The notes under the pieces: model-generated | What the model saw: the letters and a program-made list of their open reading frames with translations, nothing else | Databases searched by the model: none | What the model was told of the DNA's origin: nothing | Program-made: the position numbers and the translations under genes | Assembly: GCA_010909165.1 (NCBI GenBank) | Contig: VJWM01000068.1 | Location: forward strand, 62,001 to 126,000 | From: Anthoceros angustus | Lineage: Eukaryota > Plantae > Anthocerotophyta | Length of the DNA: 64,000 nucleotides | Direction of reading: 5' to 3' | Shown: positions 1-64,000 of the stretch, piece after piece | Layout: each line of letters starts with the position of its first letter | Numbering within the stretch: the first letter of the stretch is position 1

Positions 1-947
1 GAGCCTATCCTGGAGAGAATGGAAACGGATGAGAAAGACTGAAGGACGAGCAGGGTCCTTACCCACCAGCCAAGCATTCTGGAAAGATATGCCTGGTAAA
101 TGGAGCTTCGTGGCTAAGAACTGGGATATGACTTCCTGCGGTGTTCCCGAATTCAACAAGCCTTTCACTTGAAGATTGAGGGAGCGCCTGATCTGTTCTT
201 GAGATTTAAGAATTGCCGCATCAACGGCTTCTGAAGGCAAGGATGGCACGGCTTGAGGAGGAGGAACCAACAAGACCGCCTAACTTCTCCACTTGATTTG
301 CTGGTGTTTCTTTGCTGGTCGACGCCGAGTTTTGAAATGGACATACTGCCAGACATAGCCTGCACTTCTCCTTGGACGAATTTCTTGAGCTTCAAACATT
401 TAACTTCCATGGAAGCGGAAGCTTGCTGCATAATATCTTGTTTGAAGGCTGCCACGTCCTCGTTGAGCAGACAATGTGCAGAAAACTCCTGCCTGAATGT
501 GTCCAACTACTGCTGGTGATGTTGGAAGACGTTTGTTTTTAATTGAGGAACCGCCGTCTTCGGAAGGTAAGAAGGCAATTGCTTATTGAGGGAAGCAATT
601 TGGTGTTGATGCCAGACAAGATCCGCACATATGACTGGAAATTCACGCTCCAATTTCCTTCGAAGTGCAACAATCTCGAGTTGTTGGGCTTGAATCTTGT
701 CTTCAAAATGTTGCTTGGAAATTCGGAACTCCGCTTTAAGTTCATGCAGCTCAGCTTGGGAAGCCTGAAAGTCTGATCGCAACTTCTTGATATCAACTTG
801 GAAGGATTTGAATAGCCTCTCGATTTTATTCTTGCCTCTTGTTCCCTTGGAGGATGTAGGAGCCTGCGATTCTGTAAAGTCTGTGGAGTCCAAAACGGCT
901 TCTCCTCCAATAGATGGTCCACGTCCAAGCATGATCTCCGAAGCCAT
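1..947 (-). mobile_element. LINE (non-LTR retrotransposon) ORF1 remnant: coiled-coil plus RRM-like region, disrupted, running off the window
   Basis: ATG at 947 opens a coiled-coil ORF (KKLRSDFQASQAELHELKAEF), with an in-frame TAG at 507. After a frameshift it reads RRSLNLQVKGLLNSGTPQEVISQFLATKLHLPGISFQNAWLVGKDPARPSVFLIRFHSLQDRL, resembling the LINE ORF1p RRM region (RRxNLxIxGL...RP..IxRF). Confidence 0.7.
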
Positions 948-1480
948 AAGAAAGTAGGTGCTGCGCCTGTGCGCTCAAAGGCGGGGCCAGCTATGTATGC
1001 AATGGCCACTTTGGAGCAAGAGCGAAAGGTGGTAAGAGAACCAAGCCCGAGCCAAGCACCTCCTTCTCGGCCTTGAGTCCCAGGCGTCCGGCCTCCCTCG
1101 CCGCTCAACCTCCGGACTCGGTAGGAGGCCCATGGCGCCCGAGACCTCGGTCCGCACCGCCCACCAGCAGCTGCTACTACCACCACGGCCTCCCGTCGCC
1201 TGTGCCCGCAGACCGGTCAAGGCCGCCACCCTCGTGGCCTCGGGCCGGACCGCCACCACTGAGCCGCGGAGTCGGGCGCGGCTGAGCCACGGCGAGTCAA
1301 GCCTACCGCCACGGAGGCGATGCGAGATCTTAGGCAGCCTGCACGACCTCCGGCCTCGGCCGAATCGGATCCACCCCGACCGCACAGCCTCGTAGTCTAT
1401 AGGTGTGTGCCATCTTTGTGAGTGGGAGTTCGGGTTGGAGGCCACCAAGGTGTCAATATAAATGGATTTTTGAGCCATCT
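948..1480 (-). other. GC/CpG-rich segment, probable 5' UTR/internal promoter of the ORF1-bearing LINE
   Basis: CpG-dense stretch directly upstream of the ORF1 ATG on the minus strand; no recognisable protein in any frame. Confidence 0.35.
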
Positions 1481-1545
1481 TTATAATTAAAATTTTATTC
1501 CTTTTTATAATTAAAATTTTATTCTTTTTTATAATTAAAATTATT
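1480..1545. repeat. AT-rich short tandem repeat (TTATAATTAAAATTTTATTC core, ~3 copies)
   Basis: Visible directly in the sequence. Confidence 0.8.
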
Positions 1546-1573
1546 ATATGTGGTAGAAAATTAATTATTTTAT

Positions 1574-1616
1574 ATGGTGAGCATGTCACACCGCAGCGGT
1601 GATGCCATCGCTCTCA
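1574..1616 (+). mobile_element. Isolated fragment of the Mutator-like element TIR found at 30351-33966
   Basis: ATGGTGAGCATGTCACACCGCAGCGGTGATGCCATCGCTCTCA nearly matches the left TIR at ~30410-30452 and the reverse complement of the right TIR. Confidence 0.8.
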
Positions 1617-4600
1617 ATTTTATGTTTCTGACTTCAAGCCTCTAGAGTCTGACCATGCCTTCCTATCTTGGCACATCTCGTGTCATAAGTCGCAAGCCAT
1701 TCTACAATACCACAAGTCTCCTAGAGTCTGCTTTTCCTTCGACCATCGTCTAGCTTCCCAATATTCCTCTCTTTTGAAAATATCCTTGGCTGCTATTCCT
1801 TCCTCTCTTCCCTTCCCCAAACACGCTTTCACTTCCGCCGTGCTTTCTTGTGCACATCAAATCTTCCTCCTAAACCTTGTCACCCGTCAAGCTTTCCAAC
1901 ACACTCCTCGTCATCCACTGGTTTGATGGCCAGTGCACATATCCATACTCACAACTACCTTGCTCTCAAGGTTCCATCCAAGTCTCATCATTCCCGGTTG
2001 TACAAGGAAATTGTCAAGCGTACAAAGCCCTCATTCTTTGTCAAAAGTCTTTCTTTTCCTCCCAACGTGATCGTCTTGTCAAGCTCCTCAAGGAATCCCC
2101 TGGCGGTGCTGCTTTTTGGAGGGAGTTTCATTCCCATCAAACTATCCAACTGCAGGCGTCTCCAGAGCTTATCCACTATGTTCAAACTCTCTTCTTTCGG
2201 GAATCTATGCCCCTCCCAGTTAGGACCATGGATCCTGGGGTCAAGCTTTTCACTCTTGACCTTATCCTTACCGCAATCAATAACCTTAGATCTGGTAGAG
2301 CCTCCGACCCTGAAGACATTCTTGGAGAGCTTTTCTCGTATGCAAGTCCTACGGTGATTGCTCCCCCCTTGGCTGCTTCCAGGCTTTGGTCCATGGATTT
2401 CCGGATGAGTGGTCTTTGGAATGACATCCATTCCATCTTCAAGACAGTGACCCTCGGCTCCCATCAACTATAGGTATATCATGGTTGAGTCCATTTTGCC
2501 AAGATCTTTAGCTCTTGCTTGGAAATTCTCACTCGACTTGGGTGAGAATCTTGGAGTTAGAAGCCGGTGGATTTCGTCCATGACGCAATACCGGATAATC
2601 TCTTCACTCTCATTGCTATTATTGAAGCCAAGAGCGAGAAGGATATGAGCATGTTTATGTATGTTTTGTTGACTTCAAGCGGGCATTTGACTCTATCTCG
2701 GAGAAGCTCTTTGACCGCTTCCATAGGTATGCCTCCTCATCTTCTTCATGCCATAGGGTTCTATATGACAAGGTGAAAGCCAAGATCCGCACTCCTTATC
2801 TTGCTTTTGACCTTTTGGATTTGCTTTGCAACATGGGAGTCTGGCGAGGAGATCCATCTTCTCCTAACCTATTTGGCCTCTACATAGATGAACTGGAGTC
2901 TTGGATTGCGGAGTATGGGGATCCTGGTTGCATCCTTTCCTTAGTCTACATTGCTATTCTCTTGTATACGGATGACATTGCCCTTCTCTCCCACTCTCCT
3001 CAGGGCCTCCAACAGCAACTTGACATATTGTCGCGCTTCTGCGAAGCAAGAGATTTGGAGGTCAATCTCAAGAAGACTAAGGTCATGTTCTTCAACAGGC
3101 GGGATCCAGTGCAACACAATCTCAAGTTCTACTATAATGGTGAACTTGTCCAGGTAGTTCGATCTTATGTCTACCTGGGTGGAACTCTGTATGGCCCGAC
3201 ACTTCAGTGGAAGCTCTCTGCCTCCGCTCGCATTCTCAAGGGTGTGGCATCGGCGTGTGGGGTTCGAAGACAGTGCTCTCGGATGCACATCAAGGACATC
3301 CCCACTCAAAGAATGGTTATTCAACACGTTATTCCTTGACTATGTATGCGGAGTTTTGGGGACCGTACCTCTCTCCCGACGATTGGTGCAAGGTGGAGGA
3401 GGTTGCATCCTTTCTTCGTCCCACATTGCGTGCAAGAGGTCATCCCCTTCCCATCTTCCTTGCGAGTTTGCCACATTCCCGCTTGATGGAAGCTCTCTAC
3501 CTCGCTCGCATTCTCAAGGGTGTGGCATCGGCGTGTGGGGTTGAAGGCGGTGCTCTCGGATGCACATCAAGGACATCCCCACTCGGCAATGGTTATTCAA
3601 CACGTTCCTTGACTATGTATGCGGAGTTTTGGGGACCGTACCTCTCTCCCGACGATTGGTGCAAGGTGGAGGAGGTTCGCATCCTTTCTTCGTCCCATTG
3701 CGTGCAAGAGGTCATCCCCTTCCCATCTTCCTTGCGAGTTTGCCACATTCCGATGGATGGTCTATTTCGCTTGACTAACTTCTTCTACCGCCTCTGTTCA
3801 TTGGAAGAAGCTCATTCGGATCATCCTACCTCCCTCCTCATACCTCCTTCTTGCTTTTCAGTCCTCCGAAAATTAGCCGTCTCGGGAAATAAGACTTGTT
3901 GGTATGCAATCTTGCTCATGGCTGCGAAATTTGGATTTTGTCCGAGAGTCTTCGGCCCATCCCTTTTCGTTCTTGCCACCTCCTCCAAATAAGTCCATCC
4001 GCCTTGATTTGCGGACTACATACTTGTCCTATACTTGGTCTCCTCTCTCCTTATCTTGCTTTTGACCTTTTGGATTTGCTTTGCAACATGGGAGTGCAGC
4101 AAGGAGATCCATCTTCTCCTAACCTATTTGGCCTCTACATTGATGAACTGGAGTCTTGGATTGCGGAGCATGCCATGGGGATCCTGGTTGCCTTCTTTCC
4201 TTGGTCTACATTGCTATTCTCTTGTATGCGGATGACATTGCCCTTCTCTCCCACTCTCCTCAGGGCCTCCAACAGCAACTGGACATATTGTCGCGCTTCT
4301 GCGAAGCAAGAGATTTGGAGGTCAATCTCAAGAAGACTAAGGTCATGTTCTTTGACAGGCGGGATCCAGTGCAGCACAATCTCAAGTTCTACTATAATGG
4401 TGAACTTGTCCAGGTAGTTCGATCTTATGTCTACAGGTGGAACTCTGTGGCCCGACACTTGATGGAAGCTCTCTACCTCGCTCGCATTCTCAAGGGTGTG
4501 GCATCGGCGTGTGGGGTTGAAGGCGGTGCTCTCGGATGCACATCAAGGACATCCCCACTCGGCAATGGTTATTCAACACGGTCGTTCCTTGACTATGTAT

Positions 4601-5538
4601 GCGGAGTTTTGGGGACCGTACCTCTCTCCGACGATTGGTGCAAGGTGGAGGAGGTTCGGGCATCCTTTCTTCGTCCCACATTGCGTGCAAGAGGTCATCC
4701 CCTTCCCATCTTCCTTGCGAGTTTGCCACATTCCGATGGATGGTCTATTTCGCTTGACTAACTTCTTCTACCGCCTCTGTTCATTGGAAGAAGCTCATTC
4801 GGATCATCCTACCTCCCTCCTCATACCTTCTTGCTTTTCGGTCCTCCGAAAATTAGCCGTCTCGGGAAATAAGACTTGTTGGTATCATAATCTTGCTCAT
4901 GGCTGCGAAATTTGGATTTTGTCAGAGTCTTCCCATCCCTTTTCGTTCTTGCCACCTCCTCCAAATAAGTCCATCCTTGATTTGCGGACTACATACTTGT
5001 CCTATACTTGGTCTCCTCTCTCTCCCTTATCCCTAGGCTTGACACTTATAAATGATTTTATTTTATCCAATTCGGGAAACCGGTGCTCCCTCTTTACCTT
5101 CGCACCTGTCTTTCAAACTAAGGATGATTATAGGTCATCTTAGTGTTGGGTCTCACCGCCTTAGGATTGAGACGGATAGATGGCTCGTCCTAAGCCACCA
5201 AAGGAGTCCAATCTGCGGGTTATGCAGGGGTGGAGATCAAGAACACTTTGTGTTCCTCTCACATCTATGAAGATATTCGGGAATTTTATCCCTCTATTTA
5301 CAAAAGACGATCTTCACTTCCGCTTTTCTCTTTTCCTGATCCTATTTCTGTAGGTGTCTGCCTCAAGCAAATGTGGGAGAAGCGGACTCAACATTTTCAA
5401 GAGATCAACATACCTGACATTACATAATGATTCACGTCACTAGTTCTCAGGCCAGATTCAGAATAGCGGTTAATTTTTCATAATACCTTCTTTGTATACC
5501 TCCTTAGTGGACTTAAATAAAATTCTTCTTCTTCTTCT
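1617..5538 (+). mobile_element. 5'-truncated LINE ORF2 (end of APE endonuclease, reverse transcriptase, C-terminal Cys/His motif) with 3' UTR and (CTT)n tail; degenerate and internally duplicated
   Basis: LESDHAF (APE SDH motif) at ~1640; AINNLRSGRASDPEDILGEL; HSIFK..P.NYR; GVQQGDPSSPNLFGLYIDELE; LLY(A/T)DDIALL; LEVNLKKTKVM; GSHRLRIETDRW...ICGLC...EHFVF. Ends GACTTAAATAAAATT(CTT)n at 5510-5538. The RT segment 2791-3500 recurs at 4050-4990, and 3480-3990 is a further partial repeat. Confidence 0.9.
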
Positions 5539-5799
5539 CCAGCCGGTACACTAGACGTTACAACTGCATATTATATATAACTGGAATTCTGTACACATGA
5601 ATTTTAATAAAATCCTTTATCTCTTTGTTTCAAAAAAATTAAAGACCCGTACAAAAGACCAGAGAACCCAACGACGTAAAACATAATTGCAGTCTTCACA
5701 TGTCCCGAGCTTCCAGCAGTACATGCACACAGCAAGCACACGTACAGCAATATTAATGTGACGATGAGCAATTGGATGCAGGGAAAGGTGAGGTGGACG

Positions 5800-6905
5800 A
5801 TCATGAGTTGATTCACATCGTGGACAAATCCGTAAGGACTCTTGGAACTGAGGGCATCAGCGACGCCAATCCATGGCTCGCTAACGTGGACAATTTCTAC
5901 AGTGGCAAGGCCGAGTGCCGCGAGACCGTGCGCCGGAGGAACATTATCATCTCCAGAATCATCCAAGAGCACCGGGAGTCCGTGGAAGCGCATCCCGAAA
6001 CCCCGTCCCGAGATTTTGTGGATGCGCTGCTTCGCGTTGGCACGTTCAAAGGTGGCGGGGACATGACCGACGAGATCATCAACGCACAGATCCAGGTAAG
6101 CGGAAGTTGTGCAATGTCCCATTGTGGCCCCGGATCCTTGCGACAGAAAAGCAACCGCAAACGCGTGACAAAGAATAATCTTGTGAACATTGCCATGGCA
6201 GGACATGCTGGCAGGCGGATCCGACACGGTGGCGCTCACCACGGAATGGGCCATGTCGGAGGTGCTGTACAGTGGCATCCGGCCGCGCTGAAGAAGGCTG
6301 TGCAGGAGCTGCATTAAGTGGTAAGGAACGAGAGAGAGTTGCAGGAATCCGATATCGCTAATCTGCTCTACCAGCAGAGCGGTGTGAAGTTGTCCGACTC
6401 TGCCCTTCCTCGGCCCGCAGTACACCACCGATGCCACCACTCTCCGGGGCTACCACATCCCTGCGGACACAAATGTCATGGTGAACGTCTGGGCCCTGGC
6501 CCGGGATCCTACGTACTGGCAACATCCTGACAAGTTCTGGCCCGAAAGATTTCTCCTTCACTTGTGACCACCTCTTCTCCTACTGTCTACCACACCAGCC
6601 GCATCCATCCGGATCCTCAGCGCAAACCTGAAGTAATTGCAGTTCTAACAAACAAAGACCGGTGTGAAATGAATCGGCGCAGCCCGGAGGTGGACGTGCG
6701 CAGATTTCACTTCGAGTTCCTGCCGTTCGGATCCGGCAAGCGGATGTGCCCGGGCCTGGGCCTGGCAGTGGTGCAGCTCACGGTAGCCACGCTGCTGCAT
6801 ACCTTCGACTGGTCGCTCCCCGCAAACGCGCTCGGGTCGCCATTCCCGCTGGCAATTGAGTTTAGCCACCACGGCCTCCAATTAAGTTTGCCCCTGAAGT
6901 GCTGA
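5800..6905 (+). pseudogene. A-type (CYP71-clan) cytochrome P450 pseudogene, C-terminal half only
   Basis: RDFVDALL, intron donor after AQIQ (GT at 6096), EWAMSEV, VNVWALARDP..W..P.KFWPERF and heme motif [13 protein letters not shown]. Motifs lie in different frames and no N-terminal half is recognisable. Confidence 0.85.
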
Positions 6906-6950
6906 GTATCCCTTGGAGGGGAGAAAAGTTATTTCTTCATTCGATCGCCA

Positions 6951-6975
6951 TGCGGTGAGCGTGGATCGAACACGC

Positions 6976-7018
<43 letters not shown>

Positions 7019-7023
7019 CCCGC
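6951..7023 (-). tRNA. tRNA-Phe (GAA), cytosolic type
   Basis: Reverse complement GCGGGGATAGCTCAGTTGGGAGAGCGTCAGACTGAAGATCTGAAGGTCGCGTGTTCGATCCACGCTCACCGCA: 73 nt cloverleaf with GAA anticodon and intact A/B boxes, TATA-like element upstream and T-run downstream. Confidence 0.98.
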
Positions 7024-8322
7024 TGACTTACAACAGATATGCTCTTTTTTTATATGAAGGTAAATACAGGCAAATGCGCTTTTGTGCACTACAGGCTTGC
7101 ATTATCTGAAGCCTGTTGCCGACACCGACACCCGATGGCACGCTATATCCTCACATCGCTCAGCATGTTGAAATGATCCGTGGCCAGCAGTAAACTGTTC
7201 TGTGCGACAGTCGTACAAACAAATGCAGCTAATGTGAAAGGCTTCCACAGTGAACCAGTGTTGTGACAAAAAGATCACCTGAAAATCTGTTCGACTGCAA
7301 CCCATTTTCCAGCAAATGAGCAAGTACATACCTACTTTACCTCTGCAAGAGCCTTCCTTTTCATGCAAGCCTACAAGAGGTTCCTACATGTGCGCACAGA
7401 AGCAACAACTTCCCGCTTATACAGGAGATGCAGGGCAGCTAGAGCCTTGTCAGGCAACCCGTCCTCCCACAAAGTCTCTAGTTCCCGTACATCCTGAGTG
7501 GCAGTTTGGATGCTGCAAGACAACAGATTGGAAATCCCACGGTTGAGGCAGAAGTACAAACTTAACATTAGTACAAGACGGTACATAAAGAAGGTCACTA
7601 CGCTTGCAAATGGCACACAGATTTGAGATACCTTCTACTGGCTGTGGAACGCTTGACAAGCGGCAATTGAGTATCAAGGAAGGCCACCCGCTGATCCAAT
7701 CACGACTGCTTATACAGGTTGTCCAGCCACAGGCCAACCTTTGACCCCTACCTTGAAAAGTAAGGATGGCAGGCACTTTTCTGCAGATAGAGGATAAGGT
7801 TGAGAACGCAAGCTTTGGAGCACGCCCTGCAAAGACAACCATCCGAAAATCTCAACTCCAGTGAGGTAGCATCCATCAGACAAGTGAAAAAGGCCCTAGA
7901 GGGCCACTGACAAAGCAGGACAACAGGCATACCTTTCCGAGTGAATGTGAGATCTGGCAAATTATTGTACAATAGAAGCTTAAGGTGACTGAACCCATCC
8001 TTGATCTCATTTCCTACTGAGAGCTCTCAAGCAGGAGAGCAAAATTGTGAGCCACCAGGTAAGAAAGCTAAGTAAAAGGACTGCACAGACCTCTAAGAGC
8101 AGCCTGAGGCGGAGCGAGAGTTGAATTCTGAACAGGACAAGCACACAATTTATACCCTGCAACGGTACCAATGAAACAAAAAAACTCGCAATAGATCTAA
8201 GGCAGCAGATTTCCAGAGCTCTCAAGCAGAACAGAGACAAGTCAAGTCAGACGACATGACGTTGAAGTATTCTCTAGAATTTTGTACATTGTCGATAGCA
8301 ATTCTAAATTGTTTTGAAGCCT

Positions 8323-9424
8323 TTAGGAGGGGGGCACGGGGAGTGAAAAAATCTCAGGGATATGCGCGTTCGTGTATTTGGTGCGCTTAGACTCGCGCCT
8401 TTTCGGCTTCTCCTTGGGCTTCTGCTGTGATCTGGGTAAGCCAGCCACGGCTTCCCGTCTCGCAGAGTTGGTAGCAGGTTTCATTCCAGCCTTCATCAAC
8501 TCCCGCTCCACATCAACAAATTCCCTAGGCAACTCAATGCCCCTGACAAGCTGCTTGAGATCCGCGTCAACCTTGATCTTGATACTAGGGTCATTGGGAT
8601 ACACCACTTCTTCCTGGGAGTCGCTGTTGGTGAGTACCCACACCTCCCCAGCAGCCTTCAATTCCTGCATCAGCAGAAGGCTATCCGTAAGATGCCACTT
8701 CCTCCCGGCCCACAAATGGCACGAGACCGATAGCCGGTTCTACCTGGACATCCGGCACCACTCCCAAATAAGAGTCCTTCAAGTCCCCCAGAGGAATGCC
8801 ATGCGGATCCGTCCGTACGCATCTGAGGAGCTCCGCCTTGTTCTTCAGATCATGTTTAGACTGCAAGGCAGAGCCCTCATCTCCGTCAGCTCACCGCGCT
8901 GCCCGAGAAGAACAAACCGAGGCGCCACCACGTGCTCACCCTACCTTGTAACAAAAGCGTTGCCCGTCAAAGGCAACCTTGGGATTGTTCTGCAGGCTTT
9001 CGAACACCTCCTTGTTGGCCTTGACATCCACAAAGCACAAATCATTGATTTCCTCCGGTAGCAGATTCTGCCGAGTCTGCACAGCAACAACATAAGACGT
9101 GAACAATCCTCCTCCTCCCCCTCAGACCCCCAGCAATCAAAATCCTACCTCTAGCAGAACCCCTATCACTCGCTTGATCTGTGCTCCCACAGGCGACTTC
9201 CGGATAGTGGCAATCTGTTGCAGCTTCTCTTGATCATTAGTGAAGGAGAACCGATTGGCAAACGGCACCACGGGCTGTGTCGCCAGAGGCGGCTGCGGCG
9301 GCTTCCTCGCAGTGGAAGCGGAAGGCTTCGTCTGCTGACCAGCAGGACGAGCTGTCTTCAAGAGAGAGGCCTGCAGCCTCGCCTGCTGCTTGTGGTATAG
9401 AGCCAATTTCTCATTCAAGGCCAT
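8323..9424 (-). CDS. GTF2E2: General transcription factor IIE subunit beta (4 exons: 9424-9149, 9076-8945, 8860-8744, 8664-8323; 288 aa)
   Basis: MALNEKL...IRKSPVGAQIKRVI; NNPKVAFDGQRFCYK; KAAGEVWVLTNSDSQEEVVYPND; KRTKYTNAHIPEIF match plant TFIIE-beta. GT-AG introns keep the frame. Confidence 0.92.
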
Positions 9425-9740
9425 AGTCAAGCCGCTCTGCTACCGCGGAGCAGGCAACCCAAGGGTTCAGGCTCCTGAGACCTGAAACCAGGCGAAGACC
9501 CCCCGAACTCTCACGAGGGGTCCGGGCCTGCGTCAAAGGAGAAGCCGCAGCCCATCTGCGTGCTGGGAGCTGGCCCTTCAGATTGCGGAGCTATTCTAGG
9601 CCCTCATGGCTTGTATATGCAATAAAGACGTAGAGGGTAAGATCCAGAGAAGGGCATAAGGTGAGGTCAAAGCGCGAGACCTGCTTTCAGTATTCATAGG
9701 TATTCAGAATGGAATTAAAGCAGCTAGCACAGCAAAAGCG

Positions 9741-12141
9741 CTACGTGCTGATCCATTGCCTAAAAAGAGCTTGCATTCGCTCCCTCTCTGCAGCACGCCC
9801 AATGTTTACTGTTGGAATAACTTTGTCTGGCCGAAGGAACTGCATGGGTTTACGATTCCAGTCAGTGGGTGACATTGACGACACTAACCACACAAAAGCT
9901 CTCAGTTTCAGTTATGCATGACATACCCGCACAAATTCTTGCAGTTCAAGGTAACTTGAATGCTCGCTGTAAGGGACCCCTGTGCAAAACACTCGGGCAT
10001 TGAGGTTAGGGTTTGGAACAGCGGGCAGGCAAGCACAGACTCGGCAAGCTCCAGTACCTACCGTAGATGGTGATGGGACCACTGCATTGCGGTTTGATGA
10101 GCTGCAGCTGTTTCCCAACTTTCTCAGAGTAAGTCCACCCTGTGATTCTACTGTCAGAAAGAGAAAGGGAGAGAGATGCATCAAGGCAATCGTCTAGTCA
10201 GCACAGGAGCATCAGCTATACCAGTGGGACGAAATCCGAGAACAGATGTGAACTTCGGCAAGCCTTGCAAATAATTTTTTAGCCTCTGGATGCATACCAA
10301 GAACGGTCAATTAGCCCACATGGAGAGGCGGACAGCAGGGAGAATACCACATATGCAGACACAACTCACCGGAGGATTCAGATGAGAGATGGGCAGAACA
10401 TGGAGCTTAGTGCTCTTGGCATCGTCGCTAAGTCTGGCAGTTAACCTAGGCCATTTCAAGGAGGATAGAACTCTCATGCGGTACTTGTCAGCAAAGATGT
10501 TCACCTATGTATTTACAAAAAAACCGGTCAAGATCAGTGTCTTCTGCCAAACTAGAAGGAATACGATGGAGGCACCTGCTGCAGTACTCACCCCAAGGGC
10601 CTCTGCAAGGCCCAGATATACCCGTTCCTTGCCGATGCTGTAAGCCCCCACAACAATCAATGTTCTGGAGTTCTGCATAAGAGCGTCCTTGGTTACTCTA
10701 ACCACAAAGTCTATTGCCTCCTCTTGCAAAGGGAACCTGCGCAGCAAGCAGTAGTTCAGAGGCTGGACATAAAGGATCTTCCAGCAGAGGAGACTGTAAT
10801 GCAGCATGGAAAAGACCCTACGTGTATCTTGGGTTGCAGTAGGTTGTGTCCAGGTACAAGGTATTGATGCGAGTGTTGATCAGTTCAGGATAGCTCTGCA
10901 TGGCAGTACATGCTCGAAAATCTCCAGTGTGCAAAAGCCTTTCCCCGGTTTGTAGTCTGAAGTGTATCAAAGCTGCACCCGGACAGTGGTTTGCCTCCAG
11001 CATCCTCACCTCAACACCATCCACCACCTCCGAAGTTCCCACTTCAAGAGCATGGATCCACCTGAAGGACGCCCATACTGAGACTCAGATCTAGCAATCA
11101 GCTGCACCACCCCAGAGCTGGCATGGTATAAAGCTTTTCAACATAACGGCTAGAGAGGTCCCGTACGTACTCTGCCTTGACAGAGAGGCAAAGGACCAGC
11201 AGACGAGCAGTTATTGGTGTACAGTAGATGGGACCATGCGACCACCATTTTGTCAAACCTCCATAGTGATCAGCATGAAAGTGCGTGAGGAAGTAGGCTG
11301 AACATCCTTGTACAGCACCATAGCGAAAGGCATCAACTGTGAAGGTGGTACCTACTAGACCAAACAGCCGTGGCTTAGCAGACACCCAGCCAAGGTGCCT
11401 TGAAAAGCAGAGGCAGAGGCAGAGGCAGAAGCAGAAGCAGAAGGAATCCCAACCCAACTCACCAGGAATTTTCTTGTAGAAAGGGCAGCTTCTCATCACC
11501 CGTTGCCTCTCATTCTCGCTCCCTTCTCGATACCCTTCAGGCTGGTCAACATTGTGCTTGCCATGCACTTCCCTGCTCCTTGCTCCCATCCCTGTGGTAG
11601 CAGATGCCCCATTCACCCGTCTAGCCTTGGCAGGAAGGGGCTCCTCCTGAGGCAACGCAGGTGCCCCGAAGTAGGGGCCAATGTCCTGCTGCCTCTTCCC
11701 ATTCCCAGCCTGCTGCTTTTCTGCCGCCTTGAGCTTCACCCCGAAGAAAGCTGACAAGTCGGTTTGCACCATTTTCGCCTTCCTGCCATTCTGCTCCTCC
11801 CTGAGCACCTGTCTCCGAATGCTGAACTCCACCCTGGCCTCCCTTTGCCCTCCACCTCCCCCACCCGCCACCACTTCATACCGCATTTTCCCATCGCTAT
11901 TCTCGCAACTTCCTGGGCTGTGGGCAGCACCAGAAACCTCAGCCGCACCCACCCAATCCTTGCTCCCTACTGCGTCGGCAATGGGGATGCCGTACTCGTC
12001 AGCTTCGTACAAGCAGCTCCAATCCGTTCCGCTCTCGTAGAAGGATTCCCTGAAGCTCTGCTCTTGTTGTTGCTGCTGCTCCTCTGACCCACGGACATCT
12101 TCAAACGCAGCAAAGAGCGTATCCCTGCTTTCGGATGCCAT
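9741..12141 (-). CDS. SNM1: SNM1/DCLRE1A-type DNA cross-link repair nuclease (metallo-beta-lactamase + beta-CASP), multi-exon
   Basis: FTVDAFRYG..C.AYFLTHFHADHYGGL; LEANHCPGA; LHTGDFR; LYLDTTYC; VGAYSIGKERV; FRPTGWTYS; GVPYSEHSS; FLRPDKVIPTVN; stop at 9741. Confidence 0.93.
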
Positions 12142-12279
12142 CCGCGCTCGGCATCCTCAGACGCTACCCGTAAGCTATCCAAGCCTTGCAATTCACGGCA
12201 TCGAGACGGCCTATATTTTGAAGTCGACTAAAACCGCGTTAAATCCATTAGGCGTCGGAACAACTTATATTGTTCGCAG

Positions 12280-12287
12280 GCGGGAAT
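12280..12287 (-). promoter_or_regulatory. E2F-like site (ATTCCCGC) upstream of SNM1
   Basis: Matches the degenerate WTTSSCSS consensus ~140 bp upstream of the SNM1 ATG; a short motif that may be chance. Confidence 0.3.
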
Positions 12288-13110
12288 CCAGCACTGCCAT
12301 ACAAAAAGTCCTTCCCCCCAGCTTCAGCATGTGTACATACACGGAGATGGGACAGTAGTGATCAAGGAGATTCCAGCGGCAGCTCAAAAATTGCCACACT
12401 AAATTTTCTACAAACGTAACTCCATCTTGCTTGCAACATGGAGGCAGCTAACAGACATCGTCAAGAGAAGACCTGCCAGGTGTATCTAACAGTCATCTGC
12501 ATTCCGCATCGGCAGTTGGTTCGGTTGCAAATTGTTCTCGTAAGCAGTGTAATGTACATGCCAATTCCCCGTTGGATGGACGTATTTCAAATCCGGAAGG
12601 TTAGAGTTTGATTGCCGTTAACATCTGTCGTCCTGCCAAGCACGCTGCGCCAAGTTTAGGGGACAACCCCATCGTGGACGCACGCTGTGTAGGCAGCAGA
12701 CAACACTGAGGAGAGGCTGATGTTCAATACTGGCCTCTTCGGTACACCCATCTCTTCGAGGAGCATTCGAGGTCCAGCCTTGAAGGTAGAGCTTGCACAT
12801 AAAACACATCTCCCGACTGCCCAGGCCAAAAACATAGTGAGGAAAGGGTAGGCCTAGCAAAATGTGTGGCCTGCCCACAATCTGTTGTAGAGGCAAAGAG
12901 CTCTTTGCCTCCAGAGCTGGCTAGCACCTGGGAGCTCACCAACGCCACTTGGCCCACGGTTTGTCAGGTCCATAGGAGGACCAGGAATTTCCGCCTGCGA
13001 CAACTAGTGGACCCCCAAGTGCAAATGCGTTGAACCTGTTCCCTTGCATGAAACCTGTTCGCCCTGGTTTTCGTATAAATAACCGTCACAAAGCCTCCGC
13101 AACAACGAAC

Positions 13111-16100
13111 CTAAACGAACCATTCTGGATTATTTGATTTCAGCCACGCTGATGTTTCAGTTGTTACTAGGCCCACGGTCCGAGGAGGCTTAAACGAACT
13201 AGGAGAGTGAGCAAATACAGAAAAATCCCTGTTCGTAAAATCCACCTCACTTGTATCCCTGCAGAAACAAACATCAGTATGTGAGTGTGCAAAACAACAA
13301 GAAAAAGTCAGCTATCTGATGCTCACATGAAGCTATATATATACTGTACTACACTTGGACAGGGCCCTGACTCACTACTTCGATCCGTCCGATGAGCATT
13401 CCACAGCCTCATGAGGGCATACCTTGTTCTGGGTACTTGGTTAGACTTTTTGAGGGGACGAAGGCCACTTGGTCGGGCACCAGCTGCAGAGCGCATGTAT
13501 GGGGTAATGGTGGACACAAACCTTTCCATTGACTGGTGTGCTAAACTGGCATAGTGTTCCACATGGGAGACGTCTGTACAAAAGGTCCTCTTAGAACTGT
13601 TGTCACCAAGCAAAGTGCTGCTGAATACAGGAACATGTTTTCCTGTGCAACATTTACACCAACAATTTCCTGTGTTTCAGTTGAGCACATGCTTGGCAAC
13701 CTGGGGCAGTCAGTGTGGGTTCGGAAGCCCTACGCTACGAAAGGCCTTGGATTGTATAAATTGAGCTCAGGCGGCATTATTTTAAGAGCAAACTACAGGA
13801 TATTGGCTAGCTACAATATCTTGTGATCATCAGCCACATTGCCACTGAACCTTTTATGAGATGGACCAAAGAAGAGCATTGGTTAAGTAACGTACGTTTA
13901 ATTGCCGCAAGGCCATCCGAGTGCCTCTCACTTCTGCCACCAGTTTTTGGTTCTTGCAGGCTCTCCTGGCATGGACGATAAAAATCAAAGATCGTGTAAG
14001 AAGGACGAAGTACCTCTGAAAGGACAAGGGCATTCACCATGAAAAAGCACCCTGCAACTCTTTCAGATCTCAAAAAAGACCAAGTCTAAGAAGCCGAGCT
14101 TGTAAGAGGTTACACCTTCAAATGCTGGGTCGCGTGCATGGACTCTCCAGTGTCACTTTCCGTAGAGCAATTCACCTCAACCAACTCATCTTTGGTGCCC
14201 ACATCATGGGAAGTACCACGTGAGAAATACGAACTTCTTTTCACTGGGAGGGCCTTGATATCCAGCTTTCGCTCTTTGAAATTGTGTCCTAAATCACTCA
14301 AGCAGGACGACGAAGAGGAGAGGGAAGAGACACCAAGAGGATCCGGGCTCTCTCTCATAGCATCTTCGAAAGCCAGGTCAACCCGCTTCCGCTCTGCAAG
14401 ACATAAGGAGAGACCATGTATCTTGTAAGTTGGGGCTTCATTCTAAACCGTCGAAAGAAATTACCCCTAACTGAGAGAGTCACGGACCGACCTGCTCGGC
14501 TGGAGTCAGTTTGCACGTAGGAATCCTACACATGACAGATGAACTACTGAGGAAACCGCACTTGTCAAGCTTTGCAGGTACCCTTCAACACATCTGGAAA
14601 CCAACTTACAAAAGTGATTTCACCGAGATCCAGGTCATCTTGGAAACTGATGGTTCGAGTTGCAGTTGGGTAATTGTTGAAATCTTCATCGTCATCACTT
14701 GGCAAGGGTGGAAGACTCTTGAACAGGTCATAAAGAGGCAACTGCTTCTTTGCTGTACTTGGAGTTAAGCACATGAACCGTATAACACAAGCAGCATTGT
14801 CTTGACGGCTCACCATGATGCGAATAGCATAACACACAATTATTTGAACAGTAGAATAATGAGGCTGGATACAGAAGTAGTTTGTCATGAGATTTCGTTG
14901 CTGAGGTGCTGTCTTCCCTTTCTGCACCAGCGGGCGACCTTGGTAGGCTTCTTGCTGATTGAATGAGGTTCAGCAACCATCTCAATATCTGGACCTTCGG
15001 CATCCAGCATACACAAATCTTTAACATAAGCAATCTCGAAAATAACACACCTTGAAAGGTTGCCGCGAAACTGGATCAAGTTCACCTCCAGCAATTGACC
15101 TTGCCACTGGAGCTGGAATAAAAGTTCTGAGGAGTCAAAGATTCAAAGGTACTGATGAAGCTGGTGTGCAATACAGAAAAAGGCAGAAATGGCGATATCT
15201 GTTGCAGGATATGGTCCAACGAAATCCAAGTCAAGCTCAACATCCTTGGGCACTTCTTTAAGATGCACAATCTCCTGTTTCTCTGGATCATACACTCTCT
15301 GGTGATTGAAGGTCAAAATCGCTTTTCCGAATTGCTCTTCATATTCTTTTGGAATCAGAACCCCAGTCAGCCGCAGATGGCCGATAACCTGGTAAGGGCA
15401 CAGCAACCTCGCAACCTCAGACCTCAAGTGCATCCTTCAAATTATCTTTAAAATGTCCAATGCACAAGGAAAACATAGAACAGTCTGCACCTTCTTGTAG
15501 CTCTTCATCCTCTTCATCAAAGTGTGGGCACGTTTCACTCCCAACCCGGGCAGGGACGGAAGGTAATCACAACCACTCATAATGCACATCTCTAGGACCA
15601 TCTGTCTTGTAAAGTTAGTGAAATCAAGGTCCTTGTTTCTTGCTAGGTCACAGTACTGAAACTCAACACCGTTGCCATCTCTATCCATCTTGAATAGAAC
15701 CTGTTTTAAAGCAAAAGTTCATGAGGGACTAAGGATATACAGGCCAGCAATCTTGCAACGTGCAAGCAAAACTTACCCGGGGACAGCCATATGCTACCAT
15801 GTCAGAGTCCTCTGTGATGACAAGATCAACATAATTATGAAAGGCTAGAAAAGCCATCTGGGCATCAGCTTCATACGGAGCCACGATGTACTCCACATTG
15901 TTCTGTTGCAAAACCTGTTATTGCGAACACTGGTCAGCACCTGCAAACACTGTGGGGACTACAAACACCTGGAATCAAAACCAACAAACCGTGAGGTTGC
16001 GGGTCCAGGACCTGAAATACCTTAATCAAAGCGAATGCCAGGGCAGGTGTGATGTCCACGGCCTTCTTGTAACATACTTCAGCAGCAGCATGATTCCCTG

Positions 16101-16634
16101 TACGCTCATGCTCCAAGGCTCGTTCCAGGTTTTCCTTTCTGGACCTGCACAATATGTCGGTCCGGTCCTCACGATCAAACATATGGTTGAATTAATTTTT
16201 ACAGAAACAAGCTCGCATTGCAAGTACATCATTATCCAACAACAAGCCATAGGTCACCTGGCGCGCTTTGCTTCTTGATCAGCCTTCATTGGCAGCATAC
16301 CACCATCAAAGACAAGAAGCGGCTCGACTCCATGGTTGCGCAGAAGATTCACTCTGTTCATGCAGTAGCTTACGATTCTGCCAAAAGTCTTGCAGGTGCT
16401 CAGAACCAGCTCACTGAAACAACAGTCCTCATGAACCTACATATACAGCAAATGAACTAGGACCAACACCTACATCTGACTCGGGCGGCCTTCACAAATG
16501 TCCTTGCTGCAGTTGAACGCGCCTTTGTGCATCCAGGAGTAAGTGTCAACTGCCGCTCTCTTTCCAGCATAATCCCTGACGTGCACTGGCGTTGTAATCG
16601 ACTGCAATTTCGGCAGAAGGTTTGGGATTCCCAT
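13111..16634 (-). CDS. EXO1: Exonuclease 1 (XPG/RAD2 family), multi-exon; 3' end approximate
   Basis: [10 protein letters not shown]...[16 protein letters not shown] (XPG-N); [17 protein letters not shown] and [13 protein letters not shown] (XPG-I); [21 protein letters not shown] (H3TH); [10 protein letters not shown]; C-terminal [21 protein letters not shown]...[11 protein letters not shown] as in plant EXO1. Confidence 0.92.
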
Positions 16635-17053
16635 CCTTCCTCTACCTGGTGGCAACCCCCTCCACACTACTACAATTCTCCACAATGCGGACCCCCCGGA
16701 AGCTCATTCCCGCGCACAAGCAGCAGCATTGTGCCAGAGAGCTGAGCCCCGGCACTAATTGAGGAACATAGCACCGATGGCACCTGAGGCTGCCAATCCT
16801 GTCCACTGTACATGCAGAAAACCCCGAACAGTCTGACACGACAGAAATCTTCCTTGGGATCACAAGCAGCAACCTCTCCGGGAGGTCACACGCAGCGAGC
16901 TCTCCAGATCCAGCTCCTCGTCGGTGGGTGTCGCAGCTCGGGAACAGAAATTGCACGTTAGCGCACTCCCTTTACTCTCAGCTTCCAGTTTGAAAAACGG
17001 AAGAAAGCACCGGAAACAGCACACAGTTTGAACAGTGCCCTGTTTTCAAATTG

Positions 17054-17061
17054 CCGCGAAA
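17054..17061 (-). promoter_or_regulatory. E2F-like site (TTTCGCGG) in the divergent EXO1/PPR intergenic region
   Basis: Matches WTTSSCSS upstream of EXO1; short motif. Confidence 0.3.
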
Positions 17062-17557
17062 TCATGACCTGGTTTTGGTCTGTACACTGTCATCAGTGTG
17101 TTCAGGAATCAAAAATGAGGGACTGGCCAACACGATTGGAACACGTCAAGCAGATCAAACCTGATCCATCTGCGAGCGATGTATCCTGCCAGGCACATTA
17201 TCTTGGTAGTGCTCTGAAATTCAGGAACTCGTGAAGATTTGTTGTGCAAAGCAAAGCTTGGCCTGCTGGCTATTTGCAATGTCCTGCCGTTTGTTTAGAC
17301 GACCTGCTGAGAGCCTGAGGACGATTCAAAAATGGGCTGGCCTTCGCAGCTCAGCCGTCTTCCGAGGGACGGGGAGCTTCTGCAAACTTCGTGATGGGTT
17401 TTTTTGTGCTGGAGACTCTGCTTGTCATCCCATACTTCTTTCTCCACAAGGACTATGTGATTCAGCTCTGGGAAGTTGGCTCCTCCGGAAAGCAGGTTAT
17501 GCAGGAAAAGCTCAAGAGCAGAGAGACGACGAGCTGAGCATGCTTGCATTATGATGA

Positions 17558-20476
17558 ATGGAGAAGGCAATGGATGTGCTGCTCCGCATGGACTGCCAAG
17601 GCTATGTGCCCTCCCTGGGGATGTACAAGCATCTGTTGCAGACATGCATCCAGCACAAGTCCCTGACGGATGCCAAGCATGTGCATGCTCATTTGGCGAA
17701 GCATGGGTTAGAGTCGAGCGGGATGTTAGGTGAGGCGGTTGTCAACGCTCTGGTCCAGTGCGGAAGCCTTGTGGATGGGCTCCAGGTCTTTCAACGTTTG
17801 GTGCGGCCATCTGTGTTTGTCTGGACAGCCCTTATCTCAGGGTATGTGAAGGCTAGCCGATGTCGTGAGGCTTTGATGGTGTACCAGAAGATGCGAGAGC
17901 AGGGTGTGCATCCGAACACGTACACCTTTGTCATCTTGCTCAAAGCGTGTGGCACCTTGGCAGACTTGAAAGAGGGCAAGCGGATTCATGCGGACATTGT
18001 GAAACTCGGGTCCGAGTCTGATGTGTTTGTGGGAACGACTCTGGTAGACATGTACTCCAAATGTAACAGCGTTCAGGATGCACGAGATGTGTTTGACGGG
18101 TTGTCCGAGCGCAACGTGGTGTCATGGAATGCAATGCTTGCAGCATATGCTCGTCTTGACCAAGGGGAGGATGCTCTACAGCTTTACAGTCAAATGCAGT
18201 TGGCAGGTGTCACTCCTGATGATCGGACATTTGTCAGCATGATTCAAGCGTGTGGGAGCTTTGCCGAAAAGGAGGAGAGATCTCTGGTGGATGGCGTGCC
18301 TGTGAAGGTAAAATCTCTGTATAAAGGGAAGTCACTACATGCTGAAGCTGCTCTAAGGGGTTATGAATCTGATGTCTTCGTCGGAAGTGCTCTGGTGAGC
18401 TTGTATGCAAAGTGCGGCAGCATCGCAGAGGCACAACATGTCTTTGATGGCTTGCCACAGCGAAATGTGGTGCTATGGAGTGCTATGCTTGCAGCGTACG
18501 CACAGCAAGACCAAGGAGAGAAATGTCTGCAGCTTTACAGCCAAATGCAAGAGGTAGGTCTCAGTCCAGATGCTCGGACCTTTGTCAGCTTGCTTCAAGC
18601 ATGTGGTAGCCTTGCAGATAACGAAGAAGAGAGTCTGATTGGTGGGTTTTCCATTAAATTGCGTTCATTGCAAAAGGGAAAGGCAGTGCATGCTGAAGCA
18701 GCTCAAAGAGGCTATGACTCAAGTGTGTTTGTTGGCAGCACTCTGGTGAGCATCTATGCGAAGTGCGGGAGCATTACGGATGCACAAGGTGTATTTGAGA
18801 AGCTGTCCGTCCGTAATGTGGTTTCATGGAATGCAATGCTTGCGGCTTATGCTCGGCAAGATCAAGGAGACCAGGCTTTCCAGCTGTACAGCCGAATGCA
18901 AGAGGAACATGCTGCTCCAGATGCTTGGACGTTTGCCAGCCTGCTCCAAGCTTGTGGCAGCCTTGCAGAACAGGGAGAGAGCACTCTTGTGGATGGGGGG
19001 GCAGTCAAGTTGGAGTCGCTCTGGAAAGGGAAGGCCTTACATGCAGAAGCCAGTCGTAGAGGCTTCGAGTCAAATGCATTCATTGCTAGCTCGCTGGTCA
19101 GCATGTATGCCAAGTGTGGCAGCACCGTGGATGCAGGTGATGTGTTTGACAGGTTGCCGCACCAGGATGTTGTCTCATGGACTGCACTGCTCGCAGGTTA
19201 TGTCCAGCAGGATGAAGAAGAAAAGGCCTTGCAGCTGTATAGCAAGATGGAACAGGAAGGTGTCCCTTCAAATAGCAGGACCTTTGTCAGCATGCTCCAA
19301 GCATGTGCGTCTCTTGCAGATAAAGAAGAACCCATCGTGGTAGACGGGCAGCTTCTAAAACCCAAGTCACTTCAAAAGGGAAAGGCACTCCATGCTGAGC
19401 TCCTCTTGAGAGGATACGAGCCGGATGTATTTGTTTCCAACGCCCTCGTCTGCATGTATGCAAAGTGCGGGAGCAGTCTTCATGCACAGCAGGTGTTTGA
19501 CAGACTGCCCCAGGTGGATGTTAGGGCTTGGACTGCAATGCTGGCACAGTATGTCCACCAGGACCAAGCAGAAACAGCTCTGAGTATGTATGCTCAAATG
19601 CAGGAACAAGGCATCCGACCAAATGAAATAACCTTCGTCGTCATGCTACAAGCCTGCGGCAACATAGGAGCTCTCAACAACTGTATTGCAATTCACCAAG
19701 ACATCTTCGAGAGTGGGTTGTTAGACTGCCCTCCTAGCCTGGCTACTGCTCTGATTCACGCATACGGGAAATGCGGAAGCATGTGGCATGCTCAGCAGGT
19801 TTTTAATTCACTTACTCAGCACAATCTGTGGTCGTGCACTGCACTGATGGCAGGATACGCCCGGCAAGGAGACTGTGAGTCAAGTGTGCAACTGTATGAA
19901 GATCTCTGTTTGTCAGGCCTGAAGCCCGACGCTGTCACATTCCTGTCTCTCCTGTCTGCCTGCAACCATGCTGGAATGGTAGACAAGGGATTAGAGTTCT
20001 TCGGCTACATGACTACACACCATGGCATCACTCCAGCGATGGAGCATTATGTGACACTGATTGACCTTGTCAGTCGAGCTGGGTTGTTCAGCAAAGCTGA
20101 GGAGTTGCTCTTGGGAATGCCGATGCAGCCCAACCTGCCTGTGTGGCTATGCCTGCTTGGAGCGTGTAGAAAACACGGCCACATCGAGCTGGGTCGTCGA
20201 GCATTTGATTGGGCTGTGCATCTGCAGCCCCAAGAAGGTGCAGCTTACGTGCTTATGTCCAACATCTACGCCCATGCTGGAATGTGGGTCGATGCAAAGA
20301 AAATAGACGAGGCAAGACGAAAGGCAGGTGCATGGAAGAAACCTGCTCAAAGCAGGATTGAGCATGAGCACGAGGTGCACACCTTCTCAGTTGCAGACTG
20401 CGAACACGAACAAAGTGAGATGCTCTTTCTGCTACTCAGAGAACTGAAGGACCTTTTGCCTAGAGAGGTAACTTAG
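17558..20476 (+). CDS. PLS-class pentatricopeptide repeat protein with E1/E2/E+ end and no DYW domain (organellar RNA-editing factor type), intronless
   Basis: 972-aa ORF of P-L-S triplets (VVSWNAMLAAY / TFVxxLxAC / GSxLVxxYAKCGS), ending WLCLLGACRKHG...AYVLMSNIYA...KKPAQSRIE...VHTFSVAD. Confidence 0.95.
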   Translation: MEKAMDVLLRMDCQGYVPSLGMYKHLLQTCIQHKSLTDAKHVHAHLAKHGLESSGMLGEAVVNALVQCGSLVDGLQVFQRLVRPSVFVWTALISGYVKASRCREALMVYQKMREQGVHPNTYTFVILLKACGTLADLKEGKRIHADIVKLGSESDVFVGTTLVDMYSKCNSVQDARDVFDGLSERNVVSWNAMLAAYARLDQGEDALQLYSQMQLAGVTPDDRTFVSMIQACGSFAEKEERSLVDGVPVKVKSLYKGKSLHAEAALRGYESDVFVGSALVSLYAKCGSIAEAQHVFDGLPQRNVVLWSAMLAAYAQQDQGEKCLQLYSQMQEVGLSPDARTFVSLLQACGSLADNEEESLIGGFSIKLRSLQKGKAVHAEAAQRGYDSSVFVGSTLVSIYAKCGSITDAQGVFEKLSVRNVVSWNAMLAAYARQDQGDQAFQLYSRMQEEHAAPDAWTFASLLQACGSLAEQGESTLVDGGAVKLESLWKGKALHAEASRRGFESNAFIASSLVSMYAKCGSTVDAGDVFDRLPHQDVVSWTALLAGYVQQDEEEKALQLYSKMEQEGVPSNSRTFVSMLQACASLADKEEPIVVDGQLLKPKSLQKGKALHAELLLRGYEPDVFVSNALVCMYAKCGSSLHAQQVFDRLPQVDVRAWTAMLAQYVHQDQAETALSMYAQMQEQGIRPNEITFVVMLQACGNIGALNNCIAIHQDIFESGLLDCPPSLATALIHAYGKCGSMWHAQQVFNSLTQHNLWSCTALMAGYARQGDCESSVQLYEDLCLSGLKPDAVTFLSLLSACNHAGMVDKGLEFFGYMTTHHGITPAMEHYVTLIDLVSRAGLFSKAEELLLGMPMQPNLPVWLCLLGACRKHGHIELGRRAFDWAVHLQPQEGAAYVLMSNIYAHAGMWVDAKKIDEARRKAGAWKKPAQSRIEHEHEVHTFSVADCEHEQSEMLFLLLRELKDLLPREVT

Positions 20477-20777
20477 ACTGGGACACTGGACTTCTAATGT
20501 GAGGATCCCACTGCCCGTTAGCCTGCTCTATCTCCTACTCTGTTGGCCACGACTGCAGCTCAAGTGCCCCTCGGATTGTCTCTTCGCTACACAAGGCTGG
20601 CAGAGCGTGGGTTTTCTCCACAAATTTTCTGCTTTTTGCAGAGCCTGGAGAAATGTCACCGAGACCAGGATGTAAACGGGCAACCTAACCCGTGAGAAGG
20701 CTGAAGCTCCTCATGGGAGGTTGCCTATACAAGGGCCCATCCATATGGTACAGGAGGTTCGGCGGAAAGAAGTGCCC

Positions 20778-21612
20778 CTATTCCTCCATGGCAAGGGAGC
20801 CATCTGCCACATTCTTCGATTTCTTCTTATTCTTTTTCTTCTTGGACGAACCTTTCTCAGCCTTGGGCTTCTTCTCGGCAGCAGATGGTGCGGCAGGAGG
20901 AGGAGGCAGGGTATTCGTAAGGTGCTGCTGGATGGCCGAGAAGGGGTTGGCCTTGAAGCTTGGATGGGACAAAACTGCAGCAAGTTGCTTGGTCTCCCCA
21001 AGGCTGCCAAGAAAACGAAGTCCAGAATTAAATCTGCGTCATTTCCATCCCTAAAGCATAGGAATTTGAGACAGCCAGTGAAGCAACTTACACAATCTCT
21101 CTTCGAGCTTTGCTCCTCAAAACCTTGGCAGTGCGCTTGGCTGGCCTCTCGTCCTTGTCTCCAAACGTTGGGAGAAACTCTGCCAGCGACGACAGGTTGT
21201 TCAAGGTCTTGCCCGAGGTGTCACGGGACCGCTTCCTCTTCTGAAGCACATAGAAAGCACCGCATGTCAATACTGTCCGCTAAGCAACATGCAGCAAGGT
21301 AAGGGCTACACTGAAAACCGCTGTTCTTTCTGGACGCGTACTTTTCCAATTGTCTTCTTAGCAGACAGCAACTGCTGCGTCTTCTGCAGCTCTACACCAA
21401 TCGAACACGAATTAGCTCGGCTCAGCTCAGCGCAGCCGCCATCACTTCGCGGATTGCGCCTAATGCTGTCACTTACTTGCAAGGAAACGCAGCTGCTTCG
21501 CCATCTTCCTCTTCGATCTGGAGTTTCCAGTGGCGCCAGCCGGACCAGCTGCACCAGCCGCGCTGGCACTGGCGCTCTCCACTGCTTCATTTTGCTCCGG
21601 CTGCCAATCCAT
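20778..21612 (-). CDS. SLX9: SLX9/FAM207A-like ribosome biogenesis protein (at least 4 exons; an extra 5' exon is possible)
   Basis: Spliced product reads SKRKMAKQLRFLAK-LQKTQQLLSAKKTIGK-KRKRSR...LNNLSSLAEFLP...KARREIV-LGETKQLAAVLSHPSFKANPFSAIQQHL, resembling the SLX9 family, with a Lys-rich tail. Confidence 0.75.
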
Positions 21613-22186
21613 CTCCTTGCACGCTAGCACCACAGTCTACAGCGCAATGCCGCAGTGAGGCGCGGCCTACGCGATCCGGCCCGCGGCGGACTAGAATCGT
21701 TCCTTCCGCCTTCACAACGCGTTGCCAGGACAGATCCGCCGTGAGGCATCCAGCCGTTGGGGCGGCTGCGGTCCCCTGCAGCGCAAAGGATGACGGGGCA
21801 GGAAAGCAGCAGAAGTGCAGTCGTGAAATGGCTTTATATGCCAGGAGACAGCCGGACAGGGTCCGAGTCCAAGACGTGATCAGCACGCTGGGCTCCACTG
21901 CCAGCAATCATCACCGGCACGCCACCGACCCTCGCCGTCCCGTTTTATCACGCTATCCCGTTCACTGCTCGGCGATATGCGTACATAATATACCACTGTC
22001 CTTCTCTATTTTAAAAGGTTACTCTTATCTTAAAAGGGTGCTCTTACAAAATAGAAATATAACTGCTGCCCGCTTTAAAAGGGTGTTCTTACATATATAG
22101 AAACATAACTGTTGCGCGCTTCATTGTGGTTGTTCGGGTTGTTGCTTCGGCTTGAGATGTTGGTCAGGATCCTGAGGTTGACCCCT

Positions 22187-22195
22187 AAACCCTAA
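22187..22195 (+). promoter_or_regulatory. Telo-box (AAACCCTAA) upstream of the SLX9-like gene
   Basis: CCCTAAACCCTAAA present; telo-boxes are established in plant ribosome-biogenesis and replication gene promoters. Confidence 0.4.
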
Positions 22196-23829
22196 ATTAT
22201 AGGTATTATAAATGTTTTTATATAATAGTAAATCAAAAATAATATTTTGTTATATTTTGGTATTATATTTAGGATTTAGGCTAGCTCGCTTAAGGAAGAT
22301 AAGAAGACACATGTATATATATCTTTTGATGGAAGTGAGACAGAAAATTTAGAAAATTTAGGCATTCCGATGGACTTGCTCTTTGTGCCGAAAAAAAGTG
22401 CGTTTTTGCACCGCCCTCCACAACACCCAATTTGCCAGCTGTCGTCCAATACAGTAAGAGCTTTGCTTATAGGCTTTCCACATCCAAAATAAAAAAGTGA
22501 ATTGCATGGTTCGTAGTTTGCTCCAAAAAGAACTCACGAAGAACATTTTAGGCTTTCGGTTAGGACGCGAAGTATGTCCTAACGGTGCCTTCTATATCCC
22601 AACATGGCCAAGGAAAGGCCCATTACTTTCGGTGTTCAGGCCATGGTTACTTTGGGCTTGCCCAGGATCCATAATCCCTTAAATACCTGTAATTACCAAG
22701 GCCGTTTGGTATTGCCTGCATTACCTTGCTTGTGAGGTGCTACCTTGCTTTCCGCGAAGCTACAAAATGGAATATATATTCTCACCACTGCCAGCACACA
22801 AGAGGCAGCTTATGTGCTGGCAGTGGTGAGAATGCAAGCTGCCTCTTATGTGCTGGCAGTGGTGAGGATACCCAAAGCATAGAAAATACACAATAAGATT
22901 CGGATGATGTATTGGTAGAGAGTGCCACAAAATACACAAAGGTCAAAGGGAAACATGCAAAAAATGCAAACAAAAATTCGAGAACTTGGAGAAATGTCAA
23001 GAGATAAAGGACACCTGCATGCACACAATAACCAAGAATCATATGTCATCAAGGTGTTACATTTTATAGCCGTTCACATGTCAGTGTGTGGTTGACTCCG
23101 GGTTTATTTCTTCATCTTTTCTCCCCTCCATTGATTCATCTTCATTGTCGACGCTTTAACTTTTACTTGTCTTCTCTTTGTTATGATCACTAGGAATGAA
23201 TGACTCGTCCCGGAATTTATTGCGGGTTACGATTTTTAAACCTTAGCTAAGAGGTCATAGTTTTGTAACCTTTTTCAGTTTCTAATATCAATCAGGCGGG
23301 ATTCCACAAAAAATATTTGCAAGTTGAAAAATATATTGTACAAGAAGCGAGGCCCATTCAAGCTCAAACTTTCAAGAAAAAACCTGAGGAAGAGCAGGCT
23401 TGATGAAAATTGGGAAGATGAAAAAGAAAGATATGAGAGGTGGGACATTTTAAGATACATCGCCTTGAACAAAATACCATGTAGCTGGACTCAATTCAAG
23501 GTATTTTGTGATAGCTTAAGAAACTTAAGAATCATTTTCATGACATAGATTCAGTGATAGAGAAGTTGCAAAGGAGAGAAAGCGAAGAAGTCTTGAAGTA
23601 AGACATATTAAGAAGGGCTGAACTTAAACACAATTGCTGTATATTTGTTTCCTTGCTAGTTCAAACAAAAAGAAGTACAATAAATCATAGCCAATATAAG
23701 GAAGCCCATTGATAATGATGTTAGAACAATTAGAGCCAGTACCAAACAAAACTTATCAAATAAATTTGAAAATAAAAACGTAAATTTAGCAAAGAAAGAA
23801 GATGTTAGCAATATTGCAATTAGACCCTT

Positions 23830-25600
23830 GAGGGTGCACAGGAAAAGAAATCGTTTTTCGGCTACAGGGCCGTATGACTTTTTTCACATTCTGGTGAAAG
23901 TCTTTTCTTTTGATTCCCATGGCGATGAGGGGATACTCGTTCGAGGAATGGGAGGGCATTTTAAAGGCTATGAAGGAGGACTTCGAGGTTGTAATATAGG
24001 GCCTTCAATCCCGGATGAAGGATTTGGAGGCGGCCACCAAGGTCAAGGTCTTGGAAGAGGCCAATGCCCGTCTACACAAGGAACTAGAGAAATCAAAAGC
24101 AAACATCAGGTCTTTGAAGGTTGATATTATCTCCTTGCAGTTATCCAATGGAGACTTGGCCCATGTGTTACGGGAGGAAGAGGCTTCCTAGCGTGCAGAT
24201 ATTCAGGCTCTTCAGGACTTTGCTGAGGACTCTATACTTAAATTGGTTAAAAATTCACGGCCGGATTTGGTAGCTCGGTGGTGCAGGTAGTGGGCGGTGG
24301 CTTTGTGCGGAGGGCGTTTGGGACCGTCGGTAGTCTGGCGAGCTTTTCCTGGGCGTGGAGTGTGGTGCTCGGTGGATTTGGGAGCCTGCAGCAGGCAATA
24401 GGCGGTGGGTTTGTGCGGAAGGCCTTTGGGTCCAGCTGCGGCGATCCGCCTTCGAGCAAGGAGCGTAGTGCGCCAAACTGGTGCGGGCGGACGGACAAGG
24501 CAGCCCGGTGCGTGGTGAAGGACACCATGTCACTAGCAACGAGTAGGGTGAAGGCTCGGCAGCGTGTGGCAGGAGCAGCTGTTGCCGATAATTCCGGTGG
24601 TGTGTCAAGCGCCTCCTGTGCAACCAAGATGGACAACCCAGCAATCTCTGGAGCTCTCCAGAGTTGGGAAGAGGGAAGCACAGAAGGCCATGAAGAAGGC
24701 TGCAAAGAATGTAGAAGAGGAGGCCGCCAGCTGAAGGCTAGGTTGGATAGAGCTGCAAAGGTGACTGCGGCTCTGCAAGGACACGACATTCCTGAAAAAT
24801 AAAGGGGGGAGCATTGGTGTTGGCACTACGGTGATATGGAATTGTCAACTACAGGTGTGAATGTGAGATGTCTTTGAACTACTGGACTAAAGGAGGCTAT
24901 TGGAGGTGAAGATGAGATCAAGAGGCATTTTGGGGATGTCACTAATGGAAATGATGGATACCTCTTGGGGATCACCGACCTACTATCTGACATAGAGTGG
25001 ACGCATGTTGACAGTCTTGTAGAGAAGCTGTATGGGCGGGCTCCCACGGCTGTTGCATCGCAAAGGGTGCCCGGTTTGTGGCACTTGGGTTCCTAATCGA
25101 TCGAGAAGAAGCTTGGCAAGCGTGTGAATTGGTTTGAGTACTATTTAGCTGTTGAGAAGAGGAAGGGATAAGGCGAGATCGATGGAGAAGAAATCACAGT
25201 TGTGGAAGTCCCATCTGCAGAGAACACAAACGATTCTTCACTGTGTGGTGGCGGTGGCTTTGTGCGGAGGCTGTTTTGTCAAAAGATGGGAGGAGGCACT
25301 TGGGTTCCTAATCGAGAAGAAGCTTGTCTTTGCGGAGGCTGTTTTGTCAAAAGATGGGAGGAGGCACTCTTGGATTTGGGAGCTCGGTGGTGGCCTCGGT
25401 GATGTCTTGAGCCATGGGCACCAAAGGTTGTCATGGATGAGGTGCATGGAAAAATTCGTGCGAGTTGGAAGCTTGTCTTTGCGGAGGCTGTTTTGTCAAA
25501 AGATGGGAGGAGGCACTCTTGGATTTGGGCAACACCAAGGTCCAGCTTCGACATGGTCATGAATAGTGGAGGGCTTGGCGGCGAGTATTCGCGAGACTTT
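23830..25600 (+). mobile_element. Probable LTR-retrotransposon 3' remnant: degenerate ORFs, polypurine tract and start of an LTR
   Basis: TAAAGGGGGGAGC (24800-24812) followed by TGTTGG at 24818, a copia-like PPT/LTR junction. Upstream are a coiled-coil ORF remnant (KVLEEANARLHKELEKSKANIRSLK) and ORF 24278-24802. A ~45-bp repeat GCGGAGGCTGTTTTGTCAAAAGATGGGAGGAGGCACT occurs 3 times at 25264-25520. No pol or second LTR found. Confidence 0.45.
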
Positions 25601-26799
25601 GTCTCGGATTTCATGCTTGACAAAACTAAATATTCCGAGGGTGTTTCGACCGGTTGAAGGAGAAAAAAAAATGAGGAACAAGCTCGGACACCCTGCTTCT
25701 CTTGAAAACATGAGGATGTTCTCCGGTAGCGTTCACAAGTGCAGAACATGGATCACTGCGTGGGTGTCGGCTCCCGCCTCTCCCGCCAAGTCATGCCCCG
25801 TGCCGGCGTGTAGTGTTTGTCTGGCGTAAGTGTGGATTCTTCTTGCACACGGACGAGGTGTCCGTGACCGATGTTTTCCTTATGGTGATGTCTGCGAGGT
25901 GGGTGCTCTGGGTGCTCCTGGTGACGTTCACGGGATGGTGAGGTGGTGGTAGGGTGCTCAAGGGGTTGGTGACTCATGTGTTCTCTGGTGGAAGGGTGGG
26001 TGATCACTTGGACGGGATGGTGAGGAATTGGTTCAGGTGTTCATCTGCTGAGTGTCCTGGTGAGCTTTTGGTGGCCTTGGTGATGTAGTGCATGGCTTGT
26101 GTGCAGGTTATGGCCATCGTACTGTAGGGGTAGGTCGGTGGGCAGGTGGTGGCATTCGTGATGTAGTGGTAGGTTGGTGGGCAGGTGGTGGCCTCGGTGA
26201 TGTCCTGGTTTCCTGGTGGATGGGTTGCTGGACTTGGTGATGTAGTGGTGGGTTGGCGGACAGGAGGTGGCCTTGGCACCACCTAGTCATGTGGTGCCAA
26301 GGCCAAGGTGATCCCTTTCTCACGCAACCGCTGGTTTTCCTTCAAAGCGCAAGCTTCGTGTGTCCTAAAGTGTAATGTGTGTCATGGCGGTGGTACGCCT
26401 AACGAGATGGTGTTCACTCCATGTGGCCATTGCTTCCACGATATCTCGCTCAGAGCACTTGACAAACATTGTTGCTGCCCACGTCCGGTGCAATCTTGAT
26501 GTGCCATCATGGTTGAGAGCGAAGGGTTGGTGATCAAAGCACCGAGGAGAAGCTCCTTCCATGGGAGCAGTGAGACACTTGGGAGAAAGAGTTCCTCGAG
26601 TGCATTGGAGACTCGGCGACCATGACACAGCGATGGAAAGACATTGGAGTCACAATCACCAACAGCAATTGGTTGGCCACCCCCAGCAGCAAAAAATCTT
26701 AGAGTCTCCAATATGTATGTTCCACAGTTCTCCAGTGTTGGTTGTCTTGTCCATTTTCATTTGTTGGTCGCGACTAAATTTTGTCATCTGACATCGAAC

Positions 26800-28509
26800 T
26801 GGTCCAGGGTGCAATTATGCCAACCTGACGCCGATGTCAACGTATTTCTCCACCTGCCGTGTATGATGAATTTCTTGCAAGGCCGAAGGAGGCACATGAA
26901 GCCTACGTGAATTCCTTCGCAGACCCCAATGCCCGGAGGGAAAAGCCTCGTGTTGTTCGCGCATGTTTGGGCAGCGATTACTCAGGTACAGTGGTGCTAG
27001 ACTCACAAATTGAAGATGACGTTGTCCCCACAGCAGGCAGCCACACGAGCAGCCCTCAGTTCATGGACATAGCTCCTACTCCACCAAGGCCGCCGTACAC
27101 AAGGTCCCCCCTGGGGCTGAAGTTGGTGAGGAATGCAGACGGCAAGTTGGCATGTGTGCGTGTTCCTCTGAAAGGACATCAGGTGTGGGTTTGTGAGGGC
27201 ATTGCTTTGTTGAAACTAGATATTGTTGTCTACACTTTGAGTACATGTTTGTCCGTTGCGCAGGATGACCAGGCCACAGCACAAGCTACAACGGTGGCCG
27301 CGCCTACTGCTCTCGTTGGTCACGGGTGTATTGTGCAGTCTCTTATTGCGACAGACAACGGTGCCTTCCCAGCTGGTATTCGAGTGGAGGTGTGGATGTA
27401 GGTGATGAAATGGTTGTGGTGTCCAGTAGTCTTGTGAATCGAAGTGATAACTTGGAGGTGGCCGCAATTGAATGTGTTGATAAATGTGACGAACTGGCAG
27501 AGGAGTCAGGTGGTGTTCTACCTGTAACCAATATTTTGGATCATGTGGCAAGTGATGCGGACCAAAGTGTCCATTTGGCATTGACGACAACTGGTGATGT
27601 CCAACCGATTGGTAGCCAGGGTGTGGTGGCAGGTGGAGATCTGTATGAGGGTGGCGCAGTGGATACTGTGATGATTGGTGCCAATCAGGTTATAGCAGAT
27701 AGGGTTGTTGCGGATGACGCCCTCAATCACGCGAACATCAAAAATCTTTTGGAGCATCCTGGCGATGTGGAGGCAGTGCGTACTGATCTGGAACATACTT
27801 GCAACCAGGAATCAATGTCGGTGCTCTTCACCGCAGTCGGCGTGACGGTGTTCTTGCAAGTGGTGGTGGGCCCATCATGCCCAATGAAGAAGGTGGGCTG
27901 CGAATGAAATGGTGACTTTTGAAATGGTTGATGAGTTCGCGACCGTGGGCGAATCGAAAAACCAATGAAGGAAAGGAGAGCATGCGAGCAGTAGTCCGGT
28001 AGGACGCCACCTCCTGGCGTCGTTAGCGGAGGCCGAAAAGGAAGAATGGGAAACAGGCCCCAAAAGAAACATCCGTGGGAAGCACAAGGGTGCTCAATGG
28101 TCGTAGAGAATGTGGATGAAGTGCCCCACCCATGCCTCAAGGTCTTATGACGACACATCCGTGCGGTAGTAACTTTATGGTGCTGGCTCCCAAGGGAAAT
28201 GTAGAGCATGTGGAGTTCTATGTGCTACGATGTATCGTGATGCCACCTAGCCAAGCCGTTCTTGACAAAGCATGGCAAAGCGGCAAGGTGTTTCCTATTG
28301 GCGATAGGGTGATCATGGCTTATTATTACGAGCAGAGCCAAATTCGGAGGGTGTACCAGCTCCTTAACTCGTGTCCGTGGTCACCCCACGCAATAGAGGA
28401 GGACATGGTTTTGGCAACAAACTTGATGACGCCATCCCAAGGCTACCCGCAAGACATCCAGTGTATTGGTGAGCCCCACAATCGCCAAATATCCGGACTG
28501 GGTGGCTAA
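26800..28509 (+). mobile_element. Degenerate ORF mosaic, possibly the C-terminal part of an unclassified DNA-transposon protein
   Basis: Broken ORFs 26859-27401, 27326-27907 and 28132-28509. The last (GSNFMVLAPKGNVEHVEFYVLRC...FPIGDRVIMAYYY) recalls TE-associated hypothetical proteins of seed-free plants from memory only; not verifiable here. Confidence 0.3.
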
Positions 28510-29400
28510 GAGGAGCATGTCAAGGAGGGACTTGACGGTCAAGTGATTGTCTTGGTGGTATGGTCGGCACCTGCATGCGTGGTTTTGAGTTTCTAGGCAC
28601 CCATGCCTAAATGTAGGGTTGTTAAGGAGGCCCGTTTTCTTTTTGGTTGATCCACATACAATGGTCAGCGATAACTTGCCGACATGAGGCAACAAGATTT
28701 ACCTCTGCACTTGACATTAACGAAACATGCCTTCAACCCGTCTTGCATTAGCACATGCCACACAACATCCTTTCCAACTCGTTCACACCGAGGGATCAAG
28801 TTACGAGGCTTGGGTAACAACTACATCCAAGCACGCCGCCTAAAAGGGCTTGGCACAACAACATGCAGCGCCATGTCCAGCTATCCAAAGAATGTGGAAG
28901 ACGGCCCCAATCACAAGACCGTAGCTAAGATGCTTCCATTGCGTAGTTGGCAAACCAGCGCCATCAAGAGTCGCCACTTTCCACGCCATCCTTGATTCAT
29001 TGTCTATAACACGCCCATGTCACAATCATCCTCAACAACGGTCGACATCCCTTCCTGCGCAATTCGAGCGACTTGAGGTCTTCCGGGCATATGGCATCCA
29101 CGCTCCCTCTTCGAAGCCCGACGCACGCCGCCGCCGCCGCCGCCGGTCGATCTTGGAACCGCGCATTGCGGCCAAAACCTTGGCTTCCATCAAGCTCCTT
29201 GCCTCGGCTGCCCATGGCTTCTCCCCATCATCAAGGGCGGAACCAGGAGGAGCTGCGGCGGTGCAGGGGTTCTGACAAATCACAGCACCCAAGTTAGAGC
29301 ACATGGCGGCCATTGCATTCCCTGTGGTAGCTCCAGAAGGCGAAAGCTGCAGTGACCTGATCCCAGTTGTGGCTATCATGCCATTTAAAGCCCAGACTAT
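28500..29400 (-). mobile_element. Degenerate TE-like coding remnant
   Basis: Stop-interrupted frames with VWHVLMQDGLKACFVNVKCRGK and IVCGSTKKK; no intact ORF, no termini found. Confidence 0.2.
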
Positions 29401-30078
29401 GTGCCACCAAGGACAAGGCCCAGGGACACCACGCCAGGGGGGTCAATTGGCAGAAAGTGGGCTTCGAACGTGTGGCGGATAATCATGTGTCCCAGAGACC
29501 AGGAACTCAACTTTTAATGCAAGTGCCCTTGTAAGCAAATTCCACGGGAATAAGTGTCTTGCATGAATGCAACTGGCATATGCTATGTGCATCCTTTCTG
29601 ACCCCTAAAGAAGCCATGTATCAACGTGTTAACATGGACAAGACCCATTTGCAAAATAACTTTCGGTGAACACAGGCGCCACAGTTAGTGACAACTGGTT
29701 AGTGAGCAAATAGTTAGTGACCAGCTTGGTGGTCGTGGTTATGTTTGCCAAACGTGGGCCTCGTACAATAGAGGTGACCAATCATTACGCACATGTGCTT
29801 TCTAGCACAAGGCTCGAGTTGCTTTCTCTCACCAAGGTGGTCACTCTCGAGAGCTTCCCCTCTAAAGAATAGCACTCCACACCTTCACTATCAGTGTACA
29901 CCCGCAGTTCAATCTTGCAACTTAGGACACAGTCGGCATGAAGGGTGCACTCCTCATTCTCTTCAGCCAGTGTGTACATAGACGCCGCCATCGTGTGGAG
30001 TGTGTAGTACTGGCCACAGACAACCGCTTCTCCCACTCGGAATGTTGAGTTGCTCCAAGGGCACCACTTGTTACATAG

Positions 30079-30129
30079 TAGGGATTAGGGATTAGGGATT
30101 GGGGATTGGGGATTGGGGATTGGGATGGG
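30079..30129. repeat. Telomere-like heptamer array GGGATT(A/G) x~7
   Basis: TAGGGATTAGGGATTAGGGATTGGGGATTGGGGATTGGGGATTGGG visible directly. Confidence 0.8.
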
Positions 30130-30350
30130 ACATGGAGCATGAAGCATAGAAAAAAGGAAGCATGGGATGGAGGAATGGGGAGGCTATGTTGTATACGATC
30201 TAGAAGGGCGGAAATGTTTTAAGTATCTTAAATGAGAGATATATTAAAATGTAAGAAATTTAATATTTAAAATTTAAACTATTTTAAAAAGAATTACTAT
30301 TTCCAACACGGTAGTGTCGGTAGCCCCATGGGATACCATAATATTTCCCT

Positions 30351-30629
30351 AGGCGCTAATGGTCACTGTGCTCTTAATATGAGCACGGAAACCAAAGCAC
30401 CAACTCACCTTGGTGAGCATGTCACATCGCAGCGGTCATGCCATCGCTCTCATCCACTCTCCCGTTCGGCACGACAGCATTTCGCACGCCCGTCGCCGCT
30501 TCACTAACCCTAATGTAACATATAATATAGCTATACCATATGTACTCTGTATTGTACCCATATGTCTACGTATTCCTGAACCCGTCTTTAGTTTGAAGAA
30601 GTGCAAACTCTAAAAGTGCCCTATCCCGC
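30351..30629 (+). repeat. Left TIR (~280 bp)
   Basis: AGGCGCTAATGGTCAC...GAAGTGCAAACTCTAAAAGTGCCCTATCC matches the reverse complement of the right end. Confidence 0.9.
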
Positions 30630-30699
30630 GCGCTCGCGAGGCCAGGCTCCAGAGCTGGCCGTGACAGAGCAAACAGAGAAGACGAATCAATTCCGATAA

Positions 30700-32690
30700 G
30701 GCCTGTGGGTGCCCCCATCATGCCTCAACCTTGCCCTTTTGAAGTGCAGAATCCGGGTCCCAGTCCTTTCTGTAAGGAGACATTGAATTGGCAGGATGGT
30801 GAGCATCTTGTCCGGCAGACGGTGACTCATGTGAAACGTTGCTACATTCCCTGGACGAGGTACCCATATTTCATTGCGGGCGAAGAGAAGTCGACGTTCT
30901 TCCCCACCAAATTGATAAGGGCCAATGTTTGGACCAGATCTGGTGTGAGGTAAAGAGGGATTTCATCTACCACTCCTCGGCACTACATCAAGTTTGCCTG
31001 TGCTTATGGCTACCGAAAGCAAACTCCTCTGGATTTTGCAGTTTGTGCGGACATCACTAACAAGCCAAAGTTAGGCAAAGGGAGCAGGCGCTCCAAGATT
31101 GCCTGTGGAGAAAGCAAGAAACGTGGGTGCTAGTTTTTGTTGTTTGTAACATAGCTGGGAATGTTTCCTCAGGTTGCTGAACTGAGACGCACATTGATTC
31201 AACGGGAGAGTATTGTCATGGTTTGCTAGCGAGTGATTCATCTTCAAATTGTACCCTTGCTCCTTATCTGTCCACAGCTAAGAAGGAGTGGGTGAAATAT
31301 AAGTTGCTACGTAAGACGACTGCTTTTCAGATCCTAGTTGACCATGAGTCTGAGGTGTTTTTAAGGAAGCATCATGATGTGCAAGCAGTCCTTGAGCGGG
31401 ATGATTTTGCTGCCTAGAGACATAAGGAATTTGCAGGCAGAGTTGGACTCCAGGGTGTGGCGATTCCATGTAAACGATGAGGTGAGTGTCAAGCTGTGGA
31501 TGGATGTCCATAGGGAGGAGGTGTTTTTTCCTTTGCCAAGAGAAGAACAACATGCCAAGGATTTTATGTTAGGCATCCAAACAGACATCATGCATATGGA
31601 CATTGATGTCGGGGTAGAGGTAAACCAAGCATGCGTCCAAAGACTTGAACTGTTTTATGCTACCTTTCCAGGAGTCTGCTAGCAGCTTTGTGAAGTATTT
31701 TAAAGACCAGTGGGGTTCTAACATGCTACAGTGGATTAAAGCAGTTAGGACAATTCCACATGCCGGACAAGACTGCAACTCGTCCATAGAAGCATATCAC
31801 AAATATCTAAAGTGCATATGTTTGAACTACAAGAAAACCCTCGTAATTGGCGATTGGATTGGCTGCTGCATATTTTGTTCGAAGAGGTTAACAGGCACTT
31901 TTGGTATGCAGCCCAGGGTAAGGCAGTTGGCATGCTTCGAAATTCCAAGCAGGAGGACATTGTGCGGAGTGCTCTCCAAAAAGCAACAGCCATATTAGAC
32001 AGCCATGTGGTCTTACCAACTCCAGACTCTCCAAATATTGCTTATGTCAACAGTCACGACAATGGGAAAGCACGTAGATATATTGTGAGTGGTGCCGGAA
32101 CCCCTTGGGGTTATTGTACATGTAAGCAAGGGACGCGAGGTTTCATATACAAACACTAGCTCAAGGTTATGCTGCTCATGGACAAGGTAGTCCCCACTCC
32201 AAAGCTGGTTGTTAGGTATTCCAGGGTTGCAGTTGCTCAAACTGAGTTCCAACACAACTTTCTGCCCAGTACTGAAGAGGACACTTCCATGTGGGAGAAT
32301 TTCCTCCCACATGACGGTGGCTTGAGGACAAGTATCCAAGGTGAGACTGGTATTCCCGTTCTTGAGCAAGCAACCGTGCGCACAGTAGGTAGATTGGAGA
32401 CGTCTCCAAGTTTGGGAGCTTTGTGCCAATAGTTGACACTCGTTTTGGAAAAGTGGCCTTTTCTTGAGCAGCATGCGAAGGGCTTATTCCAGCAAATGAT
32501 CAGACAATTAGAGGGTATGGGAGCTGGTACAGTAGGTAACACCATGCTTCCAACACTACTACTGCTAGCTGATAATAGCAATTCAGATAACAGCTTGAAA
32601 AAGAAGCTTGCTTTTTGGGAAAAAAGTAGTACTTGGAAGCTGCCATCTAAGAAGAAACAGCCCACTTTCGTGGAGCTTGCTGGATGAGTG
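30700..32690 (+). pseudogene. MULE-type transposase remnant with SWIM zinc finger; catalytic core largely deleted
   Basis: LPRDIRNL...NDEVSVKLW...FMLGIQT; FVKYFKDQW...QDCNSSIEAYHKYLK; WRLDWLLHIL; SWIM-like YCTCKQGTRGFIYKH (third Cys lost). Many stops and frameshifts, with only ~35 codons between GIQT and FVKYF. Confidence 0.75.
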
Positions 32691-33133
32691 GACACCATTT
32701 TTCCGTAATATGTGGTAGGGAATGCAAGCCTATTTGTGGTACATGGACATATAAGACATCAATTGAGAACCAACTGTAGTTGGCACTTTGTAATTTACGT
32801 TGGGCAGCTCGTGTCTTTGACCGCTTACAAAAGCTTGAACAATATAATTGCTGCAAGAGAAACTACGAGACATATCGCAGCAAGACTCTTTGCTGGAAGT
32901 GAAACCAGCACAATAGTTACAACCATAGACAGAGAACAAAAAACGACAAGAGGCACAACAATTGACAAAGGCTTGTTCACATGTTTGCTCACAAGGTCTT
33001 CACAGGCTCTGCACTCATTTGTGTCCGCATGAAAAGCTGAAATTGTTTGCACTAGAGGCGTATGTGCAGCTGTGCAGAATTATGGCAAATTATTGGCTCT
33101 GTTTTCCATCACACCACGGTCAGGAAACAATTC

Positions 33134-33898
33134 CTAAACGTAGACTGCATGAGCCCTTAGAATGATGATGCTGGAAGGGTGTCGACTTGACGCCTTTTTG
33201 ATGGAGAAGAGGCACAGGAAACTCTTGTGCAGCAGCCGGTCCAAGACTTATGTACCTTCTCCTCGTAATTCCTTCAAGCTAAACTCTTCAGGCCTAATAA
33301 AATCTCTACCAGCAGTGAATGCCGTCGCCCATGCCTCAACTGGAATCAGCAAGGAGGAGTCGAAGATGGTATTGCATTTGCCCATTCACAACGGCCTTAC
33401 ATTTTTTACACCACCCTCCCGGCGACATACCAGTGAAACATTTCACGCAACCTCTGTAGACATGTGAGCCTCTATCGTAATCCTGTATAGTGATGCGCAG
33501 AGGCACAAAGCTGAGCTGGGTAGGCTCGTCCTCCTCCAACTGAGCGACCACTGTGTTCAAGTCGAGCTTCATTCGCAGTTTTGCCACTACGGCCCTGGCC
33601 CGGCGTGGATAGGGCACTTTCAGAGTTTGCACTTCTTCAAACTAAAGACGGGTTCAGGAATACGTAGACATATAGATACAATACAGAGTACATATGGTAT
33701 AGCTATATTATGCGTTACATTAGGGTTAGTGAAGCGGCGACGGGCGCGCAAAATGCCGTCGCGCCGGATGGGCGCGCAAAATGCCGTCGCGCCGGACGGG
33801 CACGCAAAATGCCGTCGCACCGGACGGGCGCGCAAAATGCCGTCGCGCCGAACGGGAGAGTGGATGAGAGCGATGGCATGACCGCTGCGGTATGACAT
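33134..33898 (-). pseudogene. RPA70 C-terminal-like OB-fold (zinc-ribbon) gene inside the MULE; one frameshift (~33337) and one stop (33248)
   Basis: VYRGCVKCFTGMSPGGWCKKCKAVVNGQMQYHLRLLLADSS/EAWATAF fits the YxxCxxC...CxxC...Y...DxTG..W.T.F pattern of RPA1 DBD-C. A putative first exon 33898-33719 and 77-nt intron lie within the TIR. Confidence 0.75.
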
Positions 33899-33966
33899 GC
33901 TCACCATGGTGAGTTGGCGCTTTGGTTTCCGTGCTCGCATTAAGAGCACGGTGACCATTAGCGCCT
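33608..33966 (-). repeat. Right TIR, with a 28-bp subrepeat in 4 copies (1 copy in the left TIR)
   Basis: GGGCGCGCAAAATGCCGTCGCGCCGGA(C/T) x4 at ~33742-33853. Confidence 0.9.
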
Positions 33967-34329
33967 GCCTAGGAGGTCTAGACAAGGTTACTTGGAGGAC
34001 GGCCAGTTGAAAACAAAAAATACGTAACTTGATATAAGTAGTATAATATCCGTAATAAGTTACATTAACTCGTTTTGGCATTGTTCGACATCCATAATAC
34101 ACGTTTCTCTCCTAGCCATCGAAATTGCTTACACTAGGCACTTTGTCGGGTTGATGCACTTCATGGGCTGATAAGTCATCATACCAAAATCGATCAGGCT
34201 ATTTGAGGTACCAAAATTGGATCTGTACAAGCAAGTACCTAATAAAGGATTGCTAGAGAGCTGGGTACAAAAGGTTACGGGTAGAGAAATCGTTGTGGAC
34301 TTTTGTACGAGAGGCTGTGAGATGGGCTC

Positions 34330-36200
34330 CTACTTCCTCCCCCTTTTCGCAGCTGGACCTCCAGTAGAAGGAGCCCCCCTTTTAGCGGCCGCCTTGCCAC
34401 CCCTTGCAGTAGATGCTGCTTTGCCACCCCTTGCAGTAGATGCTGCTTTGCCACCCCTTGCAGTAGATGCTGCTTTGCCACCTCTCGTGCTTCTTGCTGC
34501 TAAGTTCACGCATCATTGCATACGCATCAGACCAGGCAACCATCACATGATGAGGTTCAGGCTACTGACTATCCACGAGCAACTGATGCACGTGTGCTAA
34601 CCTGCATTCTTCCGACCATTTGGTTGCTCTTCCTTCACCGTAAGGTTCAGCCTTTCCCGAACTGCCTCTGCAGAAGAAATGACTACCACTAAATTACCAA
34701 CAAGAAAAAGCAAATCAAGACCAATCACTGAACAATGGCGATATGCACACGAAGCATCAACGTCAAATACGGTCACCTGATTCAGCAGACTCCACGTTCT
34801 CTGGCAAGTTCTCATCGTCTTCTCCTTCTCCTCCCGCACCATTAGAACCATTGTTTTCATCCTCTATATCGCCATAAATCATGTCAGCACTCAGAGCTAG
34901 AGAGCTTTCACATACAGATTCAGAGCAACAAAGCATTCAAGGAACATACCACCATTGAGATCTGCCAATTCTTCTTGGACTTCTCCCTCAACATCAACCA
35001 ATGCTAGTCTTTTGGAAGGCTTCTTCACCTTTTCTGCCCAGGTGGTGGTGGTAACAAATCTGCCGATCTCACTTTGCGATCTGCTTCTCTCTGCTTGTAG
35101 GTCTTAGTAAGAGCTGCTTTAGTAGCAGGTTGCACACCCTCAAGTGGATCAGGTAGACCCTGCACAATGCCATCACGTCAACACATGGCCTTATGGCCTT
35201 GGAGGCCTGTGATCACAATGAAAAGCCATCCTCATGCTCACATCAAACTTTGATAAACTCATGATTGTGTCATAGTCCTCCTGTGTGGAATTGTAGGCCT
35301 CCATTATGTTGACAACAGATTCAGCAGCTTCATCCTGCATGATATACCATCAACCTTTTAACGCCTCCGCTAAATAGACAGATGTGTTACTTAAAACAAC
35401 CGGACCGCTTAGAGTTTGTATGTGCTAAGCGCCACATTCCAGTAGACCATTTATGATAGCAAGAACCTCGCACCTTTGGCAACCGGCGAAGAGGTTCTGT
35501 CAAGTGCATACACAAGTTCGGAAGATAGTCCAGGCGCAGTGACTCTCTGCTTTAAAGAACAGGAAATATGAACAATTTTCCTACCAGCACTCGTATCTGG
35601 TAAAAACCTACCAAAATATCGGCAAAAGCTCTCCATAACTTGCTCAGTCCAACAGCAACGCATAAAGGAGCCACTCTTCATGTGCTAACCCACGATACCT
35701 TGTTGGCTCACACTCTTTTGAAGCCAGAATATGAACATGAACGTCATCCAAAAGCGGACATTTTTTCGAACGTTGAGTTCTTCCCCAGCCATCCTCCAAA
35801 TCTATTGAAATTTTTCTCACCCTAGAACAAAAAGCAGGGCTTTCGACCCTCAGAAACAACAAGCTTTGGTTCCTCACAGCCTTTTGCGGCCGAAGACTCC
35901 CAATGACAATAAAACCTGCTTTGAAGTGAAATGTACCTGAAGAAGAGCTTCTCGCCGACCATGCATGAGAGCTGCACTGCAAAAGAGAGAGATTCAATCT
36001 AAATGAGATCACTAACCTCTGTGGTTGCAGTTGAAACAATATCTGGAATTTCACACTTAAGAAAGTTGCCACTGACGATATCTGCGTATCTGGACATTTA
36101 CCATATCCCCATCTGCAATTGATGATGCAGCACGAGCCATAAGGTCCAGTCTCTCTATACCATTGTCATCTCGTACACCACTCGGACAATAGTTCAGGTA
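34330..36200 (-). pseudogene. RFC1: Duplicate of the RFC1 3' exons (copy A of a 2053-bp tandem duplication starting at 34183/36236)
   Basis: Near-identical to 36236-38357 but lacks 89 bp between two GAAAGTT. Holds the better-preserved last exon (..GGKAASTAR x3..AKRGRK*). Confidence 0.8.
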
Positions 36201-36382
36201 ATTTTCCTACCAGCACTCGTATCTGGTAAAAACCTACCAAAATCGATCAGGCTATTTGAGGTACCAAAATTGGATCTGTACAAGCAAGTACCTAATAAAG
36301 GATTGCTAGAGAGCTGGGTACAAAAGGTTACGGGTAGAGAAATCGTTGTGGACTTTTGTACGAGAGGCTGTGAGATGGGCTC

Positions 36383-39300
36383 CTACTTCCTCCCCTTTTC
36401 GCAGCTGGACCTCCAGTAGAAGGAGCCCCTTTAGCGGCCGCCTTGCCACCCTTGCAGTAGATGCTGCTTTGCCACCCTTGCAGTAGATGCTGCTTTGCCA
36501 CCCTTGCAGTAGATGCTGCTTTGCCACCTCTCGTGCTTCTTGCTGCTAAGTTCACGCATCATTGCATACGCATCAGACCAGGCAACCATCACATGATGAG
36601 GTTCAGGCTACTGACTATCCACGAGCAACTGATGCACGTGTGCTAACCTGCATTCTTCCGACCATTTGGTTGCTCTTCCTTCACCGTAAGGTTCAGCCTT
36701 TCCCGAACTGCCTCTGCAGAAGAAATGACTACCACTAAATTACCAACAAGAAAAAGCAAATCAAGACCAATCACTGAACAATGGCGATATGCACACGAAG
36801 CATCAACGTCAAATACGGTCACCTGATTCAGCAGACTCCACGTTCTCTGGCAAGTTCTCATCGTCTTCTCCTTCTCCTCCCGCACCATTAGAACCATTGT
36901 TTTCATCCTCTATATCGCCATAAATCATGTCAGCACTCAGAGCTAGAGAGCTTTCACATACAGATTCAGAGCAACAAAGCATTCAAGGAACATACCACCA
37001 TTGAGATCTGCCAATTCTTCTTGGACTTCTCCCTCAACATCAACCAATGCTAGTCTTTTGGAAGGCTTCTTCACCTTTTTCTGCCCAGGTGGTGGTGGTA
37101 ACAAATCTGCCGATCTCACTTTGCGATCTGCTTCTCTCTGCTTGTAGGTCTTAGTAAGAGCTGCTTTAGTAGCAGGTTGCACACCCTCAAGTGGATCAGG
37201 TAGACCCTGCACAATGCCATCACGTCAACACATGGCCTTATGGCCTTGGAGGCCTGTGATCACAATGAAAAAGCCATCCTCATGCTCACATCAAACTTTG
37301 ATAAACTCATGATTGTGTCATAGTCCTCCTGTGTGGAATTGTAGGCCTCCATTATGTTGACAACAGATTCAGCAGCTTCATCCTGCATGATATACCATCA
37401 ACCTTTTAACGCTCCGCTAAATAGACAGATGTGTTACTTAAAAACAACCGGACCGCTTAGAGTTTGTATGTGCTAAGCGCCACATTCCAGTAGACCATTT
37501 ATGATAGCAAGAACCTACGCACCTTTGGCAACCGGCGAAGAGGTTCTGTCAAGTGCATACACAAGTTCGGAAGATAGTCCAGGCGCAGTGACTCTCTGCT
37601 TTAAAGAACAGGAAATATGAACAATTTTCCTACCAGCACTCGTATCTGGTAAAAAAACCTACCAAAATATCGGCAAAAAGCTCTCCATAACTTGCTCAGT
37701 CCAACAGCAACGCATAAAGGAGCCACTCTTCATGTGCTAACCCACAACCACGATACCTTGTTGGCTCACACTCTTTTGAAGCCAGAATATGAACATGAAC
37801 GTCATCCAAAAGCCGGACATTTTTTCGGAACGTTGAGTTCTTCCCCAGCCATCCTCCAAATCTATTGAAATTTTTCTCACCCTAGAACAAAAAGCAGGGC
37901 TTTCGACCCTCAGAAACAACAAGCTTTGGTTCCTCACAGCCTTTTGCGGCCGAAGACTCCCAATGACAATAAAACCTGCTTTGAAGTGAAATGTACCTGA
38001 AGAAGAGCTTCTCACGACCATGCATGAGAGCTGCACTGCAAAAGAGAGAGATTCAATCTAAATGAGATCACTAACCTCTGTGGTTGCAGTTGAAACAATA
38101 TCTGGAATTTCACACTTAAGAAAGTTCATCACTACACGTGCCACATCATGGAATTGTGTCCAATGCTGGTACGTACGGGATGATACTTGTCATAAATGCC
38201 CCAGTTTGAGAAAGTTGCCACTGACGATATCTGCGTATCTGGACATTTACCATATCCCCATCTGCAATTGATGATGCAGCACGAGCCATAAGGTCCAGTC
38301 TCTCTATACCATTGTCATCTCGTACACCACTCGGACAATAGTTCAGGTAATTTTCCTGGATCAACAAGTGGATGTAGTAGGCCTTATCAGGTACTATCCA
38401 TAGATAGCGGGACACTCTCAAAGATGATGGTGCAAAATTTGATACAGCAAGCAAACAGATATATATGATACCTGAATCAGAAGGGGCACCAGGTCCATAT
38501 CTGACATGGCTGCATCCAACCGCTCATCCATTCGTAACCTACCCCCATCATAACCCATTAATCTGCAAGAGCCAACGTACTATCATCAGGGTCACCTAAG
38601 ACCTTTACGTTCTGACAGTGACTCTTTTGAGACGAGCTGAGGTTTGAACGTACTGGTCAACTGCAGCAAAAGGAGAAACATCTCGATCTTTAGCACCAGC
38701 AAGCAGACGTGCACGCACATCTGCAAACTTAAGAACGCGTGTCTGAAGGCTCATGTATTCCAGTTGATTCAAAGCCATCCTCATGTCCCCATTAGTGCGT
38801 TCCCCGAGCTCTTCAAGCGATACCTGAAACAAGGTATGCAAGTTAGAGGATGCATTTTCTTATTTCCGCAACCTACATGCTGACACAGGCACCTTAGAAT
38901 CATATTACCTCGTCAACTTGAAGGCCCTCTAGCTGTGCTATTTGCTTAAGCCGCTTGGCCATCTGCAGAAGCAGCCGCAACTCAGCAAGAATGTCTTCAG
39001 GATAATTTCAAATTACTGCAACATGTAAGTCATGACACTCATGATTAAGATAACAACCAGACGAGGCAGCATCACCTGCTGTTTTGTAGGCTTCCTATAG
39101 GAAAGGAGGAGGCAATAATTCAGGAGGCTCTTTAGCTTCTGACTGTATCGATCATTACATATACAGATGATAGGAATCTTGCTGACTTTGATGCTTGCTA
39201 TCAGCTCTGCAATCCCCCCACGATCCCCTCCAGACATACCATCAACTTCGTCCATTATCAAGGCTGCTTTGTGTGAATTTTTGTTCCTGTACAACAAGAA

Positions 39301-42300
39301 TTAGAACTTGCTAGGTCCATCAGCGTTCACAGGAAAGCCTGTCATTGCAGTCCATCTGTACCTTGAACTTGTCAGCATTAAGGATTCATTGCTGACCATC
39401 TCCTTTATTGTATTTGCAGTACTGCCCTTCATCCCTTTAGAAATCACAGAGTCGGCCTTTCCGCGGGAATCACTTGCATTAACCTAACAGAGTAGCAATG
39501 AGGCGTCAATACAACAGTCATGCAAAAAATCTTCAATAACATTTGGCAAACGTTTACACAGAAGAGGCTACTTCTTTTAGGTTAGATGGGGGAGGTTGAC
39601 CTCAAGGGCTTCAAACCCAAGTTCCTGGCATATGAGTCTGGCTGTGGTGGTTTTCCCAATTCCCGGAGTCCCACAGAGAAGGACTGCCTTTTTCCCCACG
39701 CTGCTACTGCTTGAGCCACCACCCTTATTCTTCCCTTTCCCAGCCTTCAGATTTTGCTGGTCCCAGTTCTGGAGCCACTCTCGTAATTGCTTCACCTGAA
39801 CAGCCCAAAACAATTACTCAATTTCCTTGAGATGCTATTGACCTTGACTCCCACAATCTGTAGCTGCAACCCCAAGCAGGAGAAATCAGAAGGAAACTGT
39901 ATCGTACAATGGATGCATTTGCAATGATGTCATTTGCTGTTTTGTAGGCTTCCTATAGGAAAGGAGGAGGCAATAATTCAGGAGGCTCTTTAGCTTCTGA
40001 CTGTATCGATCATTACATATACAGATGATAGGAATCTTGCTGACTTTGATGCTTGCTATCAGCTCTGCAATCCCCCCACGATCCCCTCCAGACATACCAT
40101 CAACTTCGTCCATTATCAAGGCTGCTTTGTGTGAATTTTTGTTCCTGTACAACAAGAATTAGAACTTGCTAGGTCCATCAGCGTTCACAGGAAAGCCTGT
40201 CATTGCAGTCCATCTGTACCTTGAACTTGTCAGCATTAAGGATTCATTGCTGACCATCTCCTTTATTGTATTTGCAGTACTGCCCTTCATCCCTTTAGAA
40301 ATCACAGAGTCGGCCTTTCCGCGTGAATCACTTGCATTAACCTAACAGAGTAGCAATGAGGCGTCAATACAACAGTCATGCAAAAAATCTTCAATAACAT
40401 TTGGCAAACGTTTACACAGAAGAGGCTACTTCTTTTAGGTTAGATGGGGGAGGTTGACCTCAAGGGCTTCAAACCCAAGTTCCTGGCATATGAGTCTGGC
40501 TGTGGTGGTTTTCCCAATTCCCGGAGTCCCACAGAGAAGGACTGCCTTTTTCCCCACGCTGCTACTGCTTGAGCCACCACCCTTATTCTTCCCTTTCCCA
40601 GCCTTCAGATTTTGCTGGTCCCAGTTCTGGAGCCACTCTCGTAATTGCTTCACCTGAACAGCCCAAAACAATTACTCAATTTCCTTGAGATGCTATTGAC
40701 CTTGACTCCCACAATCTGTAGCTGCAACCCCAAGCAGGAGAAATCAGAAGGAAACTGTATCGTACAATGGATGCATTTGCAATGATGTCATTTGCTGTTT
40801 TGGGCTTGTACTTGGTTGGCCACGATTCAACTGGTAGAGATTTGTCCGGCAAGTTGTTCTTTTTTTTGTTTGATCCATTGTTGAGGCTTGGACTGGCATT
40901 AGCTGAAACATGCCGGGCCAAAATCAGAGGCAACCATGGTTAAGTGCTCGAATTTCACCTCTGAAATTGAAGTCTGCAGAAGCAACAAATCTAGATGTTT
41001 GGAACCTTTGCTATAGGTTTTTGCTTCCACAGATGGCTTTGCTGGCGCTGCAGCTTTCTTCTCTGGTGCTGCAGCTTTCTTCTCATTGACTTGTTGAGTG
41101 GTTGCCTTTGGCTTGGAGGCAAGGATCTTAGCGAACAGAGCATCTTCAGTGATGAAAGGAACACTGTAGAAAACCATGGTAAGGTGATCACCTGATTTCT
41201 GCAATACGCAAGTACTAGGAATGGCCAAGGAATCGCATTTACAGCATATACAACATGGCAAGGTTGTGAGCAAACCCAAGCTGCTTGGCTTTGTTTGACT
41301 TGGAGCCCTCTATGTCTTCATCACACAGGAGAAAAGACTGAAACAGCAATGCAGATACCTGATAAGTCCTTCACTTTCCACTGAAATAAGCAATGATGCC
41401 GAAGAGAAACATAAAGGCACTCACCGTTTTCCCACTCACAGCAGACGTGACCCGCCCACCATGTGACTTTATCAGACCTTCAGCCTCATCTCGTTCTAAG
41501 CTGCACAACATAGACAGGCAAAAGTTGTCAACAGTCAAGTGCTGGTAATTGCAGACTTTGCGCAAGAATAACCGTCCGATGAGATTGAGGAGTACCTGTC
41601 AAGGGTCCCAGATATCACAAACGTAAGGCCTGCCAGAGCATCAGGTGCTCCCTCTGGAACTTCCTGCGACAGCGATCTCACGGCATTAGCAACCCAACCC
41701 AACACAACAGCAACGCAGTTGAATATTTCTCACACTTGCTGCGCTGTTAGCCATGCGGTAGATTCACCTTCTCTCCCTTGTGGGGAGGGGGTCCACGCTC
41801 TGGAGGTCCGCCTCTTCCCCAACCTCTGCCCCTGCCACCTCCACCACCCCTGGCACCTCCACCGCCTCTGCTACCTCTCCCAGATGGAGGCTTTGTATCA
41901 TCAGCTGCTGCATCAGACTTCCCTCGACCTCGTCCAGAGACCACAACATCCTGAGAAGCAGCAGCACCCCTCCCCCGTCCCCTTCCTCTGCCTCTACCTC
42001 TGCCAGCAGTCTCTTTTTGGGAGCTACCTTTTGCATCATTCTTGGCACGTGAACCCCTTCCTTTCGGGGCAGGAGACTCCTCCGCAAAATCATCCTCATC
42101 CTCATCCTCATCTTCATCCTCCTCTGACTCAGACTCAGACTCAGACTCAGACTCAGACTCCTTGTCACTCTCTTCAGAGTAGTCATCATCCTTATCCGCC
42201 AAACGGGTCTTTTTAGGTGGAGATTGCTTGGTAACTCCTCTACTTGGGGTGCTACTGTCACGCTTCCGTGATTTAGTTTCTGGAACGGCCACTTCGCCTG

Positions 42301-42617
42301 CAGGTTTTGCCTCGGCTGCCCCCTTCGGTTGGGGCTTTGCTGACCTGTTGAGCTGCAGCTTCCCCATATTCCCACCTGAACCAACGGCGTCACCAAAATA
42401 CTTGCTCACCTTGCCCGAGTCTGGCTTCACGGCTTTCACAGATTCGTTTCCGTTAGACTTCTGCACGAGGTGGCCCACAAAATTATGCCCACCATCAACG
42501 TTGCGCCACCCAATGAAGTTCTCACGCCGGAACCGGTACCTGGTTAGGATCGACGACAGCAGTATCCTTGTGAGGCTGCTTCAGAAACCACCTCCGGATG
42601 TCCGACTGCGTTGCCAT
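36383..42617 (-). CDS. RFC1: Replication factor C subunit 1 (multi-exon; internal 858-bp duplication; apparent frameshifts in the 3' exons)
   Basis: [13 protein letters not shown]; KVSKYF; acidic and RG-rich tract; [27 protein letters not shown]; WPTKYKP; Walker [10 protein letters not shown]; EVNASDSR; [16 protein letters not shown]; [17 protein letters not shown]; [10 protein letters not shown]; [16 protein letters not shown]. Confidence 0.93.
39077..40802. repeat. Exact-period tandem duplication (2 x 858 bp) of RFC1 AAA+ exons
   Basis: Bounded by TGCTGTTTTG at 39077, 39935 and 40793. I noticed one synonymous substitution between the copies (TCC/TCA in ASDSRG). Confidence 0.9.
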
Positions 42618-42718
42618 ACCAAATTAGAATTATAGTATACTGATACCGACAGAGACATTTCTACATGCAGTCACAGACGCCACCAATTCCGCAGGTACCT
42701 CCAACACCAGCAGTCCTT

Positions 42719-42727
42719 AAACCCTAA
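42719..42727 (+). promoter_or_regulatory. Telo-box in the RFC1 5' leader region (repeated in the 5' duplicate); site-II-like GGCCCA at ~43082
   Basis: TTAAACCCTAAACCCT ~100 bp upstream of the ATG; the telo-box/site II pairing is established in plant cell-cycle genes. Confidence 0.4.
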
Positions 42728-43252
42728 ACCCTGCCCAGAACACCACCAGCCTACGCTCACAAAGCAGGAACAAAACCGAGCAATCCCGTGGCGAAGAGTG
42801 TTCTGAGCGAACACGAGCGAACACAATCAGAGCTAATGCAGGCTAATGACAGCGTTACACCTGTACAGGACATTTTTGAAACCTGCAGTCTAGGAAGGAA
42901 ACAAAGATCAAAAGCACCCCAACTCACCCCATCGCCCCTGCCGCTCTCCCACAGCGGGTGCTGCGCGGCGCAAACTTTTAACTCAGAGTCTTTAAAAGTG
43001 CTCACAGTCTTCGCAGCCTTCGCAACCCAAACGGCAGTCGAGACGACTCAAACGGTAGCTGTGACAAGATAGGTTGGGGAGGGCCCACACTCATGCTTAC
43101 GGCCCGGATGGCCGTGAGGATGTCTCGCTCTCACAGTAGTCGCGGCAGGCAGCCGCAAGCTGCGTGCCTCGGTCGTGCTGCGCTGCGATTATAATTTGTG
43201 GAAACTACTCGACAAAACATGCAGAGTCTGTCGCGCTGTGACATACCAGTGC

Positions 43253-44916
43253 GATGAGATTGAGGTACCTGTCAAGGGTCCCAGATATCACAAACGTAAG
43301 GCCTGCCAGAGCATCAGGTGCTCCTCTGGAACTTCCTGCGACAGCGATCTCACGGCATTAGCAACTCAACCCAACACAACAGCAACGCAGTTGAATATTT
43401 CTCACACTTGCTGCGCTGTTAGCCATGCGGTAGATTCACCTTCTCCCTTGTGGGAGGGGGTCCACGCTCTGGAGGTCCGCCTCCCCCAACCTCTGCCCCT
43501 GCCACTCCACCACCCCTGGCACCTCCACCGCCTCTGCTACCTCTCCCAGATGGAGGCTTTGTATCATCAGCTGCATCAGACTTCCCTCGACCTCGTCCAG
43601 AGACCACAACATCCTGAGAAGCAGCAGCACCCTCCCCGTCCCTTCCTCTGCCTCTACCTCTGCCAGCAGTCTCTTTTGGGAGCTACCTTTGCATCATTCT
43701 TGGCACGTGAACCCCTTCCTTTCAGGGCAGGAGACTCCTCCGCAAAATCATCCTCATCCTCATCCTCATCTTCATCCTCCTCTGACTCAGACTCAGACTC
43801 AGACTCAGACTCAGACTCCTTGTCACTCTCTTCAGAGTAGTCATCATCCTTATCCGCCAAACGGGTCTTTTTAGGTGGAGATTGCTTGGTAACTCCTCTA
43901 CTTGGGGTGCTACTGTCACGCTTCCGTGATTTAGTTTCTGGAACGGCCACTTCGCCTGCAGGTTTTGCCTCGGCTGCCCCTTCGGTTGGGGCTTTGCTGA
44001 CCTGTTGAGCTGCAGCTTCCCATATTCCCACCTGAACCAACGGCGTCACCAAAATACTTGCTCACCTTGCCCGAGTCTGGCTTCACGGCTTTCACAGATT
44101 CGTTTCCGTTAGACTTCTGCACGAGGTGGCCCACAAAATTATGCCCACCATCAACGTTGCGCCACCCAATGAAGTTCTCACGCCGGAACCGGTACCTGGT
44201 TAGGATCGACGACAGCAGTATCCTTGTGAGGCTGCTTCAGAAACCACCTCCGGATGTCCGACTGCGTTGCCATACCAAATTAGAATTATAGTATACTGAT
44301 ACCGACAGAGACATTTCTACACATGCAGTCACAGACGCCACCAATTCCCGCAGGTACCTCCAACACCAGCAGTCCTTAAACCCTAAACCCTGCCCAGAAC
44401 ACCACCAGCCTACGCTCACAAAGCAGGAACAAAACCGAGCAATCCCGTGGCGAAGAGTGTTCTGAGCGAACACGAGCGAACACAATCAGAGCTAATGCAG
44501 GCTAATGACAGCGTTACACCTGTACAGGACATTTTTTGAAACCTGCAGTCTAGGAAGGAAACAAAGATCAAAAGCACCCCAACTCACCCCCATCGCCCCT
44601 GCCGCTCTCCCACAGCGGGTGCTGCGCGGCGCAAACTTTTAACTCAGAGTCTTTAAAAGTGCTCACAGTCTTCGCAGCCTTCGCAACCCAAACGGCAGTC
44701 GAGACGACTCAAACGGTAGCTGTGACAAGATAGGTTGGGGAGGGCCCACACTCATGCTTACGGCCCGGATGGCCGTGAGGATGTCTCGCTCTCACAAGTA
44801 GTCGCGGCAGGCAGCCGCAAGCTGCGTTGCCTCGGTCGTGCTGCGCTGCGATTATAATTTGTGGAAACTACTCGACAAAACATGCAGAGTCTGTCGCGCT
44901 GTGACATACCAGTGCG
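43253..44916 (-). pseudogene. RFC1: Duplicate of the RFC1 promoter and 5' exons (ATG at 44273), with many indels
   Basis: Near-identical to ~41578-43255, with 1-3 nt indels mostly in homopolymers. Confidence 0.8.
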
Positions 44917-45207
44917 AAACGTACTCTAGATCTAAGGAAAACATGGTACTCCTGACGGAGAGATCAAGAGCCCCAGGAGGAACCTAAAAATTCTTCTAAG
45001 TTCGGACACCGGCAGTGCCAATCTAACTGAAGATCAATCCGAATTCAATCCTGAGGCCTGACAACTAGAATCCACCGCATACTACTCATCGAAATAGGCG
45101 CAAGAAGGATCCAGCGAAGATTGAAAAGCCTGCATGCCGCTAGGTATGTATGTACATGTTCTTGGAGCTGAGGATGAAAAATCCCTCACTCCGTACAGGA
45201 ACCAGCC

Positions 45208-46026
45208 TCACTGCCGCAGCCTGCTGGCAAAAGCCTTGGCCAAGGAAGCAACAGCGCTAGGTTTCCCTGAACTCTGGAGAGTGAAGACTACCTCCTTGGT
45301 CTTGCCAAAGTAGACCTGATCCAGCACATTCCGCAACTTGCTCTCCATCTCCTCGATCATCTTCCCCATGTTACTGACGTGACCTTGTCCCAGCCCTAAG
45401 TCGGATTCCACGCGCCTGGTGATGGAGCCGGAGAGGCTGAAGGACTTGGCGCCTCGATCGGCCACCTGCACCTCGTCAGCCGTGCTGAGAGACAGCATGA
45501 CGGTGCTGGTGAGGCAGTAGTGGAAGGAGGCGTCCCGCTCGCCGCTGGCAACCTCGATGACGTGAATGGCCTCCCACATGCCCTGCTGCAGCAGGCCTCT
45601 GCGGCCCTGCCCGGACTGCGACCCGTCCTTCTTGATGAGGAAGCAGGCAGCGAACCCCTCCCCGTCCTGCGGCTCCCACACGTACACTGACGAGCTGCCG
45701 CCTTCGTAGTACTGGTCCCGGTAGATGGCGAAAACCTCGTTCGCGTCCTGCTCCAGCTTGCGCAGCGCAGCCGGCGGCTGCGCGCCATCTTCCAGCGTGG
45801 GGAAGTAGGTGCTGGACCAAGGCGATCTGTAGGAATCCCCGTCGCGATTGTAGTCGCACAAGAGAAACTGCTTGCCGTGCTCCTCGTCCCACGCGACTTC
45901 CAGAGGCTGATCAACTCGAGACAGCAGATCCGAGGAATGATGCGGCAGCAGAGCCAGGAGCGAGCTCAGCGTCTGCTCGGACTTGATGGGAGGCATCCGC
46001 CTGACCAGATTCATGGCCGCCTCCAT
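45208..46026 (-). CDS. CAPZB: F-actin capping protein subunit beta, intronless (272 aa; an in-frame upstream ATG at 46035 is possible)
   Basis: MEAAMNLVRRMPP...LLCDYNRDGDSYRSPWS...YRDQYYEGGSSSVY.W...FAACFLIKK...WEAIHV...YCLTSTVML...H..NMGKMIEEMESKLRN.LDQVYFGKTKE. Confidence 0.95.
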   Translation of the reverse strand: MEAAMNLVRRMPPIKSEQTLSSLLALLPHHSSDLLSRVDQPLEVAWDEEHGKQFLLCDYNRDGDSYRSPWSSTYFPTLEDGAQPPAALRKLEQDANEVFAIYRDQYYEGGSSSVYVWEPQDGEGFAACFLIKKDGSQSGQGRRGLLQQGMWEAIHVIEVASGERDASFHYCLTSTVMLSLSTADEVQVADRGAKSFSLSGSITRRVESDLGLGQGHVSNMGKMIEEMESKLRNVLDQVYFGKTKEVVFTLQSSGKPSAVASLAKAFASRLRQ

Positions 46027-46895
46027 CTCCGCCATCTTCGAGGCTTCGAATGCCGCAAAGACGACAGCCGGGACGAGCGCGGTAGAGACCAAGGCTCGCA
46101 CGAAACCTGCGGTCCGCCAACCATAGTTCGATCATAAGGCTCACGGCCCAGGGAACTTTAGCAGAGCTCACTTTAGTTGGACGTTTTGGGTGCCCTACGA
46201 TGTACACGAGGCAGCGGCGGGAACGTATGTACTGCAGGTATGTACTCGGGACTGTCTACACACGTACAAATTGAAGAAACCAGTGGTAGTGAAGATGCAA
46301 ACAAGACTGCAAAACCGCCAGAGACTTCAGGAGCAAGGTTATTAAAAAAATAGTCAGTGTATGTGCCTGTGCCCTTCATTTTTTTTTGTCCTTGGGCTGC
46401 TGAGTGGGACGATGTCCTAACAACATCGTGGGTGCAGGCAAAATCCTGCAACTTCAGACCTGTCCGAATGTGCGAGGTGCCGTCATAAGCAGCTCTCCAG
46501 GACAAACTACGCTTCAGTCATGAAAGTACAGAAAGAGCTTCCTGGAATTCCCTGCCAAGTGCTGTTTAGCTCAGTGATACCTTGTGTTGTGGTCTTGAAA
46601 AGCATCCAGTTCCACATTGAGGGAGAACTCTGCTGATGTGTTGCAGACCTGAGGTTGAGAAACGGGCCTGGAGTGTCACAGGATTGCTGTCGAAGCCTCG
46701 GCTGTGACCACGGCCTAGTATGTGCACCTGCTCTGATGTGTGGTCTCTGTGTTCAAACCCGTCTTCTGCTGTTTGTGGTCTCTTGTGTTCAATCCGTCTT
46801 CGTCTTTCTACTGCAGCTGTGTCCTGGAGGGTGATTCATTGCACAAACATTCGCTGCCACTGCCATGTGGGAGTTGGGGTATCCGGACACTTTAC

Positions 46896-47708
46896 CTATG
46901 ATGACCCTCCAACTGCACCCTGTTGTTGCTCCTGTGGCTGAGGTGCCTGGGCCTCTGGTACGTCAGAAGTAATCCGCAAAGATTGCATGGCTCGGGCATT
47001 CTCTTCAAGGGCAGCAGAGATGGGGTCATCGGCAGTAGAGGCAGCAGCAGATCGGCTATCATTGCGGCCAGGCAGCAGTCCATGCCTGCCGAAGAAGGGC
47101 GGGGGTCCTGGGAGCCACATTCCATTGTTCCGGAAGAGACGGCCAGAAGGGATCCAAATGCGGTGAGGCCGATGCGGGGGTCTTCCACTGCCATGGCCTT
47201 GGCCTTGGCCCTGGCCCAGGATGCGGGGATCAGGAGGGCATGACCTACAACGCCTATGATGATGGCTCCTGTGAAGGTGAACATGTTTGCCAAGATTATG
47301 ATGCCCGTGCCTCCTGCACACACGGAGCGCAGCATCTCTAGAATCCCCAGACGCGTCATGCCAAGGGCACTCTCTGCGTCGGGAACCTTCCTGCGGCACC
47401 CGGGGCTCGTTAGGTATGAACCAGACAACAGAGGGGCGGGCAGGGGCAGGAGCTTGCGGCTGCCCATGGTCAGTCGAGGCTTCAGTGTTCACAGCACTTC
47501 CCTCTAAGGAAAACACGAAGCCCTCGTGGTTGTGAAGGACCCTGCGACTGCGGGGCCTTTCCAGAGAGCTAACAAACGCCACGACGTCCCTGTCCTCCAC
47601 AGTCGGAACACTGCTCCTAGGGTGAGGGGAGTGAACTGGCGGTGCCTCCACGAGAGGCCCGTCAGAGAGCATGTCCATAGGGGTATCAGAATCTGCAGCG
47701 GCTTCCAT
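46896..47708 (-). CDS. Uncharacterised His/Arg-rich protein (270 aa exon; 5' leader exon and intron at ~47740-48060)
   Basis: Open frame from ATG 47708 after a CTGCAG acceptor; HGHHNLGKHVHLHRSHHHRR tract; no family recognised. Confidence 0.45.
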   Translation of the reverse strand: MEAAADSDTPMDMLSDGPLVEAPPVHSPHPRSSVPTVEDRDVVAFVSSLERPRSRRVLHNHEGFVFSLEGSAVNTEASTDHGQPQAPAPARPSVVWFIPNEPRVPQEGSRRRECPWHDASGDSRDAALRVCRRHGHHNLGKHVHLHRSHHHRRCRSCPPDPRILGQGQGQGHGSGRPPHRPHRIWIPSGRLFRNNGMWLPGPPPFFGRHGLLPGRNDSRSAAASTADDPISAALEENARAMQSLRITSDVPEAQAPQPQEQQQGAVGGSS

Positions 47709-48417
47709 GGCGGAGGAAGCTTGATCTGGCAATCTGGCTCTGCAGCAGGATTACAAGGGGGCCACGGTGTTAGGAACGGCTGCAAACTTACATATCTTGT
47801 GTGAGGGAAAGCTCTCACATCCGGTGCATGCGACACAGTTGAGCAGGCCTCTCTGCTATCGCACAAATGATAAGCTTCAGGAAGACTGATGCTCAGTCCC
47901 CCGCTCCTTTCTCTCAAATACCTTGCTGCAGGGCAAAGAGAAGCACGCCTCTTCAGCTCAAATCCTGGAAAACCCTGCTGAACTGCCTCACCCGCCGCCG
48001 CACCACCGGATACGCCACCGCGCACAAAATTTGTACTCACGTCGCCAACCACGGGAGGCTCTCGTGTCTCACTGCCTAGCTAGGGTGACCGAATAAGCCT
48101 TCGTCATGCATAAGGAAATGGCTGGACATGCCGAACACGGTGCCTACCTACGTACAGAAATCGAAGGAAATGTTGCCTCTCGAAACTCCACAGCATGGTA
48201 ATAGAAAGGGTTTTGGACTAGGTTTGATAGCGTTCCTTTTCAGAAGTCCTCTATCGGGGAGCCCCTACGAGCCTTACCAAGAGCATTGCCTTACCGAGAT
48301 CATATATGAGGCAGCCTCAAGGGTTTTTTGAGTTTATTATAGGCACAACTCTTTTTGGGGTGCCACAGCAAGCTTTGACGGACCTTAGAGCAGCAACCTT
48401 TGTGCAGCAGGCTAACA

Positions 48418-49100
48418 AGAAGAAGAAGAAGAAGGAAGAAGAATTTTATTTAAGTCCACTAAGGACGGATTTCCGTCATGGGACTTGGTACTTAACAACT
48501 TGTACCATGGTGTGCCTAAGCTACTTGCACCAAGGGCATCCACACCTTCAGGCATCCCATCTAAGTACCGATCTTCATCTATTTGACACATATGATTCAT
48601 GTTGATGTAAAAACCATACTTATGAAAATAGTATTCTAGCCAAGATCTTTCTGATTCTGTGAGCGTATTCTTATGTTTGCATGTCGATCGAGTTCTCATC
48701 TCGTGTAACATCTGCGATCGAGTTCTCATCTCGTGTAACATCTGCGCGTAGCAAGCTAGAAACATGATTGAGGTTTTGTCGAAGATCTTGTCACATGTCT
48801 CATAGAGTTATTGTAAGGCTCAAGGTGCAAATCCTGCTTCAAATTTACCCTCTTTTGAAATTGCTTGTGTCCCACTCTATTGGCTTGATGGTCACGCAAT
48901 TGAGCCCACGCTCTAGGCCTACTTTCTACTTTACCACAAACAAAATTTTGTGTTTCATTGTCTAACTGGCAATCTCTCTCAGCTTCCTCCCTTTCCCTAG
49001 CAACCTCATGATAAGCCTCCATGGTTGTTTCATTGTCTAGCTGACGATCTCTCAGCTTCCTCCCTTTCCCTAGCAGCCCTCACGATGAGCCTCCAAGACC
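48418..49100 (-). mobile_element. Non-LTR-like element (SINE-like or truncated LINE) with TCCTTAGTGGACTTAAATAAAATT(CTT)n 3' end
   Basis: Terminal ~31 nt match the LINE tail at 5501-5531 and the last ~130 nt are homologous to the elements at 57348 and 61653. Contains a 30-bp tandem duplication at ~48686-48745. The 5' boundary is uncertain. Confidence 0.6.
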
Positions 49101-49299
49101 GCGTGTGAATATTTCCTAGCTAGTGCTTGGGAGAAATCCAGTTGGTAACTAGCAATCATCGCTCAATTAATATAAATATTTATTAAAATTATTATAAATT
49201 ACTTTATTTGATGAAGAGTAACTAGGTTAATTAAAATGAATTAATCAACTAGATGACCCAAGCGCTTATGTTACTGTCACACGACATGACATTCTATAT

Positions 49300-50112
49300 T
49301 TGCGTGCATTAAGCACCCTTTAATTTCTCTACCTATTTTCGTTGAGACAAGAAAGAGGCAATATGCATAAGGCAAAAAAAGGCAAGAAGTAAGAGAAACG
49401 AATAAGAAATAAGAGATAGACAAAAAAAGCCTCTATCTTATGGCATACGGGTGAACCCATATGCCATAAGATAGTTCCTGGAAATCGTTAGTCATGGTAA
49501 GAAGGGGAGTTGAGCTCTATACTTAAAGCCACCTAATACTTATGATATCATGGCCAGGGAGGTGGGAGGAGTGACATGTTATTGAGGATGCATTTCCTAT
49601 TGTTATCCTTGTCCGAGATCTCTTGTTCCAACTAGCAATGGAGGGCATTCGACACTTCTCTTGTTCCAACTAGCAATGGAGGGCATTCGACACTTCTCTT
49701 GTTCCAACTAGCAATGGAGGGCATTCGACACTTCTCTTGTTCCAACTAGCAATGGAGGGCATTCGACACTTCACTATAGAAATAATTCTGCATGAAAGAA
49801 AGATAAGATAGTTCGAACTTAATAAATTTCTTGAAGTCTTTTGCCAAAGCCTCACGGACGGGCATGTATACATAACATAATTCAGTATGTCTCTGGGTGC
49901 TCTATTTTTTAATCATATTTTTTAGAATTATTTTTTCCATCTCCGACTCAAATATATTTGATAATGATCAATTTACTTTATTTTAATAAATATCTATATA
50001 TCACTAAAATATGTGTAGGGAATATATGTACATATGTACTTCTGCCGTATTGAATGAAGCGTAAGCCGAACGTGAATGTAGGAGGTGATCGCGGTCATTG
50101 TGGAAGGGAAGA
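49300..50112. repeat. Repeat unit (copy A) with a 42-bp palindrome (49433-49474) and a 38-bp minisatellite x4 (49619-49770)
   Basis: Unit TCTCTTGTTCCAACTAGCAATGGAGGGCATTCGACACT; 152 bp = 4 x 38. Confidence 0.85.
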
Positions 50113-50720
50113 GCGGCTGCCCATGGTCAGTCGAGGCTTCAGTGTTCACAGCACTTCCTCTAAGGAAAACACGAAGCCCTCGTGGTTGTGAAGGACCCCT
50201 GCGGGCCTTTCCAGAGAGCTAACAAACGCCACGACGTCCCTGTCCTCCACAGTCGGAACACTGCTCCTAGGTGAGGGGAGTGAACTGGCGGCCTCCACGA
50301 GAGGCCCGTCAGAGAGCATGTCCATAGGGGTATCAGAATCTGCAGCTTCCATGGCGGAGGAAGCTTGATCTGGCAATCTGGCCTGCAGCAGGATTACAAG
50401 GGGCCACGGTGTTAGAACGGCTGCAAACTTACATATCTTGTGTGAGGGAAAGCTCTCACATCCGGTGCATGCGACACAGTTGAGCAGGCCTCTGCTATCG
50501 CACAAATGATAAGCTTCAGGAAGACTGATATGTCCCCCCGCTCCTTTCTCTCAAATACCTTGCTGCAGGGCAAAGAGAAGCACGCCCTCTTCAGCTCAAA
50601 TCCTGGAAAACCCTGCTGAACTGCCTCACCCGCCGCCCGCACCACCGGATACGCCACCGCGCACAAAATTTGTACTCACGTCGCCAACCACGGGAGGCTC
50701 TCGTGTCCCTGCCTCACTGC
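50113..50720 (-). pseudogene. Partial, indel-rich copy of 47456-48078 (5' part of the His/Arg-rich gene)
   Basis: Direct sequence match. Confidence 0.8.
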
Positions 50721-51003
50721 CTCTTCATAGCAATCTGAAAGCCTCAGCATGGTAATAGAAAGGGTTTCATGCATGGCGGCGAACTCTCGGTGCCTCCTAC
50801 GTAGAATCGAAGTGAGCCTCAAGCCCGGCAGATGTTTAAATAGGTTTTGGGAAATCGATTGGTCCTTCGCAATCATCGGCTCAATTAAGAAGAAGAAGAA
50901 GATATTTCAAATCTTGAGGAGCTAACTAGGTTTAAGTTAAAAGCTTTCTTCAGTTATTAGGCAATTTCATCCACACTTGCAGAGGCATCTAAGCCAGTTG
51001 CAC

Positions 51004-52560
51004 CTATTTTGAGACAAGAAAGAGGCAATATGCATAAGGCAAAAAAGGCAAGAAGTAAGAGAAACGAATAAGAAATAAGAGATAGACAAAAAGCCTCTAT
51101 CTTATGGCATACGGGTGAACCCATATGCCATAAGATAGTTCTGAAATCGTTAGTCATGGTAAGAAGGGGAGTTGAGCTCTATACTTAAAGCCACCTAATA
51201 CTTATGATATCATGGCCAGGAGGTGGGAGGAGTGACATGTTATTGAGGATGCATTTCCTATTGTTATCCTTGTCCGAGATCTCTTGTTCCAACTAGCAAT
51301 GGAGGCATTCGACACTTCTCTTGTTCCAACTAGCAATGGAGGCATTCGACACTTCTCTTGTTCCAACTAGCAATGGAGGCATTCGACACTTCTCTTGTTC
51401 CAACTAGCAATGGAGGCATTCGACACTTCTCTTGTTCCAACTAGCAATGGAGGCATTCGACACTTCTCTTGTTCCAACTAGCAATGGAGGCATTCGACAC
51501 TTCTCTTGTTCCAACTAGCAATGGAGGCATTCGACACTTCTCTTGTTCCAACTAGCAATGGAGGCATTCGACACTTCACTATAGAAATAATTCTGCATGA
51601 AAGAAAGATAAGATAGTTCGAACTTAATAAATTTCTTGAAGTCTTTTGCCAAAGCCTCACGGACGGGCATGTATACATAACATAATTCAGTATGTCTCTG
51701 GGTGCTCTATTTTTTAATCATATTTTTAGAATTATTTTTCCATCTCCGACTCAAATATTTATGCATTAAGCACCCTTTAATTTCTCTACCTATTTTCGTT
51801 GAGACAAGAAAGAGGCAATATGCATAAGGCAAAAAAGGCAAGAAGTAAGAGAAACGAATAAGAAATAAGAGATAGAAAAGCCTCTATCTTATGGCATACG
51901 GGTGAACCCATATGCCATAAGATAGTTCCTGGAAATCGTTAGTCATGGTAAGAAGGGGAGTTGAGCTCTATACTTAAAGCCACCTAATACTTATGATATC
52001 ATGGCCAGGAGGTGGGAGGAGTGACATGTTATTGAGGATGCATTTCCTATTGTTATCCTTGTCCGAGATCTCTTGTTCCAACTAGCAATGGAGGGCATTC
52101 GACACTTCTCTTGTTCCAACTAGCAATGGAGGGCATTGACACTTCTCTTGTTCCAACTAGCAATGGAGGCATTCGACACTTCTCTTGTTCCAACTAGCAA
52201 TGGAGGGCATTCGACACTTCACTATAGAAATAATTCTGCATGAAAGAAAGATAAGATAGTTCGAACTTAATAAATTTCTTGAAGTCTTTTGCCAAAGCCT
52301 CACGGACGGGCATGTATACATAACATAATTCAGTATGTCTCTGGGTGCTCTATTTTTTAATCATATTTTTTAGAATTATTTTTTCCATCTCCGACTCAAA
52401 TATATTTGATAATGATCAATTTACTTTATTTTAATAAATATCTATATATCACTAAAATATGTGTAGGGAATATATGTACATATGTACTTCTGCCGTATTG
52501 AATGAAGCGTAAGCCGAACGTGAATGTAGGAGGTGATCGCGGTCATTGTGGAAGGGAAGG
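51004..52560. repeat. Copies B and C of the 49300-50112 unit; minisatellite 8 x 37 bp (51280-51575) and 4 copies (52069-52218)
   Basis: Direct match; palindrome again at 51097-51138 and 51884-51925. Confidence 0.85.
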
Positions 52561-53710
52561 CGGAGGGATCGACGGCGGTTCGTTCCGGTTCCCCGTCAAG
52601 TCCGTTGGCGCTTGCCGGGCACCACACGCTCCGATCATGCGAGGGGCAGTACCTACCATACGAAGTGGGCAGTGGTCACTGCAGTGACGTTCCCGCCTCC
52701 CGCCCGGGGGCCCAGGGACCCAGGGTCCAGCCAGCGGCGCCCCGTTCCAAGGCGGACTCTGACCGCCTTGCCTTCTTTACTCTTGTGTTTTAAATTTTTA
52801 CTTTTGCTTGGCTTGGGGCCTGGGCTGCAAAATCAGCGCTGCGGTGATCTTTTTGGCATCGGGCGAGGCCATGGCGCACTGCGGACAAGCAGTATCGAGC
52901 AGCGCGCACATGCCTTTCTGCGGGATCCAGGCCGTCTTGGCCTCTTTCTACTGGCGCGGAGGGAGCGCAGTTCCAAAAGTCGGTACGGTTCAAGCTTGTG
53001 TATCATTGTGCCGCAGGCTGCACCTATTGATCACGTGGAGGAGGCTGGCCCCGTCGCAGTGCTGCACGGCCCGTTTGTGGCCCTTGCTTTGGCAGCCCGC
53101 ACCAGGCTTGCTTCAACTTCCTTGCTTTGCTGCTGTCTCCAGGACGCTCCGGTGCTCTCCCATCTTGTTCCTGTAAGCTGTGAGCTCTCGCCCGCCTGCT
53201 CCAATTGAGGCTTTGTGTCACCTGTTGCGGACGACCTGCGGCTTTATTGCGCTCTTACCACCAGATTTTGAGCGCGTAATGCAGCTCGTACAGTCTGTTT
53301 CGCGATCCGTTGCTCGTGCCTGCGGTCGCCGTTCACGCCTCTGACTTGCGCTGAGTTTGTTTGATGTTGTCCTGACTCCTCCGACTCCGACCGAGACTCC
53401 TCCTGTGCTTGAGTCGATTGCGCGCGCTTTTCACGTTGCAATCCTGTCGTTGCTGCTTAGCGCTTCCGCTGCAAGAGCTGTGGACTATCGTTTCCCCGTT
53501 TTGGCGGTTTTATTCCCGGTGGCAATCGCATTTGCAAGCGTCTGATGTTGCAAAAGAGCCGGCGCAGAAGCAGATGGTGAAGAGGAGCCTCAGCTTGCGA
53601 TTTCCGGTTCCTGCTCCTTGTGATGCTTCGAGAGCCTTGCGGGATTGAAGCCTGAAGGTTAGAGTGGCAAGGCAAGTGGAGCGGGAGTGCTCTCAAAGTT
53701 TGTCCCCGAC

Positions 53711-54364
53711 ATGATGAGTTCCAAGACGCTCGACCCGATCAAGGAGTACCGCAGCAAGCAGTTCCGGAGCCTGCCTATAGTGGATTTGGCGGCCAGCTGC
53801 TGCCCGGCTTTGGACAACCTGTCCTGCATGGCCGCAACTCCGACCTATCAGAGGATGGATGATCCTAGCTGCGCAGCTGACAATGAGAAGGCCTCGGCCG
53901 TGACGCGTCTGCACAAGGTGAACGGAGCCAAATCGGTGATGAAGTGCGTGCTTCGGACGCTTTCACCTGTGAGCATCTGTGGCAGAATGGGACGAGCATG
54001 CCGTGTGGATGATCTGGTGGCTGGTGACTCTTTTTACGAGATGGTGCTGGGACCGGAGGACCAGCCGAGGGAAGTGTGCCGGCTGGCCAATGCCAGATAT
54101 CTTCAGCATTTTGATGACAAGCATGAAAACTCTGATGCTTCTCCCAGATCGGATGAGTCAGGGGACTCCTCTTTCAGCAAACATGCTTCTGAGCTCTTCA
54201 ATAGCTCCCCCGAAAGGCAATCCTCGCCGGCTAGCCCAAGGGTCTCAGCAGTTAGCCCTGCAAGGGTCTCAGCAGTTAGCCCTGCAAGGGTCTCAGCAGT
54301 TAGCCCTGCAAGGGCCTCAGCAGTCAGGAGTGTGATGGTCCTCGAACACGAAACGATGAAGTGA
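53711..54364 (+). CDS. Uncharacterised single-exon ORF with a C-terminal 24-bp (SPARVSAV) repeat
   Basis: 217-codon ATG-initiated ORF; repeat at ~54233-54325; no family recognised. Confidence 0.45.
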   Translation: MMSSKTLDPIKEYRSKQFRSLPIVDLAASCCPALDNLSCMAATPTYQRMDDPSCAADNEKASAVTRLHKVNGAKSVMKCVLRTLSPVSICGRMGRACRVDDLVAGDSFYEMVLGPEDQPREVCRLANARYLQHFDDKHENSDASPRSDESGDSSFSKHASELFNSSPERQSSPASPRVSAVSPARVSAVSPARVSAVSPARASAVRSVMVLEHETMK

Positions 54365-55527
54365 GCTTCTAAGCTTCTGCTGCATATTGCAGATGGAGTT
54401 AAGCGTGATGTTCCTTCCAATAAATGTGCGGCCGAGGACTGAAATGCTGCGCGCGTTTGTGCCTGTGGACTGCAACTCCTTGCACACTCCATATCTTACT
54501 ACTCATATGCCAACTTTGAAAAGAGCTTTGGATCTCACTGCCCTTTTTAGTTCAGCTAAAGGGATCAAGCTATGTATGTATGTAGGCTATCACTTTTGTA
54601 CAGATGTATTCGCAGTTGATGTCAAGTTGTGCACGCAGTGTAGCCATGTCTTTTTATATTGAGATATACTAAGGGCTATCGTTTTCCATTTGGTTCAACG
54701 ACCTGCAGTGAATGACCGTGGTCTAGCCAACTCCAGTCTCGGTCACGACCTGTAGTGAAAGACCATGGTCTTGCCGAGTCCAATAAACTCGGTCTTCCAG
54801 ACTAGGTGTTCCAAGAACGAGAAGATCTGTCGGACGACATTCCCGTAAAGTTCGCACGTCATCCTCTTGCGTTATCTCCAACTTGGACTGCATGGAAAAG
54901 ATCTTACCTTATCCTAACAGCATAACAAATGCACTTATGTCGGTAGCTTTCCAAGTGCGGGTCCTTTTGTTTGATTGAGATGCCTGTTCAGGACTCCCGT
55001 CCACATACCCTTAGCTGGGACGATGTGGATTTGCGGGCCAAGACTTCAGGGGCTCCCAAGAAGGTGATCCGTAGCTATCTCAGTTCCGGGCTTCACAAGT
55101 TCAGAGCCAAGTAGGTGGGTAGGTAACGACTCCCTGTGTGACTTGCAAATTCCGTGGTAGATGGAATGGCACCTCATCGTCACATGGGTGACTTCTATTG
55201 TGGAGGACAGCTCAGAGCATTGCCATATGACGCCAAACATTCGGTAATTGACGTCTATTATTGAAGAAAAGATGAATGGAAGAAAAAATGAATGGAATAC
55301 AAACGTTGTAGAGCTCAACGCAATGAGCCTCATCAGATATCGATGCACCAACGAAATGCTGTGGGGATCTTCGTAAGCAGCTTGTCTTACGATTGTTTTT
55401 GGACTGGGCCATAATTACAAAATATTACACATTGTTTATGAAATCCATTCACGACCTGCACCTGCATGTTGAGATAAGCACGAAGCACACCAGGCAGGAA
55501 GATGAGCATGAGAAATGGACAAAACAC

Positions 55528-56355
55528 TCAGCTCACTGAGTTGCGAGCCAGAGTTTCGGGAAGGCTCTGCAGCCCGTCGGAATTTATATTCCTGCTGAAG
55601 CTGTGCCTCTCGGGAGTCCTCGATAACACATCTGGAGTCCTTGGAAATCTCTCAGGAGTCATCGGAAATCTCTCAGGAGTCCTCGGAAATCTTTCAGGAG
55701 TCCTCGGAAATTTCTCAGGAGTCCTCGGAAATCTCTCAGGAGTCCTCGGAAATCTCTCAGGAGTCCTCGGAAATCTCTCTGGTGTTCTCGGAAATCTCTC
55801 AGGAGTCCTCGGAAATCTCTCTGGTGTTCTCGGAAACCTCGAGTCTACCGATGGCCGAGCACTCACGGATGTCCTTGCACTGGCGCTGAGGAAATCGCGA
55901 CGCCACTCCGTGGAAATCCGAGCAGGATCATCGTCGGCTTCCCTGTGATCGACAGAGCATCTGCTGATCACGTTCGGCTGAGCGTATACTCCGGTTCCAT
56001 AAGCCAAATGGCCTAAGTCCCGAGTCTGGGAGGCCGCGACGCAGCAATTGACGTAATTGTCCCTCAATCGTCGAAGAACCTTGCAAGCGGAACACGCCGG
56101 GTTCCATCTCCTCAGCGCTCTCAGCAGGGACAGACTGAGGCTGACGGAAGCGCAAGGATCCACCTCCGCTGCCTTCTTCGATCCCGCCAGAGAATTGGAT
56201 CCTGGCGCCTTGGGAGCCTTCACCGTGGCTGCCATCCTAAAGCCTCTACCTGCGCATCTCCAGGCTGCAAAACAATACGGGAGCGTCATCAAATGCTTCA
56301 CAGAAATTTCAATGAGCACATCCAGATCTGTTCTGTGCAAATCCGTTTTTTGCAC
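55528..56355 (-). CDS. Uncharacterised ORF with a 21-bp (FPRTPER) tandem repeat, probably one exon of a larger spliced gene (~54700-56865)
   Basis: 275-aa open frame with the repeat array at ~55612-55840. The strand is ambiguous because the repeat is also open on the + strand. Confidence 0.35.
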   Translation of the reverse strand: MQKTDLHRTDLDVLIEISVKHLMTLPYCFAAWRCAGRGFRMAATVKAPKAPGSNSLAGSKKAAEVDPCASVSLSLSLLRALRRWNPACSACKVLRRLRDNYVNCCVAASQTRDLGHLAYGTGVYAQPNVISRCSVDHREADDDPARISTEWRRDFLSASARTSVSARPSVDSRFPRTPERFPRTPERFPRTPERFPRTPERFPRTPERFPRTPEKFPRTPERFPRTPERFPMTPERFPRTPDVLSRTPERHSFSRNINSDGLQSLPETLARNSVS

Positions 56356-57347
56356 ACAAAATGATATCCTCCTGAGCTCTGCAACAACCTTTCAAGACCT
56401 TGCAACAAAATTTGAAGACCTTGCAACACAATTACGAGATCTTGCAAAAGTCTCGCAGCAGATCATCCACTAAGCCTGCGCTTTCATTCTCAAACATCAC
56501 CCCGTGCCCGCCATCACCGCAACAGCAGACAGGACAGGGAAGTTTAGGTCCTGTCACCTGTCAGGAGCTCCAATTGCTCCGAGCTTGTGTTTGGAAAACC
56601 TGAAGCGCCGGCCTCCACCGAAGGCGGAGCCGATCCTGGAGTCCGGGACGACAGTATCCTCAATATGTATCTCACTCCGCGAGGAGACGACAGAACCGAG
56701 CGTAGCGATGCGGAGCCGGGGTGTGGACAAGATGCCGTGCCAACAGCAAGAGTCACCACTGCTCAATGAACCTGAAGCCCCGGGGAATCTCCTACCAACG
56801 CATCTTCTAAGGCTACTGTGGTGAAAATCATCCCTCCCATTTTCCCGCAATGGAGGGGGCATCATCTATTCCTCTCGCGTAAGTAATGGCACGCACTTAC
56901 CACGCGTGGGTCCCAAGGCATCCTCAATTCATTCTTCCATCCTCGCGCACTCCGTCGGCCACACCGTGTGCAAGACCATCGCAATTGTCGGTTATTTAGA
57001 GTTTACCGGCCCACCTCGCCGCAGAGAATAAAACTGGCTCGGAGAGACCTCTTGGCGCAGCAAACATGTATGCATCAGGCCTGGCGTCCTCGCACGGGAC
57101 AAAAAACAACGATCACGACGAAACAATTTCAAACTAGACACTTGACAAATACACCACCACCACGATCCAACCCATGCTGATGGAGCTGAAATATCATAAA
57201 TTAAAAATTTATTACGATTATATCCTCACGAAGGATAGATTCGGCAGTGGGCTCCCGGTAAATCCAAGACCGGCCGGGGCACCGGCTTGGGCGAACGGTG
57301 AAGCACACGGAACACGCCCACACATGGAGATGGAGCTGGGTTAGTGT

Positions 57348-57720
57348 AGAAGAAGAAGAAGAATTTTATTTAAGTCAATAAGGATGGACTTTCATTATGG
57401 GACTTTGGTACTTAACAAGGGCATCCACTCCTCTTGCACAAAGGGCATCCACTCCCTCTAGGCCACCCATATAAGTACCGATCTAAGCTCAGGATGCTTA
57501 ATCACGAGTTCTTCTAAATGTGTGTCCATTTGGCCAAAGCCATTTGGACACATTATGTGGTTGGAAGCACACCAAACACATTAGAACAACAGACCAAAGT
57601 AACATGGAGGATGAAGATTGTTAGTGTAGGGTGCACAACACACCACAGTGGCATCCATACATGAGTTCATTGGAACTCCACAATTAAGCATGCTCCATAC
57701 AGATCAGTACTAGGATGAGG
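57348..57720 (-). mobile_element. Non-LTR-like element with CTTATTGACTTAAATAAAATT(CTT)n 3' end (duplicate at 61653-62040)
   Basis: Shares its tail with the LINE at 5538 and ~130 nt of 3' sequence with the 48418 element. Confidence 0.6.
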
Positions 57721-57743
57721 TGTTATCTATTCGAGCGGATGAG

Positions 57744-58195
57744 TACTAAGATGGGTGTCATCTATCCTCTTGAACAACAACTAAGACAATACTAAGATGG
57801 GTGCCATCTATCCTCTTGAACAACAACTAAGACAATACTGTAGCGGGTGAGTACTAAGATGGGTTGTCATCTACCCTCTTGAACAACAACTAAGATGGGT
57901 TGTCATCTATCCTCTTGAACAACAACTAAGACAATACTGTAGAGTAAGATGGGTTGTCATTTATCCTCTTGAACAACAACTAAGACAATACTGTAGAGGT
58001 CTTCGGAACTTCGTTTGATTAGATACATAGTATATAGTTTTTCCTCTTGAACAACAACTAAGACAATACTGTAGCCGCTGAGTACTAAGATGGGTTGTCA
58101 TCTATCCTCTTGAACAACAACCAAGACAATCAGAAAGTAAGATGGGTTGTCATCTATCCTCTTGAACAACAACTAAGACAATCAGAGTTCTTGAA
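57744..58195. repeat. Modular ~50-bp minisatellite (TAAGATGGGTTGTCATCTATCCTCTTGAACAACAACTAAGACAATACTGTAG), ~8 units; second copy 62054-62520
   Basis: Direct inspection; the variable linkers are themselves repeated. Confidence 0.85.
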
Positions 58196-61100
58196 CTTCG
58201 TTTGATTAGATACATAGTATATAGTTTTCATAACTTTGTTTGATTGAGATGCCTGTTCAGGGACTCCCGTCCACATACCCTTAGCTGGGACGATGTGGAT
58301 TTGCGGGCCAAGACTTCAGGGCTCCCAAGAAGGTGATCCGTAGCTATCTCAGTTCCGGGCTTCACAAGTTCAGAGCCAAGTAGGTGGGTAGGTAACGACT
58401 CCTGTGTGACTTGCAAATTCCGTGGTAGATGGAATGGCACCTCATCGTCACATGGGTGACTTCTATTGTGGAGGACAGCTCAGAGCATTGCCATATGACG
58501 CCAAACATTCGGTAATTGACGTCTATTATTGAAGAAAAGATGAATGGAAGAAAAATGAATGGAATACAAACGTTGTAGAGCTCAACGCAATGAGCCTCAT
58601 CAGATATCGATGCACCAACGAAATGCTGTGGGGATCTTCGTAAGCAGCTTGTCTTACGATTGTTTTTGGACTGGGCCATAATTACAAAATATTACACATT
58701 GTTTATGAAATCCATTCACGACCTGCACCTGCATGTTGAGATAAGCACGAAGCACACCAGGCAGGAAGATGAGCATGAGAAATGGACAAAACACTCAGCT
58801 CACTGAGTTGCGAGCCAGAGTTTCAGGAAGGCTCTGCAGCCCGTCGGAATTTATATTCCTGCTGAAGCTGTGCCTCTCAGGAGTCCTCGATAACACATCT
58901 GGAGTCCTTGAAATCTCTCAGGAGTCATCGGAAATCTCTCAGGAGTCCTCGAAATCTTTCAGGAGTCCTCGGAAATTTCTCAGGAGTCCTCGGAAATCTC
59001 TCAGGAGTCCTCGGAAATCTCTCAGGAGTCCTCGGAAATCTCTCTGGTGTTCTCGGAAATCTCTCAGGAGTCCTCGGAAATCTCTCTGGTGTTCTCGGAA
59101 ACCTCGAGTCTACCGATGGCCGAGCACTCACGGATGTCCTTGCACTGGCGCTGAGGAAATCGCGACGCCACTCCGTGGAAATCCGAGCAGGATCATCGTC
59201 GGCTTCCTGTGATCGACAGAGCATCTGCTGATCACGTTCGGCTGAGCGTATACTCCGGTTCCATAAGCCAAATGGCCTAAGTCCTGAGTCTGGGAGGCGA
59301 CGCAGCAATTGACGTAATTGTCCCTCAATCGTCGAAGAACCTTGCAAGCGGAACACGCCGGGTTCCATCTCCTCAGCGCTCTCAGCAGGGACAGACTGAG
59401 GCTGACGGAAGCGCAAGGATCCACCTCCGCTGCCTTCTTCGATCCCGCCAGAGAATTGGATCCTGGCGCCTTGGGAGCCTTCACCGTGGCTGCCATCCTA
59501 AAGCCTCTACCTGCGCATCTCCAGGCTGCAAAACAATACGGGAGCGTCATCAAATGCTTCACAGAAATTTCAATGAGCACATCCAGATCTGTTCTGTGCA
59601 AATCCGTTTTGCACACAAAATGAATGGAATACAAACGTTGTAGAGCTCAACGCAATGAGCCTCATCAGATATCGATGCACCAACGAAATGCTGTGGGGAT
59701 CTTCGTAAGCAGCTTGTCTTACGATTGTTTTTGGACTGGGCCATAATTACAAAATATTACACATTGTTTATGAAATCCATTCACGACCTGCACCTGCATG
59801 TTGAGATAAGCACGAAGCACACCAGGCAGGAAGATGAGCATGAGAAATGGACAAAACACTCAGCTCACTGAGTTGCGAGCCAGAGTTTCAGGAAGGCTCT
59901 GCAGCCCGTCGGAATTTATATTCCTGCTGAAGCTGTGCCTCTCAGGAGTCCTCGATAACACATCTGGAGTCCTTGAAATCTCTCAGGAGTCATCGGAAAT
60001 CTCTCAGGAGTCCTCGAAATCTTTCAGGAGTCCTCGGAAATTTCTCAGGAGTCCTCGGAAATCTCTCAGGAGTCCTCGGAAATCTCTCAGGAGTCCTCGG
60101 AAATCTCTCTGGTGTTCTCGGAAATCTCTCAGGAGTCCTCGGAAATCTCTCTGGTGTTCTCGGAAACCTCGAGTCTACCGATGGCCGAGCACTCACGGAT
60201 GTCCTTGCACTGGCGCTGAGGAAATCGCGACGCCACTCCGTGGAAATCCGAGCAGGATCATCGTCGGCTTCCTGTGATCGACAGAGCATCTGCTGATCAC
60301 GTTCGGCTGAGCGTATACTCCGGTTCCATAAGCCAAATGGCCTAAGTCCTGAGTCTGGGAGGCGACGCAGCAATTGACGTAATTGTCCCTCAATCGTCGA
60401 AGAACCTTGCAAGCGGAACACGCCGGGTTCCATCTCCTCAGCGCTCTCAGCAGGGACAGACTGAGGCTGACGGAAGCGCAAGGATCCACCTCCGCTGCCT
60501 TCTTCGATCCCGCCAGAGAATTGGATCCTGGCGCCTTGGGAGCCTTCACCGTGGCTGCCATCCTAAAGCCTCTACCTGCGCATCTCCAGGCTGCAAAACA
60601 ATACGGGAGCGTCATCAAATGCTTCACAGAAATTTCAATGAGCACATCCAGATCTGTTCTGTGCAAATCCGTTTTGCACACAAAATGATATCCTCCTGAG
60701 CTCTGCAACAACCTTTCAAGACCAACAAAATTTGAAGACCTTGCAACACAATTACGAGATCTTGCAAAAGTCTCGCAGCAGATCATCCACTAAGCCTGCG
60801 CTTTCATTCTCAAACATCACCCCTGCCCGCCATCACCGCAACAGCAGACAGGACAGGAAGTTTAGGTCCTGTCACCTGTCAGGAGCTCCAATTGCCTGAG
60901 CTTGTGTTTGGAAAACCTGAAGCGCCGGCCTCCACCGAAGGCGGAGCCGATCCTGGAGTCCGGGACGACAGTATCCTCAATATGTATCTCACTCCGCGAG
61001 GAGACGACAGAACTGAGCGTAGCGATGCGGAGCTGGGTGTGGACAAGATGCCGTGCCAACAGCAAGAGTCACCACTGCTCAATGAACCTGAAGCCCCGGG

Positions 61101-63796
61101 GAATCTCCTACCAACGCATCTTCTAAGGCTACTGTGGTGAAAATCATCCTCCCATTTTCCCGCAATGGAGGGGCATCATCTATTCCTCGCGTAAGTAATG
61201 GCACGCACTTACCACGCGTGGGTCCCAAGGCATCCTCAATTCATTCTTCCATCCTCGCGCACTCCGTCGGCCACACCGTGTGCAAGACCATCGCAATTGT
61301 CGGTTATTTAGAGTTTACCGGCCCACCTCGCCGCAGAGAATAAAACTGGCTCGAGAGACCCCTCTTGGCGCAGCAAACATGTATGCATCAGGCCTGGCGT
61401 CCTCGCACGGGACAAAAACAACGATCACGACGAAACAATTTCAAACTAGACACTTGACAAATACACCACCACCACGATCCAACCCATGCTGATGGAGCTG
61501 AAATATCATAAATTAAAAATTTATTACGATTATATCCTCACGAAGGATAGATTCGGCAGTGGGCTCGGTAATCCAAGACCGGCCGGGGCACCGGCTTGGC
61601 GAACGGTGAACACGGAACACGCCCACACATGGAGATGGAGCTGGGTTAGTGTAGAAGAAGAAGAAGAATTTTATTTAAGTCAATAAGGATGGACTTTCAT
61701 TATGGGACTTTGGTACTTAACAAGGGCATCCACTCCTCTTGCACAAAGGGCATCCACTCCCTCTAGGCCACCCATATAAGTACCGATCTAAGCTCAGGAT
61801 GCTTAATCACGAGGTTCTTCTAAATGTGTGTCCATTTGGCCAAAGCCATTTGGACACACATTATGTGGTTGGAAGCACACCAAACACATTAGAACAACAG
61901 ACCAAAGTAACATGGAGGATGAAGATTGTTAGTGTAGGGTGCACAACACACCACAGTGGCATCCATACATGAGTTCATTGGAACTCCACAATTAAGCATG
62001 CTCCATACGATCAAGATTACTAGGATGAGGTGTTATCTATTCGAGCGGATGAGTACTAAGATGGGTGTCATCTATCCTCTTGAACAACAACTAAGACAAT
62101 ACTAAGATGGGTGCCATCTATCCTCTTGAACAACAACTAAGACAATACTGTAGCGGGTGAGTACTAAGATGGGTTGCCATCTATCCTCTTGAACAACAAC
62201 TAAGATGGGTTGTCATCTATCCTCTTGAACAACAACTAAGACAATACTGTAGAGTAAGATGGGTTGTCATTTATCCTCTTGAACAACAACTAAGACAATA
62301 CTGTAGAGGTCTTCGGAACTTCGTTTGATTAGATACATAGTATATAGTTTTTCCTCTTGAACAACAACTAAGACAATACTGTAGCCGCTGAGTACTAAGA
62401 TGGGTTGTCATCTATCCTCTTGAACAACAACCAAGACAATACTGTAAAGTAAGATGGGTTGCCATCTATCCTCTTGAACAACAACTAAGACAATACTGTA
62501 GAGTTCTTCGGAACTTCGTTTGATTAGATACATAGTATATAGTTTTTCATAACTTTGTTTGATTAGACACCTTGGGACGAATAACTACGAGGATGGGTGC
62601 TTACCTAAAGAATGAAACTTATAAGGGTTTTGGATTTTTGTAAAAGTTGTTTAAAGCATCACTCTATTCAAGCCAGAAATGAAGTTTCACTACAAAATGA
62701 ATCTATGAAGTCCTACATCCTTTGTTATACAACTATCGAGTAGTTTCTCTTCTTTTTATGGTGTCTCTTGTTTAAACCTCTCTAGTACGACATACATACA
62801 AGAACTCTTTCTTTCTACCCGATTACTTTTCTTGTGTCTCATGGTGGTTTTTTCATCCTTCCACCTTCAATAGACATTTTAATTTTAAGTTGTTGTTGTT
62901 ATTGAGGCTAACAACCGTAGTCATGTTCTCCTGAGGTTACATGATTATGATTATTGGGATAGTGTGTCCTATCTCCACATTGGAGCAATCGTAATAGGTG
63001 GAGGACTCTATAAAATTCTTCAAACAAGAAACAAGAACTATGTAATCCTCAATTTAGGTTACTTTGACAATTAGTTCAATCATAAGTACTGTGATGCATG
63101 CTTACTTTGACGATGGGGATGGGTTCCCTACTTCAACAATGGAGCTTTAGTAAAGCTATAGGATGGGGTGTCTATCACAATAATAGATCTTTTTAGTAAG
63201 AAGTCTCGTTTAAGGCATACTCAAGTTGTAAAAATCTTCTATCAAGAAACAAAGAATTCTAAAATGTTCAATTGAGAGCGGATAACTCTATAATTTACAC
63301 TCAGTTTGAGCCAAGGTTATATGGCAGTTACCATGATTGAATAATGAAATAACCAAGCTTGTATGGTGGTTATCATGATTTAATAATGAAAAATAAGTTC
63401 AGTTTGCTAAAACAACCCAACAAATTATTATGCATATTCATTTGTACACCATGTCATTATTCTATGGGAGATTATGAAAGGTAGAACTTTGTTTAAATGA
63501 TTAATTAGAGTTAATAAATATAATTATTTAGTATTAATCAAACCAAAGTAAAAGATGGTATGTGGTTGAGTAGTATTCATTAAGATAATTAATTAACATG
63601 AATTAATATGCACCAAGGGCACCCTATTCCATCTCGTATGGCAGGAAGGAGAAGATATTTAATAACATAATTGTATCACATCAAAATGAAGTGTCACCCT
63701 ATGGTAGAACACAAGATAAGAACCTTGTGCTGGAGAAGAGAGTACGAGCCTCTCGGACGGCAATTCATGGCCCGATTCATTACATTCCAAAATGCG

Positions 63797-64000
63797 TGGA
63801 TTGGGTATGATTCTCAAACAAAAAGAATGATAGCGAATAAAGTTTAATGAATGAAAGCAACATGAATATACTAATCAAGCCATTTGAGACAGAATCCTTG
63901 AACAACGCAGTATACATGGATTGGGTACGATCCTCGAACAAAAAGAATGATAGCGAATAAATTTTAATCAATGAAAGCAACACGAATATACTAATCAGGC
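63797..64000. repeat. Diverged 120-bp tandem repeat running off the window
   Basis: TGGATTGGGTA.GAT.CTC.AACAAAAAGAATGATAGCGAATAAA at 63797 and 63917. Confidence 0.75.

Follow-up and report, generated by a model that had tools for sequence, protein, structure and literature searches.

The accessory genes of Mutator transposons decide how and when the elements reinsert, but to our knowledge an understanding has been reached only for MURB and for a small number of anti-silencing or protease genes. In maize MuDR, the second gene is an accessory required for reinsertion (PMC6446971, PMC12973397). Lineage-specific extra genes recur in MULEs: vanB and vanC in VANDAL/Hiun, Peptidase_C48 in KI-MULE, mutB in Mutyl, and the genes of Zf-GRF or PMD carriers (PMC6446971, PMC12973397). 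None of the accessory genes named there is an RPA-type OB fold, and the literature searched yielded no RPA-type gene in a MULE, the 335 singleton Pfam domains tabulated in the supplement of PMC12973397 aside.

RPA-like genes have been described from a different kind of transposon, the plant Helitrons (PHRPA; Rep_fac-A_C, DUF223). They lie beside RepHel on these rolling-circle elements, are known from monocots and dicots only, and are presumed to bind ssDNA in transposition (PMC4683698). PHRPA genes comprise several OB folds and many exons; the one in Mothra, for instance, spans 8 exons and encodes 472 aa (PMC4683698).

Here we analysed a locus at positions 30351-33966 of a 64-kb window, that is, of the whole stretch of DNA under study. 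With a probability of roughly 55%, we interpret it as a dead, internally deleted two-gene Mutator-kind transposon with terminal inverted repeats (TIRs) and a convergent RPA70 DBD-C-type accessory gene. Like PHRPA, the latter would be a strongly diverged relative of RPA70 that is carried by a transposon and has a C4 zinc-ribbon OB fold. Unlike PHRPA, it would have one OB fold; it is apparently intronless, lies inside a TIR element and gives no Pfam match.

Element architecture and target site

The locus is bounded by two long inverted arms:

30351..30626, no strand: left TIR of 276 bp, containing a single degenerate 28-bp unit
33607..33966, no strand: right TIR of 360 bp, sharing 94% identity with the left TIR across the 288 aligned bases and having 84 additional bases
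33739..33850, no strand: tandem array within the right TIR, made up of four GC-rich 28-bp units that each contain a short palindrome

The aligned arms agree at 272 of 288 bases and differ by one 84-bp indel (3 x 28 bp). Within the 64-kb window, the TIR tip and inner sequences were found at these two sites only, where the chance expectation is 0. The 28-bp units are candidate transposase-binding or promoter repeats. Both reading frames begin in or at a TIR and point inward, a MuDR-type organisation in its geometry; transcription from the TIRs is a prediction. The locus shares with maize MuDR (mudrA/mudrB) and MuDR-type MULEs long TIRs of hundreds of bp and two convergent genes that each begin at or in a TIR. 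It also has an apparent internal deletion, and deletion derivatives are common in that group (PMC6446971, PMC12973397).

An earlier note on this DNA had reported TIRs of ~280 bp, a transposase remnant and a second gene in the convergent 'mudrB' position, and a decayed copy. The TIRs are borne out by arms of 276 and 360 bp that are 94% alike; the geometry holds, with the transposase remnant reading inward from the left and the second gene inward from the right; and the decay is evident from frameshifts, stops, a lost start codon and an apparent deletion of the transposase core. Both genes show a similar degree of decay. We found no second copy in the 64-kb window by tblastn with all pieces, and a metagenome scan with a 28-nt TIR word returned no match. 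The earlier note spoke of a fern; the window itself points no further than to a land plant, by way of a PPR gene that has an E motif.

The flanks hold a candidate imperfect target-site duplication (TSD):

30344..30353, no strand: candidate left copy, pairing with 33964-33973
33964..33973, no strand: candidate right copy, pairing with 30344-30353

The best candidates agree at 7 of 10 positions as a 10-bp duplication or at 6 of 8 as an 8-bp one, with P ~0.03 against random site pairs, to which a CCTAGG palindrome contributes. The TSD is ambiguous and, unlike in MuDR, not cleanly 9 bp. MULE TSDs usually measure 9 bp. Lengths of 8-11 bp fall in the MULE range (PMC6446971). A blastn search with the flanks recovered no empty site within the window.

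The putative transposase remnant

Inward of the left TIR, the plus strand carries the pieces of a putative transposase gene:

31365..31586, plus strand: remnant presumably upstream of the first catalytic Asp, ending ...FMLGIQTD
31587..31686, plus strand: apparent deletion junction, ~100 bp where the D..D..CxxH core (~250 codons) would be expected
31687..31812, plus strand: remnant presumably around the catalytic Glu, N-S-S-I-E-A-Y-H at 31774-31812, followed by a frameshift near 31812
31815..32687, plus strand: C-terminal part in a single frame, with a SWIM-like CxC-x10-(Y)xH at 32115-32156

We take the first piece to be the region that precedes the first catalytic Asp in SWIM/FAR1-type MULE transposases, and the third to surround the catalytic Glu. 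Between them, from 31587 to 31686, the catalytic core appears to have been deleted. The frame from 31749 to 32687 contains 2 internal stops in 313 codons; among windows of this kind in the rest of the 64 kb, only 3% match that openness. Tyr stands in place of the third Cys in the SWIM-like motif (32115-32156, plus strand), which is followed immediately by a stop codon. As in MuDR, a SWIM-type zinc finger would lie downstream of the catalytic region, here with its third Cys lost; unlike in MuDR, the DDE core is seemingly absent from this copy.

An ESM-Atlas feature search placed the SWIM piece nearest to SWIM-type clusters (0.91, 149 of 256 features shared). None of the pieces gave a Pfam match to MULE (PF10551), SWIM, FAR1 or Transposase_mut, even at E<=10, and a word-indexed protein search with the SWIM piece yielded zero scoring candidates. 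Since the DDE core is seemingly deleted, a MURA-type assignment by Pfam lies beyond the reach of this copy. The previously proposed SWIM/MULE remnant on the plus strand is accordingly backed by its motif and its Atlas neighbours and lacks a Pfam match.

The RPA-like second gene

On the minus strand, the right half of the element encodes the following pieces:

33339..33641, minus strand: RPA-like piece 1, 101 codons without a stop, with a linker and the first strands (33477-33509)
33399..33458, minus strand: zinc ribbon CxxC-x11-CxxC in piece 1
33251..33346, minus strand: RPA-like piece 2, reached by a one-base frame shift, with strand IPVEAWATAF (33317-33346) and a helix-like stretch; stop TAA at 33248-33250
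33137..33247, minus strand: RPA-like piece 3, in the frame of piece 2 past its stop, strand-like at 33194-33226 and 33143-33175; stop TAG at 33134-33136
32828..32968, minus strand: hydrophobic C-terminal tail in the same frame, with two segments of Kyte-Doolittle >2; stop TAA at 32825-32827

Piece 1, which has an alternative start Met at 33572, ends its post-ribbon strand with ...LLLAD at 33345, and a frameshift near 33340-33350 separates it from piece 2. Every peptide string quoted in the earlier note is present, IPVEAWATAF in a different frame from ...LLLAD. Around the ribbon we found an aromatic residue before the first Cys pair, a Trp before the second and then an alternating hydrophobic strand that ends in Asp. 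A post hoc regular expression for the ribbon and the next strand matched once in the six-frame window and in none of 100 Markov-1 random sequences. Read in succession, the three pieces give strand, strand, Zn ribbon, strand, strand, helix, strand, strand, which is the order of RPA70 DBD-C; the strand-like stretches of piece 3 would sit where the last OB-fold strands are expected. The OB-fold region is contiguous and without introns, and the gene abuts the TIR without intervening sequence. Unlike in MuDR, the second gene has no likeness to mudrB and resembles the zinc-ribbon OB fold of RPA70 DBD-C. A quarter of random windows are at least as open as the frame that connects the OB fold with the hydrophobic tail (stop counts, not significant), and the case for counting the tail as part of the gene in this copy is weak.

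The right TIR and its left counterpart further contain a putative leader:

33719..33907, minus strand: predicted leader exon for the right gene, whose ATG has a CACCATGG context; 63 codons are open, some of them within the 28-bp units
33642..33718, minus strand: candidate intron in the right TIR, 77 nt, GT..AG, AT-rich (35% GC), phase 0
30410..30591, plus strand: left TIR copy of leader and intron, start now TTG, 35 codons, 77-nt intron at 30515-30591

In the right TIR, the ATG, the 63-codon exon and the 77-nt intron join in phase to the RPA-like frame. This in-frame splice favours a gene of the element and disfavours a recent host-gene capture. On the left side, the exon after the intron runs into a stop near 30697. 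Unlike in MuDR, the TIRs here carry a predicted ATG exon and a candidate intron common to both genes. The coding status of the leader is a prediction; it may be untranslated (5'UTR), since the 28-bp repeats that it traverses are not equally numerous in the two arms.

Family assignment of the second gene

We then compared the predicted pieces with protein families and structures. Pfam was run with 10 ORF pieces at E<=1 and with 8 trimmed pieces at E<=10. The OB-fold HMM match by which the earlier note had proposed to check its assignment was not obtained from Pfam: the three RPA-like pieces, searched separately, gave no match to Rep_fac-A_C (PF08646) at E<=10. Matches to BNR_4, HTH_HVO_0163_N, Headcase and TMEM154 were discarded as noise. 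A phmmer search of four pieces against PDB returned no relevant match at E<=10, and we regard a 14-bit match to an acylhydrolase as chance. An exhaustive HMMER search with the 101-aa RPA-like piece among 1.84 billion representative proteins found no credible relative; its sole match was a 655-aa repetitive junk protein in which one 15-residue stretch matched nine times. The same piece produced zero scoring candidates in a word-indexed protein search and no match in a metagenome scan. Its AF2 single-sequence model, built without an alignment, was unusable (pLDDT 50.6), and Foldseek against PDB with that model gave nothing meaningful, the LC3/GABARAP-type matches being noise.

The ESM-Atlas search assigned the RPA-like piece to Rep_fac-A_C clusters at 0.93, a score that is weakened by a recognition of 2050 (below 2300), with 4-10% of shuffled proteins reaching 0.9. 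The 181 of 256 features shared are in the range that the Atlas tool associates with true family members, 19 of the 30 matches fall into Rep_fac-A_C clusters, and the ten best named matches all belong to one clan. These protein-language-model neighbours are the sole tool-based support for the names SWIM and Rep_fac-A_C. Taken with the order of ribbon and strands, they suggest that the second gene probably once encoded a small ssDNA-binding domain of the RPA70 C-terminal type. The RPA70-C-like identity put forward earlier thus keeps the ribbon, the strand order and the Atlas neighbours on its side, with the HMM searches and phmmer against PDB on the other. Since the TIRs are only 6% apart and the RPA-like sequence is beyond the reach of Pfam and phmmer, it had already diverged widely from host RPA1 by the time of insertion.

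Discussion

A Mutator-type element with an RPA-like accessory gene is the probable reading of the locus, unproven from one dead copy. Whether the second gene is an accessory gene or captured cargo is a question that rests on this single decayed copy, and further copies would not discriminate between the two if all descended from a single deletion derivative that was amplified.

Captured cargo is the rather unlikely alternative that a non-autonomous, deletion-derivative MULE acquired an RPA-like fragment in a single event of the Pack-MULE type and was then amplified, so that the frame never served the transposon; the donor would have been a diverged host paralogue, a retrocopy or a Helitron RPA gene. 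Capture of host fragments by MULEs is very frequent (PMC6446971). This copy is itself a deletion derivative, and no intact copy has come to light. As in Pack-MULEs, MULE TIRs flank non-transposase coding sequence, and the TIR-driven transcription typical of Pack-MULEs would apply here too. But the RPA-like frame begins exactly at the 3' splice site of the TIR, in phase with the TIR ATG exon and with zero non-coding spacer between TIR and coding sequence, and it contains a complete domain in order, more than one exon's worth. Similarity to canonical RPA70 is undetectable by Pfam or by phmmer against PDB, which argues against a recent capture of RPA1, and plant Helitron RPA genes have so far been found in angiosperms only (PMC4683698). 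Unlike in Pack-MULEs, transposase remnants persist, and the extra gene encodes a whole domain that continues in phase from a TIR leader and has no detectable similarity to a canonical host gene.

We consider it quite improbable that the second gene, while a genuine gene of the element, encodes some other small zinc-ribbon protein with a superficial likeness to Rep_fac-A_C. Blank profile, sequence and fold searches would fit such a protein, as would an Atlas recognition below 2300 and the fraction of shuffled proteins (4-10%) that reach 0.9; but 181 Atlas features are shared, 19 of 30 neighbours have the family in common, and the residues flanking the ribbon and the downstream order of strands and helix fit DBD-C. 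Very improbable, finally, is an origin from another SWIM-bearing or unclassified TIR superfamily, for example a Zisupton-like one with 8-bp TSDs or a separate lineage of the At1g60560 type. In its favour, a MULE DDE domain is neither present nor detectable, the best TSD candidate is 8 bp (6 of 8), and Zisupton transposases also carry a SWIM finger. Against it, the Mutator pattern is followed by TIRs that measure hundreds of bp, by a pair of convergent genes next to the TIRs and by a SWIM motif after the catalytic Glu region, and TSDs of 8-11 bp are within what MULEs show (PMC6446971).

Under the preferred reading of a two-gene Mutator-kind element, the left TIR would have led into a SWIM-type transposase gene that has since lost its core, undergone mutation of its start codon and accumulated frameshifts and stops. 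From the right TIR, a TIR exon and an intron of 77 nt would have led into the second gene, convergent with the first and ~270 codons long. The core of this gene would be one OB fold bearing a C4 zinc ribbon (DBD-C, Rep_fac-A_C), perhaps followed by a hydrophobic tail. We infer that this was an accessory gene of the element family, with no recent host capture. Both genes would be transcribed inward from the TIRs, with the 28-bp repeats as binding or promoter sites, and the transposase would cut and paste the element. The RPA-like protein might bind ssDNA, either where excision leaves a gap or in the integration intermediate; alternatively, it might dock on host RPA32/RPA14, as DBD-C does. It would thereby aid reinsertion or gap repair, the step that requires MURB in maize. 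The present copy would be mobile only with proteins from intact relatives. In a further-reaching version, which we regard as unlikely, a Mutator lineage of non-seed land plants swapped a MURB-type helper for its own single-domain, possibly membrane-tethered RPA70C-like ssDNA binder, both genes being expressed from the TIRs with a common spliced leader.

Since the copy is dead, the value of the finding rests in its family across the whole genome. If the preferred interpretation is true, a MULE with its own RPA-type ssDNA binder would represent a second, independent recruitment of RPA by transposons, after Helitrons, and would suggest that cut-and-paste transposition is limited by an ssDNA intermediate or a gap-repair step. 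The known range of transposon-borne RPA genes would then reach beyond angiosperms. Plant Helitrons are at present considered to have acquired their RPA-like genes horizontally, from an unknown donor; under the further-reaching version, an RPA gene on a non-angiosperm TIR transposon could bear on the source of these genes.

Terminal inverted repeats and flanks

The element, a decayed transposon at 30351-33966, had been described in an earlier note as Mutator-like, with an RPA70-C-like OB-fold gene in the 'mudrB' position. That observation was largely right: long terminal inverted repeats (TIRs) enclose a SWIM-like remnant on the + strand and a zinc-ribbon frame on the - strand. The copy is indeed decayed, with frameshifts and stops in both genes and the transposase core seemingly gone.

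A repeat search placed the inverted arms at 30351-30626 (left) and 33607-33966 (right). By gapped alignment, 272 of the 288 aligned bases were identical, and many of the differences were CpG-to-TpG type changes. The only indel (84 bp) corresponds to three additional 28-bp GC-rich tandem units on the right, which carries four (33739-33850) versus one degenerate unit on the left (30473-30494). GGCGCG...CGCGCC palindromes flank a ATTTTGCGCGCC core in each unit. Within the 64 kb, neither the tip of the TIR (GGCGCTAATGG...) nor a 37-nt word from its inner part recurs outside the two arms (0 expected by chance for each), and comparison of the whole window revealed no part of the element in a second copy.

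The element flanks hold no clean 9-bp target-site duplication; the best candidates, both ambiguous, gave 7/10 matches at 10 bp and 6/8 at 8 bp, which about 3% of random site pairs equal and to which a CCTAGG palindrome at both ends contributes. No empty site was found within the window. From 34182, the right flank is part of another repeat, duplicated at 36235. These direct copies immediately right of the element (34182-34700 and 36235-36746) are 98.7% identical, lie 2053 bp apart and contain 27-bp tandem repeats (34383-34490 and 36431-36500); they could have arisen by tandem duplication or be the termini of a further repeat element. On the left, 220 bp from the element, lies a microsatellite with heptamer units, (GGGATTA/GGGATTG)n, at 30081-30129.

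Transposase remnant

Between 31749 and 32687 (+), a single frame of 313 codons contains only two internal stops, an openness matched by 3% of same-size windows outside the element. The + strand features are:

31563-31586 (+): stretch ending FMLGIQTD, farthest upstream
31774-31812 (+): stretch ending N-S-S-I-E-A-Y-H...K, upstream of the SWIM part, frame shifted near 31812
32115-32156 (+): SWIM-like CxC-x10-YxH, third Cys changed to Tyr, stop codon directly after

We take the first stretch to resemble the part of FAR1/MURA-type transposases that immediately precedes the first catalytic Asp, and the second presumably resembles the segment around their catalytic Glu. With a gap of only ~100 bp between them, this copy appears to have lost the D..D..CxxH core by deletion. 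Profile searches did not bear out the transposase assignment, as no piece matched MULE, SWIM, FAR1 or Transposase_mut in Pfam, and a PDB search with the pieces gave no match. In the ESM-Atlas feature search (protein-language-model neighbours), a 136-aa SWIM piece had SWIM-type clusters as its closest neighbours (0.91, with 149/256 features shared and a recognition value of 2317). We consider the element likely to be of the Mutator kind, an estimate that overlaps with those for the other claims.

RPA-like gene

The - strand gene reads in from the right TIR:

33907 (-): ATG in CACCATGG context inside the right TIR, opening a 63-codon exon
33718 (GTAACG) to 33642 (CTTTAG) (-): candidate 77-nt intron in the right TIR, 35% GC
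33641-33339 (-): 101-codon stop-free frame, opening in phase at the first base after CTTTAG
33477-33509 and HVYRGC stretch (-): two strand-like segments, first in the 101-codon piece
33399-33458 (-): CxxC-x11-CxxC ribbon, aromatic residue ahead of the first pair, Trp ahead of the second
to 33345 (-): alternating hydrophobic strand ending in Asp, after the ribbon
near 33340-33350 (-): one-base frameshift, end of the 101-codon piece
past the frameshift, next frame (-): strand IPVEAWATAF and helix-like stretch, then TAA stop at 33250
33194-33226 and 33143-33175 (-): two more strand-like stretches, same frame as IPVEAWATAF
33136 and 33082 (-): stops after the last strand-like stretches
32837-32968 (-): tail with two strongly hydrophobic segments, ahead of the final stop

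The left TIR carries this leader too, with TTG in place of the start codon, as well as the intron; the frame beyond soon stops. All three frames of the leader run on across the 28-bp units, and its frame is preserved by the 84-bp arm difference, as would happen by chance in one case out of three. The leader could instead be a 5'UTR with a leader intron, with translation starting at Met 33572. The region of the hydrophobic tail is open on both strands (32709-33029 (+), 107 codons; 32828-33079 (-), 84 codons), and either strand, or neither, may have been coding there.

The order of strands, ribbon and helix is, as we take it, that of RPA70 DBD-C (Rep_fac-A_C), the C-terminal OB fold with a C4 zinc ribbon. 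A regular expression for the ribbon and following strand, written after the motif had been seen, had a single match in the window and none in 100 Markov-1 random sequences. Nearest Atlas neighbours of the 101-codon piece were Rep_fac-A_C clusters (0.93, 181/256 shared features, 19/30 hits), and the ten best named hits all belonged to one clan; recognition was 2050, a level at which the tool counts a high score as weakened. Motif order and neighbours favour the proposed OB fold, but no OB-fold HMM matched, which on the pieces is formally the outcome that the earlier note named as refuting: searched one by one, they gave no Pfam match, Rep_fac-A_C included, even at E<=10. No piece, however, spans more than half of the domain, and transposon-borne members of this family are only ~21% identical to each other (PMC4683698). 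With the RPA-like piece, PDB phmmer found no relevant match, and a word-indexed protein search and a metagenome scan were blank. The sole match in an exhaustive search of 1.84 billion representatives was repetitive junk and was rejected. AF2 without alignment reached a pLDDT of 50.6, and the Foldseek list from this model was meaningless. We regard the second gene as probably RPA70C-like, again with overlap between the estimates.

Other features of the window

An intact PPR gene without introns (17558-20476 (+), 972 aa; Pfam PPR_2 2e-107) belongs to the PLS class and ends in a C-terminal E motif (E_motif 1e-10). It marks the host as a land plant, a broader assignment than the fern of the earlier note. 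The beta subunit of F-actin capping protein is encoded in full by one uninterrupted intronless ORF (45208-46101 (-), Pfam 1e-90); in plants this gene normally has introns, and the copy may be a processed retrocopy. Since ORFs of equal lengths (147, 163 and ~168-197 aa) repeat at a 1065-bp offset in 58769-60786, a tandem duplication of ~1.07 kb is suggested there.

Element gene or captured cargo

In plant transposons, RPA-like genes have been described from Helitrons, all of them in monocots or dicots (PMC4683698). The accessory genes of MULEs vary widely, with examples such as mudrB, vanB, vanC, mutB, Zf-GRF, Peptidase_C48, NAM-associated and PMD as well as 335 singleton Pfam domains; no RPA type is among those named in the passages drawn on here (PMC6446971, PMC12973397). 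Full-text literature searches combining Mutator/MULE with RPA70 or Rep_fac-A_C returned nothing relevant.

The RPA-like gene could be captured cargo, as MULEs take up genes readily and the copy at 30351-33966 is itself a deletion derivative. For a gene of the element speak its frame, which begins exactly at the TIR splice acceptor and in phase with the TIR ATG exon, the complete and contiguous domain, and the similar decay of both genes. Moreover, the TIRs are only 6% different, yet the RPA-like sequence lies beyond Pfam/PDB detection against canonical RPA70, and would therefore have been highly diverged already when this copy inserted; because of this prior divergence, a recent capture of host RPA1 appears excluded on sequence grounds. 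The full interpretation, in which the RPA-like gene truly served the family as an accessory gene, is plausible from motif order and language-model neighbours in one dead copy, and we give it a probability of about 0.55.

By our reckoning, the core of the 28-bp units differs at one base from the consensus of plant E2F sites (TTTSSCGC). Should this E2F-like core be genuine, it would link expression to S phase or to meristems.
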